A stretch of 64,000 bases of DNA, filler included, from Octopus bimaculoides (Eukaryota): the NCBI RefSeq assembly GCF_001194135.2. It is 5 parts of 5 records of this genome, joined end to end, with 100 filler letters (N's around TTAATTAATTAA, not from the genome) between each part and the next. Parts side by side here need not be neighbours in the genome. Positions count along the whole stretch, not along the records: positions 11,077 to 20,213 come from NC_069007.1; 4 more parts are not named here. One strand, given 5' to 3'. The position numbers and the translations under genes were made by a program. Positions 1-64,000 of this stretch are shown here, piece by piece. Positions within the stretch are counted from its first letter, which is position 1. Every line of letters starts with the position of its first letter. The notes beneath the pieces were generated by a model. It was not told where the DNA came from, ran no database searches, and saw only the letters and a list, made by a program, of their open reading frames with translations.

Positions 1-480
1 GTGGTTTTTCTGATGGCAGCCCTTTCGTGAAATCCGACTTTGTACAGCTCCCGGCGAACAGGTTTTGTGGAAACTGGCTCTTGATGTGGTAATTAAGTAC
101 TGCAGTAATTTTGGGAGCTGTACATTTGTGATCCTTTCCAACAATTCGCGTAAGAGTCCGACAGTCCCCATATGAAAGTTTTGCTTTAATTCTGGAGTTT
201 TGTTTCAACGGGGAGGTTTTGCCCTCTTTGTCAAAGGCTGTCATTACTTTCTAGACTGTCATTACTTCATGATACACAAAACATTGCAGCTCTTTTCGTT
301 ACGCTAGCGCTTGCCTTCGAGCACCAACAATTTGACCTCTTTGAAAGTCCGATGTACCTGTCATTAATAATAAATTGAAAAATAACATAAAAGTAAATAT
401 GCATTTGACGGTTTTATAGCTATTTCAAAATTATGATTCTCTGATACTAGGTCTTTCCATTATTTTATCCAACCTCTAGA
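1..480 (-). mobile_element. Tc1-like DNA transposon, 5' part (TIR plus degenerate N-terminal transposase), runs off the window
   Basis: Minus-strand translation gives MTGTSDFQRGQIVGAR..ASVTK...RTLTRIVGKDHKCTAPKIT...RKP, with stops and frameshifts. This resembles a Tc1 paired/HTH region. A TIR-like AGAGGTTGGATAAAATAATGGAAAGACCT lies at ~450-478 (-), next to TA. Confidence 0.8.
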
Positions 481-1009
481 TATATATTTGTTGCAACAAA
501 ATTTTATATAGTTCTATATTTAAAAGATGAGGAATTATGTACATTTTTTTTATTATTTACATTTGACGGATATTTGTCCTCATCTTCTTTCTTGTTAACA
601 CAACGTTTCTGCTGATATACCCTCCAGCCTTCATCAGGTGTCTTATGGAAATTTCGAACTTGGGTTGACTCCCAAGGCATTTTTCGATATTATTATTATT
701 ATTGTTGTTCTTCCGGTCACTGCCTAGAATCGAACTAGGGATCGTGGGGTTAGTAGCCCACGCTCTTAACCATCACTCCATATGCCCACGGGCATATGGC
801 GTAGTGGTTGCCTTTATTTGGAGGCCTAAGGATTTTTGGAATACCATTGTTAAACTGATGCCCGCTCCTGACAAACCACATGATGATTATATCAGATCGT
901 CAGCTAAAATGGGCGCTTATTCTTGCACATTAGAAGTCCGTGTGTCGCCAATTGCAGCCACGTTGAAATCGAACGACCTGGGGTCGTTTAGTAAGTGACA
1001 CAGACAGAC

Positions 1010-1990
1010 TATATGTACCAAGACAAAGAGGGGGAAGAGGACTTATTGGATGCGAACACAGCATTAGAGCAGGAGAAAACAACATATCATGGTATGTCAA
1101 AAATGCAACAAAAGCGCTATTATTAGACGTAAGAAGGTCAGGCTTGTGTAGGATGAAAGATNNNNNNNNNNGGATGCGAACACAGCATTAGAGCAGGAGA
1201 AAACAACATAGCATGGTATGTCAAAAATGCAACAGAAGCGCTATTATTAGACGTAAGAAGGTCAGGCTTGTGTAGGATGAAAGATCGCAAATATAAAGCA
1301 TCATACAAGAAATTGAAAACGAATGAATCTGAAAATAGGTGGGTAAAGAGAAGAAAGCATGGTCAATCTGATAGGGATGTTGAATATAAGACACATAGAG
1401 AAAATAGATGGCTGTGGATGACTAAAATTGATTTAAAACCGGAAAGGAAAGTTCTAATCTCAGCTGCCGAGGGTCAAGCACTAAGAACAAACTACATAAA
1501 AGATAGGATAGACAACACAGCAGAAAGCAATAAGTGCAGAATCTGTGGAGAAAATGGTGAAACCGTATGGCATATTACCAGCCAATGTACGCCATTAGCC
1601 CAGAAGGAATATAAGAGACGCCTCGATAATATAGCCAGGCTTGTCCATTGGACATTTCGCAACAAGTATGGACTTCACAGAGCAAACATTTGGTATGACC
1701 ACAAACCTGTAGCATCGTCGAAAATGGAAATGCAAAGATCCTATGTGATTTCATGATTCAATGCCACCATGAGATAGAGAATAGTAAGCGAGACATAGTC
1801 TTAATTGAGAAAGAAAACAAACTATGCTGGATCATATATATAGCATGCCCAGCCCACAACAATGTATGCGACAAGGAAGAAAGAAAAGTCGAGAGATATG
1901 ACAGGTTAGCTTGGGAAGTTAAGCAGTTGCGGTTGATAAAAAGGTAGCAGTAGTACCAATAATTGTCGGTGCCCTGGGAGCAGTTAGCGA
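1010..1990 (+). mobile_element. R4/Dong-like non-LTR retrotransposon fragment (C-terminal CCHC knuckle and restriction-like endonuclease), degenerate
   Basis: ORFs 1268-1756 and 1753-1947 read CRICGENGETVWHITSQC, KRRLDNIARLVHW, WYDHKP, RDIVLIEK and K(V)ERY. They continue as VVPIIVGALG in another frame. Confidence 0.85.
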
Positions 1991-2682
1991 ATTCACTTAG
2001 ATATTCCTTTGCCTGTTTTGTTACTGAGTATGATGCTTTCCTGTTTTCGTGTTTAGGGACATTTTTTAAGATTCAGTCCTCAGAGTTTTTCAGGTAGATA
2101 TCTAGGCCAATTGTGGCAAACTTCATTGTTAATGCCTATTGTAAAGTCCAAGGCCTCCCTCTTTTCTTGGCAAATAAAGCGGTTCGAAGCTGTGTGTTTT
2201 CTGCAAGTGCTCCACCCTTATTTCAGCCCCTATTTGTTCCACATACTTCTCGAGATCTGATGTTGCTGCGTGTGTGTAAATTGCGGCCTTAAGAATATTA
2301 TTCCACTACTACCGTAGTTGAATGACATAGCTTTATTTAAATAGACAGTTCACACAGCGTGAGTTGTTACTGATACACACACGACTATCTTTACTTGTTC
2401 AGCATGCAAACAAGCTTATTCCTCCATCTTGTGCATACAAACATGCTTATTCATACACTTGTTACTTTGGCAATCAAATCTTAATGGGATTTTTGGATCA
2501 CTGTAATTAACCCACCTTCTATCCATTTTAGATCAGGTGGACTCCAGGTAACTTTTGATTAAATTCCCAGAGGAAGTAAGGTAAGAGATCGAGAGTGAAA
2601 TTGAAGGAAAATTCTCGGCTCCAGTTCTGTATTAGCACTATATTTGTTTATCATTATAAGTATTAATAACTTTTTAATCAAG

Positions 2683-2885
2683 ATGGCGAGCTGGGTGAAT
2701 CGGTAGCGCGCCGTACGAAATTCTAGGTGGTATATTACCTATCACTAAGTTTTGAGTTCAAATTCCGCCAAGGTAGACTTTGCCGTTTATCCTTTTGGGG
2801 TCGATAAGTTAAGTACCAGTGAAACACTAGGGACGGTGTAATCGACTAGTCCCCTGCCCACCAAATTTCAGAAGTTGTGCCTTTA
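2683..2885 (+). mobile_element. tRNA-derived SINE, family B (central GCCTTTCATCCTTTCGGGGTCGATAAA..AGTACCAG block, Meta-domain-like)
   Basis: Similar to copies at 12065-12250, 18255-18455, 26880-27327 and 51845-52275. It has a GAGTTCAAATTCC B-box. Confidence 0.8.
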
Positions 2886-5800
2886 GAAGTAATGGTTATT
2901 ACGTTGTTAATCGACCTTGAAATGACCAGAGTGTATCTCAGTGACATTGAAATGGAGCAGAACGTAGATTGCAATTCTTTTACTCCGACACATTAACGAT
3001 TCTGACAGTGGAACACACAATTGCAATTCACTCAACCAATTGCAACTCTTACACAAGGAAATCAATTCCTGAAAAGCGTATATGCATGTATATATATATA
3101 TATATATATAATTCGTCGAATCGAATTTAAATTTGTATTATACTGGCAATTAAACACTATCTCCTTCCTATATGCAGATGAAAACATCATTCATTTATTA
3201 ATTCTAAGGTTGATTTTTTTGTATTGAAACGAAATTAATGTTTACGAAATGAATAGAGGAGTTTGATAAAAAAAGAATTACAGTTAAAAAGATATTAAAT
3301 TAAAACTTCTTACTTATAATGGAAAAATTAATTAGATTTCTTTCGTACTGTTATAATCAGCATAAACTGATATTTTAAACATTTCAACTGAATTCATTCA
3401 GCCTATTTTTGTTATGCCGATCTGCTATTGGTTTGCTAAATTCTCTGCTATATTATTTCCAGTTCAGTATATTATGTATTTTTACACTCGAGCTGACAGT
3501 TGGCCCACATTTTAGTTATGACTCACATTTTGGATTGTCAATGATATGTCTAGGCATTTAAGTGATCAAAATATTTTTTGGCGCTTTTGGAAAATGCTAC
3601 ACTTTTACAATATAATTAGGGAGTGAAGCGAATAGATCATGATCGTTTACTTGTTTATACCTTCAGGCACACTGTTAAATGCAAATGAAAAAAGTATGTA
3701 AAAATCGCAAATGAAACAGAGACATTGATTCACCTGGTGGAGAAGTTAAAATGGATCATGGATTAAATCTTCAAGCTAAGTATTCTGGGAACAAGCACGA
3801 TGAACAAACAAAGAGTGCATGGCATCTCCCACGACTTTCTAACGTCTCTAGGATTCTACTCTAAACGAAACGAAATGGTTGAAATGCTACGATATTAAAG
3901 GTATGATTTGGACACAGGTTTTAGAGAGACAAAGCTAACACCTCAAATTATTGTATATTACACTCTAATGAAGTAACAGCAGCTAATGTAGTTAACGGAC
4001 GATCTGTTAATTTAAACTGACCAACGCAAAATATTTTGAACATGTAGCAATATGTCGATTGATTTATATCTTTCATATGCAAGACAAAATGTGTTGCCTA
4101 TTACTGAAACCGTAAAGTCACAAAACTACCAATACAACAGGAGAATGTTTCAAGCGTTATCCTAGAATCAAAGTTACATCTTTCGAGTTCTAGAACACAG
4201 CTTTCTTGCTTAATCTAACGTCGTTGCATGAACGCATGGAGGAATGTAGTTTCAAAATAGGTCATTAGGTAATTAAGTCAAATTAGGTAATTAATACTCT
4301 GTATTGATTACAACAGTTGTGAAGTACGACACGTTACCAATTTGAACACTTCGAGAAAGAGTTCAGGTGAAGAGAAATATGTTGAAACGAAATACTGTTG
4401 CAAACATATGTTCCACTCACAGAGATTGACTAAAATTCCTTATTAATGAGTCGGAGGTAAGAGAGAAATTATTTAGAGGAATAAATACATGAAACTATAC
4501 GACAGACAAACCTAATTCTTGTTGGTGTCTATTGCATAGAAGCAGTACACAATATTCATGCCACCTTTTAAATGTGCATGAAGGAATTTTGTTCCAAACT
4601 TGACCCCAATTTCTATTAAAACCACCGTTGTTTATCGTTCTGTAGTGTTGACAGAATCTAATTCAGACGTTTAGTACTTACCACTCGAGGTGGTAAACAA
4701 TAAATGCTAAATTCATAGACACGAAATCGCCAATAACTTTAAATTTCCTGCTAATATTGATTTTTAACGTAAATGCTTCGAGCTGCCTTAGAATTTAAAA
4801 TCGACAACTGGAAATCAAAACGCTCACCCAAACCTGAATAATATGATTCTTACAGCTTGCTGTAAAATTCTTTCACAAGTAACATAAAATTAAAACCATT
4901 TATACGAATTGGCGTTCGTTTTTATAACGGAAGATAATGTGATTTGTGTCAATTTTGTATTCATTAGAAAACTATTAAATAAGAAAGAAGTGAAAATGTA
5001 GTTTAATCATGGTTTCAAAACAGAACTGTCAATAGTTCGTAGAAAGTCTACGAACTATTGGTTCAGTCATGTGCAGCATAATTTAGAAGGTCGAATGAAA
5101 TATGGCGTACACTCTAATGAATTTTGAACGTTTGANNNNNNNNNNNNNNNNNNNNNNNNNNNNNNNNNNNNNNNNNNNNNNNNNNNNNNNNNNNNNNNNN
5201 NNNNNNNNNNNNNNNNNNNNNNNNNNNNNNNNNNNNNNNNNNNNNNNNNNNNNNNNNNNNNNNNNNNNNNNNNNNNNNNNNNNNNNNNNNNNNNNNNNNN
5301 NNNNNNNNNNNNNNNNNNNNNNNNNNNNNNNNNNNNNNNNNNNNNNNNNNNNNNNNNNNNNNNNNNNNNNNNNNNNNNNNNNNNNNNNNNNNNNNNNNNN
5401 NNNNNNNNNNNNNNNNNNNNNNNNNNNNNNNNNNNNNNNNNNNNNNNNNNNNNNNNNNNNNNNNNNNNNNNNNNNNNNNNNNNNNNNNNNNNNNNNNNNN
5501 NNNNNNNNNNNNNNNNNNNNNNNNNNNNNNNNNNNNNNNNNNNNNNNNNNNNNNNNNNNNNNNNNNNNNNNNNNNNNNNNNNNNNNNNNNNNNNNNNNNN
5601 NNNNNNNNNNNNNNNNNNNNNNNNNNNNNNNNNNNNNNNNNNNNNNNNNNNNNNNNNNNNNNNNNNNNNNNNNNNNNNNNNNNNNNNNNNNNNNNNNNNN
5701 NNNNNNNNNNNNNNNNNNNNNNNNNNNNNNNNNNNNNNNNNNNNNNNNNNNNNNNNNNNNNNNNNNNNNNNNNNNNNNNNNNNNNNNNNNNNNNNNNNNN

Positions 5801-5949
5801 NNNNNNNNNNNNNNNNNNNNNNNNNNNNNNNNNNNNNNNNNNNNNNNNNNNNNNNNNNNNNNNNNNNNNNNNNNNNNNNNNNNNNNNNNNNNNNNNNNNN
5901 NNNNNNNNNNNNNNATAGATAGATATATATATACGCATACACATGCATA

Positions 5950-6115
5950 CATGCACAACAGGCTTCTTTCAATTTCAGTCACACAAATTCTCTCACAAAC
6001 TTGGTCACCCAAAGACTATTATACGAAACACTTGCCTAAGTTGCCATCTAGTAAGACTGAACCTGGAACTATGTGGTTGGGATGCAAGTTTTTAGCACTC
6101 GGCCACACCTCATGA
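5950..6115 (-). mobile_element. SINE family A head, degenerate
   Basis: Reverse complement matches the head of the full copy at 35686. Confidence 0.65.
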
Positions 6116-9100
6116 TATTTCTTGCAGCATAAATATAGAGAGAAATCGAAGTGAGATATGTATAAAAAATACGAAATATTGTCCAAAACATCCCATATTT
6201 TTTACGATATAAAAAATTACTAGTTTTGTCGGGCCATTGATATTTCAATATACCGACCGTAATCATTTTATTCTGCTTTATTCTTGCTAGCATTCTTTGA
6301 ACATTTGGCAAATATGTTGACAATATTATATTTCGCTGCCTATATATTTGATAGAACATGTTTCCACAGTATACTGATACAGAACTCTATATCGTTGTTG
6401 AAAATTTAGATTCACTCTAGTTTTCTTCAAACGGAAATTAATTCCATAACCTATATAGACAAATTATATTCTACACATATCTTTGTCCTCTTATAATTCT
6501 ATTCATTACATTTCCGCCGGAGATGCTTCATTCTACTTACCATTGAAATCGTCACAAACGAATGGAATTACAATAAAAAATATTAATCCGAGCTTTAGAC
6601 ACCATAACACATCAAGCCTATCCTAGAATTTATCTGACAGACCTATACTATTGTTTCTTGAATTCTTCCTGTGTGTGTTCGTTTATGTCATAAAATATAT
6701 TCTATAAAAATATATTCTATATTCTACGGACATTGAGAAACATGTAATATTACTTCAAATTATTTGGCTTTGAAAACTTTCGTCAAAATATTGTTAAACT
6801 CAGGTGTATACTTACCTATCAGTACCAAGTGCAAATTTCTTCTATGATTCATTATTTCAACATGGAACTGTAGATCAGGAATCACGTTCTCATTTTCTGT
6901 AACAAATTAAGTTTATTTTTCATTTAAGAAAACAACAGAATACAAAAGATCTTTCATCATACTCATGAAATTGCAGATGTAAAGAAATTCAGGTCAAAAC
7001 TATCATGTATGTTCATAATATCAAGTGCCATAATACGATATAATACAAATTCTCTATGTCGATAAGATATGATCCTAGTCATATTTATTAGCAACTCTGT
7101 GCCTTTCCACATATTTGGACGGGCTGGGTAGATGTATGAAGCTGGTAATTTGAAGAGAAAGTGTAAGTGTAGAATACAGCATTCTTTTTCATAATGAGTG
7201 ATTCTTACGAAAAATGAACTGTTATACATGGTACTTAATTCGTATTAGATTTAAATATTGCAACTTAATCCGCATAGTAGGAATAACGGACTGGAAACTA
7301 ATGAATATGTATGTTATATGTGCGTATTCATCTAACTGAAATCGGGCTGGGAAAAGTTTTCATTACACGTCATTACAAGAAAACATTCGAAGATAGAAAA
7401 ATTTACCCACACCTGGCCGAGTTTTAGCTTTCTTCGTAGTCCTACAGCAACCATTAGAAAGCTATAAAATAAAACGTTTAATACCTCATCAGTGGAAGGG
7501 ATACTAAAGTTTCCAGCCTTCTGTTAATGTAACAGTTAAGAAGGTAGTTGCTTTGTTGTTTATATTCAATGACTTACAAAAATTATAATTTCGGGGAAAA
7601 ATGGATTAGGGTTACGCTTTTTCAGTCATTTCATTTCACATTATGAAAGCCTAAACGTAATAAGGAGAACGCCTTCCATGTACATAATCCGTTTCTAAGG
7701 TTCGGAAAACTTTCTATCGATTTGTTAATTATATACACACTTTTATAATCGAGCATATTAGAGGATCCCCTTGACGTCATTTCTACGTGTAAATTGTTTA
7801 TACTCAATCGTCTACGCCAGTATTGCCCCGGGAAAGAGAGAAACGTTCTCTAAAGTAAAAGTGTAGTACTTACCTTATCATTATTTACCCATGACATTTG
7901 TAGTAAATATAATGCTTTCTCAAATAATAGAGGAGAGATAGATACATATGTAATAAGTGTCTATACTATATCATACATATGTTTTCAAACCACAATATTA
8001 TCCCTCCGCTACAGTACCATTTATTCAAGTGAGCATGTTACTCACCATTGAAAATTAGCATATCGAATACTTTCTTGGTTATTTGGTCAATATTATATTA
8101 AGAGGGTATAATCAGTCTAATTGAGGGATTAACTAGGAAATTGGGTTTGCAGACCTTAAAATCGAACGGATCTTTTGGGGGATCAACTTTTCCGTTTCGC
8201 AATCCATCATTGATTTTGATAGCCATTAAGAGGCTTGATTGTTAATAGATTTCGAAGTGTTGGAACTAGCTTTTCTATAGCTTTTATGCAATAATTTGGG
8301 TATAAAATTTTCATACTTCCTGTGAGTCATTGTGTATGTTTCCGGTTCTTCAGTAGAAGAAGCACGGCTGATTTCTTGAACTTGTTTAAACAATTTCCAA
8401 ATATTTTCATTGAAATAAGTATCGTTAACGCCTTCTTGAGGTTCTCCAGTAGTTGTTTGTGAACCGGGCGTTCGTTAGTGTCTATAGCATATATGTTGGG
8501 GCTCCTCAGAACGTCGAATCGGCCGACCTTCCTCATGTTTTTGTGGAATGTCCATCGTATGCATTAGAGTACTCGTTTTCAGTGGCATGTGTTACAGATA
8601 ATGTAGCTCATTAGTCGTAGATACTCTCTAGACGCTGTATTGGCTCCATCTCCGAAGATCTTAACTGGTTGAGGAATAATAATACACTTGGAATAGTACG
8701 CTTGAAAGTGCTGCACTTAAATGATGATAACCCTCATACTGCTATCTCGAAGGCCATCGTCAAACCGCATCAAGTACAATAATTTGTTCGCCTTCCTTTG
8801 TTTGTTTACAATTACGAACTCTCTCTTTCACACACGCACACACACACACGCACACACGCATGTATGAGTGACTGTGAGCGTGTTTATATGCGTGTATAAA
8901 AGAGAGTGTGCATAAGAAAGTGTGTGTGTGTATATATATATAAATGCACTGTACCTATGTAAAAGTACTAACATAGCAATTTGCATAATTTGGGTTATTC
9001 ACGTAACCGCTTCCAATAATTTAACCAGATATTACAAACCTATGATCTAGTGCTTCACGTCCAGGTTTTCACAGCCTTTAGAACATAATTAAAGACTGCA

Positions 9101-9697
9101 TTCTGATTTCATGGTAGTACGTTTTCATTTTCGATCGACCAGTTACATTTAGGTGTATATCTCAAATAAATTAGACTTAAATTCTTAAAAGAAAATTTAA
9201 AAAATCAATATTGAGAAACGTGCTCCTAGATTTTTATTGTAGTTGTAAAAAGGCCGAATATCAAGTGTGGAACATTTGTGGATCATGGATTTTGCCTTAT
9301 AGGAGTTAAACGGATCAGCTACCCCCACAAGTTTCCAGAATATTCCTCTTTTCGGTTTAAGCGTGTTATGTTCAATATTTTTACACTTATGCTTCAAGTA
9401 AGATACAATATTCTCATAAGCTGACACAGTATTAGAGAAACTGGGAGAAGTCACCATAATTTAACACTGGGCATATCAAGTCTGATATACTGCATTGTAT
9501 ATAACTAAGAAATATTTCTTACAATATAGAATTTGATGCTAAAGTGATTGCATCTTACAACTCAATTACTATATCTGTGGAGCATACCTCGTCTTTCGAT
9601 TACTAAACGTTTTTTAAGAGGTGAGTTCAAAGCAACAATCACCAGAGCAATGATACAAATACATACTGTATTCATGAATATGAAAGAGAGAGAGAGA

Positions 9698-9734
<37 letters not shown>

Positions 9735-11020
9735 AGTGCACCAGATTAAAATTACAGTTGGGCATCAAAACAAATTTATCTGCTTACATATCTGCAAAAG
9801 AACTTTGGTTCCTTGGAGTCATAATATAAATAGCTATACATCGATGAGTTCATGAATTATTCCTTGCCATTCCTTCCACAAACTACAGATGATATATCTG
9901 CGATTTAGTACAGAACACACAGTAGAACAATAGCGAGTAATAATAATATGATTATGGGGTAGGAAATATTCCATATTTCTGGAAATCTTTACTGCCAGAA
10001 ATTGACTCTGAGTAGTCATGTCACGTCACTGTCGAAGCAGTGAAAAGAGGGGGAAGTAGTGAAAGAAGAAAAGTTAACATAAGTTGTTTATTGCACGAGA
10101 CTCTAGAGTAACGTGATCTGTTGAAATTATACTATATGTAGCAGGGAGAAAATATTTGCGTATCTCTCTGTCAGTAGATGCAAACAACTAGCGGACGAGA
10201 AGTTGCAAATTAGGTGAATGGTATTTCAGGAGATACTGAATATAATGCTTTCACGTGCAGCTGCAGAAATTACAAGGTTACTCAGAAATGTATCAAAACA
10301 AAAGCATCTTGCTAGTGTGTACGTTACAACAGGTCCATGCACACTTACGGACATACATACACATTCACACACATACACTTATGTACATATACATATAAGC
10401 ATAGGCGTGCATTTATTAGTATATATATGTAAGAATGTGTACTGGCAGGTGTATCTGTAAATGTCTGTGTAAGTTTTTGTGTGTGCGTGTTTATATGTCA
10501 GTGAGAATGAGGAGGAAGGATGAATATAACAATTTCAGAATGTTTTAATTGCATGTTTTGATTTAGTATCATTCAGTCTAATGAACTTAATTATCATTTA
10601 TGGTGTTCGAGAAAGGATATGTTCCCCTCAATATCCGTTTCGCGTAACATGTAACATAAGTGTTTGATGAGGACAACACTTTTTCCAATTTCAAAAATGC
10701 ATAATTTATAAGGCATTGTGTAATATGATGCATAATCGGGTGTGCAGTGAAATGTTACTGGCATAGTTTTAATCAGTATTAAACTTACACCATACAAATA
10801 ACTTAAGGCATCATCATTATTTTTACTTTTACCCTAGGAATATAGGTATTAACGCATGAGAGCAGTAATATACACTTTGATTCCGTGCAGCATTACAATG
10901 TACCGTACGGAGTTACACAATTAACACTAGTTACTAAATACAAAATTACGTTATATATATATATATATATATATATNNNNNNNNNNNNNNNNNNNNNNNN
11001 NNNNNNNNNNNNNNNNNNNN

Positions 11021-11032
11021 TTAATTAATTAA
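11021..11032. other. Artificial scaffold-join marker (N44-TTAATTAATTAA-N44)
   Basis: The identical 100-bp construct recurs at 20258, 48149 and 61761. The 12-mer is palindromic and has stops in all six frames. Confidence 0.9.
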
Positions 11033-11100
11033 NNNNNNNNNNNNNNNNNNNNNNNNNNNNNNNNNNNNNNNNNNNNGGGGGGTTAAGTACAATAACTTAC

Positions 11101-11160
11101 CTTGACAGAGTTCAGGGCATGAAACAAAGCAGTGAGTTGTTTTTTGATGGTGGGCTGATT
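11101..11160 (-). CDS. TERT: TERT exon i (after motif 2): NQPTIKKQLTALFHALNSVK
   Basis: Acceptor tctcctttcAG, donor AAG|GTAAGT, 60 nt, phase 0-0. It aligns with the human LTSRVKALFSVLN region. Confidence 0.85.
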
Positions 11161-11234
11161 CTGAAAGGAGATAAAATTCTCTGTAGTGCAGTGTCTTGAG
11201 AAGGAAGAGCTGTAGGTATATGCAGATCATAGTC

Positions 11235-11615
11235 ATCACCATCGTTTAACGTCCACTTTCCATGCTAGCATGGGTTGGACGATTTGATTGAGGACTGGTG
11301 AACCAGATGGCTACACCAGGCCCCAATCTGATTTGGCAGAGTTTCTACAGCTGGATGCCCTTCCTAACGCCAACCACTCCAAGAGTGTAGTGGGTGCTTT
11401 TACGTGCCACCTGCACGAAGGCCAGTCAGGAGGTACTGGCAACGGCCATGCTCAAAATGGTGTATTTCACATGCCACCTGCACAGGAGCCAGTCCAGCGG
11501 CACTAGCAACGATCTCGCTCGAATGTCTTTTCACGTGCCAGGAACGCGAAGCTGTGGCACAAGTACCAGGAAGGCGACGCTGGTAACGATCAGGCTCGAA
11601 CGGTGGTGCCAAAAT
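11235..11615 (-). mobile_element. RTE 3'-tail element (5'-truncated RTE or RTE-tail SINE) with ~62-bp internal repeats and (GAT)n end
   Basis: Homologous to the 3' UTR of the RTE at 59420-59830 and to 48205-48412. Confidence 0.85.
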
Positions 11616-11937
11616 GCATATATATGAAGTTTAAATCCCAGGAGATTCATAACGGATCAAAGCATATCAAAGTGAAGCATGCAACAAACTGGTTAGACAG
11701 AATGATGCAAAACAGACAGTTAAATAATCCATTCTCTAAGCAAGGGGACATCAATGAAAAGTCCACTGCTGTTAGGTAATCCACAATTCCATTAGTATCC
11801 AAAAGTAACCAAAATTATCCATAGTTGAATGAAAATTTAAGCATGACGTAATAAAAACAGATGAATGGGTTATCTGATATTTTCTACTCTAGGCACAAGG
11901 CCTTAAAATTTTTTTTTTGGGGGGGGGGNNNNNNNNN

Positions 11938-12250
11938 NTTATCGACACCGAAAGGATGAAAGGCAAAGTCAACCTCAGTGGAATTTGAACTCAAGAACGT
12001 AAAAACAGACAAAATACTGCTAAGCATTTTGCCCGGCGTGCTAATGTTTCTTATTTCTTTATTGCCCACAAGGGGCTAAACATAGAGGGGACAAACAAAG
12101 ACAGACAAAGGGATTAAGTCGATTACATTGCCCCAAGTGTGTAACTGGTACTTAATTTATCGACACCGAAAGGATGAAAGGCAAAGTCGACCTCGGCGGA
12201 ATTTGAACTCAGAACGTAGCGGCAGACGAAATACCGCTAAGCATTTTGCC
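11938..12250 (-). mobile_element. SINE family B, two adjacent pieces
   Basis: TTATCGACxCCGAAAGGATGAAAGGCAAAGTC block present twice. Confidence 0.8.
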
Positions 12251-12426
12251 CGGCATACATATATATATAACAAAGAAACATGTATTTATTTATTTATGTG
12301 TTTCAGCCAAGTGGCTGCGGTCATGCTGGTGCACCAGCAAGTAATAATAAAATATTTTGACTACAATTCACATAAAAAATTAATCAATAAAAACATTTCA
12401 TAGTAAGAAGTTAAAAGGAAACCTAC

Positions 12427-12549
12427 TCTCTTTGGTGTCATTTTCCAATTCATATTTGTGACTGCTCGTATCGACTGACCTTTGGGTAGGAATCTTACGG
12501 TAGATATACCCAGACTGCTACCCTCTTTAATCGCTTCATCGGCATATGC
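12427..12549 (-). CDS. TERT: TERT exon h (RT motifs 1 and 2): AYADEAIKEGSSLGISTVRFLPKGQSIRAVTNMNWKMTPKR
   Basis: Strong acceptor ttttctctttatAG, donor AGA|GTAGGT, 123 nt, phase 0-0. STVRFLPKGQSIRAVTNM aligns without gaps to human SRLRFIPKPDGLRPIVNM. Confidence 0.93.
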
Positions 12550-12817
12550 CTATAAAGAGAAAATACAAAATAAACAGGGTTCACACACACACACACAAAA
12601 TTGAAAGAATGATAGAAACTAAATTATTGATTTTTCGAATCCTTCACTTGTATGCTTATCAGCAAAAGTTAATTGAAATATAAGATATCGTTAATACAGC
12701 CCTAACATATCAGGAATTCAAACCCAAACTACAATTAAAAATCGTGCAAACAATTAAATACAAGTTCAGAATTAAATAACCAATACAAAATGTGAAAATT
12801 AGTGAAAAAGTTGAAGT

Positions 12818-13017
12818 CTGTGTGGTAAGTAGCTTGCTTACCAACCACCCAACCACATGGTTCCGGGTTCAGTTCCACTGCATGGCACCTTGAGCAAGCC
12901 TCGGGCCGACCGAGGCTATAGTAGAAGACACTTGCCCAAGGTGCCACGAAATAGGACTGAACCCGGAACTATGTGGTTCGTAAGCAAGCTACTTACCACA
13001 CAGCCACTCCTATGCCT
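12818..13017. repeat. Fold-back of two SINE-A heads in opposite orientation
   Basis: The + strand head at 12818-~12897 is complementary to the - strand head ending at 13003-13017. The centre is GCCTCGG-GCCGA-CCGAGGC. Confidence 0.85.
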
Positions 13018-13075
13018 ATTATATATATACATATACATTCATATGTACACACAAGGATGTTTTTGTTTATCTTAC

Positions 13076-13113
13076 CTGTTTTATAGGTGTCATCATTTCT
13101 GAAGAAATCAAAT
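13076..13113 (-). CDS. TERT: TERT exon g (38-nt mini-exon): (D)LISSEMMTPIKQ
   Basis: Acceptor aaaatttcAG, donor CAG|GTAAGA, phase 1-0. It bridges exons f and h. It also gives the same 42-residue spacing as human TERT from five residues into the VWSKL/IWSCV block to the end of motif 1. Confidence 0.85.
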
Positions 13114-14744
13114 CTGAAATTTTGAAAAACAATATATATATATATGTTAAATCTCTGAACGAAGTATTAACAGTAACTGCACGACAAGGTGTAGTATATT
13201 TGCCACTTAAATGTGGCTGACCCCTAAGGGTGGATGTTACTGTTGCTTTTAGCCCCAGGAGAACATCTCCTCCAGCTGGCTATCGACACACATATGTGTC
13301 CTGTCTGTATTTGCAAAGGGGAGTTATCCTTCCCATCTTGATCTGCGATACGTACGGACTCGAGTTTCTGGGTATTTTCCCGTCCTCAGCGCACAACAAT
13401 CGCCGACTTTCGATGCNNNNNNNNNNNNNNNNNNNNNNNNNNNNNNNNNNNNNNNNNNNNNNNNNNNNNNNNNNNNNNNNNNNNNNNNNNNNNNNNNNNN
13501 NNNNNNNNNNNNNNNNNNNNNNNNNNNNNNNNNNNNNNNNNNNNNNNNNNNNNNNNNNNNNNNNNNNNNNNNNNNNNNNNNNNNNNNNNNNNNNNNNNNN
13601 NNNNNNNNNNNNNNNNNNNNNNNNNNNNNNNNNNNNNNNNNNNNNNNNNNNNNNNNNNNNNNNNNNNNNNNNNNNNNNNNNNNNNNNNNNNNNNNNNNNN
13701 NNNNNNNNNNNNNNNNNNNNNNNNNNNNNNNNNNNNNNNNNNNNNNNNNNNNNNNNNNNNNNNNNNNNNNNNNNNNNNNNNNNNNNNNNNNNNNNNNNNN
13801 NNNNNNNNNNNNNNNNNNNNNNNNNNNNNNNNNNNNNNNNNNNNNNNNNNNNNNNNNNNNNNNNNNNNNNNNNNNNNNNNNNNNNNNNNNNNNNNNNNNN
13901 NNNNNNNNNNNNNNNNNNNNNNNNNNNNNNNNNNNNNNNNNNNNNNNNNNNNNNNNNNNNNNNNNNNNNNNNNNNNNNNNNNNNNNNNNNNNNNNNNNNN
14001 NNNNNNNNNNNNNNNNNNNNNNNNNNNNNNNNNNNNNNNNNNNNNNNNNNNNNNNNNNNNNNNNNNNNNNNNNNNNNNNNNNNNNNNNNNNNNNNNNNNN
14101 NNNNNNNNNNNNNNNNNNNNNNNNNNNNNNNNNNNNNNNNNNNNNNNNNNNNNNNNNNNNNNNNNNNNNNNNNNNNNNNNNNNNNNNNNNNNNNNNNNNN
14201 NNNNNNNNNNNNNNNNNNNNNNNNNNNNNNNNNNNNNNNNNNNNNNNNNNNNNNNNNNNNNNNNNNNNNNNNNNNNNNNNNNNNNNNNNNNNNNNNNNNN
14301 NNNNNNNNNNNNNNNTATCTCCCTTGAAAACACGTTCATCGTTTCAACATAACCTAAGGTGGCGTTGCTGTTTCCAAAGTTTATTTTCATTTCTCTATTA
14401 GTAATTTTACTCACGTTGTGTGTGTATCATTCAAGTTTTAGGTAATTGTTGTTTCTTTTTAGTTGTATGGTGAAACTAGCTTGCTGTTGTCATTGATGTA
14501 ATATAACTGCTTCAGATGATTCCTGTTTTTAAAGGAGGGGTGAGTTAAATCACATGGCCAAGATTATGTTTTTGCTGGCGTTGGTTTGGAAAATTGGCCG
14601 ATTTTCAGCATGCGATTTTCTTCTTATAGCCCTGATCTGCCACTCTCAGCAATTCTGCAGAAAAGGTTAAGCATGTTGCTTTATCCTCTCATAAATTGAT
14701 TTTAACACAGGCCACACAAACTGATGGAAAAAGGAACAATCAAT

Positions 14745-15030
14745 TATATCAACCCAGCACGTGACTGCTATTTTATTTTATCAACCCTAGAAGACGAAAA
14801 GACAAAGTCAACCTTGGTGAAATTTGAACTCCAAATTTAAAGAACCAGAACAAATATAACAACGTATTTTGTCCACTTCCCTAACACAGCCACAATATTT
14901 GACTCCTTTATTTTGACTCCAGAAGGGTAAGAAGCAGAGTTAATGTTGAAGGGATTTGAACCCAGAATATAAAGTGTCATAACTAAATACTGCAAGATAT
15001 TTCGTTAACATTAACGATTCTGATAATTCA
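14745..15030 (-). mobile_element. Old SINE family B copies (two, CpG-decayed)
   Basis: AAAGTCAACCTTGGTGAAATTTGAACTC and GGGATTTGAACCCAG blocks. Confidence 0.6.
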
Positions 15031-15114
15031 CTGCTCTTACCAAAGCAGATATTGAGAGTGAGAAGTTTCAACAGTCACCACTACCAAAAGAAAAAAAAAA
15101 GAAAAAAAGCTTAC

Positions 15115-15211
15115 CCTTGACGGCTTGCATCCTGACACATGACCAGATAGGTTTCCTGTAGTAAAATAACCGATTGCGGAAATGACAGCTGTCTGTGACG
15201 TAGAAACTGTC
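15115..15211 (-). CDS. TERT: TERT exon f (T motif): DSFYVTDSCHFRNRLFYYRKPIWSCVRMQAVK
   Basis: Acceptor tatcgtcAG, donor AGG|GTAAGC, 97 nt, phase 0-1. It matches the telomerase T motif (human [22 protein letters not shown]). Confidence 0.93.
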
Positions 15212-15245
15212 CTGACGATATGCCAAAACAAACCCAAAATTAGTG

Positions 15246-15285
<40 letters not shown>

Positions 15286-15439
15286 ATTTTCAATAATAAG
15301 AATAATTAGATAAAATACTCCTAGACATACATCCTACTTTGAAATAAGTAAGACCTATGTCTGAAATATTGAGAATTTATTTTTATTTTTCATCACAGCA
15401 AATACATGTTTATTGAAAAAGATCACCAGTGAGGAAATC

Positions 15440-15814
15440 TTGTTGGCACTCCATCGCTTATGGCGTCGAGGGTTCCAGTTGATCCGATCAACGGAACAGC
15501 CTGCTCGTGAAATTAACGTGCAAGTGGCTGAGCACTCCACAGACACGTGTACCCTTAACGTAGTTCTCGGGGATATTCAGCATGACACAGAGTGTGACAA
15601 GGCTGACCCTTTGAATTACAGAAACAGGAAGAAAGAGCGAGAGAAAGTTGTGGTGAAAGAGTACCACAGGGTTCGCCACCATCCCCTGCCGGAGCCTCGT
15701 GGAGCTTTAGGTGTTTTCGCTCAATAAACACTCACAACGCCCGGTCTGGGAATCGAAACCGTGATCCTATGACCGCGAGTCCGCTGCCCTAACCACTGGA
15801 CCATTGCGCCTCCA
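15440..15814 (-). mobile_element. Full-length tRNA-derived SINE family C with 13-bp target-site duplication, in a TERT intron
   Basis: The head TGTGGAGGCGCAATGGTCCAGTGGTTAGGGCAG..GGTTTCGATTCCC carries A/B boxes. The TSD CAGTGAGGAAATC is at 15427-15439 and 15815-15827. Confidence 0.9.
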
Positions 15815-15933
15815 CAGTGAGGAAATCACATAAGGATCATATTCTCATCCAGAAGCAGACATCCTGAAGCAATGCTAAGTTCAGTTTACCTTGAAGAAGC
15901 AAGGTGAAATTCCATTGAAGAAGAGTACTGTAC

Positions 15934-16044
15934 CTTTATTAATGGAAGTATAACCTCGTTGAAGAGCCACATGATAAGTTGGGTGAGAAACCTACTTCTC
16001 CAAGACTGGGATGGTATTTTCTTCAACCAGGCACAACATGAAGT
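15934..16044 (-). CDS. TERT: TERT exon e: TSCCAWLKKIPSQSWRSRFLTQLIMWLFNEVILPLIK
   Basis: Acceptor tatattttcAG, donor AAG|GTACAG, 111 nt, phase 0-0. It matches the C.WL...L..F..WL....V..LL pattern that precedes the T motif. Confidence 0.9.
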
Positions 16045-16679
16045 CTGAAAATATACAACATTATTGCTTCACAACATGTACAATTATTTCACAGCAACTA
16101 TGCCTCACTAGTCTCAGCAGTTTGAATATGTTCCTTCCCCTTCTGTCCTTTTCTCTGTGCAGCTAAATAAATAAACTCAGAATAAACTCGGCTTGCGAAG
16201 ACATGTTGGGGCAAGCGAAAGCGAAATCGTCATGGCACCTGTGCCCAGCATCGCCTTTCTGGAACTTGTGCCGGACGGGATATGTAAAGACATTCGAGCG
16301 AGATCGTTGCCAGTGCCAGTTTTAAATGATCGGATCAACTGGAACCCTCGACGTCGTAAGCGACGGAGTGCCAACAACAACTTATATATTCTTATATTGT
16401 TTATAAGTTGGATAAACAGAATTTTAAGGAGGTTTTATTAATCCAATGTCTGCATCTGATTATTAACTCATTACTTTTATTAATGAAACCTAATTAGCAT
16501 CTTAGAATCTCAAGTGCCTCTGTAGAAATAACTTAAATGACATGTATGAGCACCAGTGTATAGAAGCAGTGGCTCCCAAGAAGAAATTACTTCCACTCCA
16601 TGCCACCATGGGAACTAGGTGTCAAATGATAATAATGAGAAGAATAACTGTAAGAGAGTTATATCTATCTATCTATCTA

Positions 16680-17385
16680 TCTACTCTTTACTCTTTTACT
16701 TGTTTCAGTCATTTGACTGTGGCCATGCTGGAGCACCGCCTTTAGTCGAGTAAATCAATCCCAGGACTTATTCTTTGGAAGCCTAGTACTTATTCTATCG
16801 GTCTCTTTTTGCCGAACTGTCAAGCGATGTTGGGGGGACAGACACAGACACACAAATATATACACACACATACATACATACNNNNNNNNNNNNNNNNNNN
16901 NNNNNNNNNNNNNNNNNNNNNNNNNNNNNNNNNNNNNNNNNNNNNNNNNNNNNNNNNNNNNNNNNNNNNNNNNNNNNNNNNNNNNNNNNNNNNNNNNNNN
17001 NNNNNNNNNNNNNNNNNNNNNNNNNNNNNNNNNNNNNNNNNNNNNNNNNNNNNNNNNNNNNNNNNNNNNNNNNNNNNNNNNNNNNNNNNNNNNNNNNNNN
17101 NNNNNNNNNNNNNNNNNNNNNNNNNNNNNNNNNNNNNNNNNNNNNNNNNNNNNNNNNNNNNNNNNNNNNNNNNNNNNNNNNNNNNNNNNNNNNNNNNNAT
17201 ATATATATATATATATACATATATACGACAGGCTTCTTTCAGTTTCCGTCTACCAAATCCACTCACAAGGCTTTGGTCGGCCCGAGGCTATAGTAGAAGA
17301 CACTTGCCCAAGGTGCCATGCAGTGGGACTGAACCCAGAACCATGTGGTTGGTAAGCAAGCTACTTACCACACACCCACTCCTAC
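16680..17385 (-). mobile_element. SINE family A, full copy interrupted by an N gap at its internal microsatellite
   Basis: The 3' body (16680-16881) and the head (17199-17385) both match 35686-36125. Confidence 0.85.
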
Positions 17386-17856
17386 TATCTATCTTTCTTT
17401 CTTTCTTTTACTTGTTTCAGTCATTCTGAAATGTACTCATACATCACCATCACATATACAGACATATATCATCATCCACTTTTCCATGGGTCACAGATTT
17501 TCTACAGCTGGATGCCCTTCCTGTCATTAACCTTCATATATTCCGCAAGCAAGGTAATATCTCATGTTTTGATAGGAGAGGGGAAATGAGCAACACTGCT
17601 TGTATGACATTGACACTTGCCTATGACTTTCATGCAACGCCAAGGTAAGGGACACTAACACACACACACACACTTACATTACATAATATGCATTGTACGT
17701 GATGAGGATTGATGATAAATATAATTTAATCAGATCCGAGATACATATAAGTTAGGTCAGCATGGAATATAATTTAATTAGGTGAGTTATAAATAAAATT
17801 TAATAAGATCATTGATAAATATAATTTAATTAGATAAATTGTAAATATAATTTTAC

Positions 17857-17927
17857 CTTCATTCCATGCATAAGTTCTCCAAGACTGAGTTTTTCATATT
17901 TTCCCATGAACACAAACCGTTTAACAT
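17857..17927 (-). CDS. TERT: TERT exon d (QFP region): (H)VKRFVFMGKYEKLSLGELMHGMK
   Basis: 71 nt, phase 1-0, donor AAG|GTAAAA. The acceptor (aattaaAG) is purine-rich. It aligns with human [22 protein letters not shown]. Confidence 0.88.
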
Positions 17928-18089
17928 CTTTAATTTTCATTTTAAGGAAACAATAATGACAACAGCATGGAAAGCAGATGTTAAACAATGACGATGACGA
18001 TGACGACGATGACGACTGTGTGTGTGATTATTACTGACATGATCCTTGAGATATGAAATTCATAGTTATAAATATGAGATAAAGGATAC

Positions 18090-18177
18090 GTTTGAGGAAA
18101 AGGTTTCGGTTGTGATTCGATCCAAACAATTCTACAGGGACCAAACGTTTGACACACACTTTGAGGAAAACATATAC
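18090..18177 (-). CDS. TERT: TERT exon c (QFP): VYVFLKVCVKRLVPVELFGSNHNRNLFLK
   Basis: Acceptor ttttacttttAG, donor AAC|GTATCC, 88 nt, phase 0-1. It aligns with human [29 protein letters not shown]. Confidence 0.92.
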
Positions 18178-18254
18178 CTAAAAGTAAAAGAAGAACAAGA
18201 CCAAGTTGATGATGATGATATTACTGTTGTTGCTTTCAGTGGCTTGTTACAAAT

Positions 18255-18455
18255 TTCTTATTTCTTTATTGCCCACAAGGGGCTAAACATAGAGGGGACA
18301 AACAAGGACAGACAAAGGGATTAAGTCGATTACATCGACCCCAGTGCGTAACTGGTACTTTATTTATCGACCCCCGAAAGGATGAAAGGCAAAGTCGACC
18401 TCAGCGGAATTTGAACTCAGAATGTAACGGCAGACGAAATACCGTTAAGCATTTA
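18255..18455 (-). mobile_element. SINE family B, young copy
   Basis: Near-identical to 12055-12250; CpGs are retained. Confidence 0.85.
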
Positions 18456-18539
18456 ATTTTAATTTTTAATAAATTTTAATTGAGTTTTTACCTGTAATTT
18501 TGGATTTTTATCCCTAATATATATATATAATACAAAGAA

Positions 18540-18790
18540 TATGTATGCATGTATACCCACATATATGTACATACTTACATCTACATGTGTATATAGATGC
18601 ATATCAGGGTACAGGACATTAGAAAAATGAACTACAGACAATGGAACGAACACATAGGAAAACAGATAGCCTCTTGGAATTAATCCTTCGTCAGCTGCCT
18701 CTATTCTAACTAGACATTTCGAAGATAAGGCAGAACGTACTCTAGAATAGTCTCTTCCTGAGCAGTGGATCGACCCACTAAACACACACA
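18540..18790 (-). repeat. Dispersed repeat, also at ~20560-20730 (-) and ~47745-48020 (+); possibly a Penelope terminal-repeat relic
   Basis: Shared block CAGCTGATGAAGG...CCTGTACCC(A/G)GATATGCATCTATATATACATGTAGATGTAGG. The Penelope assignment is inference. Confidence 0.55.
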
Positions 18791-18918
18791 CACACTGTCT
18801 GAAAAGAAAGACAAGATGTCCACCTCAATTGTAACATCACTGCCTGATTAATTAATTAACACTGTACTGAGATGGAGATAAACGGCAATAATCAGAAGAA
18901 AGAATATAAAACACTCAC

Positions 18919-19040
18919 CTGTTGATGGGACACAACATCACAAACTAATCTTCTGATGGTTGGAGCCTTGCGCAGATGGCATGATTTTTTGTTAGAAACC
19001 ACGCGATTTGTGTCAATACTTCCCACCTTTCGATGCGGTG
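18919..19040 (-). CDS. TERT: TERT exon b (CP-QFP linker): (A)PHRKVGSIDTNRVVSNKKSCHLRKAPTIRRLVCDVVSHQQ
   Basis: Acceptor tttctgttgtAG, donor CAG|GTGAGT, 122 nt, phase 1-0. Only one frame is open. SHQQ|VYVF reproduces the S..QVYGF start of QFP. Confidence 0.88.
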
Positions 19041-19235
19041 CTACAACAGAAATATATCATACAGAAGGTTGATAATGGTGGTGGTGGTGGTGGTGCTAAT
19101 CATAGCTATGATGATGATAGCAGAGTGGTGATAGTGATGTGATGAGAATAGTTGTTGTTAACTATAAAACTGAACAATTTCCAAGGCTACCCACTAGGTT
19201 TTAAATAAACTTTGTGACTAGATTGCTGTGCTTAC

Positions 19236-19345
19236 CACTTGAATGACTTGTTTTCTTATTTAGATGTGTATAAAGGTTGAGCGATTTAGCATTTTCTGTG
19301 CTTATGGCACAATAACGGTCCAAAATCTTCAAGTAATAACATTTT
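19236..19345 (-). CDS. TERT: TERT exon a (CP motif): KCYYLKILDRYCAISTENAKSLNLYTHLNKKTSHSS
   Basis: Acceptor tattatttcAG, donor GTG|GTAAGC, 110 nt, phase 2-1. KCYYLKILDRYCAI aligns with the human CP motif QCPYGVLLKTHCPL. Confidence 0.85.
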
Positions 19346-19349
19346 CTGA

Positions 19350-19393
<44 letters not shown>

Positions 19394-19395
<2 letters not shown>

Positions 19396-19624
19396 TTCAG
19401 ACAAATACATAGCAAAAACACCAGGACTTACAAATATATATAACATACAGAAAATTGCACTACTGGGTACTGCACACATCCTATGCAAAACACTTTCAAT
19501 ACAGTAACCATAAGAGCACCACAGCAAACCACAGCACATACCCAAGGCGCACAGAGCTGCGCTTGGTAGTGAAGTGAAAGCACATTATAAAAATAAAACT
19601 ACTGAATAATAATAATAATAATAA
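19394..19624 (+). mobile_element. Short 5'-truncated R4/Dong-like LINE 3' end embedded in (TAA)n
   Basis: Encodes KTPGLTNIYNIQKIALLGTAHILCKTLSIQ*, the QK..LLGTA.IL C-terminal signature of these elements. TAA repeats flank both sides. Confidence 0.8.
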
Positions 19625-20037
19625 ATAACAACAACGACAATTTTACTTTTCATCTTCCTGGGGTTGATAGAGTACCAATCCTGAGAAGAAGCTTGGCTAA
19701 ATTGTTAGAACATTGGGCAAGGTACTTTGCACTATCATTTGTGGTTCTGCATTTTAGTGACAGCACTCGTGGCAATGCTGTAGCCAGATGTATAGCACTT
19801 GCATCTCCCTTGGAGAACATAAGTGATGTGAAGAGTGGAGTCTGCTAGTCTTCCTTATGAAACAAACTGACAATTTGGAAAGGAATTTTCTAAAGTAACA
19901 TCAGACATTGTAATGCCTTAGATTGCAGATTATTAAAATTTGAAGAAATTTGTTATGACAATATACTTAGTCCAGCGCTCCACATTTCGGTCGCTCTCAT
20001 TCCTTACTCTAACAAATCATAGACAAATGAACAAAAA

Positions 20038-20213
20038 TAGGTGTAGGAGTGGCTGTGTTGTAAGTAGCTTGCTTACCAACCACATGGTTCCGGGTTCAGT
20101 CCCACTGTGTGGCACCTTGGGCAAGTGTCTTCTACTATAGCCTCGGGCTGACCAAAGCCTTGTGAGTGGATTTGGTAGACGGAAACTGAAAGAAGACTGT
20201 CGTATATATGTAT
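20038..20213 (+). mobile_element. SINE family A head
   Basis: Matches 35686-35850. Confidence 0.85.
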
Positions 20214-20257
20214 NNNNNNNNNNNNNNNNNNNNNNNNNNNNNNNNNNNNNNNNNNNN

Positions 20258-20269
20258 TTAATTAATTAA
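20258..20269. other. Artificial scaffold-join marker
   Basis: N44-TTAATTAATTAA-N44. Confidence 0.9.
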
Positions 20270-20472
20270 NNNNNNNNNNNNNNNNNNNNNNNNNNNNNNN
20301 NNNNNNNNNNNNNGTGCGTAAACTTCAAAATTTGATGCGAGTGACAATCGCTGGGAAGGTTTTTTTAAAATTTGTCATACGGTTGTATTACTGTGACATG
20401 ATTTCAATTCCTGTATGGATAAAACTTCACCTCCCCCCACACACATATAACACGTGTACATATATATATATG

Positions 20473-20504
<32 letters not shown>

Positions 20505-21284
20505 CATACATACGTACATATAATACAAATAATATGAGTATATGCATAGATACGTACATGTATGTACATACCTACATCTACATGTATATATAGATGCATA
20601 TCTGGGTACAGGACGTTGCAAAAAAAAACGTGGACAAAATGATAAACAGAGTACAGAAAACACACAGGTCACATAGAGAACATTTCCTTCATCAGCTGCC
20701 ACCATTCTAAAACTAAGCGTTAAGAAGAGTTAGGGCAGGACGCATTGTTAGAATGGTTCTTCCCACGGACCACAAATTAAATTTGTACCGTGGAGGAATG
20801 TAGTGGCGGACAGAAAACAAGACAGGAAACCTAAACAGTGAAAATAAACAAGAAACGCTATACGGCCAGACGTGATACATACATACGTACATATGTATAT
20901 ATACATATATATAATATATAAAATATTAATATGCTTATGTTGCATATACTGTATCTAAATATTCATAATACTTTATATAACGCATATTGTATATAGATGT
21001 ATGTATATATTCATAAATATAAACGTACATATATATTCATATACATGTATAAAACGTCTACATGTGCGTATTCTTTGAGATTTATTTAAGAACTTGGCAG
21101 CATTGAATCTTGTCACTAACAAAGTGACAATGTTTTTTTTTTGTCTCGTTCAAGACAGCTCTAGAGATTTGTGAACATTGCTATTTAATATATGCATAGT
21201 TATATGTAGGCGCGCAAGACGGGCACATTTCTCTTTTTGATGCATGTGTGTGTGTGTGTGTTTGTGTGTGTAAAGCAAATGCAT

Positions 21285-21610
21285 ATATGGGATCTTGTGT
21301 AATGTTTATTTTATTTTATTATTTATGCGCCCTTTTAAAGCCTAGCCAGGCTCAAGGGCCCGGTTTCCCGGCTTCTATGGCATATGTGTTCCCTCTCCTA
21401 GCTGGACGGGAAGCCAGTCCATCGCAGCGTTACTCAAGAAACAGGAAGAAGGAGTGAGAGAAAATTGAGGCGAAAGAGTACAATAGAGGTCACCACCACC
21501 CCCTGCCGGAGCCTCGTGGAGCTTCAGGTGTTTTCGCTCAATAAACACACACAACGCCCGGTCTGGGAATCGAAGCTGCTGCCCTAACCAGTGGCCATTG
21601 CGCCTCCACA
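21285..21610 (-). mobile_element. SINE family C variant with a different 3' tail
   Basis: The head and body match 15620-15814. It then diverges into GCTGCGATGGACTGGCTTCCCGTCCAG...GGCGCATAAATAA(TAAAA). Confidence 0.8.
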
Positions 21611-22859
21611 ATGTTTATTTTACTGTAGCACTAAATGATTGGATTTAGAGGACGCGATTTAGTTTGCTTTTTTCTGTTTTGTGGAAACTTCTGTATTTCA
21701 AGTTTTTTTCTTTTAATGAAATTTGTTCTTATAAAACTGATTGTGCCTTTCGTCAGAGGTAAAATAGAACAAATGGAATGAGGAAATAAGTGGGAGACCG
21801 TTAGACAATGCCAGACGTTATGAATGGTAGACAAAATATACAAAGACAGAAGNNNNNNNNNNNNNNNNNNNNNNNNNNNNNNNNNNNNNNNNNNNNNNNN
21901 NNNNNNNNNNNNNNNNNNNNNNNNNNNNNNNNNNNNNNNNNNNNNNNNNNNNNNNNNNNNNNNNNNNNNNNNNNNNNNNNNNNNNNNNNNNNNNNNNNNN
22001 NNNNNNNNNNNNNNNNNNNNNNNNNNNNNNNNNNNNNNNNNNNNNNNNNNNNNNNNNNNNNNNNNNNNNNNNNNNNNNNNNNNNNNNNNNNNNNNNNNNN
22101 NNNNNNNNNNNNNNNNNNNNNNNNNNNNNNNNNNNNNNNNNNNNNNNNNNNNNNNNNNNNNNAACAAGAGAAAAGAAACAAAAAAAAAGAAACGATACCT
22201 GTTTAAAATTTCTGTGCATCTTTCGACTACATGCTATAGAATGCTTTTATCATAGATATAAATGAAAATCTATAGTAAAGATAGAAGTACCGTAATTTCT
22301 GCATTAGGTCATTTTCTCTTTTACTATAAATTTAAACGAGTCATTCACGTTCACTGATGCCTACAACAGAATTTGACTTTTGTTCTCTATCCCAAAAGAC
22401 AGGTATGTTGAGTTTGCACCGGGTTCCTGCTTTTGTTGGAATGTTCCATTGATAGTCTGTGCCTTTGACAGCATGGGTAGCGTAGTGAACTAACTCTGAC
22501 ACTGCAAATGCATTATCGGACATTGCCGTCTGAATACTAACAGCTCTGGCGTCTATACTTTCTGAAGTCTATTGAATTATACTTTTGTTACTTTGATACT
22601 TGTAGCGTTCGTTACTGGAGAATGGAGAGTTAGAAATGTCATTGATATCCATATTTCTCGTCTTCTCAACAATCTATCCACGATTGATTAACAAATATGA
22701 ACAATTATTCTGAGCAAATTCCATTCCTATGTCCAGTGAGAATGTTGTGATCGGTTCCACCTAGCTCTTATTTACCTACCTGTTCACTTACCTACCTACC
22801 TACCTACTTACCTACCTACCTACCTACCTACCTACCTACATACATACATACATACATAT

Positions 22860-23085
22860 CTGTATTTGTATATGTTTGTGTGTCTATGTTTGTTCCCCCC
22901 ACCATCGCTTGACAACCGATGTTGGTGTGTTTACGTCCCCGTAACATAGCGGTTCGGCAAAAGAGACCGATAGAATAAGTACTAGGCTTACAAGGAATAA
23001 GTCCTGGGGTTGATGCGTTCGAGTAAAGGCGGTGCTCCAGCATGGCCACAGTCAAATGACTGAAACAAGTAAAAGAATAAAGGAA
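22860..23085 (+). mobile_element. SINE family A 3' body
   Basis: Matches 35915-36125. Confidence 0.85.
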
Positions 23086-23110
23086 TAAAAAGAATACACA
23101 CACACACACA

Positions 23111-23168
<58 letters not shown>

Positions 23169-23239
23169 GAGGAAAAGCTTTAGATATATGATTTGGTAAC
23201 TTTGCTACATCTGCCAGGGTAGTTTCAGCCCATGTGATA

Positions 23240-24000
23240 TGTTTTAAGAGAGACACTTGCACAATGGACATCCTATAGATCGGTTAACTATACTGCACTG
23301 TGGTTGTGCTGTTTGTTTACATTTGAGGTTTCCTCACCTACCAGAATGATTCCACTTCATGTCGAAGTGGGTATTAAATGCGTTCATGGTATGCTATTTC
23401 ATGCTGCGGTATACACTTTGCGCGTTTAATGTAAATTTGCTGTTATTAGCCCCAGCTTATTATTAGTTCTGACAACAATGTTTTTGACATACTACAAGTA
23501 ATTCATGTTTAAGGACGACTAGCTTACTTGCGCCTATCGTCGGCAGTTTCCCGTAGATTTTAAATAGTAAGAAACTGCTTCATGTTTTCCCCCCAGGCCG
23601 CTGATGTTTTGCAGAGACGTTATCAATTTTGGCGGTGTTTTATCATTTCGTTGGATCTCTGTTACACTTATCTGTCAGCGAAATCGTAATCCAACATAAT
23701 TCAATAAAACATTCAACGTCCAACTGGAAGAAAATGGGCCATTCGATGTCTTTAGTAAATTTGATAAACCATAGATAACAACAATTCTGTAGGTTTTCCA
23801 TCAACTCCTGTCAGAATCGTTCATGGTGAGAGCCGTGTTATGAGTTGTTTGTATTCTTCACTCATTCGGATGTATTCCCAAGTTGCTACTGTATGTTTGT
23901 GTAACAATGGCAGTCCTATATCAGTGGTATAACTAATGATTTTGATTTGGCTGTGGTTCGTATTAATAGCCGTTTTCTCGAGGGCAGAATCTGTCGGGCT
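23240..24000 (-). mobile_element. Possible heavily degenerate LINE endonuclease relic
   Basis: Higher-complexity block with a minus-strand KTYRIVVIYG peptide like AP-endonuclease strands. All frames are broken. Confidence 0.25.
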
Positions 24001-24376
24001 ACGGATGCAGTTATTTGCAGCGCTTTTTAGATGGTGTATGTATGGTGGTATCGTCAGCAGTTCCTGAACATTTTGAATAGACTATCTTAAAATCACAGCT
24101 GGTGGTTCGTGAATTCCTTATGTATGTATGTATGTATGTATGTATGTATGTATGTATGTATGTATATGTGCGCATGTATTGATGCGTGTTTGTGTGTATG
24201 TATGTATATACACACAAATACTGTTTTAAACATCTTATCTTGGCATCTATGTTTATATATATCTGAACCTCCTGCCTTCCCGCCTTCTTGTCTATATGAC
24301 TACCAACTATCTACGTACCAACCTATATAGCTTGCTATTTAATCATTTACCTATCCGCATAGTTATCATCTCTATT

Positions 24377-24425
<49 letters not shown>

Positions 24426-24564
24426 AAGTGACTGAGGGTGCTAGTCAGTACCAGCATTGCTAGAAATGCACTCTCAGTCACTTTGGTAACGAATATATTT
24501 GTGACCTTTCGGTTGTAAATTGCGAATACCCACCTTAATAATTCATATATATATATGTATATAT

Positions 24565-24730
24565 ATATGTCTTTAATCTTTACTTGTTTCAGTCGTTTGA
24601 CTGTGGCCATGCTGGAGCACCGCCTTCAGTCGAGCAAATCGACCTCAGGACTTATTCTTTGTATGCCTAGAACTTATTCTATCGGTCTCTTTTGCCGAAC
24701 CGCTAAGTTACGGGGATGTAAACACACCAG
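24565..24730 (-). mobile_element. SINE family A 3' body, truncated
   Basis: Reverse complement of 35960-36120. Confidence 0.8.
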
Positions 24731-25690
24731 CATGACATTGGTGGCTTGGAGAGGGAAGACTAGTATGCATGGACGACTGCTAGCATTCCATAAACAATCT
24801 TGCCCGACTTGTGCCTCGGAGGGGGAACTTTCTAGGTGCAATCATTTGGTCATTCATGACTGAAAGGGGTTTTTACATTTACCTATCACTTTTTAATGCT
24901 ACTGATGTTACAATGAGTTTTACTGTTGTACTTTTTCGCTACTGATGTTACAATGAGTTGTACTGTTCTTGCATTCTTTCTTCTAATATGTTCTAAACGA
25001 TTGTTCATTTACACACTGCAGAAACATCTCATTGGTATTTCGACTTTACATTACATGCTCTGACAAAATTGTTCAAGTAATCGTCATATTCTAAAATGTT
25101 TTCTTCATAAATTCAGGGAAAATACTTTAATATTGTTTAAATTTGATTTTAAACTGAAAATGTTTTGATAATTATAAATAATTAATATGTTGTAACGGCA
25201 TCCAATTATATTACAAACAATTAAATTCAGGATTGAAACACTGGCAAGGAGGCACATTTAGTAACAGCTCAGCAATAGTTTATTAACAGGTGTTAATAAA
25301 TTTATACTACGCAATCTTGAAGATAGTGAGATGATCTAAATATTTTCTGTCTATCCCTGTTTAGTTTATCCCTTATTTAGTGTACCCCTATTTTTAGTGT
25401 ACCTTTAAGACGGTAGTGTGAATTGAGAGTTGCTACTCCTAGAATATCGAGCGATCGTGTAAAGGCTCCATGCTGTGACAAAATAAGTCGGATATTGTTG
25501 GTAGTAGTCACTTAGTCACTTAGTGGAAATGTGTATAAACTATTAGTTTCTTACTAAATCTCGATTATTCCAAAACTATAGCCATTTATATAATGAAGAA
25601 GTGGTTAAAATACGATAAAAAATTCTCAAAATCCTACTCTTTTGGCATAGAGTAAGTCAAATGAAACTCAATTGCAATGAAAATTTATAT

Positions 25691-26001
25691 CAGGGGTTCT
25701 CAACCATTTTTTAATCTATAGACCCATTGGATTACTATTTTATTCTGGTGGACCCTCAACCATTCGATGTTTAAAAACTGGTTTTATAGAAACTTCTTTC
25801 AAAATTCCATTTTTTTTTCGTACATAAACTCGTGTAGGTTGAACAATGTAAAATGTTAAAGAAAGAAGCCTGTTTCTTGCAATGCATACCAAGACATACC
25901 AATATTCTTAAGCAGAATCTTTTACAGTTTTGTTGCGTTGACTCCCCCAAAATCTTATATGGTCCCTCAGCGGCCATAGGGACCCCGGTTGAGAACCGCC
26001 G
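25691..26001. mobile_element. hAT-type MITE
   Basis: Ends CAGGGGTTCTCAACC ... GGTTGAGAACCGCCG form an imperfect TIR. The 8-bp TSD is ATTTATAT / CTTTATAT. Confidence 0.8.
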
Positions 26002-26548
26002 CTTTATATAATTTGTGAAATGTTGAAATACGAGCTCACAGAGCCCTTTTAATTAGGCATCGTTCAGCAACTAAACATAAGAAATACTGAAGTAAAATGT
26101 TCAAATTTGCTATAAAATAACAAAGCAATGTTTTCCCAGTAGCAAAATAACAAAATTAGAACTAAAGTTAATTGCATTTATTCCTTGTTATGCATATTTT
26201 CGTTAATAATTAAGAACTTATTAATTAATATATGAATTCCTTCATCGTTAATTGCATCGTTAATTTGAAACTACATATGAATGCACAATACTTACAAAAA
26301 TGTCTGTCGCTCCTTCCCTACTGAGAGAACAAATTGAAGACATGCCGTATTTACTCGTGTTTAAGTTGCTCTATTTTATTCATAGTTTTAACTGAAAAGA
26401 ACCGTGGTGTGACTTATACACGGAGAAAAGCCAAAACTATGGAAGGAAGTAATTTTGTACCAAAATTTATCACTAAATTTCGGAGGTAACTTATATGCGA
26501 TTGGATACGGTAGCAGTCTGTTGTCTTTGAATTTAGATGTGACAACTA

Positions 26549-26774
26549 TTGAGTTGTCTGGAAAGTTCGTGCCGATTTATAGTAGCTTACCATTCGACTT
26601 ATTTGCCATGAAACCACCTGAACTCTGGGAAGAGGGTATTTTCAAGTTAAAGGAAAGATGGAGACGCATTGTGCAACAAAATGGTTCATATTTCGTTGAT
26701 TAAAAATGTAATGGCAAGTATTTATTAACCTTTTTCTTTCCTTTACAATCGGCACGAACTTTCGGACAAACCAA
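26549..26774 (+). mobile_element. Internally deleted mariner element
   Basis: TIRs TTG(A/G)GTTGTC(T/C)GGAAAGTTCGTGCCGATT at both ends, TA on both sides. The interior keeps the transposase C-terminus KPPELWEEGIFKLKERWRRIVQQNGSYFVD*. Confidence 0.9.
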
Positions 26775-26879
26775 TAATATTACTTGTAAAAAGCAGCTGT
26801 GCGCCACGCGCGTCTTAGATATTACAACAAATAACAAAATGTAATTGTATATGAGTTCTTAATATCAATTTCTGTTAAG

Positions 26880-27327
26880 GTGGTAAGCTGGCAAAATGGT
26901 TACTACATCGGACAAAACGCTTAGCGACAATTCGTCCGTCTTTACGTTTTGAGTTCAAATTCCACCGAAGTCGACTTATCTTTTTATCCTTTCGAAGTCG
27001 ATAAAATAAGTACCGGTTTATCACTGGGGTCGATGTTATCAGCTTACCTTACCCCCCGAAATTGCTGACCTTGTGCTAAAGTTTGAAACCAATATTAATT
27101 CCTGCTAAGGCTGCGAGCTGGCAGAATCGTTACTGCGCCAGACAAAATGCTTAGCGACATTTCGTCCGTCCTTACGTTCTGAGTTCAAATTCTACCGAGG
27201 TCGGCTTAGCCTTTCATCCTCTCGAGGTCGATAAAATAAGTACCGGTTTATCACTGGGGTCGATGTAATCGACTTACCTATTTCCATGAAATTGCTGGCC
27301 CTGTGCCAAAATGTGAAACCAATACCA
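26880..27327 (+). mobile_element. Tandem dimer of SINE family B (230-bp period)
   Basis: Two head-to-tail copies. A 20-bp flank recurs at 26861, 27091 and 27321. Confidence 0.85.
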
Positions 27328-27849
27328 ATTCCTGTTAAGAAAACTACTGCTGAAATGTAGCGCCAGGATGTGAAATCGTTCACCAGTGATGTTGGAATTA
27401 ATACTAAAAACTCTTACAACAAACGTATCTTCAAACCTTTGTTGCGTTAATAATTCTCTCTCTGTCTCCCACCTCTATCTCTACGTTAAAGAAATTCGAT
27501 AATCCAAGCTTGATTCTCATAAAATACATTTACTATTCTCTTCATCTAACACGTTCTCATGCAGCTGAAGAATTTACCATTTAACATTGACTATCTGTCA
27601 AAGGAAAAACTAACAACTGGTTCTACAGCTCAGCGCTGTGAAGAGTCTCTTACACGGAAGTATACAAATTATTTAAAAACAGCGACGAATCAATTGCAAA
27701 GAGTTCCACTTTCAGCCATAAAATTGTTAGCCTGAAGTAGCATGTAAGATGATATTTTCGCCAGTTTGGATGTATAACAATTACAAATTTAAAATGGCAT
27801 CTTCTAGTTGCGAGAAGTACTATGCAAGGGAATTTAACTACATGCTATA

Positions 27850-28235
27850 TCCTTTTACTAGTTTCAGTCATTAGACTACAGCCATGCTGGGGTACTTTCT
27901 TGAAGGGTTTTGCCAAATAAATCGTCCCCGGTACTTTTTAGTCTTAAAGCCTGGTACTTATTCTATCGGCATGTTTTGTCGAACTGCTAAGTTACGGGGA
28001 CGTAAATAAACCGACACAGATTGTCAAGCGTTTGAGGTGGAACTGACAAAACACACGCACACACGCACACACACACACGTATGCATATACATGTGTGTAT
28101 GTGCATACGTCGGCTTTTCACACAGTTTTCGTCTCCCGAATTTACTCGGCCCGGGGCTTTAGTACAGCAGTGGGACTGAAATCGAAACCATGTGATTGCA
28201 AAGCGAGCTTTTTAACCTCATAGCCATGTCCGCGC
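27850..28235 (-). mobile_element. SINE family A, older copy
   Basis: Degenerate body and head similar to 35686-36125. Confidence 0.7.
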
Positions 28236-28607
28236 ATATCGTAGAAATAACTAATAAAGTTTATTTAGCATTTCCGAGACCCGTGCGAAGTGAATTTGAA
28301 GAAATCGCTGCTCCAAAGACAACAGCAGCAATAACAGTAACGGTAATAATAACAGTAATTCTTTCTAATTTTGGCAGAAGAATTTTGAGAGGAGCGTGTA
28401 AGTCAAATACATCGACCCCAGGGTTCAACTGGTACTTTTTAATATCGATCCCAAAAGGTTAAAAAATGAAGTCAACCTCGGCGGGATTTGAGCTCCGATG
28501 TGTAAATATGTGTATGCGTACATGTATAAGTATATATATATATATATGTGTGTGAGTGTGTGTGTGTGTATGCATCTATATATACATGTACACACATTAG
28601 CATATTC

Positions 28608-28649
<42 letters not shown>

Positions 28650-29201
28650 GCATATATATCTATGTATATATATAAAACTTCACGCACACTCGTATACACA
28701 TAGTCACAAATACACGCTACCCCACACGCACGCACACACACATCCTACCACGGATATTGTCTTAATAAAGTCTGTGGAATTATTTCCACCGTATTCTCAA
28801 TTTCAGTATGAAAGGATGCGAATATTCTGGAATATTGCTTTTGTCAATACTTTAAAGAGACATTGTCACATGATTGTAAAATAACAGTTCTCATTTTTCC
28901 AATTGGCTTCTCGAAATACAATGGCGTAAATGAAATTAAGTTTATTGCTTCATATTTTCGTCTCTACCTTAGACATTATTGTTAAGTTTTTCTATTGGAG
29001 GTTTTTTGTTTCTGAAATATATATATATATATATTGAAAACAATGTGCAGTCTGACATCCGTAGAGACGTACCCTATGTTATAAAAACTGTAAAAATATA
29101 TTGTTTTGTTTAGTTTAAGAATAAGCTAGGAAATAAAGCAGTCTCTAAGCGCTATTTATCCTATATAATCACATGTATTAGTTATTTTGTTTTATCAACA
29201 A

Positions 29202-29262
<61 letters not shown>

Positions 29263-31108
29263 TTAAATATATAGCTAATGTAATTTCGCCAAGCGAAACC
29301 AATAAATAGTTTGGTTATTTGACAATAGAGTGGTGAGACAAATTGTCAGACAACGAAAATAGGATTATTATGGATATTTCAACTGACATTTCTCATTAGA
29401 ATCAGAGCCCTTGATTAACGGCGTCAAAATCTAAAGAAAAAAAAAAAGAATGTAAAGATAAAACGAAAGAAAACCAGAAAAAAATGGAAAGTAATGGAAA
29501 CGTGGACGACAAAAACAAAGTACGACTCGACAGTAAATTCAACGGCTTTAAATTGTTTAAATGATATACATTATCTAATGTGTACCTTTCTCATTGGATA
29601 GAAAGGTGTGATTTGAGTGAGAAATTTGGCTGCTATATTTAACAGGTCAAGTGATCACGTAGAAGGGTTATTCGTTGACTCGTTTAGTGAAACACTGTTG
29701 ACGAATATCAAAAAAAAGTACTCCAACGTTTTCATGAACTCGTTAATAAACTAGTGCAAATCGACTGCGGTATTCGTACGGAGATAACATTTCTTACGGA
29801 CGTGCTGTGTTTAAAAACACAATATACATCGAGGGAAGACGACAACCGCTCCGGCAGCGGTTAGTAAGAACGCCAGGTGAATTTCTGCTCGTTGGACTAT
29901 TTAATTCAATACTACTTCTGTTGCATATAACAGGTATATATATATATATATATATATATANNNNNNNNNNNNNNNNNNNNNNNNNNNNNNNNNNNNNNNN
30001 NNNNNNNNNNNNNNNNNNNNNNNNNNNNNNNNNNNNNNNNNNNNNNNNNNNNNNNNNNNNNNNNNNNNNNNNNNNNNNNNNNNNNNNNNNNNNNNNNNNN
30101 NNNNNNNNNNNNNNNNNNNNNNNNNNNNNNNNNNNNNNNNNNNNNNNNNNNNNNNNNNNNNNNNNNNNNNNNNNNNNNNNNNNNNNNNNNNNNNNNNNNN
30201 NNNNNNNNNNNNNNNNNNNNNNNNNNNNNNNNNNNNNNNNNNNNNNNNNNNNNNNNNNNNNNNNNNNNNNNNNNNNNNNNNNNNNNNNNNNNNNNNNNNN
30301 NNNNNNNNNNNNNNNNNNNNNNNNNNNNNNNNNNNNNNNNNNNNNNNNNNNNNNNNNNNNNNNNNNNNNNNNNNNNNNNNNNNNNNNNNNNNNNNNNNNN
30401 NNNNNNNNNNNNNNNNNNNNNNNNNNNNNNNNNNNNNNNNNNNNNNNNNNNNNNNNNNNNNNNNNNNNNNNNNNNNNNNNNNNNNNNNNNNNNNNNNNNN
30501 NNNNNNNNNNNNNNNNNNNNNNNNNNNNNNNNNNNNNNNNNNNNNNNNNNNNNNNNNNNNNNNNNNNNNNNNNNNNNNNNNNNNNNNNNNNNNNNNNNNN
30601 NNNNNNNNNNNNNNNNNNNNNNAAAAAAAAAAAAAAAAAAAAAAAAAAGAAAAATAAAGAAACACGAGGTCGTATGTCTTATGTTAGAAATCAGTATTTT
30701 GATATTAGTGGAATGGCATTACAAACGAAAAGTATAGTTCATGGAATAGAAACGGTAACCTTTAAAGCCGGTTCATGTCTAAGAAAATGTCAATATCTGT
30801 GAGAGAAATCATTCCTGTTTGGCGATAGAGGTTAGACATTTTATTAAGTAGACAACCATCTCGTTAGAACTATCACAGCAACAGCTGACACAGGCTGTCA
30901 TAGATGCGAACATTCTAAACGGGCGCTGGAATCGATCAAGAGGTGTCAATAATTCTACGTGATTGGAAATGGAAATGTCAGTCTGATAGAAAGGAAACTT
31001 GGAACTTGGAAAAACGATAATGTACTAATGTAAAGCTATTGGGAAATTGGAATTTCAGAGTGAAAATTACTTTTGATTACTTTTTTTATTTCTGTATGAC
31101 TCTCTCTG

Positions 31109-31166
<58 letters not shown>

Positions 31167-31170
<4 letters not shown>

Positions 31171-31392
31171 TTAAGGAATGGAGAAAACGCATGTTATAAC
31201 TGCATACTTTATTCCTACATATGTTTCAAAGGATTACAACCTATGTGATCCATTTCCCATGCATTACCTAAAGAGAAGGTTACAATTTTAACATCACAGA
31301 TTCCTATGGATCACATAGGTTGTAATCCTTTGAAACATATGTAGGAATAAAGTATGCAGTTATAACATGCGTTTTCTCCATTCCTTAAATTT
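31167..31392. repeat. Perfect 87-bp inverted repeat with 52-bp spacer
   Basis: 31167-31253 is the exact reverse complement of 31306-31392 (checked by eye). Confidence 0.95.
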
Positions 31393-31551
31393 TTAAATAT
31401 ACTCAAATACCCAAAATTTCAAGGAGTTTCTGCCTCAAAAACAGGAACTAAACCACAGTTATTTTGTGTTCTTTGCTACCTTGGTTTCTATTAACCCATT
31501 TATTCTATCCGAAGAATTTTTATTCATTAAGATAGAAGAAATACATATAAT

Positions 31552-31589
<38 letters not shown>

Positions 31590-32096
31590 GCGTGTGCATG
31601 TTTATACAGGTTTGTTGTGATTCCTCTAATACAGGTTAGGTGTCTTAATATATCTTGCCACATGCCATCGAATACTTTTCCAAATCGCAAAGCCTTGCAG
31701 GGCTGTTTATTTTGCATCTTCGGTGTTCGTAGACGTTAGTCAGCCCAGAGTAGAGTCAAGATACAAGGCACTTGTTCCAGATACCGTACAGTGGGATCGA
31801 ACCCCGAATCACATGGTTGCTAAATGAACGCCTTTTCCACAAAACTAATGTCAGCGTGGAATTTTCAAGTTGGAGAATGTGAAATCGTGGCTGGAATCGA
31901 TCGAATTTCTCAGCGTTTTACTGCATCGCATCATGAACTCGCGGCACCAACTATGGAGTGAACTTAGTGAACTGTTTCATCTAAAAGATGAAATAATTAA
32001 AGATATTCGTTATTAGCAACGGAAGCAGTATTAATTGAGAATAGCATTCTGTATATCGTACTTAACGTGTATATGCTATAGAAAGCCACAGCACAA

Positions 32097-32262
32097 TATT
32101 TGTCTTGAGAAAGCGTTTCGGATAGACGTATAGTGCTAAAAAGCACAGATGTGCATCACTAGTCGGCAAACACCGCCACCACTGGACGCTTTTCGTTACT
32201 ACTGATAGTTCTGAGCTTTTTAACACTATACGTCTATACGAGAAGCTTTCTCAAGACGAATA
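32097..32262. repeat. Imperfect ~48-bp inverted repeat (MITE-like hairpin)
   Basis: TATTTGTCTTGAGAAAGCGTTTCGGATAGACGTATAGTGCTAAAAAGC against the reverse complement of 32215-32262. Confidence 0.75.
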
Positions 32263-33018
32263 CCGCAATTTTGTAGCTTTCACGTTAATCCATAAAGTGC
32301 CAAAGTACTTAAATTTCTGAATATTACTTTTAAATTTTCACAGATGATTGAAATTAGGTTAAAATGAAAAACATCAATTATTAAAACCCATTTACTTCAA
32401 GTAGAAATGTAAATAAGACACTGGGACAATGTGATATAGCTTATTTGATATTGTCATTTAGTATTCTATTTATAGGACAGTGGGACTTAATGAAATTTAT
32501 TAAGTAAGATATAAATATTGCAATTGAAGATATGTCTTTGGTTAGAAACAAAGCTTCGCTCATGAAAGCGTCTGAACTACCAATGTACTAACATTATCGG
32601 TCCACCATTTTGTCCTGTACACAATCCACTCAACTGTTCACGCTATCCGACTCTAAACCTAAACTTACGCACGCGCACACACATACCTGTGCATACATAC
32701 AGATCCACTCACAAGCATACACGTATGTTTGTGAGAGGATCTGTATGTAAACGTAGTCTTTAACCCATGTACAAGCGTTCATACAAATACAAAACTCATT
32801 GAATGACGCATAGATACAAACAGGCGTGCTAACACTATCGCAAAGGTACAGATGCATACATATGCATTCATTCAGACACAAACACACACTTAAAGACATA
32901 TAGATTCAATACATTCATGCAATATGTAACACACACACATAAATACCCACATCAAAACGAAGAAAGAAAGAAAAAAATGAGCAAACAAATAGTACATACA
33001 CATACATTGGCAAATACA

Positions 33019-33053
<35 letters not shown>

Positions 33054-33123
33054 CTAAACATGACCGTACACACCATGAAACACATATTGCCTCGGGCATG
33101 CGCACACTTTATGAGGTTTGTAG

Positions 33124-33226
<103 letters not shown>

Positions 33227-33704
33227 CTTACACACACGCACACGCACATATCTTCACGTACTCGTTTGTATGTATACATGTGTGTATTCGTATGCACATA
33301 CACGAAATTATCTGAAGTAAAACTCAAACGATTTCTCCTTCTAGTGTAAAATTTATAATTAGCTACTGATAAATTATTAGTGTTATGAAAGTAATTAATT
33401 TTACAATTAGAGAAATAGCCGATTACCAGCACTATTATTATTACAGTTATTTATTGGTTAATTTCGAATATTTTTTTTTGACGGTCTTATTTTTATTACC
33501 TAATTTTCATCGCACAGTCGAGCGCGACTCTGTATGCCTTGGGTGTATGTTATGTTTTATTGAATACTTAATGTATTGGCAATACTCTATGCGATACGTG
33601 AGCGTGCGCAGGCGCAGTGTACCGTAGTACCATATTCTGTGTACATGTGTTCGTTTAAAAACCAGGGATTTGGGGTATGTATTTATCTGCATGCTTGTTT
33701 TCAT

Positions 33705-33730
33705 TCCTCCTCCTCCTCCTCCTCCTCCCC

Positions 33731-33762
<32 letters not shown>

Positions 33763-33815
33763 GCTGCTGCTGCTACCGCCACTGTGGTATTGAACAGAAT
33801 ATTTGCTGTAGCCCA

Positions 33816-33910
<95 letters not shown>
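33705..33910. repeat. Compound microsatellite (CCT)n(CTA)n(CTG)n...(TTA)n
   Basis: Direct observation; it explains the poly-P/T/A/L/Y/I ORFs. Confidence 0.95.
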
Positions 33911-34134
33911 CGAGATTGATTCTGTTCTCACTCCTCGTATTCTGGTTCTTCTATTTCCAGATATTTAAGACTTAGATAACACCCCACCACAGCTATTTCT
34001 TTCAGTGGTTGTTTTCGTCCATTGGAATTGATATATCGACCATCATCGTCATCATCATCATTATCATCATCACCATCGTCATTTAAGGCGCCTTGCTGTC
34101 ATAATCTTTAGCGTATTTTGGACGCATAGCACCG

Positions 34135-34780
34135 ATATCCACAAGAGTTCAACCCCACCTATAATTAGAAACCTGGTTTCGGGCATTAGCAAACGGGTAT
34201 CTAAACTCTCAGCTAATACGGAGATCTTTAATAGGGCCGCTACTCCACTACAACGATGCTTTAGCTAAGAGCGGATTTTCTGAGAAGTTTACTTATGTGA
34301 ACGAATTCCAACCCCCCCTCTCCTCACCCTAAGAGAATTAGGAAAAGGAAAATGATATGGTATAATCCCCTTTTTAACTTAGAAATTTCTACCAACGTAT
34401 CCAGGGGCTTCCTGTCATTATTAAAGAAACATTTCCCCAGAGGCAATAAGTATAATAAAGTCTTCAACCCTCATAATGTCAAGGTAAGCTACACCATCCG
34501 ATGGTATTACAAGGCACTACACGGGAATGACAGCCAATGACTTCAAATGATGATATACCCAGCACTTGCATTCATTTAGGAAGAGAGAACTCCATTTCCC
34601 TGCCGCGGTTTCTCTGGGGATTTCGTGATTTCCAAGACGAAACACCCAGCATCAAGTGGAGTATTATCGACAGGGCGTGACAGGGCGTCATCATATTCAC
34701 CCAGCGCCCCTAACTGTGAGTTGTGCCTCCGCGAAAAACTGCATATCATCTACCAGCCTGCAGTATCCATCAACAAGAAA

Positions 34781-34790
<10 letters not shown>
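34135..34790 (+). mobile_element. Penelope-like element fragment (RT thumb/linker plus GIY-YIG end), internally deleted
   Basis: Reads PPIIRNLVSGISKRVSKLS...RKRKMIWYNPLFNLEISTNVSRGFLSLLKKHFP...KVFNPHNVKVSY. It then gives YTGMTANDFK..H..SFR, KWSIIDRA and CELCLREKLHII..INKK across frameshifts. Confidence 0.85.
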
Positions 34791-34816
<26 letters not shown>

Positions 34817-35065
34817 CAGTTGTTGTCCTGCCATAAGTCATTCTTGATAAGGTTGACGTATGATCAAAGCATATGACGGTCATGACGATTCTGCATTTCA
34901 TTCAAGCATAGTGTATCGAGGATTACATTATGGAATGTGTCCTTCAGTTGGCTGTGATATGGGGACGATAATTTGGCCTTGATTTTTAACAGGTCGAATG
35001 AGTCGCTCTCACTACCACCACGTCGTTGTGCAGCAAATGTAGAGACCTTCTGTTTAAGTAGCTAC

Positions 35066-35410
35066 AGTAACACACCAGAAAGAATGGAAGCAGAGAAGTA
35101 CAATAAACGAAAAAAATAAAAGAAAGGAAAAAGCAGAAAGAAGAAAAAAACTGAAATAGTAACAATCACGATAACTACATAAAGATAAGCGAGCGGAAGT
35201 AACAAACACAAAAAGAGCAAGAACAACAACAGCAGCACACACAAAAGCAAGAAACACAAAAAAGAACAAGAGCAACGACGACGATAACACACCAGAAAGA
35301 ATGGAAGCAGCGAAGCAACATAAACGTAAATGAAAAAGAAAAAAGACTGACACAATAGCAATTACGAAAACAATACGAAGATAACCGAGCGGCAGTAACA
35401 ACAACAGCAA
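35066..35410. repeat. Degenerate tandem duplication (~218-bp period), A-rich
   Basis: TAACACACCAGAAAGAATGGAAGCAG...GATAA(G/C)CGAGCGG(A/C)AGTAACAA occurs twice. Confidence 0.7.
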
Positions 35411-35685
35411 CAACAACAACAACAACAACAACAACAACGACGACAGCAACAACAGTCACAATAATGTTAATTATGATGACGATGACGATGACAACGAAAT
35501 ATTCATCAAAATTGAAAAGCCGGTTGACTTTGTCGAAATGTTCGTCAAATGATTCTGATGTCCCGATGAAGAAGTGTGTATATGCGTATGCGTATGTGTA
35601 AGGATTTGAATGTAAAATACCGTATGAAGAGAGGTGGGGCTGTAATCTTGCGGAAACGAACTCATGGTACAAATTCGTGGAAGTA

Positions 35686-35856
35686 TAGGCGCAGGAGTGG
35701 CTGTGTGGTAAGTAGCTTGCTTACCAGCCTCATGGTTCCTGGTTCAGTCCCACTGCGTGGCACCTTGGGCAAGTGTCTTCTACTATAGCCTCGGGCCGAC
35801 CAAAGCCGTGTGAGTGGATTTGGTAGACGGAAATTGAAAGAAGCCCGTCGTATATA

Positions 35857-35923
<67 letters not shown>

Positions 35924-36125
35924 TTGTGTGTCTGTGTTTGTCCCCCCACCATCGCTTGACGACCGATGCTGGTGTGTTTACGTCCCCGTAACATAGCGGT
36001 TCGGCAAAAAGAGATCTATAGAATAAGTACTAGGCTTCCAAAGAATAAGTCCTGGGGTCGATTTTCTCGATTAAAGGCGGTGCTCCAGCATGGCCGCAGT
36101 CAAATGGCTGAAACAAGTAAAAGAG
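35686..36125 (+). mobile_element. Full-length SINE family A (tRNA head, CORE-like GGCACCTTGGGCAAG block, internal (TA)n, 3' body)
   Basis: A-box TGTGTGGTAAG and B-box GGTTCAGTCCC. It has many homologues across the window. Confidence 0.9.
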
Positions 36126-36849
36126 GATGTATATCTTAGCCCCTAGTCTCTGATACTAAATATTTTGCTGAAAAGCTAAAGTCAGAAAAGAATATGAAGG
36201 TATGTCGGTCGGTCGGTCGGAGTGAGAGCGAACAATGAGAAAGTAGGACGTAAGCAAATCATATCGGAAATGAATAAGCGGATAAGACATAAAATACTCT
36301 TGTGAATAAATGAAACTGACAGATAGGATGACGAATTAACTACACATAAGCGATGTTTCATAGCTTGATCGATTTATTTATAAAACATTAATGACTAGAA
36401 TTTGATGGATCAAGCACATACTTATCATTTTCAATTTCTGTTCATTATTGAAGAAGAAAAAAAAATGTTTGATTAAAATTGGCAAATAGTTTTCTCTCCA
36501 ATGTTATATTTGGAAAACAAGAAGAGAAAGAAGCAGAGGAAAAAAAAAAAGGACGGGAAGAATTTTTTTCATTAATGTAAAATTTATGGAATATATTAAT
36601 GTGAATACTTAAACAGACGCAGATATGGTTGCCTGGTTAAAAAGTTCACTTAGTAACCACATGGTTGCAGGTTCATTTCTGCTGCGCGACATCTTGACTA
36701 ATGGTCTTCTGTGTCTTTTATAGCTTTGGGTTGATCAATGTCTTGTGAGTGAATTCGGTAGACAGAAACTGCGTGGAAGCTGGCCATATATATAAACTTA
36801 CTTGTAAATGAATGCGTGGCGTTCAATCAAATAATATAAATAATATACA

Positions 36850-36920
<71 letters not shown>

Positions 36921-38799
36921 GCACAGGACAAGTAACACGAAGAATGACCCTTCATCAGTTGTCGGCTGTCTATCTACTCCTCATTTTGAGCAGTGAGCGA
37001 CAATATGAGACTTCGAAGACAGTTGCTCCCATAAATACCAAAATAAAATTTGGGATTTATGGAGTGTCAAAGATGGGAACAAAGACAGGACAGTGAAGAC
37101 ATACAAGGAAACCGAACGAAAGCAAGCATGGAGGGTCGTTAGACAAGACCGAAGCTAAAATAGCGAATGCTGGAGAAAGATTTTCTTTGAAAAGAGAAAA
37201 GATAGAAGAGAAAGATAGTAGACATCTAGTCCTTAGGACAGTCTTGAAGGAAAAGAAAGATGATCATATGAGGAAAAGAAAGATGGACGGTGGTTACGTG
37301 TGAACAACAAGAGAGAGAAAAAGAAAAAGAGGGGGAGAGAGAGGGAGAGAGAGAGAGAAAGAGAGAGAGAGAAAGAGAGATAGAAAACGGTGAAGGAGAG
37401 CAAAAGGGAATTAGAGAAGAGGATGGGGGAGAAAACAGTATAGGAGTCGCATCAAAAAGATTAAAATAAACCTACTTGGAAATGGATGCCTGACGTTCAA
37501 TCAAATAATAATATAATTAAAATATATATACATATGCATATATATATATATATATATATATATGCATATGTATATATATTTTATTTATATTATTATTTGA
37601 TTGAACGTCAGGCATCCATTTCNNNNNNNNNNNNNNNNNNNNNNNNNNNNNNNNNNNNNNNNNNNNNNNNNNNNNNNNNNNNNNNNNNNNNNNNNNNNNN
37701 NNNNNNNNNNNNNNNNNNNNNNNNNNNNNNNNNNNNNNNNNNNNNNNNNNNNNNNNNNNNNNNNNNNNNNNNNNNNNNNNNNNNNNNNNNNNNNNNNNNN
37801 NNNNNNNNNNNNNNNNNNNNNNNNNNNNNNNNNNNNNNNNNNNNNNNNNNNNNNNNNNNNNNNNNNNNNNNNNNNNNNNNNNNNNNNNNNNNNNNNNNNN
37901 NNNNNNNNNNNNNNNNNNNNNNNNNNNNNNNNNNNNNNNNNNNNNNNNNNNNNNNNNNNNNNNNNNNNNNNNNNNNNNNNNNNNNNNNNNNNNNNNNNNN
38001 NNNNNNNNNNNNNNNNNNNNNNNNNNNNNNNNNNNNNNNNNNNNNNNNNNNNNNNNNNNNNNNNNNNNNNNNNNNNNNNNNNNNNNNNNNNNNNNNNNNN
38101 NNNNNNNNNNNNNNNNNNNNNNNNNNNNNNNNNNNNNNNNNNNNNNNNNNNNNNNNNNNNNNNNNNNNNNNNNNNNNNNNNNNNNNNNNNNNNNNNNNNN
38201 NNNNNNNNNNNNNNNNNNNNNNNNNNNNNNNNNNNNNNNNNNNNNNNNNNNNNNNNNNNNNNNNNNNNNNNNNNNNNNNNNNNNNNNNNNNNNNNNNNNN
38301 NNNNNNNNNNNNNNNNNNNNNNNNNNNNNNNNNNNNNNNNNNNNNNNNNNNNNNNNNNNNNNNNNNNNNNNNNNNNNNNNNNNNNNNNNNNNNNNNNNNN
38401 NNNNNNNNNNNNNNNNNNNNNNNNNNNNNNNNNNNNNNNNNNNNNNNNNNNNNNNNNNNNAATCGAAGGAGATTCTTCTGCTGTTTCTAGCCGATCGAGA
38501 AACCATATAGAAACTTTTTCATTAGCTTGTTCTTAGTGGTTTAGCCTACGGTCTGTTGTGATAGAGTAGATTTATGATCAAAAGCGTTTTAATCCTGACC
38601 ATTCTCTCATCTGTCAGGAGCTGTTTTGACTAATATGTCTTTTTTAAAGACTGTAGGATATGATATGTAAGAGATTTGGTTGCAGTTTCTAGTTGGTCGA
38701 TTGACTACACAGAGATTTCCTCAATGGATTGTGCGGAGAAGAAGCAGTGGTGTGTGAAAAGTAACATTTCATACAGCCTAGTAATCATCTTTTCAGGCA

Positions 38800-39400
38800 T
38801 CAGTGAATACAAACCGACAGTGAAGCAGTCACAATGAAACAGATAATCTAGTGGTAAATGAAATGAAAGACAACACCAATAGCAAGTTGGATATTACATT
38901 GAGGCAATAAAATATCCGTAACATAAATACAATTTAAAAGAAAACTGTGACAAAAGAGTTTTAAAAGACCACGGAGAATACCAATGAAGGTCTCTACAAG
39001 AGCATAAAATAATTGTTCCAGATTTAAACCACCAGTTGATCTCTGCTATAATTAGATTAGCTGTGACAATGAAGAGCTATACACAAAAGAAACAACAATA
39101 AAAGAAAACAGGCCCATCAGAAGCGACAAACATTCAACAGGCAAATAGAGAATTGCATTGAAAATCAGTAAATTGAGCGATGCTTTTGAAATCATTCAGA
39201 AAGTTGAAAGAGAGAAGGCAAGCTTGTGCGTAAGATGAAAGGAAAGGAGAATCAGACAACATCGCGATGTGAAAGAGAAGCGATGACACAAGGCGAACTG
39301 GCGGAAATATTACAACAAAAGAGTCGAGCAAAGGGTCAAAGGATATGAAGATATGACAAACGGCTGAAAATCTATAATGACAAGACAATTACAAGACCAT
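38800..39400 (+). mobile_element. Degenerate upstream part of an R4/Dong-like LINE ORF
   Basis: Broken-frame peptide QQKSRAKGQRI*RYDKRLKIYN resembles the KQ...A...RRY..R...Y region upstream of RT in these elements. Confidence 0.45.
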
Positions 39401-39442
39401 GGCAAGATATTCTTGAGAGGGAGAGAGAAGAAAGAGAGTGAT

Positions 39443-39520
<78 letters not shown>

Positions 39521-39662
39521 AGATAGATAGAGAGAGAGCTTGATAAAAAATAAACATTGCAAAATCAACAAACATATAAAATATAGAAATATTTTGAAAG
39601 TATAAATTAAAGGGAAATGAAAAGCGACATAACAAATGAGAGAAATATTGTGTTAGAGAGGA

Positions 39663-39693
<31 letters not shown>

Positions 39694-39935
39694 GGGGGAG
39701 AGAGAAAGAATGAGCAGTAGGGAAACAAACGGAAAACAGAATTAAGAATATAAAGAAACAAGGGAAGCAGTACACGAGAAATGATAAATCCCCAGACAGT
39801 GATACTGATTAATGCATTACGAGAAAACCAACATCGCAATTCTTCTGCTTTAAACACCTAACATCTCTCCGTCTTGACATCGCAATGTTATTTGCAGCAC
39901 TATTCAATTAGATAATTATAAATTAGATTGTAGCA

Positions 39936-39966
<31 letters not shown>

Positions 39967-39969
39967 ATG

Positions 39970-40350
39970 TAACTGTGTGGTAAGAAGCTTGCTTACCAAC
40001 CACATGGTTTCAGGTTCGGTCCCACTGCGTGGCACCTTGGGAAAGTGTCTTCTACTGTGGCCTCGGGACGACCAAAGCGTTGTGAGTGCATTTGATAGAC
40101 GGAAACTGAAAGAAGCCCGTCGAATATGTGTGTGTGTGTGTATTTGTGTGTGTCTGTGTTTGTTCCTCCACCATCGCTTGACAATCGATGTTGGCGTGTT
40201 TATGTCCCCGTAACTTAGCGGTTTGGCAAAAGAGACCCAATAGAATAAGTACTAGGCTTACTAAGAATAAATCCTGGTGGTTGATTTCTTCGACTAAAGG
40301 CGGTGCTCCAGCATGGCCGCAGTCAAAAGACTGAAACTAGTAAAAGAATA
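39970..40350 (+). mobile_element. Near full-length SINE family A
   Basis: Matches 35700-36125. Confidence 0.9.
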
Positions 40351-40395
40351 AAAGGATGTATATATATATATAAGGATGTATATATATATATATAA

Positions 40396-40460
<65 letters not shown>

Positions 40461-40507
40461 GTCTGTCTGTCTGTCTATCTGTCTATCTATTATCTATCTA
40501 TCTATAT

Positions 40508-40546
<39 letters not shown>

Positions 40547-43415
40547 TATACACACTTTGAAAGATATCAGTTACTAACTAAAAGTCTGTACCATAACCGA
40601 TCATAAAGAAAATAAGCTACGAACCAACGGCATGTTATCGTACATTGTATAAAAGAACATGGATGGGGATGTTTCTTTCAAGAACGAAAGTAATTGCAAA
40701 GTGTATTTGGTCTCTAAGAACCAACTAAACAATGAAGGGATTACGAAATATAAGTCGAAATGCATAATAAACCTATCTATAGTAGGGGTCAGTGACAGTA
40801 TTCGATAGAGTTTTCACACTCTTGCTTCCGGTAGAAAGTCAAGTTATACGCTATTAACGAAAGCATCGCCATACTTCATTGATATAATAACAATGAATTG
40901 GGTATTAGAACTCAACCTAATCGTTTCTGTTCATAGTATCAGAGTATCTGAAGGTTATATCAGAACTGGTTTATTCTTACGAAATTTGATATTCTCTTTG
41001 CCTTGAAACAAAAGAAATTTTCGAAATCAAGCATCGCATTTTAAACTTGTTTATATGGATGGCTTAAAATTGTACACCAAAGTGGAAGAAATTATTAAAA
41101 AAAAAAGTCACGCTATTTACTAAAGACGTTAGCATAAAATTGATAAACGTTCCAAGACAAGAATAATAAATGGAAAAGAAGATCGGATTGAATTTATGAG
41201 AATAAATGTGATATCAAAGAGTTTGCACTAGAGCAAAAAAAAAAAAAAAAAAAATGAAAACTAGCTCATGTAAGAACCTCGGTTTCAAGGATAACACAGA
41301 AACATCGTGATAACAAATAAAAAATACAGTAAAAAAATAATATTCTCACCGTATTAGTCTAGTGTTAGACATACAAGCAATGCACATTTAACGATTTCTC
41401 CGTAGATTGCAAAAAAGGATGGACTTAACTGGTCTTCGAACCTTATTAGATCCTCATCAGACGTGTCAACATCATTTGATGACAGTGTCGATATGATATC
41501 TATATGTATATGAGCAATTGGATGTCGGTGCCCTGTAGGATTCATGTACGTGTGTAGGTACGTATACATATATGTGTATACCTGTGTGCATATGTGATTG
41601 GCTGACACATACATGTAACGTATACTGGCATGTGCTCATGAATACACTTATTAATGTGCGAGTCTGTCTGTCTTTGCATTTATTTAAACGTATGAATGTG
41701 CGCGTCTATTTGTCTGTGCGTCTGTCTAACCGATAAAATCTCTCAATACAGCGAAACTGAAATGTAAACCTCCCAGCCTAAAACCATATTAGACCACCCG
41801 AAGAGTCTTCTATGCACTGTGCGTTTCATCTGGTGTTATTGCATCGTTCCACGCTCACAAGGGGGCAGTGCACCTCGAAATTGAAACAATTGTTGTGTTA
41901 ATAAATCATAAATAAATATATATATATAAATGTGACGAGTGCCCTTCTCTCGTTGCATCATCAAAGCAATTTGATTCAAATTTCCTGCTGCTTTAGGTTT
42001 CAAAAGCGTGATGCTAATCCTCAGCCATTAGAAATTTTCAATGGGTGAGGATTAGAATCACACTTTGAAGTACCAAGGAATTTAAATCAAACTGTTTTGA
42101 TCCATTTATATATATATATATATATATATATATGATTATTTGTCAGCTTGATCAGACTATTTGAGGATTAAAAAATACCAACGCTGATCCAGCAAGGGCC
42201 GTATGCAGCAGCCTCTCTTGTTAGACACAACAGCCAAAACGTCTTCATACAACAAACAATTTAAAGTACACATTTGCTAATGAAGTCATGAAGTCTCTAA
42301 TATATATAAAAAAAATGCTATAATAGTCACGGTCGGAACGTTTTTGATCATTGATTTGCTCGATCAGACCAAAGCAAACTTGATAGAAATAGCAACTACA
42401 TCTTCCTCATGATACACATTCCAACTACTTAAACGAAAGATGTCTCTAGTGTAAACAACATATAAGATGGTTACAGCTGGAAGATTTTGTAATCATAAGG
42501 TCTGTTTGATCAGGGCTGGTGTTAGTTGCGGAAGAGAAATAAAAATAAACCCATTACCTTGACAAACACAACGACAGAAAATAATTCAATAAACAAGGAA
42601 AACTCAATGAAATAAAATAGAAATAAAAGCGAAAAAGCCGAGTAAACTCAGAAAATAGACGAAAAACCTCGAGTGTAGAATGGCAGCTCCCAAAGTCAAT
42701 GAGTGTCGTCTGCGTTTGTTGAATAAACAAAAGTGACGAACGCTTGGTTGAAATAAACACACATACGCACAAACATACAAAAATCATATACATATATACG
42801 TACACGCACTCACTCTCTCGTACAACCATCGCTACACACACTCATACACGCACATACATAACAGAAATACACAGATTGACACAGACAAACACACATACAT
42901 AGACATAGCTACACATACTCATAAAGTATACGCATATATACATGCTCACACACTCATTCATGCATATACACAAATACACACACTGATATAGATACAGACG
43001 CACACAAACAAAAGCCATACACATTCAAATATACGTCCGATGTATGTCAATGGTGGTGACACATATACACATGCACACACGCACACAAATACACATACAT
43101 TAGCATAGCTACAAATACTCATATACACATACACACACACACACGTACACACAAAATTCATATACACGCGCCCGATGTATATCAATGGCGATGTATTTTA
43201 TGGCGGTTATTTTGTTTTATGACATTTACAAACGAAATTTAAAGGGTCAACCTTAAATGTAGACACCACTTTCCAATAAAATTCTTTGTCCAATGGAATC
43301 CGTTAACTATTTATTATTTCTTTTTATTATTGATGTTTTCTTTCAGAAGGAGAATTCTGTCTCTCCAACCCTCTTACTCGCCCACACACATAAAAATCAG
43401 TTATATAAAAGAAAA

Positions 43416-43453
<38 letters not shown>

Positions 43454-44623
43454 TCTACATTATTGTTTTTAACATTTATTGTATATTAATATGAACAGCT
43501 ACGCGTACACACACACACACACTCGAAAACACGCTCCCATATTGTGGGATAAACATCGCACAACGCAGCAGACTTTATAGGAAAACATATTTAAACATGA
43601 CAGGAAATAGATATTATTCATAATTTCTTTTTCCCTTTCTTACTTTTCCCTCTCCTTTTTTTCCTATCTTCAATTCGATTTTTCCCTTAATTATATCTCG
43701 CTCATCTTCCTCTCTTCCCTTTTCTAAATCTGACACAGATTTCTTCACTGTTGCTATTTGATAATTCTTTCGAACTTCGGCACTAAGACCAGTAACATTA
43801 AGATTGGTGGGTGTATTTGAATACATCGACCCCAGTTTTCTACTGGTACTTATTTTAGCGATACCGAAACAGTCCAGTGGGGTAACAATTGCCTTTGGTA
43901 ATCCTTTCTACATAGACACAAGGCCTGAAACTTTGGGAGACGGAGTTAGCTGATTATATTGACCCAGGAATTGCTTCGTATCTAGTCTTGGTTACATCAG
44001 AGTATAATATAAGCACAATAGGGGTGGCCCACAAGCAGAGAGCCTGCGACTTTGCGAAGGATTGAAGAGCGTTCTTCTGAAAGACGTCGAACATTAATGA
44101 AAAAAAAACAAACCATTATATTGGAATATATTTCTGTTACTTTTAATTAAAACCTATCTTTTCATGTAAATTTGAATTTTAGAATTTACGCATGTAATTA
44201 CTTGTTTCAAGTAATTATAATTATGTTTAAAACAGAAGTTTGGAAAAAAATCACAAAAAAACCCCAAATAAAATGTTACAGTGGGTGTGCTTATTCCAAA
44301 ACTTTAGGGATTTTTTTTTACAGTTTATTATAAACATAATTATTTTATGAATAATTATATTTTATGAAATATTAGGTTTAGGAGTATAATTTTCTTGTTT
44401 GATAGATGGTTGTCAGCTTTAATGCGGGCTTTTACAACGCAAAAACATACCCTGACTCTTGATTGGCTAATATGTCTACCGCAAAATCTACCAGTATTTT
44501 AGGGGTCCACCGCACATGTACAAACACAAACTGGGTTGTTAGACTCACTAGAAAGAGTATCCAACCATCCGCAAATTACTCTTTACAGTGAAGCCAAGAA
44601 TGAAATACGTAAATTTGGAATAG

Positions 44624-44654
<31 letters not shown>

Positions 44655-46172
44655 GTATATTTGGAATAGTTATGGCTGGAGCACCTTTGGTCATAGATCT
44701 GCTCACTCAGGGCTGATCTGGTACAATAACAACAACCATACATAAAAAAGGGCATGAACGTCATCCAGATTCTGTCAATGAAGACAGATCAACATTCTTT
44801 CAAGTACATACTGACGGAATGTGGTAAACAAGCTAAAGAGATATAGTTGTAAAAACAAGACAATATCAATATGGCCATCACGTCGGACAACTCTCAGTCA
44901 GTTCAAGGCCAACTGCTTTTGTTTTTATTAAGAAATGACCCATTTGATAATATAGTCCTTGATATACTATATCTCAAAAACTGAAGGACTGGTCACGGCT
45001 GGTGCGCTTTTGATCAAGCCTTTCCTCGGGTTATACAGCAACAACAACATCAATGTCACTGTAAACTAATATTACATTTGTCCAAATTGTTGTTACGCTT
45101 GTTTAGTCCCAGTTCAATTTCGATCAAGTTGACCTACGTTCGAAGACAATCTTGCTGTTCGTCTCAGGGCAAACACTAAACAATATGTCTATTCTGATAT
45201 TTTCAAAGACGTTAGAGTGTGTACGTATGGATGAATGCATGTAAGTATGTATGTATGTATGTATGTATGTATGTATGTATGTATGTATATATNNNNNNNN
45301 NNNNNNNNNNNNNNNNNNNNNNNNNNNNNNNNNNNNNNNNNNNNNNNNNNNNNNNNNNNNNNNNNNNNNNNNNNNNNNNNNNNNNNNNNNNNNNNNNNNN
45401 NNNNNNNNNNNNNNNNNNNNNNNNNNNNNNNNNNNNNNNNNNNNNNNNNNNNNNNNNNNNNNNNNNNNNNNNNNNNNNNNNNNNNNNNNNNNNNNNNNNN
45501 NNNNNNNNNNNNNNNNNNNNNNNNNNNNNNNNNNNNNNNNNNNNNNNNNNNNNNNNNNNNNNNNNNNNNNNNNNNNNNNNNNNNNNNNNNNNNNNNNNNN
45601 NNNNNNNNNNNNNNNNNNNNNNNNNNNNNNNNNNNNNNNNNNNNNNNNNNNNNNNNNNNNNNNNNNNNNNNNNNNNNNNNNNNNNNNNNNNNNNNNNNNN
45701 NNNNNNNNNNNNNNNNNNNNNNNNNNNNNNNNNNNNNNNNNNNNNNNNNNNNNNNNNNNNNNNNNNNNNNNNNNNNNNNNNNNNNNNNNNNNNNNNNNNN
45801 NNNNNNNNNNNNNNNNNNNNNNNNNNNNNNNNNNNNNNNNNNNNNNNNNNNNNNNNNNNNNNNNNNNNNNNNNNNNNNNNNNNNNNNNNNNNNNNNNNNN
45901 NNNNNNNNNNNNNNNNNNNNNNNNNNNNNNNNNNNNNNNNNNNNNNNNNNNNNNNNNNNNNNNNNNNNNNNNNNNNNNNNNNNNNNNNNNNNNNNNNNNN
46001 NNNNNNNNNNNNNNNNNNNNACTCACAGGGCTTTGGTCCCAGCATCACCACCACCACCACTACTGCTGGAGAAACATTGTTGGTATGTTTACGTCCCAGT
46101 AACTTAGCTGTTCAGCAAAAGACACCGAGAGACTAAGTACCAGACTTAATAATAACAATAATAATAATAATA

Positions 46173-46219
<47 letters not shown>

Positions 46220-48148
46220 GATGATGAGGAGGATAATGTGTACTTGGCCGATTCATTTGTCTAGAATTCTTCAAGGCGATACACTTGTATGGCTGCTGTT
46301 AAATGACCGAAGTAAGTTTAAAAAACAAAAGAAGCTAAAAATATATGTCTACATGTATGNNNNNNNNNNNNNNNNNNNNNNNNNNNNNNNNNNNNNNNNN
46401 NNNNNNNNNNNNNNNNNNNNNNTATATATATATATATATATAAACACACAAACGCACACGCAAACACAATAAACATACAATAAAGTATTGAATCCACATT
46501 GCTGCATAGAAACGCGAGAAAAAGTACTCAATTCCAAGCGTAGATTAATATAGCGACGAATAAAACCTGGAACTTCAGAAATATGACTTCGGTTCACCAA
46601 ATAGCAGTGATTTAACAAAGAACACACAATTTGGCTTCCTTTGAGAACTCGCACAATATGTAGTAAATACGTAATTTCATTGTTTGTTGGAAATTGATAG
46701 AGTTAGTGTTGGTAAAAAGGGTTATATATAGAGACTGAAATATATCGGATAGAAATAAAGTGAAAAGAGAGCAAAGGATAAAGAAGAGAAACGAAAGAAG
46801 CGGGAAAGAAAGAAAGAAAAGAGTGAGAAAAAGGGGAGAATGGTAGGAAGAAAGCGAACATGAGTGGTAGCGATCGAAGAACAAAGAAAAGACAATAATT
46901 TAAGAAAACTGAAAATTATAAATAGCTATTGATTTTAAAACAAACGTTTTATCATTGATGTACTTGATTGAAAGAAGAAGCAAGTGCAGGCTGGGTGTAA
47001 AAGAAAAGTCTAAGGAGAAATATCCTATTGTGTAATATGTTTTATTGAACATTACTTATGTTGTGGTTTGTTTACAAAATAGTGGACAATAAAGAGAGAA
47101 GAGGTTAGGAAATGTGGAGATAAGGAAGAAATAGGTTACAACTACAGGACAAGTATGTAAAGCATTAAATGTGAGCGTGTAAACTAATTATGAAAGTTAT
47201 GAAAGTTCTGGAAGTTATAAAAATAAATTGCATATGATAATTGCAATGTGGAACAGGGAATAAGTGCATTGTATTTTTGTTATATTAGAATGTATAATAA
47301 ATTCAATAAAACTATGCTACAAAATGAAATACGTTGAAATATTTCAACAAAGTAATGCCTGCATATCTTGCTGGAATTTCGAAAGCGTTTGTGTGTTCGT
47401 TATACCATAATTTAAACAGGTTAGCCTTAAGCCGATTAATAATAATCGCTATGTTACAGAATGTGACATGGATGGAATAAACTTAAAAGCTTGCCGTGCA
47501 TTTATCCTTTAAAGGCACGAGTCAAGGCTTATACAACAGTACAATTAAATGGTATTAGGAAAATCAGAAAAACAAAAGGAGTCTACAGATGACAGCTTCA
47601 GAAAAGTTACCAGTAATACAACTGCTGACATTAATTTTGTGATTGTTGAAAATTCTACGGTACTTTTGATGATTGTAGAAACTTTGTCGCAATACGAATA
47701 CTTGTCTAAAGTTTATAAAAAGGTCTACATCATAATATATTTTCTCTCGGGAAGAGCTATTCTAAGAGCGCGTTCTGCCTCATCTTCGAAACGCCTAGTT
47801 TAGAATAGAAGCAGCTGATGAAGGAAAAGTTCCATATGTGGCTTGTCTGTTTTCCTATGTGTTCATTTTGTTGTCCGTAAAAAAAGTTCGTGTTTTTTGC
47901 CTTCTTTATGTTCCCGTTCCTTTTTTGTCCATGTTTTTTTGACGTCCTGTACCCGGATATGCATCTATATATACATGTAGATGTAGGTATGTATATATAT
48001 ATGTATGTATATATGCATATGCTCACATATCATTTGTATTATTATATGCATATATATATATATATGTATATATATGCATATATATATATATATATATATA
48101 TATANNNNNNNNNNNNNNNNNNNNNNNNNNNNNNNNNNNNNNNNNNNN

Positions 48149-48160
48149 TTAATTAATTAA
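48149..48160. other. Artificial scaffold-join marker
   Basis: N44-TTAATTAATTAA-N44. Confidence 0.9.
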
Positions 48161-48204
48161 NNNNNNNNNNNNNNNNNNNNNNNNNNNNNNNNNNNNNNNN
48201 NNNN

Positions 48205-48412
48205 GGCCGTTTTCGTGCGGGTGACACGTAAAAGCACCCACTACACTCTCTGAGTGGTTGGCGTTAGGAAGGGCATCCAGCTGTAGAAACTCTGCCAAAT
48301 CAGACTGGAGCCTGGTGTTGCCATCCGGTTTCACCAGTCCTCAGTCAAATCGTCCAACCCATGCTAGCATGGAAAGCGGACGTTAAACGATGATGATGAT
48401 GATGATGATGAT
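48205..48412 (+). mobile_element. RTE 3'-tail element with (GAT)n end
   Basis: AAAAGCACCCACTACACTC...GGAAAGCGGACGTTAAAC(GAT)n; homologous to 59420-59590 (-). Confidence 0.85.
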
Positions 48413-48489
48413 GAATGTAATAAGTGAAAGAAATATTGCTAGGCATTTTGTTCAATGTGCTAATACTTCTGCCAGTTTGCTGCCTTATA

Positions 48490-49450
48490 ATGGTCTTCTT
48501 TAGCTACATGATGATCAATCAGTCCATTGTATTGTTTGACTTGAAGTTGCAATTAGTTTTTTCTTACAAACTGGAAATGGTACTCTTTGCATCAACTAAA
48601 TATTGTTGAAAAAGCTTTCCTGATCTGTGAATAACTTTAAAGCCATTTCTGCATGTAATAAAATTACAGAACTCTTGCATAGCCACATGACTATGCTTTT
48701 CAGTATACTGCATATCATTGTGCCAGCCAATCTCACATTGGGAAATAAAAGAGGGCAAGATTTTGAGTTAAAATATCAAGGTAAATATGAGTTCTTTGGT
48801 GGTGGGGAATTTCATGGTTGAATTACAATGTCTCTATTTCCTGAAGGGGTTCCATGTTCATCAATATATACAGTTGTGATTTCATTGTTTGTATGAAAAT
48901 TTTATTGCCTGATGTTAGAACCTCATCTTAAGTGCAGTTCATATGTATGGAGAATTGTATTTTTACTAACTGCACATATGTTTTAGTAGCTGTATCAATT
49001 GCATGCTTTTATATGGTTCAGTATGTGGGTTGTACAAATCATAATTTCTTGTATTGTATTCATTACATAAGACAAACATTCTGAATCTTAAGGTATTTCT
49101 ATCTGGTATCTTAAAGCTTCATTCACATCAATAATATAAAGTTAGGTTTATATTGGGTATAGAATAGAATGGTATTTATTGTTTGAATTTAGAAACCAGA
49201 TCCTTATCCTTCAGTTGAGTAATTTTTTGCAGGAAAAGTTGCAGTTTTAATTTCAGATGTTTTCCCTAAGATTGTTGGGTAACTCAGTTGAATCAAAGAA
49301 TAGCTTTACTCCCTCAAAATAAGGCTGCAGAGGGGGAAGTTGTATTTCATCATTATGGCAATAATTTAATCTCATTTCTGAATTGTAAACCATCAAAAGG
49401 AGGACAGAATCTGTCAATTTTTTGATGTATGGTTCAGCTGCAACTTGCTC
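48490..49450 (-). mobile_element. Degenerate Helitron Rep-region relic
   Basis: Collinear minus-strand peptides: YCHNDEIQLPPLQPY...NLRENI; LYIIDVNEALRY; NEITTVYIDEHGTPSGNRDIVIQP; PLLFP..EIGWH; GKLFQQYLVDA; LQVKQYNGLIDH. They are broken by stops and frameshifts. Confidence 0.8.
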
Positions 49451-51844
49451 ATTCTAATGTGTGTCATAGGTACACCAGATTTTTCCTAAGTCTTCTTGCA
49501 TTAGAGTAAAAGGTTAATAAAAGATAAATAACTGGAATACCTTCTTGGCTGTCTTGCTACCACATGAATGCATGAAGTGTCAAAAGTGAAGGTAAAAGTG
49601 TTTTCTTTAGCAAAAAAAAAAAAAAAAAAAGTGTTTTCCTTGAAAGTAAAGTTATCAAATAAGTATATTACTAGAAAAGAGAAATTATCATAGAATAAAA
49701 ATATTTATTGATAGTCGATAGTGGCATGCTGGTTAGATACTATATGGCATTCAGAGTAGCAAAAGCATTTTGAATCAGTGTGGACTTGTGCAAAAAGAAA
49801 TGAGTTATTGGTACTCAACACACACAGACTTTTGAGTTGGTAGTATTGTACCTTTCCTAATGATGCATCCAAACAGTTATTAAAAAATATTAGATCTTTA
49901 ATACAAAAGATAAATGAAGGCATAATTTCACTTTTTGCTCAGGAAACTTACCTGTTCTGTCCTGGAAAACAGTTTTTTTTCAAATGGAAATGTTTCCACT
50001 TACTGATTCCTTTCTAAGTATAGCATACAAACATATACTATGACAAGAATAGTAATATTTATTGGTTATACCAATGTGATAGATTAACATATAAAATGTC
50101 TTCTATAGATTTTGCTGAGATGCATTGTTAAGAAAATTTTTCATTTGAGAAAAGGAATTTATCAATGGCTCATCAAGGCTGTGAATGACTTAAAATTATT
50201 GTATAACCAAGTAAAAATTGTCGAAGTAGATTAGCTCATTATACAGATTTAATTAGAAGTAGTAGCTCAACAAATAAATAGCAAGAAATTAAAGTGCTTT
50301 CATCTTTATTATAAAAGGGAAAATGTATGACAGTGACAGGCTGCATTTTAATCTCTTGTGTTCAGATTAACCACAAAATTTAATCAAATAATATATCTGA
50401 TTCCCATTTCTGTCTAGCATTTACGCACAAAGCTGACTATTGAGTTTTATCAGCTTTTTGGTTGGATTAATCAGAAACCAATAGAATGATTTTATTTATT
50501 GAAGGGCAATACAAACCTTTTCATTATGTGAAGAAGCTTAAAATTACATTAAAATGTCCATTCATAAGTATAACAACTGTTGAATTATCTCATGAAAAGA
50601 ATTTGTTTTAGCATAAAAGAAAGTACTTTTAATAACTTGTATTGAATAGGCTTTTTCTTATTGGGTGTACTTTAGAACTTAATGGGTTTCTTGACAGCAT
50701 ACAAAGCATTCTAATCTTTGGAAAATTTAAGTCCAGTCTATTTTGATGCAAGCAAATGGATCAGATGTTTTTAAGATCATCCTTAATCCTTAAACTTATT
50801 AAAATGAAAAGTATTGATAGAATTGTGAATCTCATTCCTTATCAACCTGGTGCAAAGCTCCTTTGGGGAGTGCGGCTAATAAATGTATTTATCATTGAAG
50901 TATTTCTAAGCAGAGACTGAGTGATGAGGAAGAATTCTGTTGATAGCTTGTAAAAATTAACAAATTTAGAATCCTTTAAAATTCATACCAGGCCACAGAC
51001 TGTGATAAGCTTGGTAGTGAGGTAATTTATAAACTAATGGTGAATTTTCAAGGATAGACTTTAACAGTTATATATCTTGTATGTTTAAAAGAGTGACCTG
51101 GTTGAGCTTCTTATAATCCATTTAATCCTACAGACCACCCAAATTATTTTGAAAATTGGTAGAATAGAAATGCTTCTTTGAGTCACACTACATCATTAGC
51201 TATATTAATTATTAACTAGCGGGACCCGTGAATATTTCATGGAATTAATGGTAAACCTATTGGGTCATTTCTGAAAACTTTATTCAAAAAACCTGAAAGC
51301 ATAACCTTGTGTCTGTATGGAAAAATAGTCACTCATCTGTTACTCACTGAGAAGTGAAAGAAATTGGAATACAATGATAACTTAATATACTTTATGCACA
51401 ATTTTATAGACTTATAAAACAAATATTCACTCTTATTTTTCCCATAAAAAAAGTATCCTGTACATATGATACAACCTTTAGTTAAATTACATATATCTGC
51501 CATGTAAATAAGCGTGAAAATTTCACAGAATTGCACTTATGTGCATGCGTTAAGTGAAAGGTGATATAAAAACACTTTTCACTATCAAATCACCACACCA
51601 TCACCACTCTCTCTCTCTCTTTCTTTCTCCCTCTTTCTGTCTCACTCTCCGCCGTATCTTCCTCTCTCCTTTTTCTTTCTCGTCTCTTTCCCTTCAACTA
51701 ATTACATGAAAGCATTACAATTACATTCCCTCTACCTCACATCATGGACGCTTCTCTCTCCCTCTTTTTCTCTAATCATGTGAAAGCATTACTGATGGGA
51801 TAAGTAATAGAATGACAAGCAGTAATATTATAGGATATGATTGA

Positions 51845-52275
51845 TTCAAGCTGGCAGAGTTGCTAGAATACCAGGCAAAATACTGAGCAGTATTATGTCT
51901 GTCTTTATGTTCTGAGTTCAAATTTCGCTGAGGTCCACTTTGTCTTTCATCCCTTTGGGGTCAATAAAAGAAATACCTGTTGAACACTGGGGTTGATGTA
52001 ATTGAGTCCCCCCCTCCTTGCTGGCCCTGTTCCTAAATTTGAAACCAATATGATTGATTGAAAGTGGTGGGCTGGCTGAATTGTTATGGCATTTGATTAA
52101 ATGCTTAGCAGAGATTCTTTCAATTTTTTTCCATTCTGAGTTACAATTCCACCAAGGTCAACTTTGCCTTTCATCCTTTTAAGGGTTGATAAAATAAGTA
52201 GTGGTTAAGTACTGGCATCAATGTATTTGATATGCTCTCCACCTCAAAGTTGCTTGCCTTGTGCCAAAATTAGAA
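51845..52275 (+). mobile_element. Tandem dimer of old SINE family B copies
   Basis: Two CpG-decayed copies separated and flanked by (A)TGATTGAT. Confidence 0.75.
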
Positions 52276-54989
52276 AGAATTGATTGATGAAATATATATA
52301 ATCCTTACTGATGTTCTGAACTTGCTCTGTTGTCATTTTTTGCTGCACATTTTGGAAAATGTTTTAGTTGCCTGAGTTGCTTCTCTTTCTCTCTTTAATT
52401 TTTAAATTGCTCCTGGAGAGATGAAAAACTTACGAGGTGAGATCTGAACCAAAAGCTCTAAACTTCAAAATGAACAGCATTTTCAATGTACTTTATCTTT
52501 GCAAGAAATCAACCAACCAAAGGTTTCAGAAGCATATTCTAATTAATTAGGTGCATGATTATGAGAGAAGTAAAAAATAAACTCATTAGGAAAATTTCAA
52601 TTTCTATTTTAATTTAAAAGTTTCCTTCATTAATAATAGATTAATCTTATTGTTTCATTATTGATTTCTCGCTCTTCATAATACTATAATATCAGTAAAA
52701 TTGATATTCAATTTCGTTTACAAGTTTTCTAAATTTAGGGAGAAGAAATGCCATACATTCCACCCATTCACTTTTGTAATTGCTTCTGAAAAAAGAAAAG
52801 GATGGCTGATGATGTATCATCTTTCATGTAATAAAATACATCTTGCATTATCATATAACTTGCATTAAAAAAACCCCCAAAAAATCTCTTGTCACCTTTT
52901 GTCATTCATATTTTATTTTTGAAGTTTTTTCATCTCTTGAATGAAAGTTTAGATGACAGAATTGTGTTTGTCCAATCCTGAAGGTTAAATGTTTTGCGTC
53001 TTCTGTTGCTTTTGTTGTACTTTAACTGGCAGTCTCATTTCTTGGTGGCTCTTCCTGTACATGGATATCAAGATGGGATAAATGTAGGCAGAAATGGTGC
53101 TGTATAATTGATAATTGCATTGTTAGCCTGCAGTCTTGAATTTAAATCCTTTTTAATAGAAAAACAAACATTATTTCTTTAACAATGTTATTTTTTGTCT
53201 TTTTTTTTTCTTCGTGTTGAGTTATAATAGTTATTAGTTAGAATTCATACATATATCTGAATTTGGAGAACAGCTAATGTTACCACAGAGGAAATGGATG
53301 TTAATTTGTTAAAAGATATTGTTAAATTAGAATTTTTATGATTTAATTTTCTGACTCTTCCCTGTTACATTTGTCTCTTGTGGCTATTTATCATTCTGAT
53401 CTTTCACTTTAAGAACTTGGAATGAAAGCAACAGACTTTGATAAGAGACTCATAAAATAACAATAAAATATATCACCATTGCTTTATTGTTCATAGTTTA
53501 GTCAAATTTGTTTTATACAGTTGTTACATTTCATATCTTTAACTCAATACTACATTGTCTGGGTGATAAACTCAGTCTGTTGCCTGGTTTAACATCACCA
53601 CCTAGCCTTTAGTGAGTGGGGTTTTAGCATTTCTGATGTTAAGGATGACAAGAATCAATGTGTAATTCTGGTAGAAAAATACCACATATTTTGATTCCAA
53701 AGCAGTTTGTTGGATTTTCTCATTGGTGTGTGCACACAGCTGGCTTCCTCATTGTTTCCTTCTACTGAATTCCACTCGAGGCATTGGTTGACCTGAGGCT
53801 AGAGTAGAAGATACTTGCCCAAGTTGGCATACAGTGGAATCTTGAATTATTCAATTACACAGCCAAGTTTGCTCAATTGTTCCCCCCTTTTTTGCCCTCA
53901 TCAGTCTCAGAGGCACTGCATAAAGCTCATATTTACTGGTCTTCCTCTGCTGATTAACTGAAAAATAAATCGATATATATATCTTGATCTGGCATTGTCT
54001 TTTCCACATACCTTGATTGTATGTAATTTTTTTTTTTTTTTTTGAAGAATGCAACTACATCTTATGATTGTATTCCATCTTTTAAGCTTGAAACTACTGA
54101 ATCTTCCTTAGTCCCTCATCACAAACTCTTAACCCTTTTTCATTTGTTAACTTACATTACATGTTCATGCCTAAGTGTGTTCTGTCTCAGTCGATGCTTT
54201 TGGAACTCATTTGATTTATCTTTTCAAAATTACATCTCATCTTTACTGAAACAAAATTTTATGCCTATCATTAAGTTAGTCTTCTATAATCACTGCATAT
54301 CATCTGCATTTACTGTCAACATTGTATGAATAATATTTCATATGTTCAAATTTCCAGAAGAGCTAGAAACCTTACTCTCTTGCCAAAGTTAATAGTTCCT
54401 TAAATTGCTTTTGCTACACTTTATCTCAGTCATTACACACCTCACTAACTCCACTTTCACTCTATTCATGTCATCTAAATTACAGAATTTATCTATCAGT
54501 ATTGACTTTGTTCTAGCAAGTTTCCTAGATGTGTTATTAAATTTTCTTTTATTTTTTAAAAATTACTGATTAGAATGTAACTTTAACATTTTTGTTACAA
54601 TTTTTCTGTTGAAATACATTCTCTTTCTTTCAATTAATTATGATAATCATGGATTTATTAAAATAACTTCCATTAAGTTAGTGTTCAGGACATAAATTAA
54701 CATGAAATTTTGATGGAAGGTTGTAATTTAGATCACTTTGAAACGGGTAATTTGAATCATAGAGCCAAAAGGTTTCAGGCAGGTTGGTATCAAAAAGGTT
54801 GAAAATAGATTCTCACATGAAACTGTAATAGTGTTATCTACTGAAGCCTTGCATATCACAATGATATAATAAGATTTTAATTTTAGATATGGAAATTTTA
54901 ATGGGCATTGATAACATGAGATCAAGAGTTACTTCAGGTATTTTGATAGTGAAATGATTACAGGTTCTCAAACAAAATATTTTTTATTC

Positions 54990-55185
54990 TTTACTTGTTT
55001 CAGTCATTTCATTGTGGCCATGCCAGGTACTGTTTTGAAGGGTTTAGCTGAACAGATCCAGCTAGCACTTATTTTTTTAAAATCTGGTACTTCTCCTATC
55101 AGTCTATTTTGCTGAACTGTTAAGTTATTGGGATGTAAACAAGTAACACTGGTTGTCAAGCAATGGTAGGGTGGCAATAACACAC
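54990..55185 (-). mobile_element. Old SINE family A 3' body
   Basis: Degenerate match to the reverse complement of 35930-36125. Confidence 0.7.
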
Positions 55186-55901
55186 ACACGCACGCACGCG
55201 CGCGCGTATGTATATATGTGTGTGTGTGTGTGTAGTACATATAAAAACTTTTCATCTCATGCCATATTGTAATATGTATGTAGAACAGGTGCTCGGTTTG
55301 GTTTACCACTAAAACTCCTGCTTGACCTGCAACTAAAAAAAGGTGGTATTGAAGCTGATTATCACAGATAGCTAGAAGTGGTTCATCATTGAGCAGATAG
55401 ATATATATTAGAAATAGAGGTTGAACAAGCAAAACATATAGTAATATATACTTCTTTCAGTAATATTTCAGTATTTTATACTTTTTTCAATAATATTTTA
55501 ATATTTCATACAGCTAAAGCAAATATCATTATAACCAGTTGATGTTTACCTCTTCCCCAACAGCTTACCATATCTGATTCACTGTGGTGAAAGGCTATTG
55601 TCCAAAAGGCTCTTGGTACAACCCTCTAACATTAACCCCACCCTCTGGCTATCAATAATCCTAGCCCACACTGATGAATGACAATATAGTAAGGCTCTTG
55701 ACTTTATACACCTGGCCTTCTTCATTCAATGTTGGTGAACCTCCCATTCCCTTCTTGTCATATTCCCTCTTCCTCTATTGTATGTGTTTTTGTATACATA
55801 TATCTAAATACACACACAACATTTATGTCGGTATGCATATATATATATAATAATAAGTCTTAGAGTAGCAACAAAGTAAGAAATTTAATTTACTACCAGT
55901 G

Positions 55902-55941
<40 letters not shown>

Positions 55942-58900
55942 TTGTATGTGCATAGGTATGTGTATATATGTGTTTATGTACAGGCATATATCTATCTACA
56001 TGTGTGTGTATGTATATGTGTATATATGTGTGTGTGTGAGTATATACATCCCCTTAACTCCTGTGTTGTGTATGCCCTCACTATATCAGCTAATGTCTAT
56101 TTACTTTCTCTCATGCATTTACTACTATTCCTCCATCCTGTCCTGTACTCTTTGAAGGCCTTCTACACTTCTCTTTAAAGATGGAACTAGTAACATCTAT
56201 CATCTTTTACCATCGATTTTTCTTGATACTTCAACAATGGAACTACTAACTAACATTACCTTTTACTAAGGATTCCTTAAATTCTTCGATCTGAAACTAC
56301 CAGCCACTATTATCCTTTATTTTGGACATTCCTTGGTTCTGCAGCAGTAACTACTAATATGTACTACTGGTATCTACTGGTATCTACTAATATCTTTGAA
56401 AGATATTCTCTCTCTAATGATGGAATAGTTAACTTATGTGAAAATCTTTACTCAGTAACATATGCTTCACATGCCCAGCAATTCTTGAAACAGCTGCGAG
56501 AGGATTTACATATTTACTATAACTACTCTGCACTTATGTTTAAATTATAAATTAAATGCTCTAAAGTCATACCATATGTTTGGCTTACTCATTCTCTGTT
56601 TTTAATATGTGTGTGTGTGTGAATTCCAAAACCACATGATTGCAAAGTAAGTTTATTAAACACAGTTGTGTCTGTGCCTGTAACATACTTGCATAAAAGA
56701 ATGACAATGAAAGAAGTGATTGTATGTACCAATTATAAAATTTTGGAAATGAATGATCTGTTGATTGACCTTTTAGATTAATTAGATAAATGAAAGAGTT
56801 TATACATTCCAAAAAGTATCTTATCTGTATTGATTGACTAATTATTCTTATATATCTGAGAAGATTTAAGATGTTATCTTCAGCTACTGAAGATTTAGTG
56901 CTGTTACCAGGAACAAATAATATGGAGTTACTAAAAGGCATATCTATGATCATCAGTTCTCTGGTTGTTAGGCTAGGATTATTTTGAAGTGATTGCTTAT
57001 ACTTCTAATTCTATCAGTTACTGTGCCAAATAGGTTATCTTAAGTGCTCCTAAGTCTCTAACTTAGAAACATTTTAAGGCTTGTGTAAAATGGGATTTCA
57101 GCCAACTTGCTTTAATATCAAGTTTCTGTGAGTTAGACTAAACCCACATTCACTGGTTGTACACTTTCCATTTATATTAGGCAACTCTCACAATGGCTAT
57201 CGCATCCCACCTACTATAGTCATCCTTATGTCCTTCTGCATCTCCCTTCCTGCCATTGCTACACCTTGGACATCATTTCCTTACTTTCTGATCTATTCTT
57301 CTTTCTTAACCAATTCTATTTCTCATATCATAGCCCTTCTTTTTACTGGTGTTTCCCATCACCTGCACCCTTGTTTATCACTCACTACTTTCACATCTGT
57401 CTCTATCTCTAACCATGTGTTACTCTCCCCTTCCCTCACACTCTTATGAAACTGTCCCTTCTCCCCTTGATTCACTGTCTGTATCCTCTCTTATACTCAC
57501 CTTATATCTGGAGATACTTTGGCCTCTCATCACCACTATCTTACCTTCCTTCAAGCTACTCCCACCCTTATATGATACAGTGAGGTGGATAGTCATGTAT
57601 CCCCTCTTTAGCAAGACACTTGTGCTTGTCTCTCTATTATACTTTAGCCTCTTAATGTCTGGCGTAAAATCACTGCCCTCCCCCATCAAATACTTCCTCC
57701 GACTTAGTTGAAGGGACTTTTCCCCTTTCCTCTATCTTGTTCTTTTCTCATCTTGCAAGTTATTTGGTGTCCTCACTAGTGCTGGTGGTAAAGAAAAAAG
57801 AGCACCCAGTGCACTCTGTAAATTGGTTGGCATTAGGAAGAGTATTCAGTCATAGAAATCATGCCAAAGCTGACATTGGAACTTCATGTAACCCTGCAGC
57901 TTGCCTGACTCTTGTCAAACTGTCTGACCTGGAAAATGGACATTGAATAATGATGACTCTTGAGAAAAATAAAATTGATTATTGAAAGAAAGAAACAAAA
58001 AGGTTCTGAACTGTTGAAATGACTATGTACAGACATTGATACATGTATTGAATAATGATTGGATTCCTAAAACTGGTTTGAAATGTGATTTCTTTGAAAT
58101 ATTTAACTGTGCTTTTCTTCTGAATATAAAGTAGTAAAAATTTGAAATGAATATTGATAACAGCAATGCAATAAATAACCTATAACTACAGTATTAGCTA
58201 GATGAACTGATATACATTCTTTTAAAACTAGGAAAAAATAAAACAAACTATATTGCTGACTTTCATGTGTGAAACTACTTTCTTTATCCTTTGATCATTA
58301 TAATGAACTTATTTGCATATGAAAGTTATTGTTTTTATCTAATTTTATAATTTTATATCAATGTTACCATTCTAGTATAGATAAACTGGTACAACATTGC
58401 AAATATTGGCATTTGCATATGACTGGTAGTTGTTCATGTTATTTATTTTTATAGTGGAAGTGGATGCTTTTTCTGTTACTAATAATTCCATTCTAAGGTG
58501 GGAGTAACATTTATTTCCAGTTCAGGAAGTAAAACAGATATTTGTCAATTGTATGGCAGTTATTATTAAATGTTAAACTTGCTGCAGCTTTCATCATCAT
58601 TTTCACTGCCACCACCACTACCATCACCATCATCATCACCACCATCACATCACCACCACCACTACCGTCACCATCATCATCACCACCACTACCATCACAA
58701 TCATCTTCACCATCACCACCATCATTATTTTCTTTAGTGCTTGACATCATGAGATGAATATACTCAGCCTGTTCTCTATGATAGTTAAGTATAGAGACAA
58801 TAACAATATCAGCTTGCAATCCTCATCCCAAGCTTTTTCAAGTTTGATGCAGAATTGAGATATGTCCAACTCCTGTCAACATAGCAAAATATATGATTCA

Positions 58901-59211
58901 GATTTTATGATGATGATGGTGAATTTTAAGTACTATTCAGTTTTGCTGTTTAGCTACTTAAGTTTTGAAGAAATAATTAAATATTTTAATGACATTTTTA
59001 CTATTTTAAAAATGGTTGGATTTCTTAATCATAATTCTTTCTAAATTAAATTACAATTTATATATATTTTATCATATAGTAAATAAATACAATTTTAAAT
59101 ATTGGAAGATTTAACAGATTTTACTTAATTTTTATTTATAGTCAATTTAATTTTTCTGTAGTTGCTTGCTGAAGGAATTATTATTTATTTATTTACACGC
59201 ACGCACGCACA

Positions 59212-59278
<67 letters not shown>

Positions 59279-59419
59279 GCACACGCGCACTCGCGCACAC
59301 ACTCGCACACACTCGCACACACGCTTGTTGAAAGAGTTACTATGTCTATGTATATATATATATATGCTTGTTGAAAGGTTTACTGTGTGTGTGTGTGTGT
59401 GAAGGGTTACTATGTATAT

Positions 59420-61675
59420 ATCATCATTATTTAACGTCCGCTTTCCATGCTGGCATGGGTTGGGGCAGTTTGACTGAGGGCTGGCGAGCCAGAAGGCTGC
59501 ACCAGACTCCAATCTGATCTGGCAGAGTTTCTGCAGTTGGATGCCCTTCCTAACGCTAACCACTCTGAGAGTGTAGTAGGTGCTTTTTGCATGCCGCCGG
59601 CATGAGGGTCAGTCAGGCGGAACTGTCATCGACCATGCTCAAATGGTGTTTTTCACGTGCCACCGGCAGAGGAGCCAGTCAGGCAACACTGGCAATAATC
59701 ACACTTGCATGGCGCTTTTTACAGGCCACTGGCACGGGAGCCAGTCAGGTGGCACTGGCAACAATCACGCTCGAATGGTGCTTTTAACATTCCACTGGCA
59801 CGGGTGCCGATCAGGCGATACTGTCATCAGTCATGACTATGATTTCACTTAGCTCAACAGGTCTTCGCAAGTGCAGTTTATTGCCCAATGATTGAAGAGT
59901 ACTCTTAAATGGGCTGGTTATGCTACACTGGCATAGGCCATGGTTATGGTCTTACTTGGCTTGCCGGGTCATCTCAAGCACAGCATATCTCCAAAGGTCT
60001 TGGTCATTTGTCATTACCTCAGTAAGGCCCAATGTTCGAAGGTTGTACTTCACCACCTCATCCCAGGTCTTCCTGGATCTACCTCATTCACAGGTTCCAT
60101 CTACTGCTAGGGTAAGGCACTTTTTCACACAGCTATCCTCATCCATTCACAACACATGACCATACCAGTGCAGTTGTCCCTCTTGCACACCACACCTGAT
60201 GCTTTTTAAGTCCATCTTTTCTCTAAGGGCATTTATATTCTGTTGTGTATGCACACTGACATTACACATCCAGTGGAGCACACTGGCTTCATTCCTTACA
60301 AGCTTATGCATGTCCTCAGCTGTCATGGCCCATGTTTCACTGCCATGTAGCATGGCTCTTCGTACACATGCGTCATACAGTCTGCCTTTTACTCTGAGAG
60401 GCCTTTTGTCACCAGCAGAGATAAGAGCTCTCTGAATTTTGCCCTGGCTATTCTTATTCTAGCAGCTACACTTTCAGAGTATCCACCCCTGCTACTGACT
60501 TGGTCACCTAGGTAATGGAACCTATCAACTACTTGTAGTTTTTTCCCCCTGGAATATGACGGAAGCTGTTTTCTGCACATTTTCAGTGTTTATTGCTCCC
60601 GAACATTTGCCACAAACAAAAACTAGCTTCCCACTTAGTCTTCCTTTGATATTGCTGTGTCCATAGCTTACACTGGGTACATCTTATGGAGTTTCTACCT
60701 ACGCCTTTTCTACAGATCAAACAGGGCCATCTACCTGAAGGGGTTTGTGGTTTGTCTGCCTTCCTACTTATTAAGGCTTTGGTTTTTGCTAGGTTGACTC
60801 TAAGGCCCTTTGATTCTAGTCCTTGCTTCCACACCTGAAACTTCTCTAGTTCTGATAGTGACTCAGCTATTAGAGCAAGGTCATCAGCATAGAGAAGCTC
60901 CAAGGGGCATCCTGCCTTGAATTCCTCTGTTATTACCTGGAAGACTATGATGAATAAGAGGGAGCTGAGGACTGATCCATGGTAGACCCATAACCCTACC
61001 TGGAATTCTTCAATGTATTCGTTGCCAACCCTTACCTTACTGACAGCATTCCTGTACATGGCTTGTATGTCTCTCACTAACCACTCATCTATCTCAAGTT
61101 TCCTCATTGACCACCAGATAAGGGCTCGAGGGATCCTGTCAAAGGCTTTCTCCATGTCGGTGAAAGCTAAGTACAGAGGTTTATCTTTGGCTAGGTATTT
61201 CTCCTGCAGCTGTCTTACCAGAAATATAGCATCAGTGGTGCTTTTCCCTGGCACAAACCCAAACTGCATCTCATCTAGACTGACTCTCTCCCTAATTAGT
61301 TGGGCTATGACCCTCTCCGTGACTTTCATTACCTGATCCAATAACTTGATACCTCTGTAATTATTTGTATCTAATGCATCACCTTTACCTTTGTAGCAGT
61401 TGACTATGGTACTGCTACACCAGTCATTGGGTATGACTCCTTCATGTATCACCTGATTGACTATACGGGTGACTAGACTATAGCTGACACCGCCAGATAT
61501 TTTAAGCATCACTGCGGTGATTCCTGATGTGCTGGGGGCTTTCCCTGTCTTCATACCCTTAATTGCTTCATCTACCAAGGTACTGTCAATTCGGATAGGT
61601 GGTGCACCTGATGGGTCAACATTCAGCAGACTCTCTTTCTCCCATTCATTCTCTTCATTTAGCAACATGCTTGCC
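59420..61675 (-). mobile_element. 5'-truncated RTE-clade LINE: RT ORF, C-terminus, 3' UTR with ~62-bp tandem units and (GAT)n tail
   Basis: ORF 60583-61668 has NYRGIKLL, QFGFVPGKSTTDAIF, DMEKAFDRIP, GSVLS and LYADDLAL. Downstream frames give HGSETW, LHWYGHV and RKTWDEV. There are several frameshifts. Confidence 0.92.
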
Positions 61676-61760
61676 GAAACTGTTACTACATATACATATA
61701 TATATATATATATATANNNNNNNNNNNNNNNNNNNNNNNNNNNNNNNNNNNNNNNNNNNN

Positions 61761-61772
61761 TTAATTAATTAA
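61761..61772. other. Artificial scaffold-join marker
   Basis: N44-TTAATTAATTAA-N44. Confidence 0.9.
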
Positions 61773-61856
61773 NNNNNNNNNNNNNNNNNNNNNNNNNNNN
61801 NNNNNNNNNNNNNNNNTCTAGTTTTAGTTTGGATTTCATTTGTTTTATAGCTTTTG

Positions 61857-61884
61857 TTGTTTCTTCTTCTTCTTCTTCTTCTTC

Positions 61885-61955
<71 letters not shown>

Positions 61956-61956
61956 C

Positions 61957-62028
<72 letters not shown>
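61857..62028. repeat. (TTC)n(TTA)n microsatellite
   Basis: Direct observation. Confidence 0.95.
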
Positions 62029-62030
<2 letters not shown>

Positions 62031-62059
62031 TTCTGCAATTTCAATATTTCTTTTAACAG

Positions 62060-62396
62060 ACTGATGCTGATTCAACAATCTGGTTTAATTGAGAAATACC
62101 AGAAGCAATGGTGGCCATCAGATGATGAATGTCTAAAAGAAGAGAAATCGAAGAATTTGAAAGCGAAGAAGATAGGTCTGGGTGATCTGGGTGGAATTTT
62201 TATTGTCTGTTCCTGTTTGGCTGTGTTTGGAGTGGTGTGTGCCATCATTGAAACGGTTCTAAGCCGATTCAAGAAGAAGACCAAGAATACATTTTCATCC
62301 AACTGGAGAGATATGAGGTTTTATCTGAGTCACAAGTTTCATATGAAACCAACCAATCATCAAAGAACGTGGGATTTAAAATATAAAAACAATTAA
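62060..62396 (+). CDS. Terminal coding exon of an ionotropic glutamate receptor / IR family gene (end of S2, M4 helix, short C-tail)
   Basis: Acceptor tttcttttaacAG. It reads LMLIQQSGLIEKYQKQWWPSDDEC...KIGLGDLGGIFIVCSCLAVFGVVCAIIE...*, matching the iGluR L..L.E.G.L..L..KWW....C and L.L.N.GGIF-M4 pattern. Confidence 0.88.
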
Positions 62397-63334
62397 ATGG
62401 TTTTAGAATTGTTGTCTTTGTTATCTTGTTGTTTGTTGTTCTTATTTTGGTGGCTTACTAATTATTGAAGTCAGTTTTGCATTGTGAACAAGAAATGAGG
62501 ATACGAGTGCGTGTCCATGGGTGTGTCTTTATCGATGTGAGTTTATGTGCACGTGTGTACGTATGTACATATGGAAAAAGGTGTGTGTGTGTATGTTTGT
62601 GTGTGTGTGTGTGTGTGGGAGTGTGTGTATGTGTGTACATGTATAAGTACAGAGGACGAGGTAGCTATGTTAATTCTACATCACTGTAAAAGTAAATATT
62701 ATACAATTAACAGATATCTTCAACATTAGGAATGAAGCTGCTTTCTGTCCCTGCATACATAAGCAATATTTTAAAGAAGACCCCTCCTCTATAAACGAGG
62801 GTAACTATAAACGAGGGCAACCGTTCCATGATAGCCCCTTCATAAACGTGAACACACACACCGCATAAAATTCACACAAAGGAGAAATAAGTTCCAATGA
62901 CGTCCAACCTCAACAAACAAGTACGAGACACCATGCACAGAACAAATAATTAAGAAATTTACCGAAAAGACAAATCCAAAGGAGACATAATCCAAAACAT
63001 GCCTGCTAGAGTAACGTCCTTTGATTCACTGTTTCATTTACGCGAATTTACGAGAAATCCCGTGAACGAAACGTGACTGTTTTCCAAAATGGAGTGACAC
63101 CTTTCTCCATGTAATCGGCTTGAAAAATTGTTAAGACACTACGATATTTTCCTACTCGTCTTAACATGAAATCAATGGTAGCCTTAATTCACAAATAAAG
63201 ACTGTGTATATACATATTCATTTCATTTTACTATTTATATTATATTATATTATATATTCCATATTCTATATCCCACATTAATTTCATAAGAATATAAATA
63301 AAACATAAAAAACAGACAGAGCTGGAACTCTTTT

Positions 63335-63382
<48 letters not shown>

Positions 63383-63433
63383 NNNNNNNNNNNNNNNNNN
63401 NNNNNNNNNNNNNNNNNNNNNNNNNNNNNNNNN

Positions 63434-63492
<59 letters not shown>

Positions 63493-63509
63493 AAATTATG
63501 GAATAGAGC

Positions 63510-63781
63510 AGATAAAATCCAGGCTACATATCTTTCATAGGAAGTGGAACATCGGAAGTAGTAAGGTATCCAAACGAGATTAGACCGCAAGCTACTCTTT
63601 AGGCCAAGGATACCTTGATTATATCAAATTTACATTTTCATTGGGAGGTCCAGTGTAAACTCGTTGGGGATTCCCAACGACAATGTAAACTTCATATAAT
63701 GAAGAGTAGCTTCCTGTCTGGGTAATCTACTACTTCCGAAGTTCCGCTAGCTATGAAACGAATGTAGCCTGGACTTTATCT
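63510..63781. mobile_element. MITE-like element with long (~80-90 bp) imperfect terminal inverted repeats
   Basis: AGATAAAATCCAGGCTACATA..GGAACATCGGAAGTAGTA..AAGCTACTCTT is mirrored by AAGAGTAGCTT..TACTACTTCCGAAGTTCC..TGTAGCCTGGACTTTATCT. Confidence 0.75.
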
Positions 63782-64000
63782 ACTTCATTCCCCAACTTTT
63801 GAATGTTTATTTGCATATGCAACAACTCCTGTTACTAACCATCAACTATAAAATTAACTTTTTTCAGCTTATCATACTTCGATATCGGAACAATTCAAAA
63901 CCTTCTGCGTCAATAAACGACTATTGTTCCTGAAAGTTGTTTTTTATATCTTCTACGGATTGTTTGAAGTTCACTAACTTCGTACATCTTGATCCTTCGA

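What the first reader, a model, noticed from the sequence alone, without database searches (positions are those of the whole stretch)
11101..19345. Hidden telomerase (TERT) gene segment: nine mini-exons invisible to the ORF track
Seen: nine minus-strand exons (110, 122, 88, 71, 111, 97, 38, 123 and 60 nt; 820 nt total) have canonical AG/GT ends and their phases chain without conflict (2-1, 1-0, 0-1, 1-0, 0-0, 0-1, 1-0, 0-0, 0-0). The spliced product is KCYYLKILDRYCAISTENAKSLNLYTHLNKKTSHSSAPHRKVGSIDTNRVVSNKKSCHLRKAPTIRRLVCDVVSHQQVYVFLKVCVKRLVPVELFGSNHNRNLFLKHVKRFVFMGKYEKLSLGELMHGMKTSCCAWLKKIPSQSWRSRFLTQLIMWLFNEVILPLIKDSFYVTDSCHFRNRLFYYRKPIWSCVRMQAVKDLISSEMMTPIKQAYADEAIKEGSSLGISTVRFLPKGQSIRAVTNMNWKMTPKRNQPTIKKQLTALFHALNSVK. 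Established: CP, QFP and T followed by RT motifs 1 and 2 is the telomerase-specific order. Inference: this is the octopus TERT TRBD plus fingers. Automated annotation could easily miss or fragment it.
Basis: partly seen in the sequence, partly recalled or inferred. Interest (0 to 1): 0.85.

Follow-up and report, generated by a model that had tools for sequence, protein, structure and literature searches.

The report
Cephalopod telomerase (TERT) gene segment
The nine small minus-strand exons are real and encode the RNA-binding domain and the first reverse-transcriptase motifs of telomerase from a cephalopod. This gene is expected in almost every animal, so the reading is correct but ordinary.

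Summary
Nine minus-strand exons (110, 122, 88, 71, 111, 97, 38, 123 and 60 nt) each have AG/GT ends, and their phases chain into one open 273-residue frame.

The product is TERT:
- Pfam Telomerase_RBD scores E = 4e-36.
- Human TERT structures score E = 1.7e-32, over residues 456-644.
- The best relative is cuttlefish TERT: 42% identity over the whole peptide, E = 5e-74.

The exon structure has independent support. In the limpet Patella vulgata TERT gene the matching exons are 88, 111, 97 and 38 nt, identical in length. Two more (132 and 57 nt) differ from the window's by whole codons. The exon-4 homologue's acceptor is ambiguous.

The three N gaps lie in introns 4, 6 and 8. No coding sequence is missing across them.

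"Hidden" means only that eukaryotic exons (in-frame ORFs of 21-52 aa) fall below a bacterial ORF threshold.

No octopod protein containing these exons turned up in two searches of 5.8 billion proteins. The worry about annotation is therefore plausible but unproven.

The catalytic motifs A-E, the TEN domain and the C-terminal extension lie outside the piece.

Verdict: an ordinary housekeeping gene, of low interest.

The parts
19236..19345 (-). Exon 1 of the segment (110 nt, phase 2-1). It holds the second half of the CP motif (KCYYLKILDRYCA) and the start of a variable linker.
   Evidence: AG/GT ends. Aligns to cuttlefish TERT 245-280. C2, L8 and C12 fall in conserved columns of the 12-TERT alignment. 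The acceptor has the same place and phase as in the Patella TERT gene. The donor is not checked by homology.
18919..19040 (-). Exon 2 (122 nt, phase 1-0). It holds the variable linker and the start of QFP (…TIRRLVCDVVSHQQ).
   Evidence: AG/GT ends. The last ~25 residues align to cuttlefish and human TERT. The acceptor lies in a poorly conserved stretch and rests on the open frame and splice signal only.
18090..18177 (-). Exon 3 (88 nt, phase 0-1). QFP motif: VYVFLKVCVKRLVPVELFGSNHNRNLFLK.
   Evidence: Start of the Pfam Telomerase_RBD match. The Patella homologous exon is also 88 nt with the same phases.
17857..17927 (-). Exon 4 (71 nt, phase 1-0). QFP motif continued: HVKRFVFMGKYEKLSLGELMHGMK.
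   Evidence: The Patella homologue ends at the same residue (…NGIK|gt). The acceptor has the weakest pyrimidine tract of the nine.
15934..16044 (-). Exon 5 (111 nt, phase 0-0). End of QFP and the helix before T: TSCCAWLKKIPS…VILPLIK.
   Evidence: The Patella exon is 111 nt with identical boundaries.
15115..15211 (-). Exon 6 (97 nt, phase 0-1). T motif: DSFYVTDSCHFRNRLFYYRKPIWSCVRMQAVK.
   Evidence: End of the Pfam match. F170, Y171, T173 and W190 are invariant in 12 TERTs. The Patella exon is 97 nt.
13076..13113 (-). Exon 7 (38 nt, phase 1-0). Linker between TRBD and fingers: DLISSEMMTPIKQ.
   Evidence: Aligns without a gap to human 591-603. The Patella exon is 38 nt.
12427..12549 (-). Exon 8 (123 nt, phase 0-0). 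RT motif 1 and the start of motif 2: …LGISTVRFLPKGQSIRAVTNM…
   Evidence: R231, P234, K235 and R240 are invariant in 12 TERTs. The Patella exon is 132 nt with the same phases.
11101..11160 (-). Exon 9 (60 nt, phase 0-0). Rest of motif 2: NQPTIKKQLTALFHALNSVK. The gene continues beyond the piece's edge.
   Evidence: Aligns to Patella 132-150 and cuttlefish 497-516. The Patella exon is 57 nt and its donor falls at the same residue.

Best explanation
This is a middle segment of the single-copy nuclear gene for telomerase reverse transcriptase (TERT) of a cephalopod, probably an octopod. It lies on the minus strand and is split into nine short exons by eight introns of 162 to about 2000 nt that are full of SINE-like repeats. 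The 273 residues cover the second half of the CP motif, a variable linker, the QFP and T motifs (the telomerase RNA-binding domain), and RT motifs 1 and 2 (the fingers). By inference from solved telomerases, the TRBD holds the telomerase RNA and sets the template boundary. The motif-1 lysine and motif-2 arginine contact the incoming nucleotide. The full enzyme adds telomeric repeats to chromosome ends. The TEN domain lies upstream and motifs A-E plus the C-terminal extension lie downstream, all outside this piece.
For: Shown here:
- The exon chain, splice signals and single open frame are as described.
- Pfam Telomerase_RBD scores E = 4e-36 and covers profile positions 1-131 of 133.
- Human TERT 7qxa scores E = 1.7e-32, aligned over 456-644. 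The other 15 PDB hits are also TERTs.
- The best relative among 150 TERT representatives is cuttlefish TERT: 42% identity over residues 2-273, E = 5e-74.
- All 14 invariant columns of a 12-species TERT alignment are kept.
- tblastn with the full-length cuttlefish TERT hits seven of the nine exons, in order, on the minus strand.
- Exon lengths and phases match the Patella vulgata TERT gene: 88, 111, 97 and 38 nt are identical, and 123 vs 132 and 60 vs 57 differ by whole codons. The exon-1 acceptor is at the same place and phase.
- No exon overlaps a repeat.
The motif order CP, QFP, T, 1, 2 is the one given for TERT in PMC5405514.
Against: Only about a fifth to a quarter of the protein is in the piece (the full-length cuttlefish TERT is 1267 aa), so an intact catalytic centre cannot be shown. 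The exon-1 donor and exon-2 acceptor lie in a poorly conserved linker and rest on the open frame and signals alone. The species is not verified.
Confidence: 0.93

Rival explanations
1. It is a TERT pseudogene or a partial duplicated copy that is no longer functional, and the working gene lies elsewhere.
For: Only part of the gene is visible. No expression data could be obtained. No octopod protein with these exons was found in public protein sets.
Against: All nine exons are open. All splice signals are intact. All 14 invariant TERT columns are kept, and the exon structure is conserved with a limpet. A decaying copy would be expected to have lost some of these.
Confidence: 0.05
2. It is the reverse transcriptase of a retroelement related to telomerase (for example a Penelope-like element), not the cellular TERT.
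For: Penelope-like RTs are the closest relatives of TERT, and their remnants exist in cephalopod genomes (PMC8557442).
Against: The strongest match is to the TRBD. As far as I know, Penelope-like elements lack that domain. The sequence is split by eight introns at positions shared with a limpet TERT gene. It is not repeated within the piece.
Confidence: 0.01
3. It is a real TERT gene, but one or two of the proposed boundaries (exon-1 donor, exon-2 acceptor, exon-4 acceptor) are wrong or alternatively spliced.
For: Residues 13-66 align to cuttlefish TERT only with two gaps, and alone they find no TERT in the PDB. The exon-4 acceptor has a weak pyrimidine tract. The frames stay open for 34 codons upstream of exon 4 and 56 codons upstream of exon 7.
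Against: The signals used are canonical, and the chain closes in phase only with these boundaries. Alignment lengths to human and limpet TERT fit exons 4 and 7 exactly.
Confidence: 0.15

Closest known systems
TERT of the cuttlefish Acanthosepion (Sepia) pharaonis (CAE1228151.1; P0015) and a full-length cuttlefish transcript product (P0169, 1267 aa)
   Same: It aligns over the whole 273 residues with the same motif order: 42% identity, 64% positives, E = 5e-74. It is the best of 150 TERT representatives.
   Different: Identity is only 42%, with two gaps in the linker after the CP motif. This window is therefore from a different, distant cephalopod lineage. The cuttlefish gene structure could not be fetched.
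Human TERT (PDB 7qxa, 7trd, 7bg9)
   Same: Residues 73-253 align to human 456-644 with one 8-residue gap. The QFP and T motifs and the motif-1 Lys and motif-2 Arg are conserved.
   Different: The T motif reads FYVTDS instead of FYVTET, an E-to-D change shared with the Patella, Nucella and Pomacea TERTs. From memory, not tested here: the human gene carries most of this region in one large exon, whereas here it is split into nine.
TERT gene of the limpet Patella vulgata (GCA_932274485.2, locus L003)
   Same: The exon-intron structure matches. Homologous exons of 88, 111, 97 and 38 nt are identical in length and phase. Two others differ by whole codons. The acceptor before the CP-motif cysteine is shared.
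   Different: Protein identity is 38% over residues 141-273. The limpet's exon-1 homologue is shorter (53 vs 110 nt). The limpet annotation splits the gene into two models.

Membership tests
Telomerase reverse transcriptase (TERT) | Telomerase RNA-binding domain (Pfam PF12009) above the curated threshold | tested here: met
   124.5 bits against a cut-off of 25, E = 4e-36, covering profile positions 1-131 of 133.
Telomerase reverse transcriptase (TERT) | T motif (FYxT… RNRLFYYRK..W) directly before the RT motifs | tested here: met
   The sequence is DSFYVTDSCHFRNRLFYYRKPIW. F170, Y171, T173 and W190 are invariant across 12 TERTs.
Telomerase reverse transcriptase (TERT) | QFP motif | tested here: met
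   Residues 77-167 align without gaps to the cuttlefish, limpet and brachiopod TERTs, and with one short gap to the vertebrate and sea-anemone TERTs. G96, N100, L122, L137 and W156 are invariant.
Telomerase reverse transcriptase (TERT) | CP motif | tested here: inconclusive
   Only the second half (C2-x-Y4-x-x-I-L8-x-x-x-C12) is present, at the start of exon 1. The first half (PL…LL.NH) must lie in an upstream exon that I could not identify in 19346-20213.
Telomerase reverse transcriptase (TERT) | RT fingers: motif 1 (RFxPK) and motif 2 (xRxI/V) with the conserved Lys and Arg | tested here: met
   The sequence is VRFLPKGQSIRAVTNM. R231, P234, K235 and R240 are invariant.
Telomerase reverse transcriptase (TERT) | Catalytic motifs A, B', C (Asp triad), D and E, plus the C-terminal extension | not testable with these tools
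   These lie beyond position 11077, outside the piece supplied.
Telomerase reverse transcriptase (TERT) | N-terminal TEN domain | not testable with these tools
   It lies upstream of the piece. It is present in the full-length cuttlefish transcript product P0169.
Telomerase reverse transcriptase (TERT) | A cellular, intron-containing gene with orthologous intron positions, not a retroelement copy | tested here: met
   Intron positions and phases are shared with the Patella vulgata TERT gene. No exon overlaps a repeat.
Telomerase reverse transcriptase (TERT) | Transcribed and spliced as modelled; telomerase activity | not testable with these tools
Activity needs a bench assay.

The most novel reading that the evidence does not exclude
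Octopod TERT may have escaped every public gene annotation. No protein containing these exons was found among 5.8 billion clustered sequences, although cuttlefish, limpet, oyster and snail TERTs are there. If so, this would be the first octopod TERT model. It shows that cephalopods keep the intron-rich ancestral gene structure and a CP-like motif that a 2017 survey reported as lost in molluscs. It would also give a handle for studying telomerase in short-lived animals that breed once and die.
Probability: 0.35. Interest if true: 0.3.

Novelty: new member of a known kind. Interest (0 to 1): 0.2.

Why it matters
TERT is a universal eukaryotic gene, so finding it in a cephalopod changes no concept. 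The practical value is modest. It provides a checked exon model for a gene that annotation pipelines handle badly: the limpet copy is split into two models, and the cuttlefish model lacks its N-terminus. It would serve anyone studying telomere maintenance, ageing or regeneration in octopuses. It also adds a data point that the intron-rich TERT structure seen in the oyster is shared by limpets and cephalopods, and so is probably ancestral for molluscs.

Tried and rejected
I searched with the Patella TERT instead and compared the 150 hits locally.
- The cuttlefish TERT gene structure could not be fetched, because the protein is not on record by exact look-up.
- Upstream exon search in 19346-20213: of 154 AG…GT open candidates, only one (19889-19767, ending …VLYIWLQHCH) loosely resembles the first half of the CP motif. 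It has a weak donor (GTGCTG) and gets no tblastn support from cuttlefish TERT. I do not count it.
- Residues 1-91 alone find no TERT in the PDB. Support for exon 1 comes only from the cuttlefish and multi-species alignments and from the conserved acceptor.
- The Rfam scan and tRNA scan of the piece found nothing meaningful, only a mir-297 hit far below threshold in an AT/TA-rich stretch.
- Literature searches found no paper on cephalopod TERT.
- The retroelement and chance-ORF readings are rejected, as set out under the rival explanations.
Full report
**The observation**

I then located the exact boundaries. The nine exons are:

| Exon | Coordinates | Length (nt) |
|---|---|---|
| 1 | 19345-19236 | 110 |
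| 2 | 19040-18919 | 122 |
| 3 | 18177-18090 | 88 |
| 4 | 17927-17857 | 71 |
| 5 | 16044-15934 | 111 |
| 6 | 15211-15115 | 97 |
| 7 | 13113-13076 | 38 |
| 8 | 12549-12427 | 123 |
| 9 | 11160-11101 | 60 |

Every exon is preceded by AG and followed by GT. All but exon 4 have a clear pyrimidine tract. Joined, they make 820 nt. Exon G+C (40%) is barely above intron G+C (39%), so composition gives nothing away.

**The gaps**

The three runs of N lie in intron 8 (11929-11938), intron 6 (13417-14315) and intron 4 (16882-17198). Three results show that nothing coding is lost in them.
- The residues on either side of each gap align without a break to human TERT, limpet TERT, cuttlefish TERT and a 12-species alignment.
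- The Patella vulgata TERT gene has no extra exon between the homologues of exons 4/5, 6/7 and 8/9.
- The exons keep their order and strand across all three gaps, so the scaffold is consistent.

**What it is**

The peptide matches Pfam Telomerase_RBD at 124.5 bits (cut-off 25), E = 4e-36, over almost the whole profile. All 16 PDB sequences found are TERTs. Human TERT is best, at E = 1.7e-32, with query residues 73-253 aligned to human 456-644.

A word-indexed search of 5.8 billion proteins with the peptide returned only Patella vulgata TERT, at 38% identity. I then ran a full HMMER search of 1.84 billion representatives with that protein and compared the 150 best hits locally with the peptide. 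The closest is P0015, at 42% identity over residues 2-273. Its sources name it TERT of the cuttlefish Acanthosepion (Sepia) pharaonis. The pairwise E-value is 5e-74. Gastropod, bivalve and brachiopod TERTs follow at 30-40% identity and much lower scores. The source is therefore a cephalopod that is not close to cuttlefish. That fits an octopod, though I could not verify the species.

**Motifs**

In a 12-TERT alignment (cephalopod, fish, lungfish, sea anemone, brachiopod, gastropods, oyster), all 14 invariant columns are kept.
- QFP spans exons 2-5.
- T (FYVTDS…RNRLFYYRKPIW) is in exon 6.
- Motif 1 (VRFLPK) and the start of motif 2 (SIRAVTN) are in exon 8.
- The rest of motif 2 is in exon 9.
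- Exon 1 starts in the middle of the CP motif: KCYYLKILDRYCA against the consensus KCxYxxLLxxxCP.

The first half of CP must be in an upstream exon. I found no convincing candidate in the 868 nt of the piece that lie upstream. The order CP, QFP, T, 1, 2 is the TERT order given in PMC5405514.

**Independent support for the exon model**

I therefore used conservation of gene structure instead. I fetched the Patella vulgata TERT locus and mapped its exons.

| Window exon | Window length (nt) | Patella length (nt) | Agreement |
|---|---|---|---|
| 1 | 110 | 53 | same acceptor place and phase |
| 3 | 88 | 88 | same length and phases |
| 4 | 71 | 81-89 | same donor; Patella acceptor ambiguous |
| 5 | 111 | 111 | same length and phases |
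| 6 | 97 | 97 | same length and phases |
| 7 | 38 | 38 | same length and phases |
| 8 | 123 | 132 | same phases, whole-codon difference |
| 9 | 60 | 57 | same phases, whole-codon difference |

The exon-1 acceptor is cag|A AAA TGT in the window and cag|A AAG TTT in Patella. These shared positions check most of the proposed splice sites. Only the exon-1 donor, both ends of exon 2 and the exon-4 acceptor are left resting on signals and the open frame alone.

**Rivals**

- **Retroelement RT.** The match is to the telomerase-specific TRBD, the sequence has introns at orthologous places, and no exon overlaps a repeat. This reading is excluded.
- **Pseudogene.** With only about a fifth to a quarter of the gene in view it cannot be formally excluded. 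Nothing points to it: there are no stops, no frameshifts, no lost signals and no lost invariant residues.
- **Misplaced boundaries.** Individual boundaries in the variable linker could differ from the model.

**"Hidden"**

The in-frame bacterial-style ORFs over the exons are 21-52 aa, all below the default 60-aa threshold. The gene really is invisible to such a list, but that is true of any intron-rich animal gene.

The more interesting question is whether public annotation has it. Two searches failed to find any octopod protein: one with the peptide and one with full-length cuttlefish TERT. Both did find TERTs of other phyla. TERT annotation is visibly poor in relatives. The Patella gene is split into a 597-aa and a 469-aa model inside the exon-4 homologue. 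The cuttlefish model (973 aa) lacks the TEN domain and about 294 N-terminal residues that are present in a transcript-derived protein of 1267 aa. I could not inspect the source genome's own annotation, however, and the word-indexed search has limited sensitivity.

**Comparison and novelty**

This is an ordinary orthologue of a universal gene. Two small points go beyond the expected.
- The gene is intron-rich, with eight introns in 820 nt of coding sequence, like the oyster's (27 introns). That contrasts with Aplysia and Biomphalaria, which have 5 and 3 (PMC5405514). The structure is shared with a limpet, so it is probably ancestral for molluscs.
- A CP-like motif is present in cephalopod, gastropod and oyster TERTs in my alignment. 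The same paper states that molluscs have lost CP.

Neither point changes how telomerase is understood. Interest is low.

Noticed in passing
window 15440-15490 and 16327-16377: A 51-nt inverted repeat, 94% complementary, brackets exon 5 (15934-16044). In the pre-mRNA the two arms could pair across the exon. In principle that could favour exon skipping, back-splicing or A-to-I editing. Exon 5 is 111 nt, so skipping it would stay in frame. This is pure speculation; nothing was tested.
   Followed up: no
window 11939-12254, 14740-14963, 18254-18454; and 12818-13020, 17215-17399, 20030-20213: Two families of interspersed SINE-like repeats fill the introns, in both orientations, at 76-95% identity between copies. 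One family has a palindromic pair at 12818-12898 / 12931-13003. ARAGORN and Rfam find no tRNA in them.
   Followed up: partly
L003 1102-9932 and 10001-21230 (Patella vulgata, OW026355.2): The limpet TERT gene is annotated as two adjacent gene models: 597 aa with a weak TEN hit, and 469 aa with TRBD plus RT. The break falls inside the homologue of window exon 4, and the second model starts at an internal Met (MNGIK). This looks like an annotation artefact.
   Followed up: partly
P0015 vs P0169 (cuttlefish TERT): The deposited Acanthosepion pharaonis TERT model (973 aa) lacks the TEN domain and about 294 N-terminal residues. Both are present in a 93%-identical protein from an assembled transcript (1267 aa, Logan SRR8281664).
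   Followed up: no
alignment A1, columns around window peptide residues 1-13: A CP-like motif (PL…LL.NH(R/K)KCxYxxLLxxxCP) is recognisable in the cephalopod, Nucella, Haliotis, Pomacea and Saccostrea TERTs. PMC5405514 states that molluscs have lost the CP motif. The disagreement may come down to definitions or to the gene models used.
   Followed up: partly
window 19767-19889, minus strand: An open AG…GT candidate exon ends in …REMQVLYIWLQHCH. Joined to exon 1 it would read …LQHCHEKCYY, loosely like the first half of the CP motif (L…L..H..C.Y). The donor is weak (GTGCTG), the stretch sits next to SINE-like sequence, and cuttlefish TERT gives it no tblastn support.
   Followed up: partly
window 11907-11938: The 10-N gap is preceded by a T11 G12 homopolymer junction and followed at once by the start of a SINE-like copy. 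This is the kind of place where short-read assemblies break.
   Followed up: no
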